Positions 1 to 64,000 of a stretch of DNA of 64,000 bases are shown here, piece after piece. The notes under the pieces are model-generated. The model did not search any database. It saw only the letters and a program-made list of their open reading frames with translations, and was not told the DNA's origin. How positions within the stretch are numbered: the first letter of the stretch is position 1; every line of letters starts with the position of its first letter. This DNA is from an uncultured Gemmatimonadales bacterium. Lineage in GTDB: Bacteria; Gemmatimonadota; Gemmatimonadetes; Gemmatimonadales; GWC2-71-9. The stretch spans positions 32,001-96,000 of the forward strand of contig CAWCFX010000004.1 of NCBI GenBank assembly GCA_963795085.1, in the 5' to 3' direction. The position numbers and the translations under genes were made by a program.

Positions 1-956
1 ACCCACTCGGCGGTGCTGTTGCGGACCACGAAGACCAGGGGCCGGCCGTCGCGCTCGATCACCGCGCGGGAGGGCACGATGGTCCGGCCGGACAGGCGGT
101 TGGCTTCGAGCCGGACGTCGGCGTACATCCCGGGGCGGAGGTTGCCGTTGTTGCGGGCGCGGATCAGGGCCCGGCCGGCCCGCTTCACGCTGTCGATCAT
201 CGGGAGCACGGCGCTGACCCGGCCGTACACCGGCCGCCCCGGCGACGCGGCCGCCGTGATCACCGCTTCGCCGCCGACCCTGATCAGCGGCAGGTCGTGC
301 TCCAGGATCTGCGCCTCGATCCGGAGGTTGGTCACGTCCACCACGGACGCGATGTCCTCACCGCCGTTCACCCGCTCGCCGGCGGCCACGTTCACCTCGT
401 CCACGATCCCGTCGAAGGGCGCTTCGATCGTGGCCCGCTCCTGGTCCAGCTTCGCCTTCTCGAGCCGGATCCGCGCCGCGGTGACACCAGCGCGGGACTC
501 CGCATTCTTTCGCCGGTCTTCCGGCACCGCGCGGCCGGTGGCGATCGAGTCGGGCACGATGTAGTCCCGGTAGGCGATCATCGCCTGTTCCAGCGAGGCT
601 TCGGCCTCCCGCACCGCGATGTCGAAGGGCCGGGGGTCCAGCTTCACCAGCGTTTCGCCTTTTCGCACCATCGCGCCGGGGCGCACCAGCACCTCCGTCA
701 CCGTTCCGCTCAGCTCGGCCTTGAGTTGGGCATAGGCATCGGACTGGACCTGGCCGGTGGTGACCACCGAGAGCACCAGGTCTCCGCGGCGCACCTCGGC
801 GCCAGCCACGGGAAGGGACATCCCCGAGCTGTCGCCGGCGGCGGCCGCGGAGTCGGCGGGCGCTCCTTCGGCACCGGCGTCCTTGCCCTTGCAGGCGGGG
901 AAGAGGGCGAGTGCGCCGAGGAGTGCGGCTATATGGGTCCGCGGGAGAGGCGTCAT
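1..956 (-). CDS. Efflux RND transporter periplasmic adaptor (membrane fusion) lipoprotein; 3' end runs off the window
   Basis: Not in the ORF track. Manual translation from ATG 956 gives MTPLPRTHIAALLGALALFPAC (lipobox), then LSGTVTEVLVRPGAMVRKGETLVKLD, a helical hairpin, and TIEAPFDGIVDEVNVAAGERV (lipoyl half-motifs). Confidence 0.9.
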   Translation of the reverse strand, partial: MTPLPRTHIAALLGALALFPACKGKDAGAEGAPADSAAAAGDSSGMSLPVAGAEVRRGDLVLSVVTTGQVQSDAYAQLKAELSGTVTEVLVRPGAMVRKGETLVKLDPRPFDIAVREAEASLEQAMIAYRDYIVPDSIATGRAVPEDRRKNAESRAGVTAARIRLEKAKLDQERATIEAPFDGIVDEVNVAAGERVNGGEDIASVVDVTNLRIEAQILEHDLPLIRVGGEAVITAAASPGRPVYGRVSAVLPMIDSVKRAGRALIRARNNGNLRPGMYADVRLEANRLSGRTIVPSRAVIERDGRPLVFVVRNSTAEW

Positions 957-1004
957 GTGTTCCGGTCTGATGAGCGGAGCGGTGGATTCGTCGCAGCGGG
1001 ACTC

Positions 1005-1037
1005 GTAAGAGACGTTCCAGGACACTGAAACGGTTGG
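1005..1037 (-). promoter_or_regulatory. Candidate ECF-sigma promoter for the RND adaptor gene
   Basis: Minus strand reads CAACC-N17-CGTCT about 50 nt upstream of ATG 956. Confidence 0.35.
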
Positions 1038-1051
1038 CTCTGCCAGCCCGG

Positions 1052-1511
1052 CTACGCGCTGCTGGCCTGCCCGGCGTCGAGGTGAGCCCGGATCCGGTCC
1101 AGCTCCGTCACCAGCGCGGGCAGGAGCAGGGCAGTCCCCCCACGGAGAAGGATAGCACCGGGTTTCAGGTTGAGCAGTCCTTCGAGGGTCCGGTAGATGG
1201 TGGAGGGGTTATGGCCTTCGGCCAGCGCGGCCTGGGCAAAGGGGTCGCCACCCTCCGCCCGCGCCACCAGGTCATAGACCCGGAACCAGCGTTTGAGGAA
1301 GCCCCACCGGGGCAGGTTCAGGGCGAGGAGGTGAGAGCGGAGGGCATGCCGGTCCTTGAGCCCCAGGTGTTGTGCCTGGACCTGGGCGGTGCGGGTCCAT
1401 GAGCGGTCCCGGGCCACGAGCAGGAGGAAAGCAAGCGCCGGCCCGGTGACCGGGAGGGTCTTGAGGTCTGCTTCAAGCGCGGGCAAGACGGGTTCTCGGG
1501 GGGGGGGGCAT
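1052..1511 (-). CDS. Small AraC-like helix-turn-helix protein; ATG 1511 is out of frame because of a C11 tract (frameshifted, phase-variable, or a sequencing error)
   Basis: AQHLGLKDRHALRSHL...RWFRVYDLV...FAQAALAEGHNPSTIYRTLEGLLNLKP resembles the two-HTH AraC DNA-binding domain. The track start (TTG 1546) coincides with a -35 box. Confidence 0.55.
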
Positions 1512-1518
1512 CTTGTGG

Positions 1519-1546
1519 AGTATGCCGGCCAAACGAGAGTCGTCAA
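1519..1546 (-). promoter_or_regulatory. Sigma70-type promoter, probably giving a leaderless transcript starting at ATG 1511
   Basis: TTGACG-N16-CATACT-N7-ATG on the minus strand. Confidence 0.55.
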
Positions 1547-1750
1547 GGCCCCGGGCGGGCATGGGTAGAATCGGACTCCTGATTGCGCGCAAAAGGCATA
1601 GACACCATGGTTGAAGTCGTTACCGTTGGGACCGAACTCCTAACTATGGAGCGTTAGTCACGCCAGGCACTTCAGATCAACGGTACCGATCGATGACGTG
1701 AGATCGTTGTCTGAGGGAAGCCACAATGTCCCGCCCACGGGAGGTCGTCC

Positions 1751-2080
1751 ATGCGAGCTCGCTGGCTTGGTGTCATTCTACTTTCGCTAGGTTTCGTTGC
1801 CTTTCTGGCCTCACGGCCGAACTCACTCAACGCTGAAACCCCATCAACCCTTTCAGGGGCAATTGTTTGCGTAACTCAGGCCGCGGTGTTTGATCCAACT
1901 GAGCTTTCCGGAAACGAAACCTTGGGTGCGATAGCGATGCAGGATGCGCAATGCCCCTCGGGTCAGAAGTGCTGCATTTCAAATCACTGCAATTGCGGAC
2001 AGCCACCTAAGCCCGCATGCTGTGATGCAACCTGTTCCTGCGTGTGCATCCCGACCGGGTCGAATTGCTGTAATAATTGA
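1751..2080 (+). CDS. Secreted cysteine-rich small protein (signal peptide, linker, 12-Cys C-terminal core)
   Basis: GGAGG SD; hydrophobic signal MRARWLGVILLSLGFVAFLA; core CPSGQKCCISNHCNCGQPPKPACCDATCSCVCIPTGSNCCNN. Confidence 0.8.
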   Translation: MRARWLGVILLSLGFVAFLASRPNSLNAETPSTLSGAIVCVTQAAVFDPTELSGNETLGAIAMQDAQCPSGQKCCISNHCNCGQPPKPACCDATCSCVCIPTGSNCCNN

Positions 2081-2106
2081 ATGACTCATTCAGGACAGTT
2101 GCTACG

Positions 2107-2149
2107 TGCCTGAGGCTTGCACCCAGATCGCTGGGGCATGCCTCAGGCA
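2107..2149 (+). other. Long intergenic stem-loop after the Cys-rich peptide gene (mRNA stabiliser or attenuator)
   Basis: TGCCTGAGGC...CCCAG-ATCG-CTGGG...GCCTCAGGCA; no U-tract follows. Confidence 0.7.
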
Positions 2150-2202
2150 TTCCACTCACGCCCTACTCTCCTTCCACGCGAATCCTGATTCTTCAGCACA
2201 TA

Positions 2203-3315
2203 ATGTCACTTCGACATCTATCAGTGACACTGGCCATATCTCTCTGCATGGGATGCCGTGACGCAGGCGAACTCCGCATCGCGTGGACGATTCCCTTGGG
2301 ACAGGACACCTCCGTCGGATTGCCCGTTTCAGTTTCGGCAGGCCCTGACCGCACTGTCCTCGTTGCCGATGTTCAGCGAGGAGTCCTGCATCGTTGGAGC
2401 CTGGAGGGCAATAGGCTCTCCTCCTTCGGCACACCCGGTCGTTCTCCTGGCAGTTCTATGTCACCCTCTCTTGTCAGAACGTTGCGCGACACCATCATGG
2501 TATGGGACCGAGTGCAGCAGCGTGTCACGCTAATCTCACATGCTGGCAGCTTCTTAGGTATGGAGGAGATTGCTATCTGGCCCGCCAGGGATGGCTTTGT
2601 CAGGGCCTTTATGAAGGACGGAAACTCCTGGCTCCTCTGGCTACAGGAGCGCTCCCAGAAGTCAGGATTAGTCCAAGTCTCAAGCAGGATCATTCAGGCG
2701 AGAGACGTTTACGACACTCTCTCTGTGGCGGCTGGTCCTACCACCGTCGGCATACAGACAGTCGATTCACAGTACTCCCTAACCTTTCGATCACCATTCA
2801 ATCACCGTGCACTCGTCATGTTTGGGTCCCAGACTATTATTGGACTGTCCAGTTTGTCCGATTCGATTGCCTATCCAGGACGCTCTGTGCTTGCTCGAAA
2901 GACATTGGGGTTGGAGTCCATTCCTTCAGACCACCAGCGGCAGCGCGCCTATCGCGATTCAAGTATTCTTGGAATTGTACACCTGTTGCAGGACAGCTCC
3001 AAGATGGTCAACGCGGGAGAGGGGCAACTGGTTGCGCTATTCACCTCCTTCCTGGACACCGTGTCTCTCCCGAGTGTGATGCCGACTTTCTACTCTGCAA
3101 CACTTGATTCGACTGATCACCTCTGGGTCCTTGTCAACGGGAGTTCTCCCGCACAGCTTCAATGGATGCGTTATAACCTTCGCGACACCAGCCCTCCAAA
3201 AGTTATGGCGCGAGTAGCGTCGCGCAGAGTGGTCGATGCATTTGCTATGCCACATGCATTGGTGACTCTTGAGAGTGATAGCCACGGCGAATCTTGGATT
3301 GTCTTTTATGAATAG
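2203..3315 (+). CDS. 6-bladed beta-propeller (NHL/TolB-like) lipoprotein
   Basis: ATG 2203 gives MSLRHLSVTLAISLCMGC (lipobox); VLVADVQRGVLHRWSLEGNRLSSFGTPGRSPG is a degenerate GxxGxGPGE blade motif. Confidence 0.75.
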   Translation: MSLRHLSVTLAISLCMGCRDAGELRIAWTIPLGQDTSVGLPVSVSAGPDRTVLVADVQRGVLHRWSLEGNRLSSFGTPGRSPGSSMSPSLVRTLRDTIMVWDRVQQRVTLISHAGSFLGMEEIAIWPARDGFVRAFMKDGNSWLLWLQERSQKSGLVQVSSRIIQARDVYDTLSVAAGPTTVGIQTVDSQYSLTFRSPFNHRALVMFGSQTIIGLSSLSDSIAYPGRSVLARKTLGLESIPSDHQRQRAYRDSSILGIVHLLQDSSKMVNAGEGQLVALFTSFLDTVSLPSVMPTFYSATLDSTDHLWVLVNGSSPAQLQWMRYNLRDTSPPKVMARVASRRVVDAFAMPHALVTLESDSHGESWIVFYE

Positions 3316-4441
3316 ATTCCCGCGGTGGCCGGGATTGACCGCGTGTCTTCTGGGCGCTGGCATGATACATCTTTTTGGTCAGGCTCGCACTGCGCGGGAA
3401 GTGTGGAGTCGCGACAGCTTGCTTCACCCACTCTACCAGGTCCAGTCGCTGGGACTGGTGCAGGATTCCATACTGTGGGTAAGCGACGGTGGCACCGGAA
3501 TCCACCGGCTTACGACTGGGGGCCGGTATCTCGGTTCCGTTGGCAGGGAAGGCGAAGGGCCAGGCGAGTATCGATGGCCGTGGCACATCCAGGTGCTGGG
3601 CGACACCGTTGTGGTCTTCGACCGGCGCCTGCTCCGGCTGAACTTGTACACGGCGGATGGGGCGTTTCAGCGGTCCACACCGATGCAGGTCCTCGACAAC
3701 ATTCATGGACGTTTCAGGGGAATCGCCCGCCATCCGAATGGCTGGCTGGTCTGGACCGACAATTATCCCGCGGGAAGTCCGCGGCCCCACGAACAATCCT
3801 CATTCGTGTGGCTCATCGGCCTGAATGGCACACCGCGTGACACCCTCGTCACCTTCCCCGGGCCCGAGAGCATCATCCTCAGGGAAACTGGTACTTCCTC
3901 CCGAATCGACGCGCCGTTCCAACGGCGACCGTTCGTGCTCTTCACAGGCGACAGCATCGTGATCGGCAACAATGGAACCGACCACGTGACGATGTACGGG
4001 AGATCTGGCCGGGTCCGTAGCCGGGTAATGATTCCATTGGCCGCAAAGCGGGTAACGGCCGGGGATCGGGCCGCATACCACAGCTACCGCCGAGCACGGT
4101 GGAACGAGGAGGTCGAACAGCAGAATTACGGTCCGGAGATGAGACGGGTGTTTGCCGAGCGCTTTGACCAGATCATGGGACTCGTGCGCTATCCATCGAC
4201 CTGGCAACGCTATGAGTTGATGCTCCGTGACACCGAGGGAGATCTCTGGTTTTTGCTCCCGGCCAGCGGACCGGCGCGCACCTGGGTCGAACTGTCGGCC
4301 TCGGGCCGGATCAAGCAACGAATTCTGGTCAGGCACAAGGCAGCCGTGCTGCACGCGGTGATCGACGGCAACATGATGTACAGCGGTGAGTGGGACGAGG
4401 ATGCGGGCAAAGGCAGGGTGGCGGCATACTCTCTTCGATAA
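3308..4441 (+). CDS. Secreted 6-bladed beta-propeller protein
   Basis: ATG 3308 overlaps the upstream stop; signal peptide; GRYLGSVGREGEGPGEY and GDTVVVFD motifs. Confidence 0.85.
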   Translation: MNRFPRWPGLTACLLGAGMIHLFGQARTAREVWSRDSLLHPLYQVQSLGLVQDSILWVSDGGTGIHRLTTGGRYLGSVGREGEGPGEYRWPWHIQVLGDTVVVFDRRLLRLNLYTADGAFQRSTPMQVLDNIHGRFRGIARHPNGWLVWTDNYPAGSPRPHEQSSFVWLIGLNGTPRDTLVTFPGPESIILRETGTSSRIDAPFQRRPFVLFTGDSIVIGNNGTDHVTMYGRSGRVRSRVMIPLAAKRVTAGDRAAYHSYRRARWNEEVEQQNYGPEMRRVFAERFDQIMGLVRYPSTWQRYELMLRDTEGDLWFLLPASGPARTWVELSASGRIKQRILVRHKAAVLHAVIDGNMMYSGEWDEDAGKGRVAAYSLR

Positions 4442-4805
4442 GAAGCGAAGCGCGCCGCCCGCGTTGTAATGTCTGCCCTTCCAGCCTGGAGCCAGCAAAC
4501 CCACGGTAAGCAACGCCCGCGACGGGTCCACGAGGCGGCGAGTCAGACCGCCAGTCGCCCCATACATGGCCAGGTACCGACGTTTGCCAACCGGGGCAAG
4601 CCCAGTGTGGCTGGGGGCTGGGTCTGGCTGATGCTTTCAGGTTCTCCAGCTGACCTCGCGTCTCAGACCGCCCGCTCCTACCTGACCTTGCGAGCCTACC
4701 TGTGGCGTTCAGGACCTAGTGGTCGATACTGGCGGGGCACGGATCTATATCCCATACTGCTAGTCGATGCTCTGGCGCTACAATGTTGTTCGAGAGGATC
4801 CTGCC

Positions 4806-5084
4806 ATGAGAACCATCAGGTACTTCACCGGGCTGCTCGTGCTCCTCGTCGCTCCCGAGGCGGGCCTGGCCCAGGTCAAGGACGCCACGGGTGGAGTGGT
4901 CCCGTTGAAAGCCTCCGCAGTGAGCGAGCACCTCCTGCTGGAGGGAAACTTGTCGTTGGTGCTGATTCACCCAGGCCTGAGACTTGACGGAGTTCTTGAC
5001 ATCCGCCTGGACAATGAACTCGACTTGGGACTTGGCCTGACTGTCAGTCACGGCACGATTCGGCCAAGGCGGCTTCTCGACTAG
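4806..5084 (+). CDS. Small secreted hypothetical protein (92 aa)
   Basis: GAGGA SD; signal MRTIRYFTGLLVLLVAPEAGLA-Q; beta-rich, Leu-alternating mature part. Confidence 0.6.
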   Translation: MRTIRYFTGLLVLLVAPEAGLAQVKDATGGVVPLKASAVSEHLLLEGNLSLVLIHPGLRLDGVLDIRLDNELDLGLGLTVSHGTIRPRRLLD

Positions 5085-5105
5085 GAGGTCGCGGCCAGAT
5101 CGTGG

Positions 5106-5154
5106 GGCTGCCAACTCTGCGAGTGGTTTGCCACGTACTCTGCGGTGAGCTGTT
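5106..5154 (+). repeat. REP-like intergenic repeat, copy 1
   Basis: AACTCTGCGAGTGGTTTGCCACGTAC (5113-5138) matches 6350-6375 at 24/26; CGTACTCTGCGGTGAGCTGTT matches 6932-6952 at 20/21. Confidence 0.75.
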
Positions 5155-5194
5155 ATCCCCGGCTCGGCGCACCACCCTCGGTGGGGCATCAGAC

Positions 5195-6328
5195 ATGTTG
5201 AGGGACCGCCATCCTCCGCCCATCGCACCTACGCTGTGGCTTCTCAATAGTCTCGGAATGGTGGTGCTCTTCGGTCCCTCATCGGATCTCGCGGCCCAGA
5301 CCGCCCGGGCCGTACCGGCGCTCGCGATCCCCGGTGATGCACCCGGCTACTTCGTCAATCGCGTCGCCGCGATCGCCATCGCGTCCGATAGCAGTATCCT
5401 TGTCCTCGACCCGGTCGAAGCCAGGATCTACCGCTTTGACCGCCGGGGCCGGTACCTGGACGGCTGGGGGAGACAGGGCAGCGGGCCGGGCGAGTGGCGC
5501 CGACCTTCCACGCTCGGCTGGCGGGGCGATACCCTCTGGGCGTTCGATCCCGCACTCGCCCGGCTCAGCCTGTACGCACCGAGTGGGGGGTTCCATCGCA
5601 GCATCCAGCTGCCGGCGAGCGGGAAGGCGGTCTACCAGGCGGATGGTTCACTCGCGACGCTCTCCGTCATGAGCTACGGTAGCGCCGGGATCCGGGGCCC
5701 GCCCATCATCGCGGTCCGGTACAATGCCGCCGGACGCCTTGCCGATACCCTGATCAAGCTGCCCTCGGCCTACCGGGTGCTGGTGTACCCTCTAGGCGGG
5801 CGCACCAGCGTCGGGCAGCAGCCGTTCGAAGACGGCCCCCTCGTGGTCGGCGCGCTCAATGGCAGCGGCTGGCTGGTGGTACGGCGGGACGCAACCGGCA
5901 TCCCGGTCCGGCTGACCCGGATTGACCCCGCCGGCGACACCCTCTTCCAGCGTGCGATTCGCCTCCCGCCTCGGCGACTTACCCGAGCGCAGGTGGCCAG
6001 CGCCGTGGCAGACCTGGAGGCGGAAGGTCCCCGGCAGCCGGACCTGGGGGCGACCATCGAAGCGGCGCTGTACAAGCCCCGCTATCTCCCGCCGATTTCC
6101 GACGCGCTGGTCGGGGAGGACTCGACAATCTGGCTCCGCGGAACCATGCTCTGGGAACAGACGATCCGGTGGCTGGTGCTGGATCCCCACGGAGAAAAGC
6201 TCTTCGAGCTGGACCTGCCGACCGCATTCCGGCCCTTCGTGGCCACCCGGTCGATGGTATGGGGGGCCGAGCCGAATGAATCAGGCGTGCCGGTGGTGAA
6301 AACGATCAGGATCGCTGTCGAGCCCTGA
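5195..6328 (+). CDS. Secreted 6-bladed beta-propeller protein (start uncertain, 5195 or 5258)
   Basis: ILVLDPVEARIYRFDRRGRYLDGWGRQGSGPGEW; GDTLWAFD. Confidence 0.85.
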   Translation: MLRDRHPPPIAPTLWLLNSLGMVVLFGPSSDLAAQTARAVPALAIPGDAPGYFVNRVAAIAIASDSSILVLDPVEARIYRFDRRGRYLDGWGRQGSGPGEWRRPSTLGWRGDTLWAFDPALARLSLYAPSGGFHRSIQLPASGKAVYQADGSLATLSVMSYGSAGIRGPPIIAVRYNAAGRLADTLIKLPSAYRVLVYPLGGRTSVGQQPFEDGPLVVGALNGSGWLVVRRDATGIPVRLTRIDPAGDTLFQRAIRLPPRRLTRAQVASAVADLEAEGPRQPDLGATIEAALYKPRYLPPISDALVGEDSTIWLRGTMLWEQTIRWLVLDPHGEKLFELDLPTAFRPFVATRSMVWGAEPNESGVPVVKTIRIAVEP

Positions 6329-6342
6329 GGGCGCCGAGTCAA

Positions 6343-6375
6343 GGCTGCGAACTCTGCGAGTTGTTTGCCGCGTAC
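6343..6375 (+). repeat. REP-like intergenic repeat, copy 2
   Basis: GGCTGCGAACTCTGCGAGTTGTTTGCCGCGTAC is a direct repeat of 5106-5138. Confidence 0.75.
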
Positions 6376-6383
6376 CGACACAC

Positions 6384-6411
6384 TGCACTCTGCACTCTGC
6401 ACTCTGCACTC
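6384..6411. repeat. Heptamer tandem repeat (TGCACTC)4
   Basis: Read directly; the same unit recurs at 17997-18047. Confidence 0.95.
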
Positions 6412-6707
6412 TATCTCACCTGCGCCCCCGGCATCGGGTGAATCTCGAAGCTGAAGCCGGCCTGCGACTGGATCGCCGGGTCCTCCCCGGCGAATCCCTG
6501 CATCGTGGACTCGTCCTCGGCCTCGACCACCGCGATGCCGTAGGTGCCCTTCGGGTCCATCACCGGCCCGTACGCCACCACCGAGCCCGCCTGGATCAGC
6601 CCGGCCCAGTAGCCGAAATGCGCCTGCATGATGCCGCCCTCGGCCTCGGTCATGTCCGTCGGAAAACTCGGCCGCGGCGGGAGAAGCTTGTAGAGGAAAT
6701 AGTTCAC
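6411..6707 (-). CDS. YciI family protein
   Basis: GTG 6707 with AAGGGA SD; QAHFGYW...VVAYGPVMDPKGTYGIAVVEAED...EDPAI. Confidence 0.85.
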   Translation of the reverse strand: MNYFLYKLLPPRPSFPTDMTEAEGGIMQAHFGYWAGLIQAGSVVAYGPVMDPKGTYGIAVVEAEDESTMQGFAGEDPAIQSQAGFSFEIHPMPGAQVR

Positions 6708-6840
6708 GTGAAATCCCTTGACATGGTTCAGAGAAAAGCACACCGCCGAGTTCGCAGAAGAGGCGCCGAGTTCGCAGTTGACTCCGACGCCGGTGCGGCC
6801 TCTGCGTATGCTGTTGCAGTGCTACAGACCACCAGGTTGT

Positions 6841-6956
6841 CTTGAACAGCTCATCGCAGAGTGCGCAGAACCGGTCCCAGAGTTCGCGGTGACTCCGATG
6901 CCGCTGCGACCTCTGCGCTCTGATGTTGCCGCGTACTCTGCGATGAGCTGTTCAGG
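6841..6956. repeat. ~116 bp element with 26 bp terminal inverted repeats (MITE/REPIN-like)
   Basis: CTTGAACAGCTCATCGCAGAGTGCGC versus the reverse complement of GCGTACTCTGCGATGAGCTGTTCAGG: 24/26 identity. Confidence 0.75.
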
Positions 6957-6994
6957 TACTCCCCCGGTCGACCAGGCTGACCTTCGACCGTCAG

Positions 6995-7015
6995 TCGGCA
7001 ATCGGCAATCGGCAA
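6995..7015. repeat. Heptamer tandem repeat (TCGGCAA)3
   Basis: Read directly. Confidence 0.9.
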
Positions 7016-8155
7016 TTACAGTTTGTATCTCTCCAGGTGCTGCAGATCATCCCGATCGGTCTGCCGGAGATAGATCACCCCGTTCCCGAACCCCACCATC
7101 CGCCGGCCGGCCGGGAGCAGCACCTGCGTCTTGAATTGGCCGCCCGCGTCGAACACGTCCATCACCCGCGGCGCACCCGCCGGCACGCTCCGCTCCACCC
7201 AGGCCTCGCCGGCCGGGGATACCCACACCGCCGAGAACACCGGCTTCACCGCCGGCCACTCGGTCTCCGCGATGGCGTTCTCCTCGGCGTCCTCCGCCCG
7301 CCCGCCCCGGCCAAACGACATGCTCACCTGGCCGTTCCGGTTCTCCATGTTGACGCTGAGCGCGTTGGACAGGTCGGCCACGTACTCCCGCTTGTCCGGG
7401 TCGCGCACCGGCACCGGGGCGACCCGCACCGGCGTGCCGCGCACCACGCGGCCGTCCGGGGTGACCCAGTCCACCCGGTACTCCTGCCCCCGGGCGATGG
7501 CCACCTGGCCGGCCGGGCCCACCGCCCAGCTGTCCTGTACCGGGTAGGGCCGGGGACGCTGCACCATCCGCTGGTTGTTCTGCCCGCCCGAGGTCTGGGT
7601 GTTCATCTCGGGGAGCTTCACCTTCGCCACGGTATCGAAGGCGGAGCGGGCCCGGTCCCAGCGGACCACCACCGCCGAATCGGGGATACGGCCGCCCATG
7701 CCGGGCTGGAAATATACCCGGCCCTGCGCATCCACACCGCGAGGCAGGATCATCATCATTCGGGGCGGGCTTCCCACCGCGATCGGCGCCGACTCGCGGT
7801 ACTTGCCGTCCGCCGCGAGATAGTTGAGCCGCGCGTTGCCCAGGTCCATGAGCAGCGTACCGCCGCCCGGCAGCGGGAACAGCGCATCGGGCGCCTTGTA
7901 CTCGCCCGGCCCCTGGCCCACCCGTCCCAGCGTTTCCCCCCGGCCCGTCTTGAAATCGGCGAGCATCAGCACCTCGTCGATGCCGTCCGCCACCAGCACT
8001 CGACCGTCGGGAAGCTCCCGGAGCCCGCGAATGGAACTGAAAGCGTGGGGGAACCGGGCGTCGGCGGCCGTCAGCCGGCGCTCGGGGACCTGCTGGGCCG
8101 CCGCCGGGAGGGCGAGGATGACAGCCGCGGCCGCCAGCAGAAAGGTTCGCATCAT
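7016..8155 (-). CDS. Secreted 6-bladed beta-propeller protein
   Basis: Signal peptide ending PAAA-QQ; RELPDGRVLVAD; LGRVGQGPGEY; C-terminal DVFDAGG...VGFGNGVIYL. Confidence 0.9.
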   Translation of the reverse strand: MMRTFLLAAAAVILALPAAAQQVPERRLTAADARFPHAFSSIRGLRELPDGRVLVADGIDEVLMLADFKTGRGETLGRVGQGPGEYKAPDALFPLPGGGTLLMDLGNARLNYLAADGKYRESAPIAVGSPPRMMMILPRGVDAQGRVYFQPGMGGRIPDSAVVVRWDRARSAFDTVAKVKLPEMNTQTSGGQNNQRMVQRPRPYPVQDSWAVGPAGQVAIARGQEYRVDWVTPDGRVVRGTPVRVAPVPVRDPDKREYVADLSNALSVNMENRNGQVSMSFGRGGRAEDAEENAIAETEWPAVKPVFSAVWVSPAGEAWVERSVPAGAPRVMDVFDAGGQFKTQVLLPAGRRMVGFGNGVIYLRQTDRDDLQHLERYKL

Positions 8156-8185
8156 GATGGTCTTCCCGGTTGGAGATGAACAACA

Positions 8186-8220
8186 AAATTACAAATTGCA
8201 AATTACAAATCTTAAATTGT
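8186..8220. repeat. AT-rich degenerate heptamer repeat (AAATTRC-like) x5
   Basis: AAATTAC AAATTGC AAATTAC AAATCTT AAATTGT. Confidence 0.85.
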
Positions 8221-9354
8221 ATAACTTTCCAGCCACTGAATATCGTCGCCGTCCGTCCGCACCAGGTACACGCTGTTCTTCCCGAAGCCGGCGATCCGCC
8301 GGTCCCGGGGCAGGGTCACGGTACGCACGAAGGTACCCTGCTGGTCGAAGACGTCCACCGTGGGCACCGGGTCGCCGCCCCGGCGGGAGCGCAGCAGCCA
8401 GAGCTGGCCATTGGGCGCGACCCATGCACTGTTCCGCCCGGGGAAGGGCGGCTTGAACCCGGGGTACTGGGGCGCCGGCATGTTCACCGTCGGGGGGGGC
8501 CCCGATGCCCCGGGGCCACTCCCGAACGTTACCCGCGGAGCACCCTGGGCCCTCTGCTGTGACTCGCGGTCGGCATCGTTCACCCGGACCGGCTGGTGGC
8601 GATTGACCGGCCCGGAGGTCCGCTGCTTCGCCGGAGAATACCAGTCCACATGGAAATCCGTTACGCGCGCCACCGCCATCCGGCCATCGGCGCCCACCGC
8701 CCAGGTGTCTTCGGGGCTGAACGGCTCCGGCCGCATCATCATCATGCGGCCCTGCCCGGAGCTGGATGTCCGCATGGTCATGGCGGTGATCTTGAGGAAG
8801 GTCACGGTATCCACCGTCGCCCGCCGCCGGTCCCACCGCAGCACCGGCACCGAGTCGGGCGGTGATGCCATGCTGCCCGGCCCGCCCGGCGGGATCAGGC
8901 TTCCCCGGAAATAGATCCGGCCCGCCAGGTCTGAATACTGTGGATCGGCGCCGATTCCGAGATTCTCGGGGAACGGGATGTGGCCGCCGGCCTTGCCGTT
9001 CGGCAGGATGATGAGAAAGCGGCGGTTCGACGGGTCCACCAACAAGGTTGAGTCTCCCGCCAGAGGCAGCAGCGCCCCGGGAAACGAGTACTCGCCGGGG
9101 CCCTGGCCCTCGCGCCCGACCCGCACCGCCGTGCCCGCGGTGAGGTCGAGCAACTGGACCGTTTTCTCCCCCGGATCGGCCACCAGGACCCTGCCGTTGG
9201 AGAGTTCCCGGATGGACCCGACATTGGTGAATCCGTCGGCGGACTGGGCCGTCGGCCGGCCCAGCGAAGGCCCGCCGGCCCGCTGCTGCGCCTGGCCAGT
9301 TGAATAGGGAACCGCACAGATACACGCGAATAGCAGAAACGACCCGGCCCGCAT
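8212..9354 (-). CDS. Secreted 6-bladed beta-propeller protein, paralogue of 7016-8155
   Basis: RELSNGRVLVAD; VGREGQGPGEY; DVFDQQG...AGFGKNSVYL. Confidence 0.9.
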   Translation of the reverse strand: MRAGSFLLFACICAVPYSTGQAQQRAGGPSLGRPTAQSADGFTNVGSIRELSNGRVLVADPGEKTVQLLDLTAGTAVRVGREGQGPGEYSFPGALLPLAGDSTLLVDPSNRRFLIILPNGKAGGHIPFPENLGIGADPQYSDLAGRIYFRGSLIPPGGPGSMASPPDSVPVLRWDRRRATVDTVTFLKITAMTMRTSSSGQGRMMMMRPEPFSPEDTWAVGADGRMAVARVTDFHVDWYSPAKQRTSGPVNRHQPVRVNDADRESQQRAQGAPRVTFGSGPGASGPPPTVNMPAPQYPGFKPPFPGRNSAWVAPNGQLWLLRSRRGGDPVPTVDVFDQQGTFVRTVTLPRDRRIAGFGKNSVYLVRTDGDDIQWLESYTI

Positions 9355-9420
9355 GCGAAATCTCCGGAATGGCGGAATGTCCCATGGGGATGCCTTGGGA
9401 GGAGCGAAGGTTGCAGAATC

Positions 9421-9468
9421 CCCCTTGCCCCCTTGCCCCCTTGCCGCCTTGCCCCCTGGCCCCCTTAT
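9421..9468. repeat. Octamer tandem repeat (CCCCTTGC)~6
   Basis: Read directly; lies just upstream of GTG 9477. Confidence 0.9.
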
Positions 9469-9476
9469 ATCAACCC

Positions 9477-11315
9477 GTGACTCTCTACGCCTCCGCCGCC
9501 CATCCCGATCCCCTCGATTTCCTGGCCGAAGTCTCGGTCTTCACGGGGGTAGATCCGGACCTGATGGCCGAACTGGCCGGCCAGGTGGAATGGTGTCACA
9601 TCCACGGTGGCGGGATCCTCTTCCGCCAGGGCGAGGAGGGGGACGCGCTGTACATGGTGGTAAGCGGCCGGCTCCGGGTCCTGGTGGAGCGGCCGGACGG
9701 CAAGGGGATTGAGCGGGTCCTTCGCGACGTTACCCGCGGCGAGACGGTAGGAGAACTCGCCCTGATCGCCGGCGAAGCCCGCTCGGCGACCGTCGTGGCG
9801 CTTCGGGACACCGAGCTGGGAAAAATCTCCCGCTCCGCCTTCTCCCGTCTCATGGAGCGGGATCCCCGTTCCATGCTGGGTATCACCCGCATGCTGGCCG
9901 GGTGGCTGACCAACCCGGCCCAGCCTGAGCCGGCGCACCCGGCTACGATCGCCCTGGTGCCGCTGGGGCGGGAGAGTCCGCTCGCGGACACCGCGAGGCA
10001 GCTAAGCGTGGCCCTTTCCCGTCTGGGCCGGACCCTTCATCTCAATTCGGCCATCATTGACCGGATGGTGGGGCCGGGAACCTCGCAACTGGGCGACCGC
10101 GATCCTGCCTACCCTGCCCTCACCCGTTGGCTCAACGACCAGGAAGCCGAGTACCAGTTCATCCTGTACCAGGCCGACCTCGAGTATTCGCCGTGGACCA
10201 TGCGCTGCCTCAGCCAGGCCGACCGTATCCTCCAGGTGGCCCGAAACGGCGATGGGCCGGCCGGGGAGAGCGGCTTTGGTCCCCGCGGGTCGGCCGGCGC
10301 CATCGGCGGCGGGGCCGACCAGGAACTGGTCCTGGTGCACGAGGCGGGGTACCCGGGCGGCACCGCCGAGTGGCTGAGCCGGGGTGATTTCCGCACCCAC
10401 CATCATGTGAAGCTGGATGGCGGCCCGGACTTCGACCGGCTGGCCCGCCACCTCAATGGGACGGCGGTGGGCCTGGTGCTGGGCGGCGGGGGCGCGCGGG
10501 GGTTCGCTCATATCGGGGTGATCAAGGCGCTCCGCGAGCTGGGTATTCCCGTGGACCGGCTGGGCGGCACCAGCATGGGGGCCGTCATCGCCGCGCAGTA
10601 CGCCGCCGGGATGTCCCCCGAAGAGATGGTGGAGCTGAACCGCCGCGGGTGGATCGGCTTCCGCCCCCACCGCGACTTTACCCTGCCCTTGATCTCCATG
10701 CTGTCGGGCCGCGCCGCCGGCCGGATGCTCAAGATGATGTTCGGCGACCGGATGATCGAGGACCTGTGGCTCAACTACTACTGCGTCTCGACCAACCTGA
10801 GCCGCGCGGAACTGATGGTGCACCGGCAGGGCCCGGTTAGGCGGTGGGTCCGGGCCAGTATCGCCCTGCCCGGCTCGGCGCCGCCGCTCATCGGCGACGC
10901 GGGGGACCTGCTGATTGATGGGGGGGTGCTCGACAACGTCCCCATCGGGGCCATGCAGCAGCTGGGCGAGGCCAGCATCATCGCCGTGGACGTCTCGCCG
11001 GACGTGGACCTGGTGGTGGATACCGGGCTCAAGCTGGCGCCCAGCCCCTGGCGGGTCCTGGGCGACCGGGTGCGGGGCCGCGACAGCCGCAGATTCCCCA
11101 GCCTCTTTCAAATTCTCTACAGAACCTCGGTGCTCTCGAGTATCCGGCTGGGCAAGGAGCGGCGGGACGGAGTGGCCCTCTACCTGGAGCCCCCCGCCGG
11201 CGGGTTTGATATCTTCGCGATGGATCGGATTGATGCGATCGTGGAGGTGGGATACCGTTATACCATGGAACAGCTGACCAGCGGCGCCGTCAGGTTGCCG
11301 GGGTGGCCAACCTGA
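9477..11315 (+). CDS. Cyclic-nucleotide-binding domain plus patatin-like phospholipase (NTE family)
   Basis: LFRQGEEGDALYMVVSGRL...GETVGELAL..RSATV (cNMP); GGGGARG, GTSMG and DGG (patatin). Confidence 0.92.
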   Translation: MTLYASAAHPDPLDFLAEVSVFTGVDPDLMAELAGQVEWCHIHGGGILFRQGEEGDALYMVVSGRLRVLVERPDGKGIERVLRDVTRGETVGELALIAGEARSATVVALRDTELGKISRSAFSRLMERDPRSMLGITRMLAGWLTNPAQPEPAHPATIALVPLGRESPLADTARQLSVALSRLGRTLHLNSAIIDRMVGPGTSQLGDRDPAYPALTRWLNDQEAEYQFILYQADLEYSPWTMRCLSQADRILQVARNGDGPAGESGFGPRGSAGAIGGGADQELVLVHEAGYPGGTAEWLSRGDFRTHHHVKLDGGPDFDRLARHLNGTAVGLVLGGGGARGFAHIGVIKALRELGIPVDRLGGTSMGAVIAAQYAAGMSPEEMVELNRRGWIGFRPHRDFTLPLISMLSGRAAGRMLKMMFGDRMIEDLWLNYYCVSTNLSRAELMVHRQGPVRRWVRASIALPGSAPPLIGDAGDLLIDGGVLDNVPIGAMQQLGEASIIAVDVSPDVDLVVDTGLKLAPSPWRVLGDRVRGRDSRRFPSLFQILYRTSVLSSIRLGKERRDGVALYLEPPAGGFDIFAMDRIDAIVEVGYRYTMEQLTSGAVRLPGWPT

Positions 11316-11466
11316 CGCTCGCCTTGGCGCGATCGAGAAAAACGGTTCCCTGGCCAAAGCCCAGCAGGGAGGTATCCAGGGGCCGGCGGATCTCGCCCAG
11401 GGGCTCCGCCTGGTCGTTGTAAATCTCATACACCGTGCTGCAGAGTTTCGATGCCATCAGTACCAT
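11290..11466 (-). pseudogene. Remnant of the last blade of a beta-propeller gene
   Basis: TVYEIYNDQAEPLGEIRRPLDTSLLGFGQGTVFLDR aligns by eye with the C-termini of 7016-8155 and 8212-9354. Confidence 0.55.
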
Positions 11467-11567
11467 GGTGCCCTTTCCTGTGATGCTGTATGGGGTTGGA
11501 TGCCAGGATGGCGGGAATGGTTGCGGAGGCGGGCGGCGGACCGGGGAGTTGGCCAGCCCTGGCCACG

Positions 11568-11680
11568 GTCCCACTGTCCCACTGTCCCACTGTCCCACTG
11601 CCCACTGACCCACTGTCCCACTGCCCACTGTCCCACTGACCCACTGACCCACTGACCCCCTGTCCCCCTGTGCCCCCTTG
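11568..11680. repeat. Degenerate 7-8 bp tandem repeat (CCCACTG[T/A]), roughly 13 units
   Basis: Read directly; abuts the ECF promoter motif. Confidence 0.95.
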
Positions 11681-11683
11681 AGC

Positions 11684-11712
11684 AAACCCTTTTCCCCCCA
11701 TGGGGTTCTCAT
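11684..11712 (+). promoter_or_regulatory. Candidate autoregulatory ECF promoter AAACC-N16-GTTCTCAT
   Basis: The same motif and spacing occur at 15265-15293. Confidence 0.65.
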
Positions 11713-11750
11713 CCCTGAAGGCAGCCACACGAATGATTCCCGGGAGTGCC

Positions 11751-12296
11751 GTGACTGAGCAGAGCCTGATCCAGCGGGTCCTGGAGGGAGATCCTGGCGC
11801 CGAGCGCGAGCTGTACGACGCGTACGTGGACCGGGTCTTCCGGCTGGCCTACCGGATGGCCGGGGAGAGCGACCTGGCCCAGGACTTCGTCCAGGAGACC
11901 TTCATCAAGGTGTTCGGCCGGCTCAGCACCTTCCGGGGCGAGTCGGCGCTGGGAACCTGGATCACCTCGATCGCGATCTCGGTGGCGCTCAACGGGCTCC
12001 GGAAGGTGAAGCGGTTCCACCAGCGGGAAGCCAACCTTGAGGAAGCGGCGCTGGTCACAGGAGGGAGCAGCCGGCGCCCCGAGCCGGACCTCAAGAGCAG
12101 GATGCGGGAGGCGATCAGCCGGCTGCCGGAAGGGTACCGAACGGTGTTCGTGATGCATGACATGGAAGGCTATACCCACGAGGAGATCGGGACCGCGCTC
12201 GGGGTGCAGCCGGGGACTTCGAAAGCACAATTGTTCCGCGCCCGCGCCCGGTTGCGCGAAGCGCTCGCGGATTTCGCGGGAGAGACGGCGATATGA
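11751..12296 (+). CDS. ECF RNA polymerase sigma factor (sigma-70 family)
   Basis: AQDFVQETFIKVF..L..FRGESALGTWI; LPEGYRTVFVMHDMEGYTHEEIG..LGVQPGTSKAQLFRAR. Confidence 0.95.
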   Translation: MTEQSLIQRVLEGDPGAERELYDAYVDRVFRLAYRMAGESDLAQDFVQETFIKVFGRLSTFRGESALGTWITSIAISVALNGLRKVKRFHQREANLEEAALVTGGSSRRPEPDLKSRMREAISRLPEGYRTVFVMHDMEGYTHEEIGTALGVQPGTSKAQLFRARARLREALADFAGETAI

Positions 12297-12922
12297 CGGA
12301 CGATCAACTGGACGAACGGCTGCGCGCCCTGGCGGAAGGCTACCACCATCCGCCGGAGACCCCGCGCGAGGACATGTGGCAGGCTATTCAGCGGGGCCGG
12401 GTTGCCCAGCGGAGCCGGCGCCGCCCAACCTGGAGGCCCTACGCCTGGGGCGGACTTGCTGCCGCGGCCGTGCTGGTGGTGGGAATCCTGATCGGGACCC
12501 GCATCGAGACGAGCCAGCCCCAGCTGGCTGAGGAGAACCAGGGCGTCCCGGCTCAGCCCGGGAGCGGCAGCGACCGCGCATTCCGGATGGCCGCCGTGCA
12601 GTACCTGGGCGAGACCGAAGAGTTCCTTACCGTGTTCCGCGCCGACGCGCGGCAGGGCCAGCTGGATCCCACCGCATCCGCGCGGGCCCGCCAGCTGCTG
12701 TCGTCCAATCGCCTGCTCATGGACTCGCCGGCGGCGCAGGACCCCGAGATCAACGCCCTCCTGATGGACCTCGAACTGGTCCTCGCCGAGATCTCCCGGG
12801 TCTCCGGGTCGGCGCCGGCGCGGGGCGAAGCGGGACTCATCAACGAAGGCATTGAACAAGGCGGCCTGCTCGAGCGCCTGCGTACCGCCGTGCCGGCTGG
12901 ACAGCCGGGCATCGGCCTTTAA
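12293..12922 (+). CDS. Putative single-pass anti-sigma factor
   Basis: ATGA overlap with the sigma gene; short cytoplasmic N-terminus, TM GGLAAAAVLVVGILIG, helical periplasmic part. Confidence 0.75.
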   Translation: MTDDQLDERLRALAEGYHHPPETPREDMWQAIQRGRVAQRSRRRPTWRPYAWGGLAAAAVLVVGILIGTRIETSQPQLAEENQGVPAQPGSGSDRAFRMAAVQYLGETEEFLTVFRADARQGQLDPTASARARQLLSSNRLLMDSPAAQDPEINALLMDLELVLAEISRVSGSAPARGEAGLINEGIEQGGLLERLRTAVPAGQPGIGL

Positions 12923-12937
12923 GGAGAGTAAACAGCC

Positions 12938-14359
12938 ATGCGTGCCACCACCCTGATGTTGACCCTCGCCGCGGCCGGAATGCCGCTCTACCTGGACCGC
13001 GGTCCCGTCCTCCAGGAAACGGCTACCGTCCAGACGGTGGCAGCCGAAGAGTTCCGGACCGATCCACCGGCGGCCTGGGCCGTCGAGGACCCGGCCGACT
13101 CCCTCTACCGGGAGGCGCGCGCCGCGCTCCGCCGCAACGATTACACCCGGGCCTCCACCCTGTTCCGCCAGGTGCGGGACAAGTACCCCCGTTCCGAGTA
13201 CGCGCCCGACGCCTACTACTGGGAAGCGTTCGCGCTGTACCGGGCCGGCGGCAAAACCAACCTGCAGCAGGCCCGGGAAGCGCTTCGGCTGCAGCGGCAG
13301 CGCCATGCCCGGCAAGCCGACACCTCGGATGCCCGCTCGCTGGCGACCCGGGTGTGCGGCGCCCTGGCCCGGATGGGCGATTCCGAGTGCGCCGAGCTGA
13401 TCACCGAGCGTGCCTCGGCGGTAGCCGGCGGGAGCTCCTCCGGCGGAGCGGCCTCGAGCAGCGGCCGGAACTCCGGGCGCTGCCCCGATGAGGAAGACGA
13501 CATGCGGGTCGAGGCGCTCAATGCCGTGCTGCAGATGGACGCCGACCGCGCCATGCCGCTGCTCCGCCGGGTGCTGGAACGGCGCGACGAGTGCTCCGCT
13601 CCGCTCCGGCGGAAGGCGATCTTCCTGGTGTCGCAGCAGCGGACCAGCGAGACCGAGAACATCCTGCTGGCGGCCGCCCGGAACGACCCCGACCCCGAGG
13701 TGCGGGAGCAGTCGGTCTTCTGGCTCTCCCAGGTCGGAACCGACCGCTCGGTGAGCGCCCTCGATTCCATCCTGCGGAGTTCCACCGATCCCAAGCTGCA
13801 GGAGAAGGCCATTTTCGCCCTCTCCCAGGTGAACAACGCCCGCGCCGGCGCCGCCATCCGGGAGTTCGCCGAGCGGAATGATGTGCGGGACGAGTTGCGG
13901 GAGCAGGCCATCTTCTGGATCGGGCAGCAGAACCGGCCGGAAAACGCCCGCTACCTGCAGACGCTCTTTGGCCGGATCAACTCCCAGGAACTCAAGGAGA
14001 AGATCATCTTCTCCCTCTCCCAGATGCAGGGCGAGGAGAACACCCGCTGGATCATGAACATTGCCCTGGACGAGGCCCAGAACATTGCCATGCGGAAGCA
14101 GGCGCTCTTCTGGGCCGGGCAGACCGGGGGCAGCCTCCCGGAACTGCTCGCGCTCTACGGGCGGATCCAGAACCCGGAGATGAAGGAGCAGCTGATCTTC
14201 GTGTACTCGCAGCGGCGGGAGAAGGCGGCGGTGGACAAGCTGCTGGACATCGCCCGGAACGACAGCGACCGGGAGATGCGGAAGAAGGCCCTCTTCTGGC
14301 TCTCCCAGTCAAACGACCCCCGGGTGGTGGACCTGCTGCAGGAGATTATCGACCAATGA
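12938..14359 (+). CDS. Secreted TPR plus HEAT-repeat protein
   Basis: AAGGAG SD; TPR-like YPRSEYAPDAYYW; repeated R(K/E)xA(I/L)FWLSQ units. Confidence 0.9.
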   Translation: MRATTLMLTLAAAGMPLYLDRGPVLQETATVQTVAAEEFRTDPPAAWAVEDPADSLYREARAALRRNDYTRASTLFRQVRDKYPRSEYAPDAYYWEAFALYRAGGKTNLQQAREALRLQRQRHARQADTSDARSLATRVCGALARMGDSECAELITERASAVAGGSSSGGAASSSGRNSGRCPDEEDDMRVEALNAVLQMDADRAMPLLRRVLERRDECSAPLRRKAIFLVSQQRTSETENILLAAARNDPDPEVREQSVFWLSQVGTDRSVSALDSILRSSTDPKLQEKAIFALSQVNNARAGAAIREFAERNDVRDELREQAIFWIGQQNRPENARYLQTLFGRINSQELKEKIIFSLSQMQGEENTRWIMNIALDEAQNIAMRKQALFWAGQTGGSLPELLALYGRIQNPEMKEQLIFVYSQRREKAAVDKLLDIARNDSDREMRKKALFWLSQSNDPRVVDLLQEIIDQ

Positions 14360-15129
14360 GAACGATCACCCTGGTGGTGCTGGGGCTGGCCGGGCTGGCC
14401 GCCCACCCCGCGAGCGCCCAGTCGCTCGCGGCCCGGATCAGCGAAGTGCGCGAGGGTACGGTGCGTTTCAGTTTCAAGTCCCGGCCGGACGTCTGCGGCA
14501 GCGGCGAGCACAGCATCCAGACCGGCTCGGGCCGCCACTTCGGCACCTGGAATTCGGACGATGTGAGCCGGAGCGACTGCGTGTATGGCCCGGTGCATCT
14601 CCGGGTCACCCGGAGCGGCGGAACGGTCACCCGGATCGGGGTCACGGTGGGAGCCTGGGCCGGCACGGGCGGCACCAGCCTCGGCATGGTCTCCACCCGG
14701 GAGGCCGCGGCGTGGCTGATGGCCCTCGCCAGGAACAGCGAGACCAAGGCCGGGGGCGAGGCCATGTTCGCCGTCACCCTGGCGGACAGCGTCACCCCAT
14801 GGCCCGAGATGCTCGCCATCGCGCGGGACGCATCGGTGCGCCAGGACACCCGCAAGCAGGCCGTCTTCTGGCTGGGCCAGGCCGCGGGCGACGCCGCCAC
14901 CAAGGGGCTGACCGAGCTGGCGGAGGACGATGACGGGGACCGCGAAGTGCGGGAGTCGGCGGTGTTCGCGCTCTCCCAGTTGAAGAACGACCAGGGTGTG
15001 CCGGCGCTGGTGCGCATCGCGCGCAGCAACGGCGACCCCAGGATCCGCCGCACCGCATTGTTCTGGCTGGGCCAGTCGGAAGACCCGCGGGCGCTGGACC
15101 TCTTCGAAGAGCTGCTCGTCCGCCAGTAG
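14356..15129 (+). CDS. Secreted HEAT-repeat protein
   Basis: Signal peptide ending PASA-Q; RKQAVFWLGQ, RESAVFALSQ, RRTALFWLGQ. Confidence 0.9.
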   Translation: MRTITLVVLGLAGLAAHPASAQSLAARISEVREGTVRFSFKSRPDVCGSGEHSIQTGSGRHFGTWNSDDVSRSDCVYGPVHLRVTRSGGTVTRIGVTVGAWAGTGGTSLGMVSTREAAAWLMALARNSETKAGGEAMFAVTLADSVTPWPEMLAIARDASVRQDTRKQAVFWLGQAAGDAATKGLTELAEDDDGDREVRESAVFALSQLKNDQGVPALVRIARSNGDPRIRRTALFWLGQSEDPRALDLFEELLVRQ

Positions 15130-15170
15130 AACGATGGACGGTCCAGTAGAACGATTGCCGGTAATGAAGG

Positions 15171-15201
15171 GAAGGCCGGCGGTTTGCCTCCGCCGGCCTT
15201 C
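15171..15201 (+). terminator. GC-rich stem-loop after the ECF operon
   Basis: GAAGGCCGGCGG-TTTGCCT-CCGCCGGCCTTC, 12 bp perfect stem, weak U-tract. Confidence 0.6.
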
Positions 15202-15264
15202 GCCGTTTCGCCGCATCCCCCGCCCCCGGCTCACGTTTCACCGCTTCTGCAACGTACCACCAGT

Positions 15265-15293
15265 AAACCTTTTTCCCGTTTCTCCGTTCTAAT
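15265..15293 (+). promoter_or_regulatory. Candidate ECF promoter AAACC-N16-GTTCTAAT
   Basis: Matches 11684-11712; about 50 nt upstream of ATG 15342. Confidence 0.65.
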
Positions 15294-15341
15294 AGGTGTA
15301 GCCGCGTTCCAAACGTTGCAACCTCTACAAGAACGGTTCTT

Positions 15342-17990
15342 ATGGCACTCCCCGTGGCGGGGCTTCTGGCCCTCGTTTTGGTGCAACAGGCGTCCACTAC
15401 ACCGGTCGCGTTCCCCGTGTCGACCCCTGCGGAAGTCCGCGCGGTCCGCGCCACGGCAGGTATTTCGATTGACGGGATACTGGATGAGCCGTCGTGGCAG
15501 GGCCAGCACGGGGTGTCCGCCTTTACCCAGCGGGAGCCGGACCAGGGCTCGGCGCCCACCGAGCGCACCCTGGTCTTCATGGCGTTTGACAACGAGGCCA
15601 TCTACGTCGGCGCCCGGCTCTTCGATTCTTCCCCCGATTCGGTAGTGGCCCGCCTGGCCCGGCGGGACCGGTACACCAGCGCCGACATGTTTTACGTTTT
15701 TCTCGATCCCTATCTTGACCGGCGCACCGGTTTCTACTTCGCGGTCAACGCCGCAGGGACCCTCTACGATGGGGTACTCTACAACGACGATTGGGACGAC
15801 GATAACTGGGACGGGGTCTGGGAGGCGAAGACAATGCGGGACGCCGAGGGGTGGACCGTGGAGATGCGCATCCCGTATTCCCAGCTGCGCTTTCACCAGG
15901 CCGACCAGCAGCGCTGGGGTATCAACTTCAAGCGGGAGATCGCCCGGAAGAACGAGCAGACCTATCTCACCTTCACACCCAGGAACCAGAGCGGGTTTGT
16001 CTCACGTTTCGTTCCGCTGGTCGGCATTGACGGAGTGAAGCCGCCGGCACGGCTCGAGATTCTTCCCTATATCACCTCCCGGGCGTCGATGACCAACCCG
16101 GCCGCCGGGAATCCGTTCAACGACGGGCGGGAGCTGTCCACCAGCGTGGGGACCGATCTCAAGTTCGGCATCGGCAGCAACCTGACGGTGGACGCGACCA
16201 TCAACCCGGACTTCGGCCAGGTCGAGGTGGACCCCGCGGTGGTCAACCTGAGCGACTTCGAGACCTTCTTTCCCGAGAAGCGGCCCTTTTTCATCGAGGG
16301 CTCGACCATCTTCGATTTCGGGTACGGCGGGTCCAACAACAACTGGGGGTTCAACTGGGGGAACCCGGACTTCTTCTATACCCGGCGCGTGGGCCGCGCG
16401 CCCCAGGGCAGAGTTCCCTCCAGTGACTACGCCCGTTCCCCTGACGGGACCAGCATCCTCGGCGCCGCGAAACTGACGGGCAAGGTGGCCGGGTGGAACT
16501 TCGGCACCATGCAGGCGCTGACCGGGCGGGAGATGGCCCGGCTGGACGTGGGCGGCAGCCGGAGCGAGGCGGAGGTGGAACCCCGATCGTGGTACGGAGT
16601 GCTCCGCTCCCAGCGCGAGATGAACGGGGGCGCCCAGGGCATCGGCCTCATCGCCACGTCCACCCTGCGGGACTTCGACGATCCCCGGCTCCGGAACGAG
16701 ATCAACAGTTCGGCCTTCACCCTGGGGGTGGATGGGTGGACCTTCCTGGACCGGGACAAGGTGTGGGTCATCTCCGGATGGACCGGGGCCAGCATGGTGC
16801 AGGGCTCGGCCGAACGGATCACCCGCCTGCAGCGCAGCTCGCTGCACTATTTCCAGCGGCCCGATGCCGCGCATCTCGACCTGGACCCGTCTGCCACCTC
16901 GCTCAGCGGGCTGGCCGGCCGGGTCGCGCTCAACAAGCAGAAGGGCAACTGGCGCTTCAACTCCGCGCTCGGCGTGGTCACCCCCGGCTTCGACGTCAAC
17001 GACCTCGGGTTCCAGAGCCGCACCGACGTCATCAACACGCACGCCGTGGTGGGCCGCCGGTGGTCCACCCCTGGCAAGACCTTTCGGTTCGTGAATACCA
17101 ATACCGCCCTGTTCGGCCTCTGGGACTTCGGTGGGGAGCTGACCGGGGCCGGCGTGTTCCACAACGCCTACTTCCAGTTCCTGAACTATCACAGCATCGA
17201 ATACATCCTGGCCGTCAACCCCGACCGGCTGAGCAACCGGCTGACGCGGGGGGGCCCCTATACCCGGACTCCGGCGGGGATTGAAGCGGGCCTGTTCTAC
17301 AGTTCGGACGAGCGGAAGTCGGTCTCGTTCAATGCGAACATCTACACCTACACCGCGCAGGAGCGATCCAGTGTGAACCGGGAGGTCTCGGCCGGCGTGG
17401 AATGGCGGCCCAGCTCGAACATGACGCTCTCGTTCTCGCCCCGGGTCTCGCGGAGCTTCACCGCGGCGCAGTACGTGGGTACCTTCGCCGACCCGATGGC
17501 TACCGAGACCTTCGGCAACCGGTATGTCTTCGCCGAGCTGGGACAGACCTCGCTCTCCGGCGATATCCGGATGAACTGGATCTTCAATCCCAAGCTGAGC
17601 CTGGAGTTGTTCGCCCAGCCGCTGATCGCCTCGGGCGACTATTACCACTTCAAGGAACTGGCGAAGCCGCGGACCTACGACTTCAACCGCTACGGCCAGA
17701 ACGGCTCCACCTTTGACGGCCAGACCTACACAGCCGATCCCGATGGCCCCGGCCCCGCCACCCCGATCGCGGTGGGCAATCCCGACTTCAACTTCCGCTC
17801 GCTCCGGGGCAACGCGGTGCTCCGCTGGGAATACCTGCCCGGCTCCACCCTCTTCCTGGTCTGGACCCAGAGCCGGTCCAGCGTGGAGAATATCGGCAAC
17901 TTCCGGTTCGGCCATTCGGCGGGTGAACTGCTCCGGGCCGACGCGGACAACATCTTTGCGGTCAAGCTGACGTACTGGTGGAATCCGTAG
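15342..17990 (+). CDS. DUF5916 outer-membrane protein with an N-terminal CBM9-like domain
   Basis: IDGILDEPSW, GWTVEMRIPYSQLRF, DATINPDFGQVEVD, ETFFPEKRPFFIEG; aromatic barrel C-terminus. Confidence 0.9.
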   Translation: MALPVAGLLALVLVQQASTTPVAFPVSTPAEVRAVRATAGISIDGILDEPSWQGQHGVSAFTQREPDQGSAPTERTLVFMAFDNEAIYVGARLFDSSPDSVVARLARRDRYTSADMFYVFLDPYLDRRTGFYFAVNAAGTLYDGVLYNDDWDDDNWDGVWEAKTMRDAEGWTVEMRIPYSQLRFHQADQQRWGINFKREIARKNEQTYLTFTPRNQSGFVSRFVPLVGIDGVKPPARLEILPYITSRASMTNPAAGNPFNDGRELSTSVGTDLKFGIGSNLTVDATINPDFGQVEVDPAVVNLSDFETFFPEKRPFFIEGSTIFDFGYGGSNNNWGFNWGNPDFFYTRRVGRAPQGRVPSSDYARSPDGTSILGAAKLTGKVAGWNFGTMQALTGREMARLDVGGSRSEAEVEPRSWYGVLRSQREMNGGAQGIGLIATSTLRDFDDPRLRNEINSSAFTLGVDGWTFLDRDKVWVISGWTGASMVQGSAERITRLQRSSLHYFQRPDAAHLDLDPSATSLSGLAGRVALNKQKGNWRFNSALGVVTPGFDVNDLGFQSRTDVINTHAVVGRRWSTPGKTFRFVNTNTALFGLWDFGGELTGAGVFHNAYFQFLNYHSIEYILAVNPDRLSNRLTRGGPYTRTPAGIEAGLFYSSDERKSVSFNANIYTYTAQERSSVNREVSAGVEWRPSSNMTLSFSPRVSRSFTAAQYVGTFADPMATETFGNRYVFAELGQTSLSGDIRMNWIFNPKLSLELFAQPLIASGDYYHFKELAKPRTYDFNRYGQNGSTFDGQTYTADPDGPGPATPIAVGNPDFNFRSLRGNAVLRWEYLPGSTLFLVWTQSRSSVENIGNFRFGHSAGELLRADADNIFAVKLTYWWNP

Positions 17991-17996
17991 GGAGAA

Positions 17997-18047
17997 CAGA
18001 GTGCAGAGTGCAGAGTGCAGAGTGCAGAGTACTCTGCACTCTGCACT
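17997..18047. repeat. (CAGAGTG)n followed by its inverse, forming a perfect 34 bp palindrome at 18014-18047
   Basis: AGTGCAGAGTGCAGAGT|ACTCTGCACTCTGCACT. Confidence 0.95.
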
Positions 18048-18126
18048 GGCTTTTGTCAGCGTCATGTAATCCCGCTGTCATGTTTCTCTGTTCCCCGCCG
18101 GGGCCCCGGGCCCTACATTCCCGGGC

Positions 18127-19194
18127 ATGTCCAGACTCCTCCTCTGCCTCGTGGCCCTCTGCCTGGCGTGCGGCAACCGCCAGGCGACCGAGGTGCCGAT
18201 GACCGTGCTGGGCGCGCCAGCCGATTCTACCGCGCTCCCCTATTCCTACATCTCCGACGCGGTGCATCTTGGTGGCGACCGCTGGGCCTTCGTGGCGCCC
18301 ACCGAACGGGCCGCCGTGGTCGCGGACCTTTCCTCCGATTCTTTCCAGGTGCTGGGCGGCCCCCGGCCGACCCAGTACCAGGAGCCCTACGCGATCTTCC
18401 GGGCCGGCGACTCTCTCTACATCAGCGACTGGGGCCGGCGGAGCCTGACCGTCTGGTCCACGGCGGGGGGGTTCGGCCGCGCCATCCCGGCCAGCGCCTT
18501 CGTCTCCGGTGCGCTTCCCCGCGCGCGGGATGGCCAGGGCCGGTTCTACTCGGTAATACATCCCCCCGCCCGCAACGACGGCAGCGGCAACCGTGATTCA
18601 GCATACGTCGTCATGATGTCCGCCGATCTCTCCCGGGTTGACACGGTGGGCAGGCTGGCGCCGCCCGACATCGCGGAAGTGGTGGGCCAGTCCGGGCGCC
18701 GCTACACGCCGCGGGCCATGAGCGGAGCGGATGGGTGGGGGGTCATGCCGGATGGCACCATCTGGATTGCGCGGGTGGACCAGAACCGCGTGGACCGGCG
18801 CGGCGCCGACGGCAAGTGGCGGAAGGGCCGCGCCTTGCCGGACCGGGTTCTCACCGTGGAGGAGGACGACCGCCAGCAGTTCCTGGAACAGTTTCCGGTC
18901 GAGCTTCGCCACGATGCGGCCCAGACCCCCTTCGCGATCATCAAGCCGCCGTTCCAGTCCGGTTTCGCCGGCCCGGGCGGCAGCGTCTGGCTGGTGAAGA
19001 ACCATTCGTTACGCGACTCGACCCGGATGGCGCAGGTCGTCGGTCCCGACGGCGACCTGAAGCAGCAACTAGAGTTCCCCGGTTATGGGCGGGTGGTCGG
19101 CACCAGCGGCGACCGGATCCTGGTGACCGAGTTGTCTGAGTCGGGGCATTGGCTGCTGGTCTACCGGGTGCCGCAGCCGGAACCCGGCATGTAG
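18127..19194 (+). CDS. Beta-propeller-like lipoprotein
   Basis: MSRLLLCLVALCLAC lipobox; GDSLYISDWG, DGQGRFY and DGWGVMPDGTIWIAR resemble the 7-9 kb paralogues. Confidence 0.8.
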   Translation: MSRLLLCLVALCLACGNRQATEVPMTVLGAPADSTALPYSYISDAVHLGGDRWAFVAPTERAAVVADLSSDSFQVLGGPRPTQYQEPYAIFRAGDSLYISDWGRRSLTVWSTAGGFGRAIPASAFVSGALPRARDGQGRFYSVIHPPARNDGSGNRDSAYVVMMSADLSRVDTVGRLAPPDIAEVVGQSGRRYTPRAMSGADGWGVMPDGTIWIARVDQNRVDRRGADGKWRKGRALPDRVLTVEEDDRQQFLEQFPVELRHDAAQTPFAIIKPPFQSGFAGPGGSVWLVKNHSLRDSTRMAQVVGPDGDLKQQLEFPGYGRVVGTSGDRILVTELSESGHWLLVYRVPQPEPGM

Positions 19195-19274
19195 GGTGCG
19201 CGCGCCTGGACGTGCTCTTGACCGGTTCCGTGGTATGCCCCAGGACCATTGAGGAATGACTTGTTCGCCAATGG

Positions 19275-20768
19275 CTAGTGCGGCAGAACCGGTCCCAGTG
19301 CCAGCAATCCCAGCCAGATCACGACGAAGCTGCTCAGGTCCATCAGCACGCCGACCTTGATCATCCTCCAGAGCGGCACCAGGCCGGTTCCAAAGGCGAT
19401 GGCGTTGGGTGGTGTAGAGACCGGGAAGATGAACCCACTGGTGGCGGCGATACCGGCCCCGATGGCCGGCGCCACCGGATCGAGACCGGAGGCCTGGGCG
19501 GCCGCGATGATGATTGGAATAATCAGGGTGGCGGAGGCGGTATTGGACGCGAACTCGCTCAGCAGGATCGAGGCGGCGATGCTCACCGCCAGGAGACCGG
19601 CCGGTGTGGACGCGATCCCGATCTGGCTGATCTCCATCCCCAGCCACTGCGCGATCCCGAGGTCAGCCGCCAGCGTCCCCAGCGACAATCCCCCGCCGAA
19701 GAGGATCACGATTCCCCAGTTGAGCCGCCGGCCCTGCTCCCAGGTTAGTGCGAACTTGCGGTCCTTCCAGTTTACCGGCGCCAGGAACAGCAGTGATGCG
19801 GCCAGGAGCGCCACCCCGGCCTCGGGAAAGAGGCGGACCAGCGTCCGGGTGACGGGCGCGTCGGCACCCAACGCCGCCCCGGCCAGTCCCGGCACCATCC
19901 AGAGGGTGGCCGCGAGCGCGAACGCGACCAGGGTCCAGCGCCGTCCGGCCCGCTGGGACGCCGGTTCGGCGCCTGGGCGTATGATGGCGGGTTCGAGTTG
20001 AGCGCGGGGCGGAGTGCCCAGCACCGTGCGCACCCAGAACACCGCCACCGGCAGGAGGACCAGTGCGATGGGCACCCCGAACGTGAGCCAGGACGCGAAC
20101 GAGATCCGGGTGCCGGTCATTCGCTCCAGGAATCCCGCCGCGAGGAGGTTGGGCGGGGTTCCGATCAACGTTGCGAGTCCGCCGATGGATGAACAGTAGG
20201 CCACCGTAAGCACCAGCCCGCTCGCCCAGCCGGGGACGTCTCGCGGCTCCTCCGGTGCTTCGGATTCTTCGCCAAGCGACTCGCGCACGGCGCCGATCGC
20301 GACGGGCGTCAGCAGGGCCGCCGTCGCGGTGTTGGAGAGAAAGCTCGACATCGACGCCGAGGCGACCGCAAACCCGGATGTAACCCCGCCCCCTGATTTG
20401 CCCACCATGCGACTGTGGAGCATGGCCGCGGCAATTCGCTTGTCCAGCCCATAGGTACGGAACGCCTCGGCCAGGAGGAAGCTGCCGATGATCAGGAAGA
20501 TCACCGGGTCGGCGTACGGAGCGAACACCTCCCGCGCCGGGGCCGTTCCCGTCACGACCACCAGCGCGGAGGCCAGCAGTGCCGTGGCGGGAAGGGGAAT
20601 CGACTCGCTCATCCAGTACACGATGGCCAGCGTGATGATGGCGAGGAGGCGCTGCGCCTCCGGGGATTGGCTTGCCGGGTTCCACCAGTAAACGGCCAGT
20701 GCCAGCACCGGCCCTAGCGCCAGGCCAGCCGTGGCCATGCGGCGTTCGAACAGCGCGGTGGAGGACAT
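19275..20768 (-). CDS. SLC13/DASS family sodium-coupled anion symporter
   Basis: SFLSNTATAALL, SIGGLATLIGTPPN, SEFASNTASA, FPVSTPPNAI; many TM segments. Confidence 0.93.
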   Translation of the reverse strand: MSSTALFERRMATAGLALGPVLALAVYWWNPASQSPEAQRLLAIITLAIVYWMSESIPLPATALLASALVVVTGTAPAREVFAPYADPVIFLIIGSFLLAEAFRTYGLDKRIAAAMLHSRMVGKSGGGVTSGFAVASASMSSFLSNTATAALLTPVAIGAVRESLGEESEAPEEPRDVPGWASGLVLTVAYCSSIGGLATLIGTPPNLLAAGFLERMTGTRISFASWLTFGVPIALVLLPVAVFWVRTVLGTPPRAQLEPAIIRPGAEPASQRAGRRWTLVAFALAATLWMVPGLAGAALGADAPVTRTLVRLFPEAGVALLAASLLFLAPVNWKDRKFALTWEQGRRLNWGIVILFGGGLSLGTLAADLGIAQWLGMEISQIGIASTPAGLLAVSIAASILLSEFASNTASATLIIPIIIAAAQASGLDPVAPAIGAGIAATSGFIFPVSTPPNAIAFGTGLVPLWRMIKVGVLMDLSSFVVIWLGLLALGPVLPH

Positions 20769-20839
20769 GGAAGAGCAATATAGGAGCGAAACGGCGGATA
20801 GGGCGACCAAGGCACCGGCGGAGCTTCGCTTACGAGCTG

Positions 20840-21241
20840 CTACGGCCTGACCACGGCTTCGCCGACAGCTGCTCGCTTCCGCAGCACGCCGCCCAGCACA
20901 TTGCCGGGAAGCAGGAGCGCGAGAAATGTCAGGTGATACCAGACCGGCAGCAGGCTCCAGTAGCTGATCTCGAACGCGATGCCGATGCAGAGCTGTACCC
21001 CGCCGAGGGCCGCTGAATGGAGCAGTGGCCTGGTCCGGGCAATGACCGCCGTGAGATAACCCGCCGTAATGCCGAAAACGAAGCTCGCCACCAGGTAGCC
21101 CACAAGTACACCGACATGCCCGAGATAACGCTCAGGGTCGATGAGGTGGGGAAAGACCGCAATCATCAATTGGTTGAACGGAACCCAGAGCAGGCTCCAG
21201 GCGATGGCACCGGCGAGGACGGACAGTGTGCTGCGCAGCAT
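20840..21241 (-). CDS. Small 4-TM membrane protein
   Basis: AGGAGG SD; MLRSTLSVLAGAIAW...LPVWYHLTFLALLLPG. Confidence 0.8.
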   Translation of the reverse strand: MLRSTLSVLAGAIAWSLLWVPFNQLMIAVFPHLIDPERYLGHVGVLVGYLVASFVFGITAGYLTAVIARTRPLLHSAALGGVQLCIGIAFEISYWSLLPVWYHLTFLALLLPGNVLGGVLRKRAAVGEAVVRP

Positions 21242-21284
21242 TGGGGACCTCCTGGAGGTTGGGAGTTGCCGAGGGAGGTAATAT

Positions 21285-21300
21285 GTGATATATTTATCAC
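21285..21300. promoter_or_regulatory. Palindromic operator overlapping the -10 box of the ArsR gene
   Basis: GTGATA-TATT-TATCAC between divergent genes; contains TATATT 8 nt before ATG 21303. Confidence 0.7.
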
Positions 21301-21302
21301 CT

Positions 21303-21668
21303 ATGCAACCTGACCACCTGGAACCCGCCTGGCGCGCGCTGTCTAACCCGTTGCGGCGGCAGATGTTGGACATCTTGCGCGAGTCCCCGCTTCCGACCGG
21401 TGCACTGGGGGCCCACTTCCCGGGCCACTCCCGGTTTGCGGTGATGCAGCACCTGCGGGTGCTTGAAGAGGGGGGTCTGGTGGTGCGGCGGAAGGAGGGA
21501 CGCCTGACCATCAATCATCTCAACCCGGTGCCCATCCAGCAGATTCACGACCGCTGGGTCACCCGCTACGAACGACACTGGACGGAAGCCCTGCTGGATC
21601 TCAAGGCCCAGCTGGAAACCCCTGCTGCCAGCGATAGCGCCGAGCCTGGAAATGCCTGCACGGGGTGA
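21303..21668 (+). CDS. ArsR/SmtB family transcriptional regulator
   Basis: WRALSNPLRRQMLDIL...SRFAVMQHLRVLEEGGLV...NHLNPVPIQQIHDRW. Confidence 0.92.
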   Translation: MQPDHLEPAWRALSNPLRRQMLDILRESPLPTGALGAHFPGHSRFAVMQHLRVLEEGGLVVRRKEGRLTINHLNPVPIQQIHDRWVTRYERHWTEALLDLKAQLETPAASDSAEPGNACTG

Positions 21669-21775
21669 CGTCCTGGTGACTCTTTTTTTCTTGCTCTTTG
21701 TGGTTCGGCGGTTGTTTGTCCTGGGGTTCGTGCCTACGTGATCTCTGATTTCCTTAACCCGTAACGGAGCCAGCC

Positions 21776-22303
21776 ATGCCGGCCGACCAGCTTCCCCCTT
21801 TCATTACCTCTGTCGACATCATGGTCCCTATCCAGAAAGTCTGGACCGAGATCACCAAGACAGGCAGCATCCAGCCCGCGATCTACAACACGGTGCTCGA
21901 GATGCAGCCGGCACCGGGCAGCCGGCTCCGTTATTACAGCCCCAACCGGAAACGGGTGTTCGTGCTGGGCGAGGTGCTGGAGCTGGAGCCGCCCCGCAAG
22001 TTCAAGCACACCTACCACTTCCTCATGAACGGCAAGGAGCCGCCCACGGTCGTCACCTGGGAACTGGCCGAGATCCCGGGCGGTACCCGTGTCACCCTCA
22101 CGCACGCCGGCTTCACCGCGGCCCACAAGGGCGCCGGTAAGCAGCAGGCGGGGTGGCAGGAGATCCTCGGTCTGCTCAAGAGCGAGCTGGAGACCGGCGG
22201 CATTCCCTTCAAGACCCGGATGATGTACGGCATGATGGGGGCGATGTCCTTCATGCTGCCAAGGAGCACAAAGGTGGAAGAGGCGGAGCGGCTGTTTTCC
22301 TAG
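21776..22303 (+). CDS. SRPBCC/AHSA1 domain protein
   Basis: GEVLELEPPRK, VVTWEL, TRVTLTHAGF, GWQEILGLLKSELETG; the ArsR-SRPBCC pairing is typical. Confidence 0.88.
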   Translation: MPADQLPPFITSVDIMVPIQKVWTEITKTGSIQPAIYNTVLEMQPAPGSRLRYYSPNRKRVFVLGEVLELEPPRKFKHTYHFLMNGKEPPTVVTWELAEIPGGTRVTLTHAGFTAAHKGAGKQQAGWQEILGLLKSELETGGIPFKTRMMYGMMGAMSFMLPRSTKVEEAERLFS

Positions 22304-22384
22304 CGAGGGTGGCGGCGGCGGAGTTTCCGGACGGAGCCCACCGCCAGGGTGAGCGCCAAAGGCGCTGCCCCAACCGGTGCGTAT

Positions 22385-23119
22385 CTAGAGGTCCTGGTGC
22401 GCCGAAGGTTCTGCCGGGGGCGGGGGCGCCGGTGTGTCCCGGTCGCTCTTCCGCCGGTTGCGTCTCCGGCCTTCCTCGTACCATTTCCTGGTAATTTCGC
22501 CGGCCAGTTTCCGGTTGCCGAGCCCGAACGCCAGGCCGGCCGCCAGGGCGATAGCGCCCAGAATCAGGATGAACGCGGAGGTCACGATTTCCTCCGCCAC
22601 GCCCACCTGCTGCAGGGCCATGAACACGGAGATCAGGACGACGGCCGTCTTGGCCAGCTTGGCCAGGATCGGCACCCCTTCGACCTGCCCCGCCGAGGCG
22701 ACGATCAGCCCCCGCACGAACTCGCCCACGATGATGCCGAGGATGACGATGACAATGCCGGCGATCAGGGTGGGAATGAATCCCAGCATCAGGCCGAACA
22801 TCTCGTTGATACTTTCCAGCCCCAGCGCCGCACTTGCCAGCAGGATCACCACCAGCATGACCAGCCAGAACATGAGCTTCCCGATGGCGTGGACCGGGTC
22901 CAGGTAGGGACGGGCCCGGTCCACCGCTTCCGCCAGCCCGCCTTCCTGCGCCATCCGGTTGAAGTCCATCCGCTTGAGTACCCGGTCCACCCAGCGCTCG
23001 ATCTGCTTGGCGAGGAGATACCCCGCCAGCAGGACCAGCACCGCCGCGATGACTGCGGGCGCCATCCGGGCCAGCTCATACGCCCCGAGCCGCAGGCGAT
23101 CCCATAACTCGTACATCAA
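22385..23119 (-). CDS. TM-helix-repeat membrane protein (CmpX / MscS first-helix-like)
   Basis: FIPTLIAGIVI; ALQQVGVAEEIV..AF..ILGAIALAAGLAFGLG. Confidence 0.85.
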   Translation of the reverse strand: MMYELWDRLRLGAYELARMAPAVIAAVLVLLAGYLLAKQIERWVDRVLKRMDFNRMAQEGGLAEAVDRARPYLDPVHAIGKLMFWLVMLVVILLASAALGLESINEMFGLMLGFIPTLIAGIVIVILGIIVGEFVRGLIVASAGQVEGVPILAKLAKTAVVLISVFMALQQVGVAEEIVTSAFILILGAIALAAGLAFGLGNRKLAGEITRKWYEEGRRRNRRKSDRDTPAPPPPAEPSAHQDL

Positions 23120-23214
23120 GGCTCCTTGGTTATCACGAAGGCACGAACGAAAGACAAAGAACGGAGATGGCTAAGTGGTCAACTGTTCGAGCTCGTGATG
23201 CAGCGGATCAGCCT

Positions 23215-24249
23215 TCAGGATATCTCCAGCACGATCTTTCCCGACTGCTCGCCCGCCGCCAGCCGTTCGAAGGCAGTGGAGCTTTCATCCAGGGGAAAGA
23301 CCCGGTCCACCAGCGGCCAGAGCTTCCCCGCCCCAGCCAGGCCGACGATCTCCTGGTACTCCGACCAGTTCCCCATGGTCGAGCCCAGGATGGAGTACTG
23401 GTACCAGAAGAGCCTTCGTACGTCCGTCGTGACCATCGGGCCCGTGGTTCCGCCGCAGGTCACCAGGCGGCCCAGCCGGCCCAGGCAGCGCAGCGACTTC
23501 TCCCACGTCTTCTCGCCCACGTTGTCCACCACCACCTCGACCCCCCGCTTGCTGGTCAACTTCCGCACCTCCGCGGCCACATCCTGGGTCGCATGGTTCA
23601 GCGTGAAGTCGGCGCCCAGCTCCCGGGCCCGCGCCAGCTTCGCGTCGGAAGAGCTGGTCGCGATCACCCGGGCACCCAGGAGCTTCGAGATCTGCAGCGA
23701 GGCGAGGCTCACCCCCCCGCCGATGCCCCAGATCAGCACCGTTTCGCCCGCCCGAAGCCGCGCCCTGGTGACCAGCATGCGCCACGCGGTAAGCGTCGCC
23801 AGCGAGAACGCGGCCGCCTGGGGCCACGGCATATCAGCCGGTACCCGGCCCAGGTTCCGGGCCGGGACCACGACGAACTCCGCGGCGGTGCCGGGGACAT
23901 GCTCGCCCAGCAGCCGGTACGTCTCGCACAGCGAGTGCTCCCCGCCGAGGCAGCTCTCGCACCGATAGCAGGAGAGCCCGGGATTGATCATGACCCGGTC
24001 TCCCGGTGCCCAGCCCGTGACCCCACTCCCCACCGACTCAATGACCCCGGCGCCATCGCCGGCCATAACGTGGGGGAACCTGTAGCGCACCCCCGGCAGC
24101 CCCTGCAGCACGAAGAGATCGAGCCGGTTGAGCGCGGCCGCCTGGATCCGAACCAGGACATCTTCGGGGTCGGCAATCCCGGGCGCGGGGACATCCTGGA
24201 CGGCCAGAAACTCGGGTCCGCCCAACTGGGTGAGGGTGAGGGCTTTCAT
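23215..24249 (-). CDS. Zinc-binding dehydrogenase (MDR family)
   Basis: Start MKALTL at 24249; CYRCESC..GEHSLC structural Zn site; IWGIGGGV. Confidence 0.93.
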   Translation of the reverse strand: MKALTLTQLGGPEFLAVQDVPAPGIADPEDVLVRIQAAALNRLDLFVLQGLPGVRYRFPHVMAGDGAGVIESVGSGVTGWAPGDRVMINPGLSCYRCESCLGGEHSLCETYRLLGEHVPGTAAEFVVVPARNLGRVPADMPWPQAAAFSLATLTAWRMLVTRARLRAGETVLIWGIGGGVSLASLQISKLLGARVIATSSSDAKLARARELGADFTLNHATQDVAAEVRKLTSKRGVEVVVDNVGEKTWEKSLRCLGRLGRLVTCGGTTGPMVTTDVRRLFWYQYSILGSTMGNWSEYQEIVGLAGAGKLWPLVDRVFPLDESSTAFERLAAGEQSGKIVLEIS

Positions 24250-24264
24250 GGTGCGGGGAAGATA

Positions 24265-24391
24265 AGGGAATTGAGGGAATTGATGGAATTGAGGGAATTG
24301 AGGGAATTGAGGGAATTGAGGGAATTGAGGAATTGAGGGAATTGGGCTGTTCAATTCCAACATTCCTTCAATTCCAACATTCCTTCAATTC
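24265..24391. repeat. (AGGGAATTG)x9 followed by 2.5 copies of TTCAATTCCAACATTCC
   Basis: Read directly; TCAATTCC in the second block is complementary to GGAATTGA in the first. Confidence 0.95.
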
Positions 24392-26585
24392 AGAACACCA
24401 CCTGCTCGTTCAGCACCAGCGGAACCTGGAATGGCGCACCGCCGCCGACCGGCACCAGCGAGAAGGTGAACTCGGCCTTGCCGCGCCGTGGGTCGGTGAC
24501 CCGGCCGGCCACTACCGCCAACCGGTCGCCGGTCCGACTGACACCCAGGGAGGTGATCGCGGCGGGGCTGCTGTAGATAGCGCCGGCCACACCGCCGGCT
24601 GCGGGCAGCCGCATGACCTGCCACCCCGCCCGCTTGACCTCCGCCCCATACGCCAGATCGCCGTTCGGAAAGAATGCCGGGGCCGATTCCTTTTCCCGTG
24701 TGTTGGAGAGGTTCAGCTGGTTCGACCCATCGATGTCCATCCGGTACACTTCCACGTTGCCGTCCCGGCCCGACAGGAACGCGATCCACCTCCCGTCCGG
24801 AGAGACGGCGGGAGAGGAATTGCCTCCCCCGAGGCTGGTCAGCTGGCGGATATCCCCGCCATTTACGTCCATGCTGAAGATCTGGGTGGCCCCGCCCCGG
24901 GTGCCGGTGAAGACCAGGCGGGTGCCATCCGGCGTCCACCCCGCATCGCCGTCGGGGCCTGGTAACGCGGCGACCCGCCGAATGTTCTGTCCATCCGCGT
25001 CCACCAGGTAGAGGTCATAGTCACCGCCCCGGTTGGAGCTGAAGACGATGGTCGTGCGGTCCGGGCTCAGCGCGGCCTGCACGTTCTGAAAACTGTCGGC
25101 CAGAATGGGCACCATCCGGCTCGGGTCCTTCCAGCCGACCTGGTAGATGCCGAACTGGGGCCCGCCGCGGTTGGCGGAATAGACCACATCGCCGACGACA
25201 AAGACATCGGCGGTCGCGCTCCTCCCCCAGGGCGTCGTTGCGGTCAGCCGGGCCCGGCCAAACCCGGTGGCCTCCACCACGCCGTCGTTCCCCACGACCG
25301 CCGCGGTGATCCGGTCCGAGGTCCATTGCAGGTGCTCGGCCGGACTCAGCACGGCACCGCTCTCATCCACCAGGTTGGCCTTGACCTGCGTCCGGGCGCC
25401 CAGTTCCATCGAAAAGCGGGTCTGATCCAGCGCAATGCCGCCCGGCACCACTTCGACCACCCAGGAGACCGGGTCGAACCCCCGGGCTCGCAACGTCACC
25501 GTGGTGGTGCCGAGCCCGAGCGCGGTGATCTCTCCCCTGGCCGGGTCGTACCCGGCGACGGCACTGTCTCCCACTTCCCACCAGAGCGTCGCCTCCGGCA
25601 CTGGTGTGGAGTCCGCGGCTTCGGCCTGCACGGTCAGCGCGCGGGTCCCGCGCAGCGGCATTCGCAGGATGCCGGCGCTGGGCTTCGGCGTCACCACGAG
25701 GGTCTCCACCGGCTTGTGCACCCGGACCGGGATGCGTCGCTCCTGGAAGAAACCGGCGATGATTATCTCAGCCTCCCCCGGCACCATCGCCTGCACGATG
25801 CCGGTCGGTCCAACCCGGACAATGTCGGGATGACTGGACCGCCACTGCAGCCCGGCGCGAAGTTCCCGGTTGCCATGGGACGGCACCGTTGCCGTGATGG
25901 TATCGAGGTCATACGGCGCCAGAATCAGCCGGGCGGGTGCCAGGGAAATCTCGGCGGCGCTGATCTCCACGGGCGCCGTCGCGGCCAGGCCGCCGGCAGC
26001 GCTCGCCTGTACGATGGCCGTCCCCGGCGCCAGGCCGACGATGACGCCCTCGGCGTCCACGGCGACCGTTTCCGGAGTCAGCGACTTCCAGATAATCCGC
26101 GGCAGCTCGGCCGCGGAGCCGTCATCCCGAAACGCCCGGATGACCAGGCGGCGATTCTCGGAGGGGAGCAAATACACCGGGCTCGGCTCGATGGTGATCA
26201 TCGAAGCCGGCGGGCTGGCAGCCGGAACTGGAGAGGTCGCGGCCTCGGTGGTGGTCTGGGGCTGATTCACCGACTCTACTGAGACTGCGACGCTGAATGA
26301 CTTCTGGCCGGCGCTCACCTGGACGATGGCGGCGCCCGGTTTGAGCCCGATGATCACCCCGTCGGCCTGGGCCTGGGCGACGGTCGGGTTGTTGGAGCTG
26401 AAGGTGAACCGTATCGTGGGAATCAGGTTGCCGCCGGTGTCGAACGCGGCCGCAAACAGCGCCTGCTTCTGGCCCACTCGGAGCGTGACCGTCTCCGGGG
26501 TGACCTGGACTTCAGACACGTTCTGGGCCCGAAGGGCCCCGGGAATGAGGATGAGTGAGAGAACTAATGCCGAAGTCAGTCGCAC
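24390..26585 (-). CDS. Secreted protein with several Ig-like (Big_2) domains and a C-terminal TolB/PD40 propeller
   Basis: GTG 26585 with GAGGTG SD; repeats FSSNNPTVA, WKSLTPETV, WRSSHPDIV; LSPDRTTIVFSSNRGGDYDLY; VSPDGRWIAFLSGRDGNVEVY. Confidence 0.9.
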   Translation of the reverse strand: MRLTSALVLSLILIPGALRAQNVSEVQVTPETVTLRVGQKQALFAAAFDTGGNLIPTIRFTFSSNNPTVAQAQADGVIIGLKPGAAIVQVSAGQKSFSVAVSVESVNQPQTTTEAATSPVPAASPPASMITIEPSPVYLLPSENRRLVIRAFRDDGSAAELPRIIWKSLTPETVAVDAEGVIVGLAPGTAIVQASAAGGLAATAPVEISAAEISLAPARLILAPYDLDTITATVPSHGNRELRAGLQWRSSHPDIVRVGPTGIVQAMVPGEAEIIIAGFFQERRIPVRVHKPVETLVVTPKPSAGILRMPLRGTRALTVQAEAADSTPVPEATLWWEVGDSAVAGYDPARGEITALGLGTTTVTLRARGFDPVSWVVEVVPGGIALDQTRFSMELGARTQVKANLVDESGAVLSPAEHLQWTSDRITAAVVGNDGVVEATGFGRARLTATTPWGRSATADVFVVGDVVYSANRGGPQFGIYQVGWKDPSRMVPILADSFQNVQAALSPDRTTIVFSSNRGGDYDLYLVDADGQNIRRVAALPGPDGDAGWTPDGTRLVFTGTRGGATQIFSMDVNGGDIRQLTSLGGGNSSPAVSPDGRWIAFLSGRDGNVEVYRMDIDGSNQLNLSNTREKESAPAFFPNGDLAYGAEVKRAGWQVMRLPAAGGVAGAIYSSPAAITSLGVSRTGDRLAVVAGRVTDPRRGKAEFTFSLVPVGGGAPFQVPLVLNEQVVF

Positions 26586-26670
26586 AGTATCACCTCGAAA
26601 GAGCTTCACCCGGAGGAGCGCAGGGGAGGCCGGGACTCGTTGAGATAAGCGATCCGTCCTGCCAGACAAG

Positions 26671-26685
26671 GCAAAGGGCAAGCCA
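26671..26685 (-). promoter_or_regulatory. Candidate sigma54 (-24/-12) promoter
   Basis: TGGCTTGCCCTTTGC has GG-N10-GC spacing, about 85 nt upstream of GTG 26585. Confidence 0.45.
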
Positions 26686-27245
26686 TGGACGAATGACATA
26701 AGTCCATGGGAGATCAGGGGGTAGCTGGATCCCTCCGGACCGGCGTTTTTTCTGTACACGTCTCCTGCGACCGGCGGTCTGCCCCTGCTACTGGAGGTGA
26801 TGCAAGTCAACCCTGTTCAATAACTTAAGCTATTTGCCCGACGCCAACTGGACCTTGAGCTCTCCGGCTTCGTCACCGGGAGTATTGGCGACGACTAACA
26901 CATTGGGATCGTGGCCTCACCTTTAGTCGACCACAGCCCCCGCTCCGAGAGGTAAACCATTTAGCAACTTTGAGATATGTACCCACTTTGCGCGAGCAGG
27001 GACTTCACCAGGGGCCACGCATCTCGCCCCGGAGTCTGGAAAGTTGCGGTGCTCGTCGCCGCCCCTCGTCGCCAGAAGCCCCGGTGTTTCGGGAGTCCGA
27101 CGCGGCGGGCACCTCGCGGTCCGAGTGCCTTGCAGAACCACTCAACTTGTGCAAGTTATATCCATCAAATGTCTGTCAGGCGCACAGGCGCGTCAAATAC
27201 CTGCGGCGGGTCGCGCCGCTCGAGTCTTCCCTGGGAGCTACAACG

Positions 27246-27701
27246 ATGGCCGACCTGAACGAGGAGATGGGCTGGTCTGGAGCGGGCTGGATGGATCCTA
27301 CGCCGCTTTCCCCTGAGCCGGAGCCGATGTCGCCCTTCAGCGCGGCCCGGGAAGAAACCATGCCGAACGCGGAGGAGGGGCCAGCGGTAAAGCCCAAGGC
27401 CGCCGCCCGGCCCCGGAAGAAGGCCGCGAAGAAGCCGGCCAAGAAGGCAGTCGCGAAGAAGCCGGCCAAGAAGGCGAAGAAGAAGGCCGCCGCGAAGAAA
27501 TCAAAGGGGAAGAAAGCGGCAAAGAAGAAGGCCGGTGGCAAATCCAAGGGCTCCGGAAAGAAGAGCGCCAAGAAGAGCGTTAAGAAGAAGAGTGCCAAGA
27601 AGAAGAGTGCCGGCAAGAAAGGCGCAGGAAAGAAGAAAGGATCCGGCAAAAAGAATAAGGCGAAGAGCGGCAAGAAGGGCGGTAAGAAGAAGAAGCGGTA
27701 G
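27246..27701 (+). CDS. Histone H1-like Lys/Ala-rich protein with an acidic N-terminus
   Basis: GGAG SD; KKAAKKPAKK and KKSAKK repeats over about 100 residues. Confidence 0.8.
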   Translation: MADLNEEMGWSGAGWMDPTPLSPEPEPMSPFSAAREETMPNAEEGPAVKPKAAARPRKKAAKKPAKKAVAKKPAKKAKKKAAAKKSKGKKAAKKKAGGKSKGSGKKSAKKSVKKKSAKKKSAGKKGAGKKKGSGKKNKAKSGKKGGKKKKR

Positions 27702-27709
27702 CCGAGAAT

Positions 27710-27744
27710 CCCCCCTCCCGATCAGGCGAGGGGGGCTTTTTGTT
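27710..27744 (+). terminator. Rho-independent terminator
   Basis: CCCCCCTC...GAGGGGGG followed by CTTTTTGTT; overlaps the end of convergent otsB. Confidence 0.8.
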
Positions 27745-28516
27745 CCCGCCTGGCCCGCTCCAGCCGATGGAGCCACCGGGCCAGGGTAGCGGGACTGGGA
27801 GTCCGGAATTGCGCGCCCCGCGGCCGGCGTCCTACCGCGATAGTCAGCGCCTTGGGGCCCAGCGCTCGAAAGGCGTCTTCGTCGGTCGTGTCATCCCCTG
27901 CGTACAGCACATGGCTCAGCGGAACCTTGCCTTTTTCGGTGCGTTCCAGCCACCGCTTCACGGCGGCGCCCTTATCGGCTCCCCGGGCGCGGACGTCGAT
28001 GACCCGCCGTCCCTTGAGGGCCTCCACCTCTTTTCCCATCAGGGCTCCGCGCACCATGCTCAGCAGCCGCCCCAGTTCCTCGGGCGAGAGCCGGTGGTGA
28101 AGCGCCACCGAATGGCCCTTCGATTCCAGCCGCACACCGGGCCAACTGCGTTCCAGTTCCCGGGCAATGGCGGTGGTAGCGGTCCTGAGGCCGGGATGGT
28201 CCCGAGCGGTCCAGTTGGCCACCCGGCGTTGCCGCAGCAGCTCGGCGCCATGGTTGCCGAGGATTCCGTCGAACTCCCCGCCCATGACGCGGTGGGCATC
28301 GCGGGCGGCCCGTCCGCTCACCAGCACCACGCTGGCCCCGGTCCGGCGGAGCGCCTGCAGCAGGTCGCGGGTCTTGCGGGGAGTCCGAGCGTCTTCCGGG
28401 CGGGACACGATCGGCGCCAGGGTTCCGTCCACATCCAGGAAGAGCACCGGCCGGGGCGCGGCCGCCAGCCGCTCGAACGCCGCCCGGCCCGCGCTGGCGG
28501 AGAGCGGCTGGGTCAC
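27722..28516 (-). CDS. otsB: Trehalose-6-phosphate phosphatase
   Basis: LFLDVDGTLAPI, VSGR, GNHGAE, DKG, GDDTTDEDAF; adjacent to otsA. Confidence 0.95.
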   Translation of the reverse strand: MTQPLSASAGRAAFERLAAAPRPVLFLDVDGTLAPIVSRPEDARTPRKTRDLLQALRRTGASVVLVSGRAARDAHRVMGGEFDGILGNHGAELLRQRRVANWTARDHPGLRTATTAIARELERSWPGVRLESKGHSVALHHRLSPEELGRLLSMVRGALMGKEVEALKGRRVIDVRARGADKGAAVKRWLERTEKGKVPLSHVLYAGDDTTDEDAFRALGPKALTIAVGRRPRGAQFRTPSPATLARWLHRLERARREQKAPLA

Positions 28517-29973
28517 CGCCGTCCCCGGAGTTTCTTGACGTCGCTGAAAATGCTCTTCATCCAGTCCTGAACGGTGTTGGTACTGACCTGCTTCTGCATG
28601 ATGCGGAGCCGGACGGCCCGCTCCCGGGGACCCATCGACAGCGCCACATGAAGCGTCCTGGCCAGCGACACCTCATCGTACGGGTTGATCAGCAGGGCGC
28701 CTTCCAGTTCTTCGGCCGCGCCGGCGAACTGGCTCAGCAGCAGCACGCCCAGCTTTTCCCCCTGGGCGGCCACGAACTCCTTGGCGACCAGGTTCATGCC
28801 GTCCTGCACCGGCGAGACGATGCAGACCGACGCCGCCTGGTACCACGCCACCAGGGTGGAGAGGTCCAGATTCTCGCGGATGTGCAGGATGGGCTTCCAG
28901 TTGTCCCGCCGGTGGGCCGCGTTGATGTCGCGCACCAGGATCGCGATCTCCCGTTCCAGGTCCTGGTATTCCGAGATGTCGCTGCGGGAAGGAACCGCGA
29001 CCTGGACCAGGGTGACCCGGCCATGCCACTCGGGGTGCTCGTCCAGCATGCGGCCGAACGCCGACAGCCGGTGGGGTATTCCCTTGGTGTAGTCGGCCCG
29101 GTCCACCCCCAGCACCAGCTGGCCGTCGGAGGGCACGTGCTCCCGGATCAGGCGCTTGCTGTGTTCCTGGATCTCGGGCCGGGCCGCCAGCCGATGGATG
29201 GTGCGCACGTCGATGGAGATCGGGTAGGCCCGGATGGTGGTCTTGTGCCCCCGGTAACGCACGACGCCGTTCTTGACGTCGGCCTTGGCGCCGGGAATCA
29301 GGTCGGCCACGCAGGCGATGAAATTGACGACGTGCCGGCGGGTGTGGAATCCCAGCAGGTCGTTACCCAGCAGTCCCCGCAGGAGGGCCCGCGCCGCGGG
29401 CAGCGCCCGCAGGATGTCCGGCGGCGGCCAGGGAATGTGCCAGAACTGGTGAATGAAGAGCCGCGGCGTATGTTGAAGCATCCCGGCAACCAGGCCCAGG
29501 TGGTAGTCGTGCACCCAGACGGTCGCCCGGCGACCCGCCGCCTCTTCGATGGCGGCCCTGGCAAACCGGCGGTTGACCGCCACGTAGGTCTTCCAGGAGT
29601 CGGCGTTGAAGCTGAAATGGGTCAGTTGCAGGTGGCAAAGGGGCCAGAGGGAACGGTTGGCGATGTCCAGGTAGTACGCCTCGATTTCCTTTTCGGTAAG
29701 CGCGATACGCCGGAGCAGGAATGAAGGATTGTCCGGCGGAACCAGGATCCGGCCGTCCCGGTCGGTGACCTCGAAATCGGCGGCGCCGCTTCCCCAGGCG
29801 ATCCAGGTGCCGCCCGTCTCGGTGACGGCCGGCTGGAGGGCGGCGGTCACGCCACCGGCCGGGGACCCCGCCACCGGGGCGCCATCGGGCCCGAAATCGT
29901 GTTCGATGGGTTCCCGGTTGCTGAGAAGAATGAGGCGCGGACCATCAGAACGGGTATTTCGCAGCTTGACCAT
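28513..29973 (-). CDS. otsA: Trehalose-6-phosphate synthase (GT20)
   Basis: SNREP, AGG, WVHDYHL, FWHIPWP, GVDRADYTKG, DGMNLVAKEF. Confidence 0.96.
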   Translation of the reverse strand: MVKLRNTRSDGPRLILLSNREPIEHDFGPDGAPVAGSPAGGVTAALQPAVTETGGTWIAWGSGAADFEVTDRDGRILVPPDNPSFLLRRIALTEKEIEAYYLDIANRSLWPLCHLQLTHFSFNADSWKTYVAVNRRFARAAIEEAAGRRATVWVHDYHLGLVAGMLQHTPRLFIHQFWHIPWPPPDILRALPAARALLRGLLGNDLLGFHTRRHVVNFIACVADLIPGAKADVKNGVVRYRGHKTTIRAYPISIDVRTIHRLAARPEIQEHSKRLIREHVPSDGQLVLGVDRADYTKGIPHRLSAFGRMLDEHPEWHGRVTLVQVAVPSRSDISEYQDLEREIAILVRDINAAHRRDNWKPILHIRENLDLSTLVAWYQAASVCIVSPVQDGMNLVAKEFVAAQGEKLGVLLLSQFAGAAEELEGALLINPYDEVSLARTLHVALSMGPRERAVRLRIMQKQVSTNTVQDWMKSIFSDVKKLRGRR

Positions 29974-30032
29974 GTCTCGCCGGTACGGGATATTCTCAAC
30001 ATAACGAATTTTCTTCCATTCAAGGGAATATC

Positions 30033-30488
30033 ATGTCATCCCGCTGGCTCCTGTTGGGCCTGGCACTGGGATGTGCCCGGCCCGTTCCGCGGCCCCAGCC
30101 CTCGATGGACCCGGGCCGGCTGGACACCCCGCTCCTGCGCCAGTTCACCCACGCGGCGGCCGCCTGGAACCGCGGGGATCTCGAGGCCTTCATGGCGGAC
30201 TATCCGCGGGACAGCACCCCGACCTACGTCGCCGGCACGGAGACCCTTCGCGGCTATGACGCCATCCGCGGCCGCTATGCGCCGAGTTTTGCCCCTGGCG
30301 CCCGGCGGGACAGTCTCCGTTTCGAAAACTTCAGCGTCCGTCCCATCAGCGGCGACTACGCCCTGGTCACGGCCCGATTCATCCTGTATGCCAACGGCCG
30401 GACCACTGCCAGCGGTCCGTTCACACTCCTCATGCACCGGCGCCCGGAAGGGTGGAAGATTCTTCATGACCATTCATCGAGCGATTAG
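30033..30488 (+). CDS. NTF2-like (DUF4440/YybH) lipoprotein
   Basis: LALGC lipobox; AWNRGDLEAFM; GWKILHDHSS. Confidence 0.88.
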   Translation: MSSRWLLLGLALGCARPVPRPQPSMDPGRLDTPLLRQFTHAAAAWNRGDLEAFMADYPRDSTPTYVAGTETLRGYDAIRGRYAPSFAPGARRDSLRFENFSVRPISGDYALVTARFILYANGRTTASGPFTLLMHRRPEGWKILHDHSSSD

Positions 30489-31827
30489 GACCCTTTTCTT
30501 TCCCGCGCTCCTGCTTTGGGCGGCTGCCTGCGGCCGCGGGGAGAAGGACCGGATCGCCCTGGTGGGCGGGACCGTCATCGACATCGGGGACGGCTCCACG
30601 GTACCCAACGCGGTGGTGGTCATCTACAAGACCCGTATCGAAACGGTGGCGTCCGCCGCGGGATTCGAGATTCCCAAGCGAGCCGTGCAGATCGACGTGT
30701 CGGGGCGCTACCTGATTCCCGGCCTGATCGATGCCCACGCCCACGTCCGGCGCTGGGCCCTGCCCCGGTATCTGGCGTATGGGGTCACCACCGTCCGCGA
30801 CCTCCACGGCGCCGGCGACTCCATTGCGGCCCTCCGCGACGAGGTCAACCTTGGTGCCATTCCCGGCCCCCGCATGTTCATCGCGGGGGCCATGATTGAC
30901 GGGCCGTCGTCCAGCTTCGCCGAGGCGGGCCTCGCCCGGACACCGGCGGAGGCCCGGAAACTGGTCGACGACCGGGTCCTGAACCACACCGACCTGATCA
31001 AGGTCTACACCCGGATCACGCCCGACCTGCTCCGCCCCCTGGTCATCGAAGCCGGGACGCTGAGCCTGCCGGTGGCCGCGCACCTGGGACTCACCGATGC
31101 CATCACCGCGGCGCGGGCCGGCGTCCGGAGCATCGAGCACCTCACCGGCGTGCCGGAAGCCGCCGCCAACCCTGCGCCTTTCTTCGCGGCGCATACCCGG
31201 TCGCTCTTCGACGGCTGGAATTACTTCGAGCGAAGCTGGGGCAGCCTCGATTCCACCAGCCTGTCACGGGTGGCGCAGGCGCTGGCGGAATCGCGGGTGT
31301 ACATGGTGCCGACGCTGGTGCTGCACGAGATCTACAGCCGCCTGGACGACCCGGCCATGCTCGCCAACGCCGCCCTGGCCATCGTCCCCGATTCGGAGAA
31401 GACCCTCTGGGACGTACCGAACATGATCCGGCGCGCCGGCTGGACCGCCGCAGACTTTGCGGCCTTTCGGCAGGCCCGGACCAACCAGGACCTGTTCATC
31501 CGGGAGTTCCGCGGCGCGGGAGGGATACTGGTAGCCGGCACCGATGCCTCCAGCCCGATGATCATCCCCGGCCTGAGCCTGCACCGGGAGCTGGAGCTGC
31601 TGGTGGCCGCCGGCCTCTCTCCCCGGGACGCCCTCTCGGCCGCGACCCGGAGCGCGGCGGCGCTGCTCGCCGCCGATTCCCTGGGGCGGATCGCGCCCGG
31701 CAAAGTGGCCGACATCCTCATTCTGACCGCAAATCCGCTGGAGAACATCTCCAATACCCAGACCATCGAACGGGTGATTCTCCGCGGGCTGGTATACGGC
31801 ACCGATTCACTCCGCGCCGACTGGTAA
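30466..31827 (+). CDS. Amidohydrolase family lipoprotein
   Basis: ATG 30466, WAAAC lipobox; LIPGLIDAHAH, GVTTVRD, SIEH, AGTDA, GRIAPGKVAD. Confidence 0.92.
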   Translation: MTIHRAIRTLFFPALLLWAAACGRGEKDRIALVGGTVIDIGDGSTVPNAVVVIYKTRIETVASAAGFEIPKRAVQIDVSGRYLIPGLIDAHAHVRRWALPRYLAYGVTTVRDLHGAGDSIAALRDEVNLGAIPGPRMFIAGAMIDGPSSSFAEAGLARTPAEARKLVDDRVLNHTDLIKVYTRITPDLLRPLVIEAGTLSLPVAAHLGLTDAITAARAGVRSIEHLTGVPEAAANPAPFFAAHTRSLFDGWNYFERSWGSLDSTSLSRVAQALAESRVYMVPTLVLHEIYSRLDDPAMLANAALAIVPDSEKTLWDVPNMIRRAGWTAADFAAFRQARTNQDLFIREFRGAGGILVAGTDASSPMIIPGLSLHRELELLVAAGLSPRDALSAATRSAAALLAADSLGRIAPGKVADILILTANPLENISNTQTIERVILRGLVYGTDSLRADW

Positions 31828-31830
31828 CCG

Positions 31831-32187
31831 ATGTCCTTGTCGCGGCTGCTGCTCGCGTGGGTGCTGGTCAGCGCATGGTTCCTGGCCGTCGAACAGATAG
31901 AGAAACGACTGGCCGGCTCCCCCGCCGCCGGCCGGCTCCGCGCGGGCTGGAGGGTGTACCTCGCCGACGCGCTGCTCCTGACGCTGTTCGCCGGCCTGTG
32001 GTTTGCCAGCCTCGGACACGGAGGGTGGGTGCTGCTCTTTGCCCTTACCGGTTTCCTGATGGAAGGCCCGGCCCGCTACCGCGATGGCGCGGCGCGGCCG
32101 GACTGGAGCGGCACCGGCCTGGTCCGCGTGCTGGCCGGGGTCAGCCGGATCGTCGTGGCGGGCGGCATTCTCGCCTGGACGATGTGA
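31831..32187 (+). CDS. Small membrane protein
   Basis: Four hydrophobic segments; operonic spacing. Confidence 0.7.
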   Translation: MSLSRLLLAWVLVSAWFLAVEQIEKRLAGSPAAGRLRAGWRVYLADALLLTLFAGLWFASLGHGGWVLLFALTGFLMEGPARYRDGAARPDWSGTGLVRVLAGVSRIVVAGGILAWTM

Positions 32188-32245
32188 GACAGGGCTGGAT
32201 CGGGTCCTCGCCTCACTGGCTGCTCACCCTTAGTATCTTCCCCCC

Positions 32246-33304
32246 ATGTCCGACCCAACTCCCGACCAGCGGCCGCGAATCCGGCTGACCTCGCTCTCCC
32301 ACGGCGCCGGCTGAGCTTGCAAGCTCGGCGCCGCCGAGCTGGCGCAGGTCCTGCGCCACCTGCCCAGCGTCGTGAATTCCAATGTCCTGGTGGATGCGGC
32401 CAGCCGGGACGATGCCGCGGTGTACCGCCTGAGCGACGACCGGGCGATCGTCGCGACGGTGGACTTCTTCACGCCGATCGTGGACGACCCCGTCGCGTGG
32501 GGCGCCATCACCGCCGCCAACGCGCTGAGTGACATCTACGCGATGGGGGCGACACCGCTGTTTGCGTTGAACCTGGTGGGCTGGCCCCGGGGGAAACTGT
32601 CCTACGAGGTCCTGGGCGAGGTGATGCGGGGCGCCGCGGAAGTGGCTGCGGAAGCGGGCTGTCTCCTGCTGGGCGGCCACTCGGTGGACGACCCGGAGCC
32701 CAAGTTCGGCATGTGCGTCATCGGCGAGGTGCATCCGGACCGGCTGCTCACCAACTCCCAGGCCCGCCCCGGGGACCGGCTGGTCCTCACCAAGCCGCTG
32801 GGGACCGGGATTCTCTCCACTGCGCTCAAGCGGGGGATGATCGACGAGGCGGCCATGGCGCCGGCCATCGAATCCATGCGGACGCTCAACCGTGGCGCGA
32901 TGGAGATCGCCCTGCGTCACGGTGTCCGCGCCGCGACCGATGTGACCGGGTTCGGGCTGCTGGGCCACCTGGGCAACATCCTGGCCGGAAGCGGGGTCGG
33001 AGCCGAGATTTCGTTCGGGTCACTCCCGTTTCTCGGCCGGGTTCGAGAGATGGCAGAAGCGGGTGCCATCCCGGGAGGCACCGAGCGCAACCTCGCCGCC
33101 GCGGACACGGTCGAGTGGGCCTCCCACCTCACCAGCACCGACCGCATGCTGACGGCCGACGCCCAGACATCGGGCGGCCTTCTCCTTGCGGTGCCACCGG
33201 ACCGGGTGGCTGCCCTGGTAGAGGAGTTAAGAGGCCAGGGTGCCCTCGCCCACGCCATCATCGGGACCCTGAACCCGGCGGCAGGTATCATCAGGGTGAC
33301 CTGA
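32246..33304 (+). CDS. selD: Selenide, water dikinase (selenophosphate synthetase) with Sec at the in-frame TGA 32312-32314
   Basis: ATG 32246 gives RIRLTSLSHGAG-U-ACKLG, in frame with DDAAVY, TVDFFTPIVDDP, NALSDIYAMG, GGHS, TDVTGFGLLGH and DAQTSGGLL. Confidence 0.95.
32322..32358 (+). promoter_or_regulatory. Candidate bacterial SECIS element
   Basis: Hairpins AGCTCGGC-GCC-GCCGAGCT and TGGCGCAG-GTC-CTGCGCCA immediately 3' of the UGA. Confidence 0.6.
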
Positions 33305-33359
33305 CGAGGCACCTGACTGGCCACCTCACCTCTCCCCTCACGTCTCACATCTCCCTTCT

Positions 33360-33581
33360 ATGGCCTATCGCTGGACCACCCAACGCATGGACCTGCTGGA
33401 GCGCGCCGTGCGGGAAGCGCGCCGGGTGGCCATCAGCCGCCGGGGAACCGAGTTCATCGTGACGGCCGTCCGGATCACTTCCGTCCGGGCCCGGGATGCC
33501 CTGATCGGCCGGCTGCCCATGACCGGTGAGGAGATGGTCTTCGTCCTCGATGAACTGGAGGCCTTCTCGGTGCTGGACTAG
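33360..33581 (+). CDS. Small hypothetical protein (73 aa)
   Basis: GC3-rich codons; LERAVREARRVAISRRGTEFIV. Confidence 0.7.
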   Translation: MAYRWTTQRMDLLERAVREARRVAISRRGTEFIVTAVRITSVRARDALIGRLPMTGEEMVFVLDELEAFSVLD

Positions 33582-33736
33582 GCGAAAAATGGGACCTGCG
33601 TCACACTCTCAGGAAATGGATGTTTACGTCACAGACAAGGCACCGGCCGACTGTGAGATTGGGCGATCTCCGGTTTCCCCTAAAGCCTTAGGGCGTAACC
33701 AATTATACGGTACGTATACCCTTACGGGGCTGGCCG

Positions 33737-34807
33737 ATGCGCTTCTTTACGAGGTTGATCGACTTCTTCACGATGGGCTCCGAGCGCCCGGTGATGCGGC
33801 TGGTCGCCTACTACCTCTTCCTGGCGGGCCTCACGGTGGGCCTCCTGTACGCCTTCCCGGTTCTGACCCATCTGTTCTCCGGCGAGCGGCTGGATGAACT
33901 GACCAGCGCGCCCCAGCTTCTGCAGGATGGGCTGACCTCGGACCAGTTCGAGACGCCGGTCATCGAAATGCCGGCCCGGCTGGAGCTGGCGATCATCACC
34001 GTCTCGATCATGTTCGGGACCCTGGCGCTGATGCTCCCGGTCTCCTGGGTGTACATGTCCGCCCGGCAGACCAAGGGGTTCAGCCAGTCCATCGTGCAAA
34101 CCCTGGTCATCCTGCCGGTGGTGGTGGCGGGGATCGTACTCATCGTCCGCAACAGCCTGGCGCTGGCATTCAGCCTGGCCGGCATCGTGGCAGGAGTCCG
34201 GTTCCGGAATACGCTCAAGGAAGCCAGAGATGCGGTGTTCATCTTCCTGGCGATCCTGGTCGGCCTGGCGGCCGGGGTCCAGGCGCTGACGGTTGGGTTC
34301 ATCGTTTCGATCGTTTTCAACTTCGTGGTCCTGCTGATCTGGCGGTATGATTTCGGGCGCAACGTGCTGGAACCAAACGCCGGCGGCACCTGGGCGGAGC
34401 CGTTGAAGAATCTCGCCAATGACACGGGGGAGGTACCCGACCGGGACCTGGTGCTGGCCCTCTCGCCCAGCAAGGTGAAGGCCCTGGAAGAGCGGTTCGC
34501 GCGGGTGCGGCAGATGGTGAGCCCCAAGGGAAAGAAACAGCAGTACGACGGCGTCCTTCATGTCACGACGGAGCAGCTGCAGCCGGCGCAGGTCGCGCTG
34601 GAGGCGGTGCTCGACGACTCTACCAAGCGCTGGAAGCTCGACGAGGTCATCTCCAACGAGGGCAAGCCGTCCGAGCTCTACTACCTGGTGAAGACCCGGA
34701 AGTCCATCGACCGGGAGGAACTCCTGACCGAGATTCATGCCCGGGACGAGAACACCCTCATTTCGGCGGACCTGGAAATCGCCGGCTCCAGGAAGGACGA
34801 CGATTGA
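33737..34807 (+). CDS. DUF4956 domain membrane protein
   Basis: VRNSLALAFSLAGIVAGVRFRNTLKEARD..FIF. Confidence 0.85.
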   Translation: MRFFTRLIDFFTMGSERPVMRLVAYYLFLAGLTVGLLYAFPVLTHLFSGERLDELTSAPQLLQDGLTSDQFETPVIEMPARLELAIITVSIMFGTLALMLPVSWVYMSARQTKGFSQSIVQTLVILPVVVAGIVLIVRNSLALAFSLAGIVAGVRFRNTLKEARDAVFIFLAILVGLAAGVQALTVGFIVSIVFNFVVLLIWRYDFGRNVLEPNAGGTWAEPLKNLANDTGEVPDRDLVLALSPSKVKALEERFARVRQMVSPKGKKQQYDGVLHVTTEQLQPAQVALEAVLDDSTKRWKLDEVISNEGKPSELYYLVKTRKSIDREELLTEIHARDENTLISADLEIAGSRKDDD

Positions 34808-35697
34808 TGCGGGGCGGGTTGCTCCCCTGCCTCGCGGTGGCCGTCCTGCTGGCTGGGTACGGGTGCCGGGACCGAGCCGGCCGGGGCGAGACCACGGACC
34901 TGGCCGCCCGGGCGGCCCGCCTGGACGCGGCCAGGACCGCGGACTCCAGCAGCCGGGACGAGCCGCTGGCCCGCTGGGTCATGCCCAAAAACCTGGCAGA
35001 GATCTCGGGGCTGGCCCTCTCGCCCGATGGCCGGCTCTTCACCCACCCCGACGAGCACGGCGTGGTGTCCCAGGTCGACTATCGCCGCGGCATCACGATC
35101 AAACAGTTCGTGCTGGGCCGCCGCAAAGGCGTGCAGGCGGATTTCGAGGGGATCGCCATCACGCCCGAGGCCATGTATCTCCTCACCAGTAATGGCAGGC
35201 TGTACCAGTTCAAGGAAGGCGCCAACGGCGAAAACGTCGAGTACACCATGCAGGACCTCGAACTCGGCAAGGAATGCGAGTTCGAGGGGCTCGCCTACGA
35301 CTCGACGCTCAACGCCCTGCTCCTCGCCTGCAAGAACGTGGGGATCAAGGAGCTCAAGGACCACCTGGTGATCTATCGCTACCGGCTGGGTGACGGCGGG
35401 GGCGAACGGCTCTCGCGGCTGGACGTTCCCGTGAGCCAGATCCAGGAGCAGCATGACTGGAAGGACATCGGGCCCACCGGCATCGACGTGGATCCCCAGA
35501 CCGGGAATTATGTGCTGCTCACCATGGAGAAGGCGCTGATCATCATGACCCGAGAGGGAACCATCCTCGAGGTTCGCAGGCTGCCCCCGGCCCATGACCA
35601 GCCAGAAGGAATCGCGATCACCCGGGACAGCCTCCTGATTATCAGCGACGAAGCGGTCACCCGGCCCGCGACCGTCACTGTTTACCGCTGGCCCTGA
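34807..35697 (+). CDS. SdiA-regulated (YjiK-like) beta-propeller lipoprotein
   Basis: AGYGC lipobox; LAEISGLA, DFEGIA, EFEGLAYD, QPEGIAI..DSLLIISDE. Confidence 0.85.
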   Translation: MRGGLLPCLAVAVLLAGYGCRDRAGRGETTDLAARAARLDAARTADSSSRDEPLARWVMPKNLAEISGLALSPDGRLFTHPDEHGVVSQVDYRRGITIKQFVLGRRKGVQADFEGIAITPEAMYLLTSNGRLYQFKEGANGENVEYTMQDLELGKECEFEGLAYDSTLNALLLACKNVGIKELKDHLVIYRYRLGDGGGERLSRLDVPVSQIQEQHDWKDIGPTGIDVDPQTGNYVLLTMEKALIIMTREGTILEVRRLPPAHDQPEGIAITRDSLLIISDEAVTRPATVTVYRWP

Positions 35698-35707
35698 GGG
35701 CGACCAG

Positions 35708-37012
35708 ATGCGCAGGCTCGCCCTGGTTTCTGCCCTGTTCCTGGCCGCGAGCTGCGGCACCGGCCTCCTCCCTCCCAGCCTCGAGCCCGCCCCACCGGCC
35801 GATGCCGCCGCCGTTGAAGCGACCATTTATCTGATTGGCGATGCCGGCAACCCGGCTCCCGAAGAGCCGGTCCTGATCGCCCTGAAGAGACAGATCACCG
35901 CGGGAACCGGCGACCGGGTCGTCGTTTTTCTCGGCGACAACGTCTATCCCCGGGGCCTTCCCGTCGAGGGCGCCCCCGACCGGAGCGAGGCGGAGCGGCG
36001 GCTGCTGGCCCAGGTGGAGGTGGGGACCGAAACCCGGGTACCGGTCTATTTCGTCGGCGGCAACCACGACTGGACCTACATGGGCCCCTCCGGCTGGGAT
36101 GGCATCAAGCGGCAAAGCGAGTTCATCGAGAAGAACGGGGGCGGCTTTGCGCTGCTGTTGCCGGCAAACGGCTGCCCCGGCCCCGAGGTCCGGGACGTAG
36201 GCCGGCAGGTGCGTATCGTCCTCCTCGACACCCAGTGGTGGGTGCACGAGTTCGCGAAACCCGTGGATTCCACCTCCGGCTGTGCCACCTGGACCGAGAA
36301 GCAGGTCATCGATTCGCTGCGCGGCGCGCTGGCCTCTGCGGCCCGTGAAGATTCGGCGAAGAAGGCCCTGCCGGTGGCCCGGGACTCGGTCGCCGCCGCC
36401 GCGGATTCGGCCAAGAAGGCCACGCCGGTTCCCGCCGTGCGCGATTCCGTGGACCGGGCCAGGAAAGTGGCGACCGATTCGTTGACCCAGGCCCGGGATA
36501 CGGTCGCCAACCGGCACGTGATCGTGGTCGGGCATCACCCGCTGGAATCGGGGGGCCAGCACGGCGGGTACTTCGGGTGGCAGCGTCATCTCTTTCCGCT
36601 TCGCCGGTTCGCCAACTGGCTGTGGATTCCGCTGCCGGGAATCGGGTCGATCGAGCCGATCGCGCGGCAGGAAGGCGGCACCAACCAGGACCTGGCGGGG
36701 CCGCTCTACACCCGGCTGCGCAACTCGCTGGAAGATGTCTTTGCCGACCACAAACCGCTGGTGTACGCCGCCGGCCACGACCATGACCTGCAGGTTCTCA
36801 AAGGCGATCATGCGAAGGTGGTGCTGGTCAGTGGGACCGGCATCTACGGACACGTGAGCCCGGTGGACTATCGCCCCAACACCCATTTCGCCGCCTCGGT
36901 AAGCGGATTCATGCGGATAGACGTGCTGCGGGATGGCAAGGTCCGGCTGGGCGTTATCACCGTCAATGTCCTGGGGGAGACTGACGAAGCGTTTTCGATG
37001 TACCTGGAGTAG
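35708..37012 (+). CDS. Calcineurin-like metallophosphoesterase lipoprotein
   Basis: LAASC lipobox; IGDAG, LGDNVY, GNHDW, GHHP, GHDH. Confidence 0.93.
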   Translation: MRRLALVSALFLAASCGTGLLPPSLEPAPPADAAAVEATIYLIGDAGNPAPEEPVLIALKRQITAGTGDRVVVFLGDNVYPRGLPVEGAPDRSEAERRLLAQVEVGTETRVPVYFVGGNHDWTYMGPSGWDGIKRQSEFIEKNGGGFALLLPANGCPGPEVRDVGRQVRIVLLDTQWWVHEFAKPVDSTSGCATWTEKQVIDSLRGALASAAREDSAKKALPVARDSVAAAADSAKKATPVPAVRDSVDRARKVATDSLTQARDTVANRHVIVVGHHPLESGGQHGGYFGWQRHLFPLRRFANWLWIPLPGIGSIEPIARQEGGTNQDLAGPLYTRLRNSLEDVFADHKPLVYAAGHDHDLQVLKGDHAKVVLVSGTGIYGHVSPVDYRPNTHFAASVSGFMRIDVLRDGKVRLGVITVNVLGETDEAFSMYLE

Positions 37013-37052
37013 TCCCCTCTTCTGCGTGCAAGCGCGACGGGTAGCGGAAACC

Positions 37053-39626
37053 ATGTGCACCTATAAAGTCTGGATTGGCCGGGTCGGGATCATCGCTCTG
37101 CTGCTCGGGCTGGCCGGGAGACCGGCGGCGGCCCAGATGAATCCCGCTCCCATCCCCGGCGTGGACAGCGTCCTCGTGGCGCCCGGGGCCCAGTACGCCG
37201 CCGGAAGCCTGCACCAGTTCTTCTTCGGCGCCAGCTACCGGGACCTCTGGAAGACCCCCATCCGGGTGCCGGTCCTCGACCTGGCGCGGTTCGCCGGGGG
37301 GCTCACCCCGGTGAAGGAGAGCGGCGGCAAGCAAACCAGGTCCCTCCGGCTGGTTGACCCCACCGGCCAGGAATGGGTGTTCCGCTCGGTGGACAAGGAC
37401 AACGTGTCGATGCCGCCGCGGTTCGAAGGCACCGTGGTCGAGGACATCATGCGGGACCAGATCAGCTCGTCCCACCCGGCGGCCGCCATTGTAGCGGACC
37501 CGCTCCAGGAGGCCGCCGGTGTGCTCCACCCCCACCCCCGCTATGCCGTCATGCCCGACGATCCGCGGCTCGCAGAGTTCCGCGAAGATTTCGCGGGCCG
37601 GCTGGGCATGATCGAGGAGTACCCCAACGACCCCGATGGCGGCCGCCGCGGGTTCGCCGGGGCGGTGGATATCATCGACAGCGAAGATCTCCTTGAGAAG
37701 ATGAACGAGGAGCCGGGGACCCGGGTGGATACCCGGGCACTGCTCGCCGCACGGTTGATGGACATGTTCATGAATGACTGGGACCGGCACCACGGCCAGT
37801 GGAAGTGGCTCCGCACGAGCGAGAGCGATGCCAGCCCCTGGATCCCCATCGCGAGGGACCGGGACAAGGCGTTCATCTCCTACACCGGGCTGGTGCCCGG
37901 GCTGGCTCGCATGGCGGCCAAAAACCTCGTCACGTTCGGGGCCACCTATCCGGGGATCACCGCTCTGACCTCGAACAGCATGGCGTTCGACCGGCGAATG
38001 CTGTCAGGACTGGAGCGGCCGGTGTGGGATTCGGTCGCCCGGGCCCTGGTCGCCCGGCTGACGGACGACGTCATCGAACGGGCAGCCAACCGGCTGCCCC
38101 CGGAGTACCAGCACAGCCGCCGGGACCTGGTCGCCATCCTCAAGGCACGGCGGGACGGGCTGCCCGACCTCGCCTCCCGGTTCTACCTCACGCTCGCGAG
38201 GGTGCCCGATCTCCACGCCACCGACGCGAACGATCGGGCCCGGGTGATCCTGGCCGACAGCTCGGTGCTGGTCACGCTGTCGGCGGGCCCGGGAGAAGGC
38301 CACGAGTACTTCCGCCGCCGGTTCCACCCGGCTGAGACCGAGGAGATCCGGATCTACCTCCATGACGGCGATGACCAGGCGCTCTCGAGCGGGCAGGCCA
38401 GTTCCACGATTCCAGTCCGTATCGTCGGCGGAAACGGCACCAACGTCCTGGTGGACTCGGCGGTGGTTGCCGGCCACCGGCAGCGCCTTCATCTCTATGA
38501 TGTCGGCACGGTCAGCGGCATCCAGGCCGGGGGCGACACCATGTTCGACCGCCGCCCATGGCATCGCCAGCGGGGAAAGATGGTGCCCCCTGGCCGGGAC
38601 CGGGGGAGCAAGCTGGGCCCTATCTTCGGTTTCGGCGTGCACGGGGACTACGGAGTGCTTCCCCGGGTCGGGCTCAGTCATTACAGCTACGGTTTTGGGA
38701 AACGGCCTTATGCCCGCCGGGTCGCCGCGTCCCTCGAGTACGCCACCCGGATTGACGGCTGGCGCGTGGAGCTGCTGGTGGACCAGCGCCGGGAGCATTC
38801 GAAGCTCCACTGGCTCGTGAACGGGGGGTGGTCCGAACTGGAAGTCATCCGGTTCCACGGGTTCGGGAACCGGTCCGCCGGCCCCTCCGACAGTGAGTTC
38901 TTCGAGGTGGACCAGAATGAGTGGCGTGGCCAGGTGGCCGCGGGCTGGTACCTCGGGCCCAAGAGCGGGCTGACCTTCGGCCCGCTCATCAAGCACGTCA
39001 CCACCAATGGGAGCGCCAGCCGGTTCATCGGCGTCAGCCAGCCCTACGGATCGGGAGACTTTGGCGAGGCTGGCCTGGAGCTGGCCCTGCATCACGACGT
39101 CCGCGACCAGCCGAAGAATCCTCGGGAGGGCCTGTTGCTGGACCTGGCCGCATCGTATTACCCGGCGCTGTGGGACGTCGGGAGTCCCTTTGGATCGTTC
39201 TCGGCCAGTGCCGCCACCTACTTCACCCTCCCGGTCCCATTGCACCCGGTCCTGGCATTCCGGGGCAGCGGCAAGAAGCTCGTCGGCGATTTCCCGTACT
39301 TCGAATCCGCGTTCATCGGGGGTGGTGGAAGCCTGCGGAGCCTGGAGGCCCAGCGCTACGCCGGCGATGCCTCCCTGGCGGGCACCGCTGAACTGCGGGT
39401 GCCTCTTCTCAGCTTCTCGTTCATCCTGCCGCTGGACCTGGGCGTCTTTGGGCTGGCGGAAACCGGCAGGGTCTATTTGGATGGGGAATCACCGGGCGGG
39501 TGGCACGGCGGGTTCGGCGGCGGGTTCTGGATCGGGGTCATCGATCCCAGCTCAGCGTTGAGCTTTACCTTCACCAACAACCGGGAACGGACGGGAGTGT
39601 TCATCAAGGCGGGGCTGTCATTCTGA
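37053..39626 (+). CDS. Omp85/BamA-TamA family barrel with an N-terminal atypical kinase-like domain
   Basis: Signal peptide; GGKQTRSLRL, DWDRHHGQW and IARDRDKAF; barrel motif IGGGGSLRSL..RYAGD...ELR; terminal GLSF. Confidence 0.8.
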   Translation: MCTYKVWIGRVGIIALLLGLAGRPAAAQMNPAPIPGVDSVLVAPGAQYAAGSLHQFFFGASYRDLWKTPIRVPVLDLARFAGGLTPVKESGGKQTRSLRLVDPTGQEWVFRSVDKDNVSMPPRFEGTVVEDIMRDQISSSHPAAAIVADPLQEAAGVLHPHPRYAVMPDDPRLAEFREDFAGRLGMIEEYPNDPDGGRRGFAGAVDIIDSEDLLEKMNEEPGTRVDTRALLAARLMDMFMNDWDRHHGQWKWLRTSESDASPWIPIARDRDKAFISYTGLVPGLARMAAKNLVTFGATYPGITALTSNSMAFDRRMLSGLERPVWDSVARALVARLTDDVIERAANRLPPEYQHSRRDLVAILKARRDGLPDLASRFYLTLARVPDLHATDANDRARVILADSSVLVTLSAGPGEGHEYFRRRFHPAETEEIRIYLHDGDDQALSSGQASSTIPVRIVGGNGTNVLVDSAVVAGHRQRLHLYDVGTVSGIQAGGDTMFDRRPWHRQRGKMVPPGRDRGSKLGPIFGFGVHGDYGVLPRVGLSHYSYGFGKRPYARRVAASLEYATRIDGWRVELLVDQRREHSKLHWLVNGGWSELEVIRFHGFGNRSAGPSDSEFFEVDQNEWRGQVAAGWYLGPKSGLTFGPLIKHVTTNGSASRFIGVSQPYGSGDFGEAGLELALHHDVRDQPKNPREGLLLDLAASYYPALWDVGSPFGSFSASAATYFTLPVPLHPVLAFRGSGKKLVGDFPYFESAFIGGGGSLRSLEAQRYAGDASLAGTAELRVPLLSFSFILPLDLGVFGLAETGRVYLDGESPGGWHGGFGGGFWIGVIDPSSALSFTFTNNRERTGVFIKAGLSF

Positions 39627-39636
39627 TGGGCGCCGA

Positions 39637-40701
39637 ATGAAGCCCGACGACGCCAATGGCTCCCTGCCGCCGGACCGCCGGCCGATCCGGGTGCTGGTCA
39701 TTGCGGGGTCCAACCGCCGGCAATGGGACTGCCCGGGAGTGGACTCCAAGGCCAGGGCGTTGATGTTCCGGATGGCGGACCGGCTCCCCGCCGAATGGGA
39801 AATTGACTTCGAGGACCTCGGCAACATCTACAAGCGGGAGCAGATCCAGACCTGCAACGCCTGCGTCTCCACCTCCATGGCCCTCTGCGTCTGGCCCTGT
39901 AACTGCTATGAGAAACACAGCCGGGCCCAGCCTGACCTGATGTGGAACCTCGATCTCTACGCCAGGCTCGACCTCGCCGACGCCTGGGCCATCATCGGGC
40001 CGGTCAACTGGTACGCACCGACCAGCAACCTCAAGGCGATGTTCGACCGACTGGTGTGCATGAGCGGCGGGAATCCCCGGGAGGACCTTATCGGCCACAA
40101 GGATCCGGAGCAGGCCATCGCCCTGGAGCATAGCCCCGAGTGGGAAACCTTGAGCCGCAACCACCTGGAGGGCCGCTCGGCGGGCTTCTTCTGTTATGGC
40201 GATGGCGGGGGCGATGAGCTGGACGAGGAGGGCCGCCCTCGCACGCTGGAGCATCCCGAGTGGTTCGACCCATCGGAGGAGCCCTTCGACGATATGCGGG
40301 AGAGCCATGCATCTCTCGTCTGGCAGTGCCGATACAGCGGCATCGAGGTGCCGGACCAGCTATGGCGATACTGCGAGTTCGGCCGTGGGAAGAAGTACAG
40401 CGACAACCAGGCCGAGGACATGGCCGTGCACGGCGTATACCCGGCATTTGACGCCTGGGTGGACGCCTTCGCCGACCACGTCCGGGACAAGGGAGCGGTT
40501 TCCCCCGGTCTCCACCGGGCGTATGGCTATCGCCCTCCGGGACACCGGGTGGCTGACCTCAAGACCAAGTGGCGGGGGTTGAAGATGGCGTTGGGCGTGA
40601 TGCCAGCCGACACGATCCCGGCCATCCAGGACCGGCAGGGGCTCAATCGCGACCGTCGGATTCTCTACAAGCGGGGAGAAGGAAAACGCTTGCGGGATTG
40701 A
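39637..40701 (+). CDS. Flavodoxin-like / NAD(P)H-dependent FMN reductase family protein
   Basis: LVIAGSNR, CNACVST...CVWPCNCY, PVNWY...LKAMFDRL. Confidence 0.85.
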   Translation: MKPDDANGSLPPDRRPIRVLVIAGSNRRQWDCPGVDSKARALMFRMADRLPAEWEIDFEDLGNIYKREQIQTCNACVSTSMALCVWPCNCYEKHSRAQPDLMWNLDLYARLDLADAWAIIGPVNWYAPTSNLKAMFDRLVCMSGGNPREDLIGHKDPEQAIALEHSPEWETLSRNHLEGRSAGFFCYGDGGGDELDEEGRPRTLEHPEWFDPSEEPFDDMRESHASLVWQCRYSGIEVPDQLWRYCEFGRGKKYSDNQAEDMAVHGVYPAFDAWVDAFADHVRDKGAVSPGLHRAYGYRPPGHRVADLKTKWRGLKMALGVMPADTIPAIQDRQGLNRDRRILYKRGEGKRLRD

Positions 40702-40753
40702 GGCGGTCGGGAGGAATGCCGAAGGCATGTGAGCAAACCAGGTACGCCGGGGC

Positions 40754-40792
40754 GGCCCTTGGCCCTCTGGCCCTCTGGCCCTCTGGCCCCCT
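40754..40792. repeat. Octamer tandem repeat (GGCCCTCT), 4-5 units
   Basis: Read directly. Confidence 0.9.
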
Positions 40793-40998
40793 GTAGAGGC
40801 CTCCGCCCCCTATAGAGGGAATATCGGTCCGATCCAGCGGAGAGCCGGCATTGGAAAACCGCGATCCGGTCCATATACGCGCGATGCGCTGCCGACGGCG
40901 AGAGCTGGCCCCCATGCCCCCTGGCCCCCTTACATTCTGACTCTCTGACGCAGTGGTTTTCCCCCTGGGCCCCAGACCCTCTGACCCTCTTGGGTGCC

Positions 40999-41598
40999 GT
41001 GCCGACACTTCCGCTCGCCATCATTCATCTCGATGAGTCCTGCCTCGGCAACGGCCGGGAAGGCGACAACCCCGGGGGCGCCGCCGGGCTGATCGAGGTC
41101 CGCACCAGTTCCGGGATCCAGCGCCGAGACTTCACGCTGTGCGAACCCGCGACCACGAATAACCGGATGGCGCTGGCCGGCGCCTCCCGGGCCCTCGAGA
41201 TCCTGGCTGGAAAGGACCGGAGAATGCGGGTGCTGATGGTGTCCGATTCCCAGTACCTGGTCAAGGGTATCAGCGAGTGGGTCCCGGGATGGATCCGGCG
41301 CAACTGGACCCGGAAAGGCGGCCCCATCGAAAACCTCGAACTCTGGCGCCGTCTGGTCGGGGCAGAACGGAAACACCAGGTGACCTGGTCATGGGTGCGG
41401 GGGCACGCCGGACACCCGAGGAACGAATATGCCAACGACCTCGCCATCGAGGCCGCCCGGACCCAGGTTGCGCACCCCGAGGCAATCGAATCCGGGTACC
41501 TCGCCTGGGTGGAGGGACAGCGCGCGAAACGCCGCTATCTCGACTATGACCCCGACCTGGCCTTTCGAGAGTCCGAGCAGCAACTCCTCGCTCGCTAG
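40999..41598 (+). CDS. rnhA: Ribonuclease HI
   Basis: DESCLGN..PGG, TTNNRM, SDSQY, W..RNW, N.ELW, WVRGHAGHPRNEYANDLA. Confidence 0.92.
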   Translation: MPTLPLAIIHLDESCLGNGREGDNPGGAAGLIEVRTSSGIQRRDFTLCEPATTNNRMALAGASRALEILAGKDRRMRVLMVSDSQYLVKGISEWVPGWIRRNWTRKGGPIENLELWRRLVGAERKHQVTWSWVRGHAGHPRNEYANDLAIEAARTQVAHPEAIESGYLAWVEGQRAKRRYLDYDPDLAFRESEQQLLAR

Positions 41599-42431
41599 CC
41601 CCCTACCCGGATCGCCAGCCGGCCAGTCGTCGCGTCGGCTGGTGCGGTGTAGAGTTGGGCCGTGATTCCAATGCCGGGCCGGGGCGCCCAGGTCACCCCG
41701 CCAAAGATGACCATCCGTTCCAGGTCCACCTCGACCTTCCGGTCGTCGAGCTGCCCAAACTGGTTGACGAAATTCACCTGGAACCGGGGGCGCAGCAGGT
41801 TGATACCGGCGCCCGCAAAGGGCCGGAACCGGCCGTCGGCGGTGGACCAGGTCCCGGTGACGTCGGCCCCCAGCGCGTTGGGTCGGTACCGGTCGTTCGA
41901 CTCGGTCCCGTTGAAGCACTCGCTGACCGGATCGCGAAGCGCCTCCTGGTCGCAGGTGATCGGCGCGTCGATCTTCCCGGTGGTCGCGTGGAGCCGAACT
42001 CCCACCCGCATGGTCCGCCCAACCCGAAAAGCCCGCCCCAGCGCCAGCCCCACGAGGTTCGGCGTTGCGCCATTCATGCTGATCGGGGGGATATAGCTGG
42101 CCTCCAGAACGAGGCCGGCCGGCAGTCCCAGGCTGACCCGCGGGCGCGGCAACACCGGCGCAAAATCGGTATTCTCCGGACCCTTGCCGGGCCGGCAGAC
42201 GGTGGGCGTGGCGGTTTCGTCGTCGATGTCGGGGAGATAGCTCCCTTCCAGCGCCAGTCGGAGCGACCAGGGTGGCAGGAAATCGGGAGCTTCCGCAGGG
42301 CCGAAGGCCAACGGAACGGCGAAGATCGCGAAGACCTTGGCCTCGTTGGAGTCGTCAGGCGGAAAACAGTCACCCTGGGCCGCGGCGGCGGACGGCAGGG
42401 CGAGGAGAACCAACCAGAACAGGCGCGTCAC
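41595..42431 (-). CDS. Secreted / outer-membrane beta-barrel-like hypothetical protein
   Basis: AAGGAG SD; signal peptide ending AAAA-Q; alternating beta pattern, RPFAGAGIN; four Cys. Confidence 0.75.
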   Translation of the reverse strand: MTRLFWLVLLALPSAAAAQGDCFPPDDSNEAKVFAIFAVPLAFGPAEAPDFLPPWSLRLALEGSYLPDIDDETATPTVCRPGKGPENTDFAPVLPRPRVSLGLPAGLVLEASYIPPISMNGATPNLVGLALGRAFRVGRTMRVGVRLHATTGKIDAPITCDQEALRDPVSECFNGTESNDRYRPNALGADVTGTWSTADGRFRPFAGAGINLLRPRFQVNFVNQFGQLDDRKVEVDLERMVIFGGVTWAPRPGIGITAQLYTAPADATTGRLAIRVGG

Positions 42432-42524
42432 GATTCCACTCCTTGCTTGACGGTGGAACTCTGTCGAGATTCCTTTCCTTCAATACCTTCACGTCCTTCA
42501 ACTCTCTCAATTCTGTCAATTGGA

Positions 42525-43220
42525 TTGACTGATCTCGAGCGTTTCTTTCGCCGCCTGGTGGACAACCTGATCGCCATCGATCCGGCGCGGTTGCACCGTC
42601 CCATCGAGCTGGGGGACATCGTGCAGACCGTCGTGCCGTACCGCACCAACCGACGGGCGCTCGAGCTGGAGAGCAACGAAGACTACGACATGGTACTGCT
42701 TCGGCTCTGTGCCGGGGAGGGGGGGTTCGTCCGAACCGATCCCGAGGATCTGCAGGAGTCCTTCCAGGCCCAGGCCTCCAGCCCTAATCCCGACTTCGAC
42801 ATTCTCCAGCGTTTGTCCTCCGCCAGCCTGGTGCTCGCCACGGAGCAGTTGGCCTATGCCCTGGGGCCCGAGCCGGGCGCCTCCTATGCCCCGCCCGACG
42901 ACGAGGACCTGGACACCGAGCCGGAGCCCCGCGCAATCACGCCTTCCTTTGACGCGGTTCGCTGGCCCCGCCCTACTATTGAACCGGTCGTCCCCTACGA
43001 CCTGGCCGACGAGGACGCGGCGGCACCGGCCATCCGGCCAGCCGAACGCGCCGGCCGCTGCAGCTATTGCGGGGGCTCACTTCCCTCCGGCCGGCCGGTC
43101 AACTTCTGCCCCCACTGCGGGGAGAGCCAGTCCTACGTCCGCTGCCCTTCCTGCCAGGCCGAGGTAGAACTGGGCTGGAAACATTGCGTGTCCTGCGGAA
43201 ATCCGGTCGTCGAAAGCTGA
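42525..43220 (+). CDS. Double zinc-ribbon domain protein
   Basis: TTG 42525; C-terminal CSYCG, FCPHCG, CPSC and HCVSCG. Confidence 0.8.
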   Translation: MTDLERFFRRLVDNLIAIDPARLHRPIELGDIVQTVVPYRTNRRALELESNEDYDMVLLRLCAGEGGFVRTDPEDLQESFQAQASSPNPDFDILQRLSSASLVLATEQLAYALGPEPGASYAPPDDEDLDTEPEPRAITPSFDAVRWPRPTIEPVVPYDLADEDAAAPAIRPAERAGRCSYCGGSLPSGRPVNFCPHCGESQSYVRCPSCQAEVELGWKHCVSCGNPVVES

Positions 43221-43228
43221 ACCAGCTC

Positions 43229-44305
43229 ATGCACCATCAGGTAGCGGTGATCGCCGGGGACGGGATCGGCCCCGAGGTTGTCGCGGCCTCGCTCGAGGTC
43301 ATCGAGCGGGCCGCGACACTGGAAGGCGCTCAGCTCCGGTTTGAGCACCTCCCCTATTCCGCCGAGCACTACCTCCGCACCGGGGTCACCCTTCCGGAGG
43401 ACGCCTTCCGTCACCTCCGCGACGACGTTGACGCCATCTTCCTCGGCGCGCTGGGAGATCCCCGGGTGCCGGACAACGAGCACGCCCGGGACATCCTCCT
43501 GGGCCTGCGCTTTCGCCTGGATCTTTATATCAACTTCAGGCCGGTCACCCTGCTGCACCCCCGGCTGCTGGCGCTGCGGACGGACCGCCGGACGGCCGGG
43601 CAGGCGGAGGGCAGGCAGGTGGACTTCGTTGTTTTTCGGGAGAACACGGAGGGACAGTACCAGGGCTTCGGCCGCACCGAGAATGCCGGCACGCCGGACG
43701 AGAAACATGTCTCGGAAGAGATTCACAGCGTGAAGGGCGTTCGCCGGATCATCGAGGCCGCCTTTGCCTGGGCCCAGGCCCAGGGCCGGGACCGCATTAC
43801 CCTCTGCGACAAATCCAACGCGGTACCCTTCCACAAGGTCTGGAGCCGGCTGTTCGCGGAAGTGGGAGAGAGGTTCCCCGCGATCACGCGGGAACACCGC
43901 TACGTGGATGCGCTGGCCATGGAACTGGTCCGGGAGCCGGAACGATTTCAGGTGATCGTGACCAACAACCTCTATGGCGACATTCTATCCGACCTCGGCG
44001 CCGGTCTCATCGGGGGACTGGGGATGTCGGCCAGCGGCAACCTTCACCCGGGTCGCGCCGGCCTCTTCGAACCGGTGCACGGCTCGGCCCCTCCCCTGGC
44101 CGGAAAGAACGTCGCCAACCCGATGGCCGCGGTGCTGACCGGCGGGCTCCTGCTGGAGTCCCTGGGGTATCCCGCGGCCGCGAAGCGCCTGGAACAGGCG
44201 GTGCGCTCGGTGCTGGCGGACGGTCCGACCACCCCGGACATAGGGGGAACTTCGGGGACCCGGGAAGTCGCCGGGGCGATCCTCGCGGCCCTGCAGGAAA
44301 CCTGA
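43229..44305 (+). CDS. Isocitrate/isopropylmalate dehydrogenase family protein (LeuB-like)
   Basis: IAGDGIGPEV, FRENTEG, DKSN, NLYGDILSD, FEPVHGSAP..AGKNVANP. Confidence 0.93.
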   Translation: MHHQVAVIAGDGIGPEVVAASLEVIERAATLEGAQLRFEHLPYSAEHYLRTGVTLPEDAFRHLRDDVDAIFLGALGDPRVPDNEHARDILLGLRFRLDLYINFRPVTLLHPRLLALRTDRRTAGQAEGRQVDFVVFRENTEGQYQGFGRTENAGTPDEKHVSEEIHSVKGVRRIIEAAFAWAQAQGRDRITLCDKSNAVPFHKVWSRLFAEVGERFPAITREHRYVDALAMELVREPERFQVIVTNNLYGDILSDLGAGLIGGLGMSASGNLHPGRAGLFEPVHGSAPPLAGKNVANPMAAVLTGGLLLESLGYPAAAKRLEQAVRSVLADGPTTPDIGGTSGTREVAGAILAALQET

Positions 44306-44324
44306 CCCTTTTCCAGGAGGATTT

Positions 44325-45209
44325 GTGCGCGCAAGTATTGTGGCGCTAACAGCCCTGGTCGCCTTTGTGCCGGGCGCGGCCGCGTCCGCCCAGGCCGCCC
44401 CAGGCCCTGACACGGTCATCGTGGAACGAGACTATGCCGACACCCTGCAGACGTCCCGGGTCACCCTGCTCCGCCGCTCGGTGTACCGGGTCGAACTCAG
44501 TCAGCCCGAGGCGACCCCCACATTCATGCCGGTGCGCAAGGGCGTCTACCCACCGACGGCTCTGCTGATTCTCGAACGCGGCGGGCTGGGCGGGCCTGTC
44601 TATGAAGTGCACATTGACCGGGACGGTGAGTACGATCTGAAGGTCCGGGGCCTCAGGCCGGGCCGGTCCGTGCGGGTCAGGCTCACCACCGACGTGGGTA
44701 CCACCCAGATGCGTCAGGCCCGGCAGGATGCCCCGGGCTGGTCCATCGGTGCGCGCGGCGAGGTCGGCCGCCATTCGGGGTACCTTACCGGCGCAGCGCC
44801 TGACAGTCCGGAGCCCGGCATGGCCTACTCCGGCTGCCTGGTGATCAGCAACGGGACATTCATGGACCTCTGCCTGGGCGGGGGCATGGATGCGCGGGGC
44901 GAAAGCAAGACTCGAATCGCCTGGATCTTCGCTGAAATACACTTCAAGGCTATTTCGCTGGGTACCCGGCGCCACCTCACCGAGCTCGGCATCCTGGGCC
45001 GGGTCGCGCAGGGAAGTGCCGGATCGGATGTCTCGCGCGATCCGAGCTATTACGGGTTTGGTGTGTTCGGACAGCAATGGATTGCGCGGTCGCCCAACGG
45101 CCGCGGGGTGAGCCTGCTGGCGTCCGCCCAGTACGGCCAGTTGGGCAACATCACTCTCAAGGACCAGCACACCACGGTCATCCGGGCCGGCGTCCAGTGG
45201 CTGCCATGA
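44325..45209 (+). CDS. Secreted hypothetical protein: beta-sandwich domain plus probable small OM barrel
   Basis: AGGAGG SD; signal peptide; C-terminal VIRAGVQWLP. Confidence 0.75.
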   Translation: MRASIVALTALVAFVPGAAASAQAAPGPDTVIVERDYADTLQTSRVTLLRRSVYRVELSQPEATPTFMPVRKGVYPPTALLILERGGLGGPVYEVHIDRDGEYDLKVRGLRPGRSVRVRLTTDVGTTQMRQARQDAPGWSIGARGEVGRHSGYLTGAAPDSPEPGMAYSGCLVISNGTFMDLCLGGGMDARGESKTRIAWIFAEIHFKAISLGTRRHLTELGILGRVAQGSAGSDVSRDPSYYGFGVFGQQWIARSPNGRGVSLLASAQYGQLGNITLKDQHTTVIRAGVQWLP

Positions 45210-45309
45210 CTTCCCGCTGTGCGTCCGTCTCCCCAGCGGGTCGTCCCCTCTCATGTTTCCGGCTCTGCCGCGGGTAACGGCAGGACGCGTCCTTTGCACG
45301 AGAGGTCCC

Positions 45310-45822
45310 ATGAAATACTCCATGCTGGCAGCGGCGGCGCTGCTGCTTCCCCCCCAGGCGCTGATGGTCCAGGCCTGCGACACCTCCGCTCAGGGTATGC
45401 TCGATGTCGCCTCCGAAAGTGAAACCTGGTGTCACCCCTGGCCTGGCTGCACCAGCTGGACCAGCGGGGACACCATCAAGGTGGCCAGCCACAAGCGCAA
45501 GTCCCGGACGGCCAAGGCGGACAGCGCGGATGTCCTGGTGGGTGCGTTCGACCTATCGTCGACTGGCGAGTTTGTCCGGGTGGAACTCCGGGCCGGCGCG
45601 ACTTACCGGGTGGAGTTTACCGCGCAGACCGGCAACCTCCAGGTCCGGCCCCGCCTCAGCTATGACCAGTCAATCCTGCCGCTTACCGTCGAGGATATTC
45701 CGCGGGCCAGCGGCACCCGGGCCATCGCGATCGTTCCCCGGCAGCACGGCGAGTACGATTTTCGCGCCACCGGCCTGACCGGGTATGGCGCGAGACTGGT
45801 CATCTTCCGGGAAGCGCACTGA
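45310..45822 (+). CDS. Secreted hypothetical protein with a PPC-like beta-sandwich domain
   Basis: GAGG SD; VELRAGATYRVEF...GEYDF. Confidence 0.7.
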   Translation: MKYSMLAAAALLLPPQALMVQACDTSAQGMLDVASESETWCHPWPGCTSWTSGDTIKVASHKRKSRTAKADSADVLVGAFDLSSTGEFVRVELRAGATYRVEFTAQTGNLQVRPRLSYDQSILPLTVEDIPRASGTRAIAIVPRQHGEYDFRATGLTGYGARLVIFREAH

Positions 45823-45994
45823 AGGACGGCAGGAAAACGCGGCAGGCCGATGAAGGATTCGGGCGAAGGCTCCTTGATCGTCCTGCCGTCGATGCCCGCC
45901 GCCCAGCCCCCCGCTCTTCATTACCGCCCCCGCCCTACCGCCCCGCTTATATTCCCAGGTTCTCATTTACCTAACCCAGGAATTCGAGCGGGCT

Positions 45995-47200
45995 ATGAAG
46001 ACACAAGGCCAGGCGAAGGACGTTCTCTTTCTATCCGGCGCCAGGACTGGTTTCGGCAGCTTCGGGGGGACCCTTAAAGACTTTACTGCCACGGACTTGG
46101 GCGCGATCGCGGCGAAGGCCGCCTTGGAGCGCGCCGGGGCCCGGGCCATCGACCACGTGGTCTTCGGCAATGCTCTGCAGACCTCGGCAGACGCCATCTA
46201 TCTCGCCCGCCACGTGGCCCTGCGGGCGGGCCTGCCCGTCGAAACGCCGGCCGTAACGGTGAACCGGCTCTGCGGAAGCGGCTTTGAATCAATCATCCAG
46301 GGCGCCCAGCAGATCCTGCTCGACGAATCGCGGGTGGTACTGGCAGGAGGGGCGGAATCCATGAGCCAGGCCCCTCACGTGGTACGCGGCGCCCGGTGGG
46401 GGCTTCGGCTTGGTCCGGCGCCGCCGTTCGAGGACCTCCTCTGGGAATCTCTCAAGGATCCGCAGTGCGGGTTCTCCATGGCCGAGACCGCCGAGAACCT
46501 GGCGGAGAAATACGGAATTCCGCGGCTGGATGTCGATGCCTATGCCCTGGCCAGCCAGCAACGCGCGAAGGACGGGTGGGCATCCGGCGCCTATGCCGAC
46601 GAAATTACCCCGGTGCCCATTCCCAACCGGAAGACCCGAACGACGGACGACTGGGGAGCTGACGAGCACATGCGTCCCAACACCACTCCAGAGGCGCTGG
46701 CCAAGCTACCGCCCTATTTCAAGAAGGACGGCGTAGTCACCGCCGGCAATGCCTCGGGCATCTGTGACGGTGCCGCCGCGGTCGTGCTGGCGGGAGAGGA
46801 TGCCGTTCCGGACGGAGGGAAGCCCATTGGGCGATTGGTTTCCTGGGCCGTCGCGGGGGTGGAGCCCAGGTACATGGGGATCGGGCCGGCCCCGGCGGCG
46901 CGGAAGGCGCTTTCCAGGGCCGGAATGACGCTGGACCAGATGGACCTCGTCGAGGTGAACGAGGCCTTCGCCGCACAGTACGTGGCCGTGGAGCGGGAAC
47001 TCGGTCTCGACCGGGAGCGAACCAACGTGGACGGCGGGGCCATCGCCATCGGGCACCCGCTCGCGGCCAGCGGCACCCGCATCACGCTCCATCTGCTGAT
47101 GGCACTGCGCCGCCGGGGGAAGCGGTTCGGCCTGGGCAGCGCCTGTATTGGCGGCGGCCAGGGAGCAGCGGTGATCGTGGAAGCGTTCGGGGATCAGTGA
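45995..47200 (+). CDS. Acetyl-CoA C-acyltransferase (thiolase)
   Basis: VNRLCGSG, NEAFA, GHPLAASG, SACIGGGQG. Confidence 0.96.
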   Translation: MKTQGQAKDVLFLSGARTGFGSFGGTLKDFTATDLGAIAAKAALERAGARAIDHVVFGNALQTSADAIYLARHVALRAGLPVETPAVTVNRLCGSGFESIIQGAQQILLDESRVVLAGGAESMSQAPHVVRGARWGLRLGPAPPFEDLLWESLKDPQCGFSMAETAENLAEKYGIPRLDVDAYALASQQRAKDGWASGAYADEITPVPIPNRKTRTTDDWGADEHMRPNTTPEALAKLPPYFKKDGVVTAGNASGICDGAAAVVLAGEDAVPDGGKPIGRLVSWAVAGVEPRYMGIGPAPAARKALSRAGMTLDQMDLVEVNEAFAAQYVAVERELGLDRERTNVDGGAIAIGHPLAASGTRITLHLLMALRRRGKRFGLGSACIGGGQGAAVIVEAFGDQ

Positions 47201-47206
47201 TCGCGC

Positions 47207-47251
47207 ATTGGCGATTCGCCACGGTTCATTGACCGTTGGCCAATCGCTAAT
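47207..47251. other. Intergenic long imperfect hairpin
   Basis: ATTGGCGATT..GCCACGGT-TCATTG-ACCGTTGGC..AATCGCTAAT. Confidence 0.5.
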
Positions 47252-47268
47252 CACGCAAGGGAGGAATC

Positions 47269-48135
47269 ATGGAGGTCCTGCTGGGCGTACTCGGGGCTCT
47301 CGTCGCGTATTCCTTCGCGAGCCTGCGGGTGATCAAGCAGTATGAGCGCGCGGTCACCTTCTTCCTGGGGCGTTTTTCGGGCACCAAGGGGCCGGGTGTG
47401 GTCTTCATTCCGTTCCTGCTGGCCACCCAGCGCCGGGTCTCGCTTCGCATCATGGCCCTGGACATCCCGCCCCAGGACGTCATCACCCGCGACAACGTCT
47501 CGGTCAAGGTGAACGCGGTGCTGTACATGAAGGTCAGCACACCGGAGAAGGCGATTATCGAAATCGAAGACTACCGCTACGCGACCAGCCAGTTGGCCCA
47601 GACTACGCTCCGCTCGGTGCTCGGGGAAGTAGAGCTGGACGAGCTGCTCGCCGACCGTGAAAAGATCAACGGTATCCTCAAGCGTATCATCGACGAGCGC
47701 ACCGATGCCTGGGGTATCGAAGTGTCGGCGGTGGAAGTCAAGGACGTGGACCTGCCCTCCGAGATGAAGCGGGCCATGGCGCGGCAGGCCGAGGCCGAAC
47801 GGGAGCGGCGGGCCAAGGTGATCGCCGCGCAGGGCGAGTTCCAGGCCTCGGAGACGCTCGCCGATGCCGCCCGGGTGCTCTCGGCCCAGCCGGTGGCGAT
47901 CCAGCTGCGCTACCTGCAGACGGTCACCGAGATCGCCGCCGAAAACAACTCGACCACCCTGTTTCCCATCCCCATCGAACTGTTCCGGCCCTTTCTGACC
48001 GCCGCCGAAAACCGGGCCGCCGGGAACCTGCCGGCCCAGCCGCCGGCCCAGCCACCCTCCCAGATCGAGGCTCCCGACCCTTCGCTCGCGCTGCCGGCGT
48101 TCAAGATGGGTGAGCCGGTGCGGCGGAAGGAGTAG
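47269..48135 (+). CDS. SPFH/stomatin-like (slipin) protein
   Basis: QDVITRDNVSVKVNAV, AQTTLRSVLG, AMARQAEAERERRAK, QLRYLQT. Confidence 0.95.
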   Translation: MEVLLGVLGALVAYSFASLRVIKQYERAVTFFLGRFSGTKGPGVVFIPFLLATQRRVSLRIMALDIPPQDVITRDNVSVKVNAVLYMKVSTPEKAIIEIEDYRYATSQLAQTTLRSVLGEVELDELLADREKINGILKRIIDERTDAWGIEVSAVEVKDVDLPSEMKRAMARQAEAERERRAKVIAAQGEFQASETLADAARVLSAQPVAIQLRYLQTVTEIAAENNSTTLFPIPIELFRPFLTAAENRAAGNLPAQPPAQPPSQIEAPDPSLALPAFKMGEPVRRKE

Positions 48136-48140
48136 CAGCC

Positions 48141-48992
48141 GTGACCAGCAACCGGCCGGCCCGAATCGACAAGGCAGCGCTGGAGCGGATCATCCAGCGC
48201 GCGTCCGAACTGCAGACCGGTTCCCACGACGTCGGCGACAACCTCACCGCCGACGAAGTTCTCAAACTGGGCCGCGACGTCGGCCTCGACGAGGGCTATC
48301 TCCAGCAGGCCATCCTGGAAGAAACCAACCGGGCCGAGCTCCCCGACGAGAGCGGGCTCTGGAACCGGGTGGTCGGACCCGGCATGGTCAGTTCTCAGCG
48401 GGTGGTCCAGGGCGAGGTCGAAGAAGTGACCGCCCGGCTGATTCGGTGGATCGAAGAGAACGAGCTGTTCATCGTGCAGCGGCAGCTGCATGGGCGGGTG
48501 TCGTGGGAACCGCTGGGCGGATTCCAGGCGGCGATCCGCCGGTCCACCGCGATGCTGGGCGGCGGCAAGCGGCCCTTCATGCTCGCCAGCGCCGATGGGG
48601 TGTCGGCCACGATGGTTCGACTGGAGCCGGGCTACTGCAACGTGGTGCTCACCGCGACGCTCCGAAAGACGCGCTCGGGTTACGTCGGCGGCTCCGCAGC
48701 GGTGGTTACGGTGTCCGGCCTCGCTGCGGCGGCCATCGCCGCCATGTCACCATTTCTCCTGTTTGCGCTGGCGCCTATCACCGTTGGTCTGGGAATCGGA
48801 TGGGTGATCGCCCGCCAGTATCGCCCGGTGGCTGAGCGGGTCATGCTGGGCCTCGAGTGCGCGCTGGACCAGCTGGAGCGGGGGACGGTCAAGCCGAAAC
48901 ACCTGCTCCCGGAAAAGACCCAGGGTCTCTTCGGAATCATCGCCGACGAAGTGAAAAAGGCGATCAAGCCCGACAATCGCCTGTCTCAATAA
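48141..48992 (+). CDS. Membrane hypothetical protein
   Basis: N-terminal LERIIQRASELQ...LGRDVGLD helical domain; two C-terminal TM segments. Confidence 0.8.
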   Translation: MTSNRPARIDKAALERIIQRASELQTGSHDVGDNLTADEVLKLGRDVGLDEGYLQQAILEETNRAELPDESGLWNRVVGPGMVSSQRVVQGEVEEVTARLIRWIEENELFIVQRQLHGRVSWEPLGGFQAAIRRSTAMLGGGKRPFMLASADGVSATMVRLEPGYCNVVLTATLRKTRSGYVGGSAAVVTVSGLAAAAIAAMSPFLLFALAPITVGLGIGWVIARQYRPVAERVMLGLECALDQLERGTVKPKHLLPEKTQGLFGIIADEVKKAIKPDNRLSQ

Positions 48993-49014
48993 TCCATTCC
49001 AAAGGACGTTTTGC

Positions 49015-49902
49015 ATGGCCGAGATCAAGAAGGTGGGAGTGCTGGGATGTGGACTGATGGGCAGCGGCATCGCCCAGGTCTCGGCTGCGGCCGGCTATCC
49101 CACCATCGTCCGGGAAGTGGCCCAGCCGCTGCTCGATAAGGGCAAGGCCAGCATCACCAAGTCGCTGGACAAGTTCGTGGAAAAGGGGAAGCTCCCCCAG
49201 GCCGAGCGGGACGCGGCGCTGGGACGGCTCTCCTTCGTGACCGACCTGGCCGCCCTCCAGGGATGCGACATCATCATCGAGGCGGTCACCGAGGATCTCG
49301 AGCTCAAGAACGGCATGTGGAAGGAACTGGACGGGATCTGTCCCGCCCATGCCATCTTCGCCTCCAATACGTCCAGTTTGACCATCGCGGCCATGGCGGC
49401 GGCCACCCGGCGGGCCGACCGGTTCGTGGGACTCCATTTCTTCAACCCGGTCCCCCTGATGCAACTGGTGGAGGTGGTCCGGACCGTGACCACCAGCCCC
49501 GACACATTCGAGAAGGCGCTCAACTTCGGCCGCAGCCTCGGCAAGGAGGCGGTGGCCGCCAAGGATAACTCGGGGTTCATCGTCAACCTCCTGCTGGTTC
49601 CCTACCTGCTGGATGCAATCCGTTCGCTGGAGCGGGGCGTAGGAAGTACGCTGGACATTGATAATGCGATGAAGCTGGGCTGCGGCTACCCCATGGGACC
49701 GTTTACCCTGCTCGATTTTGTGGGCAACGACACGACCTACAAGATCGCCGAGATCATGTTCGAGGAGTACCGGGAAACGCGGTACGCCCCGCCCCCCCTG
49801 CTCAGGCGCATGGTGCTGGCGGGGATGTACGGGCGGAAAAGCGGAAAAGGATTCTACGACTACTCGAACAACCCGCCCACCCCGGTGAACCTGGGGCTAT
49901 GA
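49015..49902 (+). CDS. 3-hydroxybutyryl/3-hydroxyacyl-CoA dehydrogenase
   Basis: GCGLMGSGIAQ, IIEAVTE, ASNTSS, GLHFFNP, GYPMGP. Confidence 0.96.
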   Translation: MAEIKKVGVLGCGLMGSGIAQVSAAAGYPTIVREVAQPLLDKGKASITKSLDKFVEKGKLPQAERDAALGRLSFVTDLAALQGCDIIIEAVTEDLELKNGMWKELDGICPAHAIFASNTSSLTIAAMAAATRRADRFVGLHFFNPVPLMQLVEVVRTVTTSPDTFEKALNFGRSLGKEAVAAKDNSGFIVNLLLVPYLLDAIRSLERGVGSTLDIDNAMKLGCGYPMGPFTLLDFVGNDTTYKIAEIMFEEYRETRYAPPPLLRRMVLAGMYGRKSGKGFYDYSNNPPTPVNLGL

Positions 49903-50429
49903 GCCGGCGGGCGGCGGAGGTCACGTGCGGCACCTCGTGGCGCCGGCCGCGAGCTTCCCGGCGGATCCTGGTGGGCGTCGGCCTGGCCTTGCTGGGCTGC
50001 CAGGCCAGCACCACCCGGCCGGTGTTCGGGCCAGTCTCGGGCGCACCCCGGGTGGTGCTCCAGATGGAAGTGGCCCGCGCCACCACCATCCTGGCGAGCG
50101 CGCTCCGGGCCGATAGCCTGCCGGTCGCGGCGCTGGAGCCGCGAGACGGATTCCTGGAGACGCCGTGGTTCGACAGCGCCACCAGCCGGCCCACCGGCCG
50201 GCGCCCCCTGGGACAGGGCGTGGTCCTGGTGCGCGGGTGGGTCGACCCGGATCGGCCGGGGTTCAGCCGGGTAACTGTAGAAACGGTCTTCCGCGATGTT
50301 GCGGACCCATCGCTCCCCGGGAGGGAACTCGACCGGGAAGTACCCCCAGATCACCCCGTATCCGTCCGGGTTCGCGCCGTGCTGGATACATTGAGGAAAC
50401 GCTATGGCGAGCCTGATCGATCTGGATAG
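49899..50429 (+). CDS. Hypothetical lipoprotein
   Basis: LALLGC lipobox; DGFLETPWFD. Confidence 0.7.
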   Translation: MSRRAAEVTCGTSWRRPRASRRILVGVGLALLGCQASTTRPVFGPVSGAPRVVLQMEVARATTILASALRADSLPVAALEPRDGFLETPWFDSATSRPTGRRPLGQGVVLVRGWVDPDRPGFSRVTVETVFRDVADPSLPGRELDREVPPDHPVSVRVRAVLDTLRKRYGEPDRSG

Positions 50430-50811
50430 CACATACCTGCCCGTAGGCCAGATGCGGCAGATTACCGCGGTAACGGCGTTCTATGGCACCACCATCGAGT
50501 GCGAGATGTCGCTGGAATCCCATTGGGTGTACCCGATCCACTTCCCCGACGATCCGATCCTCCCGGCCAGCCTGATGCTCGAGGCCGCCGGCCAGGTGAC
50601 CGCCCTCTGGGCCTGGCTCAGCGGCCAGCGGGGCAAGCCCCGGATGGTCAAGGCCTCGGGCGACTTCCGCGCCCCCTGCGGCCCCAGCGACGGCGTGCTC
50701 ACCTTCCGCGCCACGATTCGCAAGAAGCGGTTTCTGAATTTCGGATCGATATCGGTCCTGATTAACGGGGCCGAGATTGCCACGATCGAGAACTGTATCG
50801 CGGTGGTGTAA
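50404..50811 (+). CDS. FabA/FabZ-like hot-dog dehydratase
   Basis: HFPDDPILPASLMLEAAGQ. Confidence 0.88.
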   Translation: MASLIDLDSTYLPVGQMRQITAVTAFYGTTIECEMSLESHWVYPIHFPDDPILPASLMLEAAGQVTALWAWLSGQRGKPRMVKASGDFRAPCGPSDGVLTFRATIRKKRFLNFGSISVLINGAEIATIENCIAVV

Positions 50812-50910
50812 CCTCTCCATCCGCCCTTCGCCGCCGCCATTCGCTGCATGCCGGAGGCGGTCCACTGCACGACGCTTCATCCGGCCCCTCGGCACCGGTA
50901 CCTTTTCCTC

Positions 50911-51498
50911 ATGAACGATCGTTTCGCCCGGGCCGAACGAATCCCCCGGATCGCGGTGGCCGGCGGGCTCGGCCTGGCCCTCATTCTCGGGGTCATCGGG
51001 CTCGGCAACGGCCGGAAACTGGCTGCCCAGTTCTACCTGCGTGACCTTACGGTCTTCAAGGTGATGTTTACGGCCATTCTCACGGCCTTGCTGGGACTCT
51101 TCTGGCTGGGACAGGCGGGACTCCTGGACCTGTCCCGCATTCCGCTGACCCCGACCTACCTGCTGCCCCAACTGGTGGGCGGTCTCCTCTTTGGTGCCGG
51201 ATTCGTCATCGGCGGTTATTGCCCGGGAACCTCCTGTGTTGCCATCGCGAGCGGAAAACTCGATGCGCTGGGCGTATTCGGCGGCATGATGGCCGGCATT
51301 TTCCTGTATGGCGAGATCTACCCCTGGATTCGGGGGTTTGCCGATACCACGCCCATGGGACGAGTGAGTCTCCCCCAAGTGTTCTCGCTGCGTCCCGGTA
51401 TAGTGGTGGGTGTCGTGACCCTGATCGCCCTCGGCGGTTTTGCCCTCGCGACCCGAATCGAGCGGCGCCGGGGCAATCAACTCGTGGGCCCCGAATGA
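50911..51498 (+). CDS. YeeE/YedE thiosulfate/sulfur transporter family protein
   Basis: RKLAAQFYLRDLTVFKVMFTAI; GGLLFGAGFVIGGYCPGTS. Confidence 0.88.
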   Translation: MNDRFARAERIPRIAVAGGLGLALILGVIGLGNGRKLAAQFYLRDLTVFKVMFTAILTALLGLFWLGQAGLLDLSRIPLTPTYLLPQLVGGLLFGAGFVIGGYCPGTSCVAIASGKLDALGVFGGMMAGIFLYGEIYPWIRGFADTTPMGRVSLPQVFSLRPGIVVGVVTLIALGGFALATRIERRRGNQLVGPE

Positions 51499-52096
51499 CC
51501 GGCCGGTTCCTGGGCCTGGCCGCGTTGCTCATGGGTGGGGCAGCGGTGCTGATGCCCGACCAACCCGCTGGATCGACGCGCACGGAGCCGGCGCCCGCGG
51601 CCTCTCCCCCTGCGATCCGGCCTGAAGACCTTGCGGTTCGGAAGATGGATGGGGAATCGATGGGTTGATCCTGGTCGACCTGCGGCCGGCGGACGCATAT
51701 GACGCCTATCATATCCCCGGCGCCGTTCAGTCTGTCCCTCGAAACCTTGATGCTAACCTCCGGGATGAAAGCCTCATCGTCCTCTATGACCAGGCAGAAG
51801 AAATCGCCCCCCGGGTCGGGCAGCAGCTCCGAAACCGCGGCCACGTACAAGTACGATTCCTGGCCGGTGGAATGACCGCCTGGAGCGAGGAAGTTCTGCA
51901 TCCCACACTGCCGCCCGGGCTGGACCGGGACGCGGAACGAGTCTTCCTGGATAAGACGGAACGGAGTCGCTACTTCGGTGGTGCACCGGCGGCTGCTCCA
52001 CCAGCACCTGCCGCCAGGCAGTCTGGAGCCTCCAGCCGGCCCGGCACCCCCATACCGGAAGAAGTCACCCCCAGGCCCGGCGGCTGCCTGTACTAG
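51495..52096 (+). pseudogene. Rhodanese-like protein split by a frameshift near 51662-51665
   Basis: The N-terminal half (ATG 51495, signal peptide, AIRPEDLA) stops at TGA 51666-51668; LILVDLR..AYDAYHIPGA..FLAGGMTAW continues in the -1 frame. Confidence 0.7.
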
Positions 52097-52121
52097 AGGT
52101 GGCATCGCCGGGTGCCGCCGC

Positions 52122-52580
52122 TCAGCGCCGGGGCGACGCCGCGGCGTTATCCATATCCGCCGCGATCAGCCAGCGGCCGTCCGGCCCGAGTTTCAGCGCC
52201 AGCAGGAACTTACCTCCTGGCCCGGATGCACCGGGGTAGGTGTATCCCCCGACGATATATCCCACCGAGTCGGAGACTTCCCAGGCGAAGGCCCGCAGCC
52301 GCAGGTCGCCCGCCGGGCCGGTAACCAGGCCGGCGATTGCCTCCCTCCCCCGGAGCGGAAGCCGGCCATTGTTGAGGGCAAAACCAGTGGGCGTAAACAG
52401 CGCGGCCAGCGCCCCGCCGTCGCCCGCCTTCCAGGCGGTCTCGTAGTCCCGAAGCACCCTCTCCAGGGCGGGGGGAAGGGCAACCGGTTCGAGGCCGAGA
52501 GGATCGGCCGTCTGCGCGGCAGCCGGGAAGGCAGCGATTCCAAGACAGCCGGCAATCAGGAGAACCCGAACCCATCGCAT
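52122..52580 (-). CDS. Secreted NTF2-like (DUF4440) protein
   Basis: GGAGG SD; YETAWKAGD..LAALFT; GRWLIAADMDN. Confidence 0.85.
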   Translation of the reverse strand: MRWVRVLLIAGCLGIAAFPAAAQTADPLGLEPVALPPALERVLRDYETAWKAGDGGALAALFTPTGFALNNGRLPLRGREAIAGLVTGPAGDLRLRAFAWEVSDSVGYIVGGYTYPGASGPGGKFLLALKLGPDGRWLIAADMDNAAASPRR

Positions 52581-52736
52581 GAAGACCTCCGGAGGCAGTT
52601 ATAGGCACTGCAGGTTGATCAAGGATTTCGCGCTGGGATCTTCGGTCGCAGAATGTTCTTTCACGGCCATGTGAGGCCGCACTCACTGTTCGGATGTCGG
52701 GGTTGTTCCGGGGAGAGCGTACGGCAGCGCGCTTGG

Positions 52737-53534
52737 TCAGGCCACGTAGGATTTCACCCACTCCTCCAGCTTGGGCAGGTCGAGGAGTGCATCCTTGCAG
52801 GGACCGGCGGGCAGGGTCATGGTCAGCCCGAGGACCGGGATCTTGCCGGCGACATCGTGGAGGCCGCTCACCATGTCGCGTTCGCAGGCCACCGCCACCA
52901 CCGCGCGGGGCCGGCGCTCCCGGATCACCCGCCGGGCCAGTTGCCCCCGGGTGGCCACGAAGACGGGCACATCATAGCGCCCCGCGATCTCCAGCACGCC
53001 GTTCAGAGTCTCCTTTGACAGGCACCGGGGAATGAGCAATAGCAGCTCGCCCTTGCCCACCTTGCGGCCCCGCTCCAGCGCCAGGGCATTATAGACTTTC
53101 ACGGCGGCATTTTCGACCCAGTCCCGCCTGCCGAAGACCTGTGCCAGCCGGGAAGTCAGCCGCATGAGCCGAAGGAAGGGTCCCCGCTCCGCCAGCTTCT
53201 CCGGCAGCAGCGGCCGCCGGAGCGCCCAGCTGACCGTGATGAGGCCCCACCAGAGCCAGGAAAGCCCGGAGAGGATCGCCAGGCTCGTCCACAGCAGCGC
53301 AGGGATGGAAGTATGCAGCAGGGCCAGCCGGGGAGCTAGCAGGTAGGTCAGGGCGGCGAGAATGCCCAGCCCGACCGCCAGACCGCCGGCCGACCACGCC
53401 ATGAACAGCGCCGGGGGCGAGTCGAAGTTGCCCTGGTTGGGCAGCTCATTGCCGTCCCACTCGTCCCACTCGTGGCCGAGGCGGCGGTCAACTTCGATAT
53501 GGATGAGCTGGGCCCGGGGGGCGGGAGTTGCCAT
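52737..53534 (-). CDS. DUF116 domain membrane protein
   Basis: LLLIPRCL, FVATRG, AVVAVACERDM..G, GPCKD. Confidence 0.88.
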   Translation of the reverse strand: MATPAPRAQLIHIEVDRRLGHEWDEWDGNELPNQGNFDSPPALFMAWSAGGLAVGLGILAALTYLLAPRLALLHTSIPALLWTSLAILSGLSWLWWGLITVSWALRRPLLPEKLAERGPFLRLMRLTSRLAQVFGRRDWVENAAVKVYNALALERGRKVGKGELLLLIPRCLSKETLNGVLEIAGRYDVPVFVATRGQLARRVIRERRPRAVVAVACERDMVSGLHDVAGKIPVLGLTMTLPAGPCKDALLDLPKLEEWVKSYVA

Positions 53535-53619
53535 GGCTGGAAGATAGGCGCGGGGACAGGGGGTGTCACGGTGGGGGTCCAATTCGCTTACAATCCCTGA
53601 TCCCCCACCAGGAAGACTC

Positions 53620-54093
53620 ATGAGCGCTTCACTCTTTATCAGTACCGACGACCTGCTGGAACACTGGCAGGGCCACCGCCGCCTAACCCGGCGCTTCATC
53701 GACATTTACCCCGAGGACAGGATGGCCACCTACGCCATCGGGGGAATGCGCCCCTTTTCCGCCTACGTCCTGGAGTTTCTCGGCATGGGTACTCCAACCC
53801 TCCAGGGATTGGCCACTGGGAACTGGGACACCTCCCGGCGAGAGACCCCGACGACCACCCGGGCGGAGCTGCTCCGCATGTGGGACGAGGAGACCGTAAA
53901 CATCAACCGGCTGTGGCAGGAAGTACCGCCGGAAGCCTTTCAGCGGACCCACGTCGCCTTTGGCCAATGGAAGATGGCCGGCCACGCCCTGGTCATGTAC
54001 GTGATCGACAACGAGATCCATCACCGGGCCCAGGCCTCCGTCTATCTCCGATCGCTGGGGATTGAGCCGCCATTCTTTCCCGACCGAAGCTGA
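53620..54093 (+). CDS. DinB family protein
   Basis: HWQGHRRLTRR; YVIDNEIHHRAQASVYLRSLGIEPP. Confidence 0.92.
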   Translation: MSASLFISTDDLLEHWQGHRRLTRRFIDIYPEDRMATYAIGGMRPFSAYVLEFLGMGTPTLQGLATGNWDTSRRETPTTTRAELLRMWDEETVNINRLWQEVPPEAFQRTHVAFGQWKMAGHALVMYVIDNEIHHRAQASVYLRSLGIEPPFFPDRS

Positions 54094-54281
54094 GAGGGCG
54101 CTACCGCCTCCCCTCTCACCGCCTTGAACATGGGCGCAGACGCCACGACCGCCTCGTTCCGGCCCTGGGCCCGCCGGTCCGGTGCCTCCAGCAGGCTAAG
54201 CTCGGCATCGCACACCTGGGGGATTCGACCACGGCCCCTGGCAGTCCCGGGGTCCGCGCCCAACTCGCTATTTTTCCCGTC

Positions 54282-55886
54282 ATGATCCCCGCCCCCCCGA
54301 TCCGCGGTGAGTATCGCGACGATTCCCGTGCCCGGGCCCTCTACTCCGAGGGTGCCGGGATCTATCGAATCATCCCCCGGGGTGTCGCCTTCCCGGCGGA
54401 CGAAGCGGATGTCGTGGCCCTGGTCCGGTGGGCCGGCGCGCACGGTGTCCCCCTCGTGCCGCGCGGCGCCGGCAGCGCGGTGACCGGGAGTAACGTGGGC
54501 GCCGGCGTCATCGCGGACCTCACCCGCATGGCGCCGAAGATCCTCGAAGTGGACGCGGCCTCGGGCACCGCGCGCACCAGTGCCAACGTGCGGTGGGGAG
54601 AACTGGCCGCCGAGGCGGCATCGTATGGCCTCCGGCTGCCGCCGGACCCCTCCAGCGGACCATTCGCGACTCTGGGCGGCCTGGTCGCGACCAACGCGTC
54701 GGGGGCGATGAGCCTCCGCCACGGCAGCATGCGCCGGTGGGCGCAGGGCCTCACCTGCATCACCGGGACCGGAGAGCGGCTCATGGTTCACCGGTCCACC
54801 CGCACCCGCTTTGACCTGCCCCGCCGGTCGCTCGAGCAGGGCGCGGCCGCCATCCGGGCCCGCTTTCCGAGAACCAGCAAGAACTCCGCGGGGTATGCCC
54901 TCGACGCCTGGCTCGAGTCGGGCGATGCGATCGACCTCCTGGTCGGCTCCGAGGGGACGCTCGCGATCATCACCGAGATCAAGTGGCAACTCGCTCCGAT
55001 CCCCCCCCACCGGGCCGCACTCCACGTGGTACTGGACAGCCTGGACCGGCTGCCGACGGCTGTGGCAACCCTGCTCGGCTTCGAGCCCGTCACCGTCGAG
55101 CTCCTGGACCGCACTTTTCTTGATCTCGTGCTGGCGGGGCGTGGCAGTGAGGTGGTTCCCCCCGGCACCGAGAGCCTGCTGCTCGTCGAGTTCGAGGGGT
55201 CCAGCCTGCCGGAACTCCGGGAAGTCGTCGGCGCGGCGGCCGATGCCCTGGACCGGTTCGCTATCCACACAGACCGCATCACCACTCCGGAGCGGCAGGA
55301 GGCCATCTGGCGGCTGCGCCATGCGGCAAGTCCGATCATCGCCGACCTGCCGGCTGGCCGGCGGTCGCTCCAGGTCATCGAGGACGCCTGCGTTCCGGTC
55401 GCCCGGACCGGTGAGTACATTGAGGCGGTGAGGGCGGCGTCCGAACGGCACCGGGTGCCGGTCATCATCTTTGGCCATGCCGGCGATGGCAACATCCACG
55501 TGAACCTGATCCCGGACACTGAGGCGCCGAACTGGGAACCCCGGGTGATCGCCATGCAGCGAGAGGTCACGGAACGAGTCATCCAGCTGGGAGGTACCAC
55601 GACCGGCGAGCACGGCGATGGCCGGATCCGAAGCGCCGCCCTGGGGCAACTGTACGGGCCGGAGGTCACCGCCCTGTTCCGGGAGGTGAAAGCCGCGTTC
55701 GACCCCCTGGGTATTCTGAATCCGGATACCAAGCGTTTCGATGATCCCGGGGTACCGGTCTCCAACCTGAAAGCCGGAACGGGTGCCCAGCCCATCGCGC
55801 CGGACATCGCCGCCACCCTGCGGCGGATCGAGCGGGAAGGGGACTACTTCCGGGACCGGCTGAGCTTTATCCCTGGTCCGGCGTAG
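54282..55886 (+). CDS. FAD-binding oxidoreductase (GlcD/D-lactate dehydrogenase-like)
   Basis: PRGAGS, PPDPSS, GSEGTL, GHAGDGNIH, GEHGDG, FDPLGILNP. Confidence 0.92.
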   Translation: MIPAPPIRGEYRDDSRARALYSEGAGIYRIIPRGVAFPADEADVVALVRWAGAHGVPLVPRGAGSAVTGSNVGAGVIADLTRMAPKILEVDAASGTARTSANVRWGELAAEAASYGLRLPPDPSSGPFATLGGLVATNASGAMSLRHGSMRRWAQGLTCITGTGERLMVHRSTRTRFDLPRRSLEQGAAAIRARFPRTSKNSAGYALDAWLESGDAIDLLVGSEGTLAIITEIKWQLAPIPPHRAALHVVLDSLDRLPTAVATLLGFEPVTVELLDRTFLDLVLAGRGSEVVPPGTESLLLVEFEGSSLPELREVVGAAADALDRFAIHTDRITTPERQEAIWRLRHAASPIIADLPAGRRSLQVIEDACVPVARTGEYIEAVRAASERHRVPVIIFGHAGDGNIHVNLIPDTEAPNWEPRVIAMQREVTERVIQLGGTTTGEHGDGRIRSAALGQLYGPEVTALFREVKAAFDPLGILNPDTKRFDDPGVPVSNLKAGTGAQPIAPDIAATLRRIEREGDYFRDRLSFIPGPA

Positions 55887-55889
55887 AAA

Positions 55890-55932
55890 CCTGTCGCCTG
55901 TCACCTGTCACTTCTTTCATCTCACTTCTCGC
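55890..55932. repeat. Degenerate heptamer repeat (CCTGTCR)
   Basis: CCTGTCG CCTGTCA CCTGTCA CTTCTTT... Confidence 0.7.
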
Positions 55933-55934
55933 AG

Positions 55935-56729
55935 ATGCAGCCCTACCTCGACCTCGTGCGACATGTCCTCAGTTCCGGTACGGCCAAGTCGGACCGGACC
56001 GGGACGGGTACCCTGAGTGTCTTTGGCTACCAGTTGCGCTTCGACCTGGCCGAAGGCTTTCCTCTGGTCACCACCAAGAAGATCCACCTCAAGTCCATCA
56101 TCCACGAGTTGCTCTGGTTCCTGAAGGGTGACACCAACGTGGCCTACCTGCGGGAGCACGGGGTGAGTATCTGGAACGAGTGGGCCGACGCGGCGGGCGA
56201 ACTGGGCCCGGTCTATGGCTACCAGTGGCGGTCCTGGCCGGCGCCGGATGGGCGGCACATCGACCAGATCACCCAGGTCGTCGAGCAGATCCGGGCCAAC
56301 CCGAACTCCCGCCGCCTGGTCGTCAGCGCCTGGAACGTGGCGGACATCCCGAGGATGGCCCTGGCTCCCTGCCACGCCCTCTTCCAGTTCTACGTGAGCG
56401 AGGGCCGCCTCTCCTGCCAGCTCTACCAGCGGAGCGCCGACGTGTTCCTCGGGGTTCCCTTCAACATCGCCTCCTATGCCCTCCTCACCATGATGATGGC
56501 CCAGGTGACCGGCCTTCGAGCCGGGGATTTCATTCTCACCCTCGGCGACGCCCACCTCTATTCCAACCACCTGGACGCGGCCCGCCTTCAACTGGAACGG
56601 GCGCCCCGGCCCCGCCCCGCCATGCGGCTGAGCCCGGCCCCGCAGTCCATCTTCGACTTCCGATACGAGGATTTCCGGCTGGAGAACTACGACCCCTACC
56701 CGGCCATCCCGGCGCCCATCGCGGTATGA
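55935..56729 (+). CDS. thyA: Thymidylate synthase
   Basis: [45 protein letters not shown]. Confidence 0.98.
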
Positions 56730-57244
56730 TGGTCATCGTGGTTGCCGCGGTGAGCGAGAACGGTATCATCGGCCGGAGCAACGCGCTCCCCTGGCACCTG
56801 CCCGCCGACCTGCGGCGGTTCAAGCAGCTGACCACGGGCCAGACCGTGGTAATGGGGCGCAAGACCTGGGAGTCGATCGGCCAGCCCCTCCCCAACCGCC
56901 GGTCCATCGTCATCTCCCGCACCCCCGGCTTCCGGCCCGAGGGAGCCGAGGTGGTCCCCGACTTTTCCGCCGCCCTTCTGGCCAGCCGGACCGGCGACCT
57001 CTTCGTCATCGGAGGTTCCCGGGTGTTCGAGGCGGCGCTTCCCCTCGCTGACCGGCTGGAACTGACCCGCGTCCACGCCTCGGTCCCCGGCGATGCCCAC
57101 TTCCCGGCGGTGGATCTTTCCGAGTGGAAACTGGTCGCCGAGGCGCGCCATCCGGCCGACGATCGGCACGCCCACCCCTTCTCTTTTCTCACCTACGACC
57201 GCCGCCGCGGCCCCCTCAGTTTCGAAAACGCCGACGCCTTCTGA
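56726..57244 (+). CDS. folA: Dihydrofolate reductase
   Basis: [39 protein letters not shown] overlap with thyA. Confidence 0.96.
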
Positions 57245-57388
57245 AGAATCCCGGACAAAATGTATTGTATTGTGATGGGCTTTTTCTTACTTTAGTTGTG
57301 CCATACGCATCAGACACAGCCGTCCGTTCCGGATTCACCGCTGTTCGTTCCGCCTCGCGCTGAGAGGCGACTCGTCTCAGAGGACCGT

Positions 57389-58489
57389 TTGGGTATCCGA
57401 ATAGGACTTGCCTACAACCTCAAACCCAACGCCCCAGCCGAGACCGGGGTGAGATTTGAGGCTCCCTCCTCGCCCGAGCCTTCCTACCGTTCCCTTCGCT
57501 ACGACCTCGAACAGCCCGACCTGTACGCGGAGTGGGATGAGCCCGCGACGATCGATGCGGTGGAACGTGCGCTCCGGCCATTGGGACAGATTATCCGGCT
57601 CGAAGCCGACAAGACCTTCCCCATGAAGCTCACCCGGACCCGGCCCGACTTCGTCTTCAACATCGCGGAGGGTCTCAAGGGGGTGAACCGGGAAGGACAC
57701 GTCCCGGCCATCTGCGAGTTCCTCGACATCCCGTACCTCGGGTCGGACCCGCTCACCCTGGGTCTCGCCCTGCACAAGGGACGGGCCAAGGAGGTCATGC
57801 AGCACCGGGGGGTGCCGACGGCGCCTTTCAAGATGCTGCACAACCGGGGCGATGCCCGGACCTGCGACCTGCCCTTCCCGGTATTCATCAAGCCGGCCTT
57901 TGAGGGCTCCGGCAAGGGCGTCAGCGTCAAGAGTCTCTGCCATACCCGGAAGGAGTTGCTCAAGCACACCGAGTACCTCCTGGCGACCTATCATGAGCCC
58001 GTCCTGGCGGAGACCTATCTCCCCGGGGCCGAGTTCACGGTCGCCATCATGGGCAACGGAGACGGCGCCCGCTGCCTCCCCATCGTCGGCATGCGCTTCG
58101 ATGAGCTGCCGGAAGGGGCGCCGCCAATCTACGGGTACGAGGCCAAGTGGATCTGGGACAGCGTCGAGGAGCCGCTCCAGATGTTCGAGTGCCCCGCCCG
58201 CATTACGCGCAAGCAGGCCCAGGCGGTCCGGGCCGCGGCGCTGGGCGCCTACCGGGCGCTGGATTGCCGCGACTGGAGCCGGATCGACGTCCGCTGTGAC
58301 GCCGACGGCCGTCCTAACGTGGTGGAGATCAATCCCCTCCCCGGGATCCTCCCCGACCCGCGCGACAACTCCTGCTTCCCCAAGGCCGCCCGGGCCGCCG
58401 GGATGTCCTATGACGAGCTGATCCGCACTGCGGCGGACATCGCCTGGCAGCGGATCAGCGGCCGTGCCCTGCTGGCGGAGGTCGCCTGA
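57389..58489 (+). CDS. D-Ala-D-Ala ligase-like ATP-grasp protein 1 (start uncertain, TTG 57389 or 57296)
   Basis: RIGLAYNLK, AEWDEPATI, VFNIAEG, KPAFEGSGKG, RIDVR, EINPLPG. Confidence 0.9.
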   Translation: MGIRIGLAYNLKPNAPAETGVRFEAPSSPEPSYRSLRYDLEQPDLYAEWDEPATIDAVERALRPLGQIIRLEADKTFPMKLTRTRPDFVFNIAEGLKGVNREGHVPAICEFLDIPYLGSDPLTLGLALHKGRAKEVMQHRGVPTAPFKMLHNRGDARTCDLPFPVFIKPAFEGSGKGVSVKSLCHTRKELLKHTEYLLATYHEPVLAETYLPGAEFTVAIMGNGDGARCLPIVGMRFDELPEGAPPIYGYEAKWIWDSVEEPLQMFECPARITRKQAQAVRAAALGAYRALDCRDWSRIDVRCDADGRPNVVEINPLPGILPDPRDNSCFPKAARAAGMSYDELIRTAADIAWQRISGRALLAEVA

Positions 58490-59493
58490 TGAAGGTGGCG
58501 ATCCTGTTCGATCCGGGCGGAGCGCATTGGGACCAGAAGGACATCCTCGCCGCGGTGGAAGGGACCAAGATCATCCAGTCCCACCTCCGCGAGGCCGGCT
58601 ACGAGGTGACCATCGTCCCTATCCGGCCTAACGACTGGCGCTACATCAACAAGATCCGCCAGGCCGACGTGGTCTTCAACCTCTGCGAAGGGCTGGACGG
58701 CCATTCCCGGTATGAGGACTGGATCGTCTCGACCCTGGAGCTTACCGGCACCCCCTATACCGGATGCCGGCCCTGGGCCACCGCCATCTGCCACCGGAAG
58801 CACGTGGCCAACACGGTCCTCTCGGCCGCCGGCATCCCGGTGCCCAAGTTCGCGGTGGCCCACCGCAACAAGGTGCCTACCGCACTGGAACTGCCGGTCA
58901 TCGTGAAGCCGGCCGCCGAGGACGCCAGCCTGGGCATCGACAGCGGGGCCGTCTGCACCAGCCGGAAGAGCCTCAAGCGGCGGATCGCCCTGATGGCCGA
59001 GCAGTGGGAGAGCGTCCTGGTCCAGGAGTACGTCGCCGGCCGCGAGTTCAACGTCGGGTTCATCGGCAAGACCGTGCTTCCCATCTCCGAAATCACCTTC
59101 GACAACATGCCGGAGGGGAGCTGGCCGATCCTCACCTACAGCGGCAAGTGGGACGAGGGGAGTCCCGAAGACCTGGGATCCATCCCCCAGTGCCCGGCCC
59201 AGATCCCCGTGGAACTGGCCCGCAAGCTGGAGAAAGTCGGCCGGGACGCCTGGGAACTCATGGCCGAGTCCGAAGGGTACGGGCGGGTGGACCTTCGGGT
59301 GGACACCTCCGGGCAGCCCTTTGTCCTCGAGGTGAACCCCAACCCCGACCTCTCCCAGGAGGCTGGCCTGGCCCGGATGGCACGCGCCTACGGCTGGAGC
59401 TACAGCGAGTTGCTGCAGCAGGTGATCCGGGAGACGCTGGAGCGCGCCGCCGCACGCAAGGCGGGGCAGGCGCTGGTGGGAGTCACGGCGTGA
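58489..59493 (+). CDS. D-Ala-D-Ala ligase-like ATP-grasp protein 2
   Basis: VFNLCEG, KPAAEDASLGI, YGRVDLR, EVNPNPDLS. Confidence 0.9.
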   Translation: MKVAILFDPGGAHWDQKDILAAVEGTKIIQSHLREAGYEVTIVPIRPNDWRYINKIRQADVVFNLCEGLDGHSRYEDWIVSTLELTGTPYTGCRPWATAICHRKHVANTVLSAAGIPVPKFAVAHRNKVPTALELPVIVKPAAEDASLGIDSGAVCTSRKSLKRRIALMAEQWESVLVQEYVAGREFNVGFIGKTVLPISEITFDNMPEGSWPILTYSGKWDEGSPEDLGSIPQCPAQIPVELARKLEKVGRDAWELMAESEGYGRVDLRVDTSGQPFVLEVNPNPDLSQEAGLARMARAYGWSYSELLQQVIRETLERAAARKAGQALVGVTA

Positions 59494-59978
59494 CGCTGGT
59501 ATCGGCGGCGGCGGAGCTTCGTCCGGTCACCGCCGCCGACCGGCCCGCGCTGGAGGCCCTGCTCCGGGCCAACACCATCTTCGCTGGCCACGAAATCACC
59601 GTAGCCCTCGAAGTATTTGATGCCACGCTCGTCCCGGGGCAGGTGGACTATGAGTCCCTGGCCGCCGATCTCGATGGTCGGCTGGCCGGCTGGATCTGCT
59701 GGGGTCCCACGCCCTGCACCGAAGGCACTTTCGACATGTACTGGATCGCCGTGGATCCCTCGGCCCACGGCGCCGGGATCGGCTCCCTGATGGCGAGCGC
59801 AATGGAGCGCCGACTCCTGGGGCGGGCCCGCCTGGTGGTCGTAGAGACCGGCGGCCGGCCGGCCTATGACGCCACCCGGGCCTTCTACCTTGCGCGCGGG
59901 TATCGGGAGGCCGCTCGGATCCCCGATTTCTATGCGTTGGGCGATGACCAGGTGATCTTCACCAAGCGCCTGGGGTAA
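59490..59978 (+). CDS. GNAT family N-acetyltransferase
   Basis: GTG 59490; GPTPCTEGTFDMYWIAVDP..HGAGIG; VETGG..Y..TRAFY. Confidence 0.9.
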   Translation: MTLVSAAAELRPVTAADRPALEALLRANTIFAGHEITVALEVFDATLVPGQVDYESLAADLDGRLAGWICWGPTPCTEGTFDMYWIAVDPSAHGAGIGSLMASAMERRLLGRARLVVVETGGRPAYDATRAFYLARGYREAARIPDFYALGDDQVIFTKRLG

Positions 59979-60000
59979 CCGCTGAATCTTCCCGTGTAAC

Positions 60001-60033
60001 CGCCCGGTCCCAACCGACCGGGCGATTTTTTTT
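60001..60033 (+). terminator. Rho-independent terminator
   Basis: CGCCCGGTC-CCAACC-GACCGGGCG followed by ATTTTTTTT. Confidence 0.9.
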
Positions 60034-60105
60034 CGAGTAGATTGGGCTTGTGGTGCGCTCCGCGAAAAGCCTTGGAGTTCGCCGGATCAAGACCTGGAGG
60101 TTGCG

Positions 60106-61074
60106 GTGAAAGCGATCCGAATCAGCACGCACGGGGGCCCGGAATCACTGCGGCTGGAGCAGCTGCCCGATCCCCGGCCCGGGGCCGGTGAAGTCCTGGT
60201 CCGGATGGAGGCGGCAGGCGTGAACTTCATCGAGATCTACCAGCGGAAGGGCCAATATCCGATGACCCTGCCGTACACGCCGGGGACGGAAGGAGCCGGG
60301 ACGGTCACGGCGCTGGGCACCGGGGTCGATTCCCTGAAGGTCGGTGACCGGGTAGCCTCCCAGGCGTTCCGCGGATCCTACGCCGAGCTGGCCGTGGCCC
60401 CGGCCGACAAAGTGGTCGCCATCCCGGACGGCATCGATACCCGCTCCGCCGCCGCCGTCATGCTCCAGGGCCTCACCGCCCACTACCTCGCCACCTCCAC
60501 GTTCAAGCTGTCCTCCGGGGTCTGGTGCCTGGTGCATGCCGCCGCCGGCGGTGTCGGGCTCCTGCTCTGCCAGCTCGCCCGGGAAAAGGGCGCCTGGGCC
60601 ATCGGGACGGTATCGACCGAAGCCAAGGCCCAACTCGCCGAGGCGGCGGGCGCGACCGCCACCATCCGGTACACCGAGCAGGATTTCGTGGCGGAGGTCC
60701 ATCGAATCACCGGCGGCCAGGGCGTCCAGGTCGTCTATGACTCGGTGGGAGCCACGACGTTCGAGGGAAGCCTGGACTGCCTCGCACCACGGGGGTTGCT
60801 GGCCCTCTTCGGCCAGTCAAGTGGGCCGGCTCCGCCGCTCGACCCCCAGGTGCTCAACCGGAAAGGCTCCCTTTTCCTTACCCGTCCCACCCTGGCCCAC
60901 TACGTGGCGACCCGGGAGGAGCTGCTCGAACGGGCCGACGAACTGTTCGGCTGGATCGCAGCGGGCCGGCTGACAGTGAACATTCATGCCGACTTCCCCC
61001 TGGCCCAGGCGTCCCGGGCCCACCAGGCCCTGGAGTCCCGGGAGACCTCGGGGAAGGTCCTGCTGGTCCCATGA
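60106..61074 (+). CDS. NADPH:quinone oxidoreductase (Qor/zeta-crystallin family)
   Basis: GVNFIE, LQGLTAHYL, HAAAGGVG, VYDSVG, GSLFLTRP. Confidence 0.94.
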   Translation: MKAIRISTHGGPESLRLEQLPDPRPGAGEVLVRMEAAGVNFIEIYQRKGQYPMTLPYTPGTEGAGTVTALGTGVDSLKVGDRVASQAFRGSYAELAVAPADKVVAIPDGIDTRSAAAVMLQGLTAHYLATSTFKLSSGVWCLVHAAAGGVGLLLCQLAREKGAWAIGTVSTEAKAQLAEAAGATATIRYTEQDFVAEVHRITGGQGVQVVYDSVGATTFEGSLDCLAPRGLLALFGQSSGPAPPLDPQVLNRKGSLFLTRPTLAHYVATREELLERADELFGWIAAGRLTVNIHADFPLAQASRAHQALESRETSGKVLLVP

Positions 61075-61586
61075 CACTGCCGGCCGCCACCGTCCGCGCC
61101 CTGGGCCCGGGGGATGTCGCCGCCTTCATTGAAATGAGGCGATTGGGGTTGGACACGGAACCGCACGCCTTTGGGGCCTCGCCGGAGGATGACCTTGCCC
61201 TGTCGCCGGATTTTGTGCGGCGGGCCATCGGCGAATCCGGCCAGGTCATCCTCGGCGCGTTCGCGCCGCACCTGGTCGGCACGGCGGGCGTCCGCCGGCT
61301 CCGCGAAGCGAAGAGCCGGCACAAGGCCATGGTATGGGGCGTCTATGTCAGCCCCGTTTGCCGGGGGCAGGGCGTTGGCAGGCAGCTCCTTGAGCACGCC
61401 CGGCAGTGGGCCCGGGAACAGCCCGGGCTCACGCACCTGCACCTGGTGGTCAGCACGCGCACACCGGCGGCGCGGGCACTCTACGAGGCGGTCGGGTTCC
61501 GGGTGTGGGGCACCGAGCCTTCGGCGCTTTTCGTCAACGGCGAGTTTGTGGATGACGACCATATGACATGCGATCTCTCCGGGTAA
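61071..61586 (+). CDS. GNAT family N-acetyltransferase
   Basis: WGVYVSPVCRGQGVG; ARALYEAVGF. Confidence 0.92.
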   Translation: MTLPAATVRALGPGDVAAFIEMRRLGLDTEPHAFGASPEDDLALSPDFVRRAIGESGQVILGAFAPHLVGTAGVRRLREAKSRHKAMVWGVYVSPVCRGQGVGRQLLEHARQWAREQPGLTHLHLVVSTRTPAARALYEAVGFRVWGTEPSALFVNGEFVDDDHMTCDLSG

Positions 61587-61799
61587 CTCCCACGGTGCCG
61601 CCTGCACCACTATGGTTTCCGGGTACCGAGTTGCAGGCCCGGGACCGATCCCGGGAAGCCGGTGGGAGGAGTAGTTGCTGAGCGGCCCCCCGGTTACTCT
61701 ACAATCGTGAAACCTACCGGTGCTCCGAAGCCGGCCCGGCGGCCATCCCCCGCCGCGGCGGGGGACGAGGCGTCTCAGCGGCGCCATCTTGTCGTGGTG

Positions 61800-62105
61800 A
61801 TGACCCGTCCGGTGAGCCCCGGGGACCAGGCTCCCGGCGCCGCCCTGGTCACCCGTTTCTGGCATCCCCGGGACCGTCGCTGGAGCGAAAACGCCTTCGA
61901 ATCGATCGAGCATGCCATCCGGCTCTTCGTGGATGAAAGCGGCTGGGTGCTTCTGCAGCACCAGACCCTGGCCGGCCCCTACGAGCACGAACTGATCTTC
62001 CGCGCCAGGGCCGAAGATTTCCAGCGCCCCAGCACCGAGGAGATCCTCGAGGACGTGGGCCTCACGCCCGGCGAGGTGAAAGAGTTGCTGAACGGGGAGC
62101 AATAG
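61800..62105 (+). CDS. Hypothetical protein
   Basis: GC3-biased ORF (LVTRFWHPRDRRWSEN...) filling the gap; start uncertain. Confidence 0.65.
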   Translation: MTRPVSPGDQAPGAALVTRFWHPRDRRWSENAFESIEHAIRLFVDESGWVLLQHQTLAGPYEHELIFRARAEDFQRPSTEEILEDVGLTPGEVKELLNGEQ

Positions 62106-62109
62106 GTCC

Positions 62110-63486
62110 GTGCTCCCCATCGAGCAGACGTGCTTCTGGCTTGCCACCGGGCGGCGCGCCGCCAGGCCTCCAGCGCAGATTCCCCCCAGGTGTGATGTCG
62201 CGGTCATCGGCGGTGGCCTCACCGGCCTCTGGACCGCGCTCTTTCTCCAGGACCTTTCTCCCGCCAGTTCGGTGGTCCTCCTCGAGGCCGAATCCGTGGC
62301 CTATGGCGCCAGCGGGAGGAACGCCGGCATGCTGTCGGAAACCATTGACCACACCCACGCCCTCGCCGTGGATCACTTCGGCGAGAACGAGGCCCGCCGG
62401 CTGGCGGCGCTGGGGCAGCAGAACCTGGCCGAAATGGCCCGATGGCTGGCGGATCGAAAGGTGGATTGCGGCCTTGAACTTACCGGCCGGCTCCAGGTAG
62501 CGCTGACCGACGGCCAACTGGCGGACTGCGCCCGCGCCGCCGAGACGGCACGCCGGCTGGGCGTCACCACCCACACCCTCCTGGGCGCGGCCGAGACCCG
62601 GGCCCGGCTGAACTCCCCGCTCTACCTGGGCGGAGTATTGGTGTCCTCGGGCGGAATTCTTGACCCGGTCAAGCTGGTTCACGGCCTCTGCCGCGAAGCG
62701 GAGCGCCGGGGCGCCACGGTCGCCGAAGGGTGCCGGGTCGAAGCATTCCACAAGAGCGGGGCAGGCGTTGCCATCCAGCACAGCCGCGGCAGCCTGCTCG
62801 CGACTCGTGCGGTCCTCGCTACGAACGCCTATACCCACCACCTGGTACCCCGGTTGCTGCGCCGGTTCATACCGTTATACGACTACATCCTGGTCAGCGA
62901 ACCGCTGACCCCGGAACAGCGGGCCGCAATGGGGTGGAGCGGACGGGAAGGCGTTACGGACGGACGGACCTTTTTCAATTATTACCGCCTGACTCGCGAT
63001 CAGCGAATCCTGTGGGGCACCAGCGAGGCAACATACTATCCGGGGAACCGGGTTGGTCCCGCCCACGACCATTCGATCCCTCACTATGCCGGGCTGGAGC
63101 GAAGCTTCCACCGGCACTTTCCCGATTTCGGGCCACTTGCGTTTCCCTACCGGTGGGGCGGGCCGATCGCTGCCACGACTCGGATGACCCCGACATTCGG
63201 TTCCCTCCTCGACGGCCGGGTTCTCTATGGCCTCGGCTACACGGGCCACGGCCTGGGGACTACCCGGATCGCGGGCCGGCTGCTGGCCCACCTGGCCCTG
63301 GGCCGGCCCAGCGATCTCGCGCGTTTGCAGCTCGTGACCCGCCCTCCCTTTCCGTACCCACCGGAACCGGTCCGGCGACTGGCCGTCGGGCTGGTGACCC
63401 GGGCATTGCGGCGGGTGGACGCAGGTCAGCCTCCGAACCTCTTGCTTCGTCTGCTCGACCGGCTGGGCATCGGGTTTTCGAGCTGA
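62110..63486 (+). CDS. FAD-dependent oxidoreductase (DAO family, PuuB-like)
   Basis: DVAVIGGGLTG, GASGRNAG, LATNAY, GYTGHG. Confidence 0.92.
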   Translation: MLPIEQTCFWLATGRRAARPPAQIPPRCDVAVIGGGLTGLWTALFLQDLSPASSVVLLEAESVAYGASGRNAGMLSETIDHTHALAVDHFGENEARRLAALGQQNLAEMARWLADRKVDCGLELTGRLQVALTDGQLADCARAAETARRLGVTTHTLLGAAETRARLNSPLYLGGVLVSSGGILDPVKLVHGLCREAERRGATVAEGCRVEAFHKSGAGVAIQHSRGSLLATRAVLATNAYTHHLVPRLLRRFIPLYDYILVSEPLTPEQRAAMGWSGREGVTDGRTFFNYYRLTRDQRILWGTSEATYYPGNRVGPAHDHSIPHYAGLERSFHRHFPDFGPLAFPYRWGGPIAATTRMTPTFGSLLDGRVLYGLGYTGHGLGTTRIAGRLLAHLALGRPSDLARLQLVTRPPFPYPPEPVRRLAVGLVTRALRRVDAGQPPNLLLRLLDRLGIGFSS

Positions 63487-63494
63487 CAGCGAGC

Positions 63495-63554
63495 GTTCAT
63501 CATGTGAACCGGGAATTCGATTTCTTTGACAAGAATGCCGTCCCGCCTCATTTT
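63495..63554 (+). promoter_or_regulatory. Sigma70 promoter with an upstream palindrome
   Basis: TTGACA(63526)-N17-CATTTT; GTTCA-N5-TGAAC at 63495-63509. Confidence 0.55.
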
Positions 63555-63640
63555 GAATTGCTCCATCCGTCCCACCCACTTTGCCATCCAGTTGCACCAT
63601 CGAAGGACCGGACGATCCCATCAAGGGGGAGGAAGGTCGC

Positions 63641-64000
63641 ATGAGAATCGGCATTCTTGGCGTCTCCAGCCTGGGGCTGGCCTTGGCGTTGTCGGGGTGG
63701 CCCGCCCCGCTCCAGGCCCAGGCCGGCCGCATCGGCGGGCAGGTCTCCGACCGCGCGACTGGCGCGCCACTGGAAGGCGCCCGCGTCATGGTCGTCGGGA
63801 GCCAGTTGATCGAGACGACCAGCCGGGAGGGCCGCTACCTCTTCCGGAGCCTCGCTCCCGATGGTTACCAGGTCAGGGTGCTCCATATCGGTTACCAGTC
63901 GCAGACTCGGGTGGTCACCGTCGCGGCGAACCAAACCGCCGCGGCTGATTTCACCCTGACGTCCATGCCGGTTACCCTGGACGAGATCGTGGTGACGGCC
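63641..64000 (+). CDS. SusC/RagA-like TonB-dependent receptor, N-terminal part (runs off the window)
   Basis: Not in the ORF track. Translation gives a signal peptide ending LQA-Q, GRIGGQVSDRATGAPLEGARV...IGYQ, and TonB-box-like LDEIVVTA. Confidence 0.9.
   Translation, partial: MRIGILGVSSLGLALALSGWPAPLQAQAGRIGGQVSDRATGAPLEGARVMVVGSQLIETTSREGRYLFRSLAPDGYQVRVLHIGYQSQTRVVTVAANQTAAADFTLTSMPVTLDEIVVTA

Follow-up and report, generated by a model that had tools for sequence, protein, structure and literature searches.

A recently acquired gene pair for an exported cysteine-rich peptide and a propeller lipoprotein in a Gemmatimonadota genome

A gene pair encoding an exported Cys-rich peptide and a propeller lipoprotein is a recent acquisition of its Gemmatimonadota host, in which the cassette sits between a small regulator gene and export-pump genes. 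GC3 is 0.52 in the peptide gene and 0.58 in the gene of propeller 1, compared to 0.85-0.92 in host-type flanking genes, and the AT-rich character that the original prediction had assigned to this stretch is borne out. Coordinates throughout are positions in the window, the whole stretch of 64,000 nt that was analyzed; the host genome measures 3.9 Mb and is 93% complete. The features of the locus are:

1..956, minus strand: periplasmic adaptor of an RND pump, extending 165 nt beyond the window edge (HlyD_D23 and TIGR01730 above cut-off)
G000:C4:28541-31639 and 25324-28386, outside the window: two AcrB-family permeases after the RND adaptor (gene map)
1052..1486, minus strand: AraC-type HTH regulator, stand-alone and oriented divergently to the cassette (its start may be 1486 or 1546)
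1498..1508, plus strand: 11 consecutive G at the regulator's 5' end
1751..2080, plus strand: exported precursor of 109 aa, made up of a signal, an acidic linker of ~40 aa and a core (42 aa, 12 Cys)
2107..2149, plus strand: 17-bp hairpin between the peptide gene and propeller 1 (arms 2107-2123 and 2133-2149; z -4.8)
2203..3315, plus strand: propeller 1, a 370-aa lipoprotein (LCMGC, Cys18), predicted NHL-type six-bladed
3308..4441, plus strand: propeller 2, 377 aa, with a signal peptide, 25% identical to propeller 1
4566..4800, plus strand: decayed fragment, similar to propeller 3 in its signal-peptide region (74% identity to 5262-5307 over 46 nt)
4806..5084, plus strand: 92-aa orphan ORF with an SD and a signal-like start (singleton cluster)
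5106-5138 and 6343-6375: 33-nt direct repeats around propeller 3
5195..6328, plus strand: propeller 3, with host-like codons and a PF17170 score above cut-off

Anatomy of the cassette and its neighbors

The peptide ORF begins with an ATG located 6 nt downstream of an SD-like GGAGG (1740-1744), and its hydrophobic N-terminus ends in SLNA; judged by eye, the signal would be cleaved after A28 of the precursor. The linker contributes one additional Cys to a total of 13 after the signal, and the core is spaced C5CC4C1C7CC3C1C1C6CC. No Trp follows the signal, and the charge is +1 for the core and -4 for the entire mature part. The sequence confirms the anatomy originally described, from the SD and Sec-type signal to the length of the linker and the 12-Cys core, which is likely locked by disulfides.

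Relatives of the peptide were found neither among 5.8 billion proteins (59-191 aa) nor in the Atlas or metagenome contigs, and the core matched no Pfam family at E up to 10 and had no relatives in PDB. In 400 genomes of the same family, the 40 weak matches obtained with E up to 0.05 looked like chance, and a propeller was absent from all 19 loci returned for such matches. By eye, a resemblance of the core to an 8-Cys family is plausible. Homology to that family was rejected because the shuffle comparison was not significant (best p 0.025 with full shuffles and 0.11 with Cys fixed, in 24 comparisons). A DxxCPxxxKCC resemblance to the WAP four-disulfide core was followed up as well; the core gave no Pfam match at E up to 10, and no WAP chain occurred in three weak PDB matches. 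The original prediction had reserved the case that the locus belongs to an already characterised family, and neither the peptide nor the locus matches one.

The long hairpin announced for the region behind the peptide gene is present, and its stability was equalled by none of 200 shuffles; no terminator-type U tract was called at 2107..2149. It could set the stoichiometry of peptide over propeller. Hairpins of comparable strength were present in 4 of 26 cases behind the peptides and in none of 25 control windows, a frequency at which the hairpin was rejected as a general feature of peptide cassettes.

Propeller 1 has no Pfam match, but the NHL chains matched by its profile and a fold prediction with a pLDDT of 87.5 (38 from the single sequence) identify it as a modelled NHL-type six-bladed propeller. 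Its best structural match is the NHL domain of Brat (Z 20.5, rmsd 3.5, 254 aligned), and its top matches are non-catalytic NHL domains. Modelled together as a complex, the core and propeller 1 scored 0.02, the fold of the partner being uncertain. The closest relative, P0002 (32% identity), is a protein whose genomic context was not located, and no close relatives were found in genome contigs. Propeller 1 is the presumed cognate partner of the window peptide. The ATG of propeller 2 at 3308 overlaps the end of propeller 1 by 8 nt, which upholds the prediction of two translationally coupled propellers. All three propellers match each other, and against PF17170 (gathering cut-off 22.9) propeller 3 scores 24.7, propeller 2 scores 14.4, and propeller 1 gives no hit. 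The third propeller is present as originally described, but because of its host-like codons (GC3 0.81) and the flanking direct repeats it is probably a separate insertion. Similarly, the small secreted ORF exists with its signal-like start, but it is an orphan, for which neither a longer relative nor any other was found. Since it is also preceded by the decayed fragment, the stretch 4560-5100 may be debris.

The regulator itself has no direct match in Pfam or PDB; HTH_18 is found in 76-95% of the members of its look-alike clusters in the Atlas (at 0.94-0.96). The G run at its 5' end may be a slippage tract or an assembly artefact; nowhere else in the genome is there a run of 11 G or C. Among 27 AraC homologues of the regulator, 7 face a propeller/peptide cassette and 20 face no propeller. 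Loci of RND orthologues (n=24, each at least 5 kb) contain propellers in 20 cases and peptides in 6. More distant RND operons (L016, L018, L024, L095) carry propeller genes between the permease genes, and conserved propellers without a peptide occur inside RND operons. The site that separates the conserved pair of propellers from the RND operon varies, and the RND link may only flag an insertion hot spot. The AraC-like gene and the RND adaptor do lie divergently upstream, as first reported; in view of the comparative data (7/27 AraC and 20/24 RND loci), the module probably includes both the AraC-type gene and the RND operon, which had been taken for bystanders. This probable membership is what is new here.

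Recurrence of the peptide-propeller layout

The linkage of peptide and propeller, which the original prediction expected to return in other genomes, does recur. Hand curation with a floor of 3-4 Cys yielded 36 exported Cys-peptides that adjoin DUF5128-like six-bladed propellers, at loci picked via propeller, RND or AraC anchors, among which kin are not independent. Candidate peptides occur up to 1.3 kb upstream of 9 of 123 propellers (one of the nine is actually a DsbA-like protein) vs 2 of 409 other genes at the same 80 loci. Within the host genome, which harbors 16 propeller ORFs, 14 ORFs pass a signal-plus-Cys filter; each of the two with at least 8 Cys has a same-strand propeller ORF no more than 0.7 kb away, and the remaining 12 are at least 2.8 kb from one. 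A second cassette of this genome has its counterpart in another genus, the two having in common a peptide of the 8-Cys type as well as both propellers (34%). The cassette in this genome sits beside an integrase, and the 14 kb examined contained neither an RND nor an AraC gene.

The Cys number is even in 31 of the 36 peptides: one peptide has three Cys, 11 have four, none five, 13 six, three seven, four eight, none nine, three ten, and one 13. A charge of +2 or more was found in 0/36 and of -2 or lower in 25/36, and none passes a Pfam or NCBIfam cut-off. Five of the seven CxxC-type neighbors tested match Thioredoxin_4 or Redoxin above cut-off. The window cassette has no DsbA gene of its own, and the host genome encodes DsbA beside VKOR. 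At L036, L132, L200 and L204, tandem duplicate peptides precede one propeller.

Related peptides appear mostly to accompany related propellers. Three of the four most similar peptide pairs of 28 have reciprocal-best propellers, while the most similar pair (L126c/L207) neighbors unrelated ones; conserved pairs include L057b/L187, L133a/L188, L057a/L083 and the 8-Cys type. A Mantel test of peptide vs propeller similarity over all 28 pairs was not significant (rho 0.065, p 0.10). Linkage alone can account for such co-inheritance, and charge complementarity between peptides and linked propellers was not detected (p 0.17). In a tree of 172 propellers, the 15 directly behind a peptide are scattered, their tips being longer (1.29 vs 0.58) and their GC3 lower (0.68 vs 0.81), and a single peptide-linked clade is unsupported (13 changes vs 14.6 when shuffled, 58 of 1000). 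Since the other 157 have no peptide directly upstream, the propeller family needs no linked peptide. The median identity of 27 linked propellers is 19%, their best conserved columns reach 4/27 for His and 11/27 for Tyr, and an N-terminal Cys is aligned in 20/27. Peptide-linked propellers are fast-diverging and often lipoproteins.

Known systems and competing explanations

In Bacteroidota, NVEALA (PF14055) small proteins are encoded beside DUF5128/6-bladed propeller (PF17170) lipoproteins. The window cassette shares with that layout a small exported Cys protein adjoining a DUF5128-like propeller, and differs in its stand-alone AraC regulator and Gemmatimonadota host; peptides of the present layout also have 4-12 Cys with unrelated spacings. 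PF14055 matched neither the window peptide nor the 35 others of the curated set, nor anything in the genome, although the cut-off of the genome-wide search was passed in 0/14 control genomes as well. In a B. thetaiotaomicron table of PMC10434189, a 6-bladed propeller (BT0664) has a locus number close to those of signal peptidase I (BT0667) and an RND adaptor (BT0669). Searches of openly accessible articles, judged by title and abstract opening, returned no paper on the peptide-propeller layout, no function for its Bacteroidota counterpart, and nothing on NVEALA or on disulfide-rich peptides of Gemmatimonadota.

Methylamine dehydrogenase (mauBEDA) unites a propeller, a thioredoxin-fold protein and a small disulfide-rich exported subunit; in TTQ amine dehydrogenases, two Trp of the small subunit form TTQ, with MauD, MauE and MauG encoded nearby. 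This set of a small Cys-rich secreted gene, a propeller and a thioredoxin-fold gene resembles what we describe, and it is conceivable, if unlikely, that the peptide is never released and forms a stable two-subunit surface protein with the propeller, which it would complete or tune as the small disulfide-rich partner in variable receptors, adhesins or enzymes. Co-inherited pairs and the numerous lipoproteins among the propellers would fit. However, the core offers no Trp for the TTQ cofactor, the peptide is hypervariable, the propeller is NHL-type and six-bladed, and conserved catalytic columns are absent. MauE above cut-off is absent from the genome, with a match below cut-off only, on another contig, and the peptide is rejected as a TTQ small subunit. 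In addition, tandem peptides ahead of one propeller and the hairpin suggest peptide excess. Enzymes also enter through PAL, whose type of propeller conserves His metal ligands and a catalytic Tyr. Propeller 1 shares the fold common to PAL and other propeller enzymes (Z 16.5, rmsd 4.4, 259 aligned with PAL), so that a PAL-, lactonase- or lyase-like enzyme modifying the peptide, as a new RiPP class, can be envisaged. We regard this as quite improbable: the linked propellers lack a conserved His or Tyr and have a median identity of 19%, and the best structural matches are non-catalytic. PAL-like identity was rejected, and the enzymatic maturation role once suggested for the propellers is unsupported. 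That the locus is no classical RiPP cluster, as had been stated, agrees with a scan of 12 proteins of the window (1-12.3 kb) in which no radical SAM, YcaO, Lan or MNIO enzyme was found.

It is rather unlikely that the peptide is a classical bacteriocin that kills neighbors, with propellers 1-3 as cognate and orphan immunity lipoproteins and the pump incidental. Hypervariability, low GC, decay and orphan partners would suit it, and bacteroidetocin (class IIf) clusters also pair a small four-Cys peptide with a thiol oxidoreductase gene, as described in PMC6671954. Those clusters have a double-glycine leader and a peptidase transporter and lack an immunity gene, and the word propeller is absent from that paper, whereas the window cassette has a Sec-type N-terminus and a propeller. 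No double-glycine leader was seen and the window scan found no peptidase ABC transporter, which together with the charges of core and mature part argues against a class II bacteriocin. Furthermore, RND operons contain conserved peptide-free propellers. The toxin role originally suggested finds no support in the form of a cationic antimicrobial peptide. Bufferins, Sec-exported Cys-containing ribosomal peptides that need MNIO (DUF692) and DUF2063 according to PMC11626156, share Sec export and Cys with the peptide. Its 12 Cys per 42 residues and the adjoining RND operon could indicate periplasmic buffering of Cu, Zn or Cd, in which case the RND pump would expel metal and the AraC protein would be its regulator. 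Even Cys counts and DsbA-type neighbors elsewhere point to disulfides instead, a metal sponge is not expected to have unrelated sequences at equivalent sites, and MNIO (PF05114) was not found in the 93%-complete genome, at odds with bufferin identity. The metal-binding idea is weakened accordingly and appears improbable. Finally, small secreted genes and propellers might gather independently at an insertion hot spot. The variable site, the debris and repeats in the window and the Mantel result would accord with this, but identical order and strand at many unrelated sites, together with the in-genome and control-gene tests, oppose it; recurrence largely refutes the absence of a functional link, which we consider extremely improbable.

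A model of ligand, binder and pump

Starting from the observed anatomy, recurrence, fold and co-inheritance of several pairs, we tentatively favor, at a little under even chances, a ligand that is polymorphic, Sec-exported and locked by disulfides, that has its cognate binder in the propeller, and that leaves through the RND pump to act in strain-specific recognition or conflict. The AraC-type protein would control the divergent operon, and the precursor, judged by its signal, would pass the inner membrane via Sec. About six disulfides, as suggested by even Cys counts, DsbA-type neighbors and the host DsbA beside VKOR, would then lock the core, made here by the DsbA/VKOR pair and in other copies by a cassette-encoded DsbA, and the linker would probably be trimmed off. 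The propeller lipoprotein would be a non-catalytic binder of the adjoining peptide, a reading that rests on the unconserved His and Tyr columns and the low median identity. It may hold the peptide, protect the producer and/or pass the peptide to the two-permease RND pump, for release through a host outer-membrane channel. The proposed route has an analogue in E. coli STII, which the available text of PMC5985334 describes as exported by Sec, DsbA and MacAB-TolC. The two would share a Sec signal, predicted periplasmic disulfides and a tripartite pump as the second step; the pump of STII is a MacB ABC system, unlike the two-permease RND pump here, and that text mentions no propeller partner. The peptide would be a ligand specific for a protein target and not a cationic membrane breaker, pairs would be exchanged between lineages as units, and propellers 2 and 3 would be additional binders without their own peptide.

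A bolder extension, which we consider unlikely, is a hitherto undescribed system that secretes in two steps and serves recognition. In it, six-bladed propeller lipoproteins would be swappable adaptors that confer specificity, each capturing one folded, disulfide-locked peptide in the periplasm and loading it on a dedicated two-permease RND pump, with strains trading cassettes and an AraC switch that may phase-vary, in Gemmatimonadota and probably Bacteroidota. If so, peptide-propeller cassettes would constitute a large natural collection of miniproteins, each with its matching binder. Through the AraC and RND links, both the cassette-inducing signal and the RND export of folded peptide via a propeller adaptor become testable. 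Our findings point to a pool of unannotated, disulfide-rich miniproteins in bacteria that Pfam and NCBIfam miss and that each come with a candidate for their natural binder. If true, the favored model would give a role to propellers that are among the most expanded unexplained families of Gemmatimonadota, and also to the similar layout of Bacteroidota.

The peptide-propeller cassette and its composition

The cassette joins a Cys-rich peptide gene to three genes for six-bladed propellers; propeller 3 scores above the PF17170 (DUF5128) cut-off, propeller 2 scores below it and propeller 1, NHL-type by predicted fold, has no Pfam hit.

Features of the cassette and its surroundings (window numbering unless a contig of the genome, G000, is named)
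1..956 (-), RND adaptor gene
G000:C4:25324-31639, two RND permease genes, differing in the TM4 motif (LVDNA versus LVQNG)
1052-1486 (-), stand-alone AraC-type gene
1751-2080, peptide gene, GGAGG 6 nt 5' of the ATG
after the peptide gene, 17-bp hairpin (z -4.8)
2203-3315, propeller 1, lipobox present
3308-4441, propeller 2
5195-6328, propeller 3
G000:C1:1089800-1094500 (L036:9800-14500 in the fetched locus) (-), second cassette; its island has 50-55% GC and adjoins an integrase and an IS element

The peptide precursor has a hydrophobic N-terminus, an acidic linker with a single Cys in it, and a core of 42 residues, 12 of them Cys, which bears out the gene anatomy of the original prediction (SD, signal-type start, linker and Cys core), as the hairpin does its trailing stem. 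The peptide is an orphan among the proteins searched, and the case for its reality therefore rests on the layout; it is an unusually Cys-dense example of its kind. Propellers 1 and 2 share an 8-nt overlap, and the fold prediction for propeller 1 (55-row alignment) was confident, with NHL six-bladed propellers as best structural matches, in agreement with the coupled, secreted six-bladed propellers that had been proposed. The atypical composition claimed for the peptide and propeller 1 stretch was likewise recovered, with GC3 values of 0.52 and 0.58, respectively, versus 0.85-0.92 in flanking host-type genes (genome GC 67%). Since GC3 rises through propeller 2 (0.72, intermediate) to propeller 3 (0.81, host-like), and since direct repeats bound propeller 3, the islet looks assembled stepwise, with the peptide-propeller 1 pair added last.

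REP-like repeats occur at 5106-5154, 6343-6375 and 6744-6954, around propeller 3 and a YciI gene. At 6379-6412 lies an array of the heptamer CTCTGCA, which has many copies across the genome. Two host-like paralogues at 7016-9354 (-), which other genomes of the genus (L020) keep together with the patatin and ECF sigma genes, are a slowly evolving, peptide-free propeller subfamily.

Recurrence and evolution of the layout

The peptide-propeller layout is real and widespread. The proposed check for enrichment of small signal-bearing Cys ORFs upstream of propeller genes was run on 80 fetched loci (947 kb) chosen via propeller or RND anchors; a candidate lay at most 1.3 kb upstream of 9 of 123 propellers, one of the nine being a DsbA-like protein and not a peptide, versus 2 of 409 other genes. 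Thirty-six peptides were curated by hand, dropping candidates that overlapped long genes or resembled shadow frames. Their Cys count was even in 31 cases and never 5 or 9; note that the 3-4 Cys floor of the filters favors counts of 4 but leaves the gap at 5 unexplained. None was cationic, 25 had a charge of -2 or less, and none of the 35 scanned passed a Pfam/NCBIfam cut-off.

Arrays of at least three different cassettes were seen in several genomes (L126:7900-17000, on G127:C22; L204; L205; L132), some with DsbA-like genes and an AraC of their own, and provide good test material. Longer exported Cys proteins (108-148 aa) take the peptide's place before the propeller at L132:13391-13837, L205:3818-4237 and L095:12783-13109.

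Fourteen ORFs of the genome passed the signal-plus-Cys filter, and just two had at least 8 Cys: the window peptide and another on contig C1, in a second low-GC island. Each lies no more than 0.7 kb from a propeller. This second cassette comprises a propeller, a DsbA-like CPAC gene, two tandem 8-Cys peptides, a small exported gene and a propeller. It is frameshifted many times, as are neighboring restriction-type and integrase genes, and hence reflects decay or assembly error. A cassette in another genus repeats its peptide type and both its propellers (34% identity), and in an Aminicenantes record a relative of its peptide adjoins a propeller.

Propellers directly behind a peptide (15 of 172) are scattered on the tree; their GC3 is lower and their tips are double the length. 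As most propellers lack a peptide in front, members of the family would also act by themselves or on peptides from other loci. The 27 peptide-linked propellers share 19% identity, mostly at Gly and Pro positions, and 20 carry an N-terminal Cys; the propellers appear to behave like specific binders. Among 28 peptide-propeller pairs, three of the four most similar peptide pairs have reciprocal-best propellers and the fourth does not, a pairing that linkage alone could explain; a Mantel test over all 28 gave no significant correlation between peptide and propeller similarity (p 0.10).

The AraC-type gene and the RND operon

An AraC profile built from four homologues matched in 54 of 300 family genomes, and context was scored on the best 27 loci outside the profile (18 viewed with long flanking sequence and nine with flanks of 1.5 kb). 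The homologue faces a divergent peptide-then-propeller unit in five loci and a propeller in two, one with a peptide behind it; the other 20 show no propeller or peptide unit facing it, and the genome's own second AraC copy faces no such cassette. Three more AraC-peptide pairs, in two hand-picked loci of a cassette-rich genome, were kept out of the count.

Adaptor orthologues gave 35 loci, and the 24 of at least 5 kb were counted: 20 hold propeller ORFs and six hold SD-led Cys peptides. More distant versions of the two-permease operon have propeller genes between the permease genes, and a same-genus genome (L186) has an AraC-propeller unit at the operon's opposite end. In a B. thetaiotaomicron table, the gene numbers of a 6-bladed propeller and of an RND adaptor are close (PMC10434189). 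The RND operon here has no outer-membrane channel gene; the genome has two candidates at other sites.

The AraC-type and RND genes mentioned in the original prediction are probably parts of the cassette system, judging from 7/27 and 20/24 loci, and not mere neighbors. However, the second cassette shows neither gene in the 14 kb of genes listed around it, and an insertion hot spot would yield the same picture of association.

The same stand-alone AraC-type gene lies in L196 (G525:C49) beside short ORFs that by eye resemble Rhs-repeat fragments. A run of 11 G (window 1498-1508), the sole G/C run of that length in the genome, sits at the 5' end of the AraC-type gene, immediately behind an ATG that is out of frame, and is possibly a slippage switch or an assembly error.

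Proposed route and alternative explanations

Our preferred reading, a tentative one, is of strain-level recognition or conflict by an exported disulfide peptide. The precursor would cross by Sec export, its disulfides would be made by host DsbA-VKOR or by a cassette DsbA, the cognate propeller would then capture the folded peptide, and release would follow through the RND pump, on the model of E. coli STII, which passes by Sec, DsbA and MacAB-TolC (PMC5985334).

A permanent two-subunit surface protein is the leading alternative, yet an unlikely one. Slightly behind it comes a classical bacteriocin with an immunity partner; by N-terminus, scanned neighbors and charge the cassette does not fit class II bacteriocins (compare PMC6671954). 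Metal buffering, for which the Cys density speaks, is improbable; the cassette does not fit bufferins (compare PMC11626156), with no MNIO found in the 93%-complete genome. The original prediction that this is no classical RiPP cluster agrees with the 12 proteins scanned from window 1-12.3 kb. The system also fell outside NVEALA (PF14055), the peptide did not match a mau-type TTQ subunit or a WAP domain, and the propellers did not match a PAL-like enzyme. The 27 peptide-linked propellers have no conserved His or Tyr set, and a modifying role for the propeller is a shade more improbable than metal buffering. Least credible is the absence of any link between peptide and propeller, to be set against 9 of 123 versus 2 of 409; the Mantel result is among the points in its favor.

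The preferred role, in strain-level recognition or conflict, is suggested by the fast turnover of the cassettes, their decay and the presence of orphan partners. Cores that are neutral to acidic point to a protein as target and away from membranes. We found no publication on the layout in the open-access literature searched. The roles proposed here are read from sequence; the peptide-propeller layout is real, widespread and testable.
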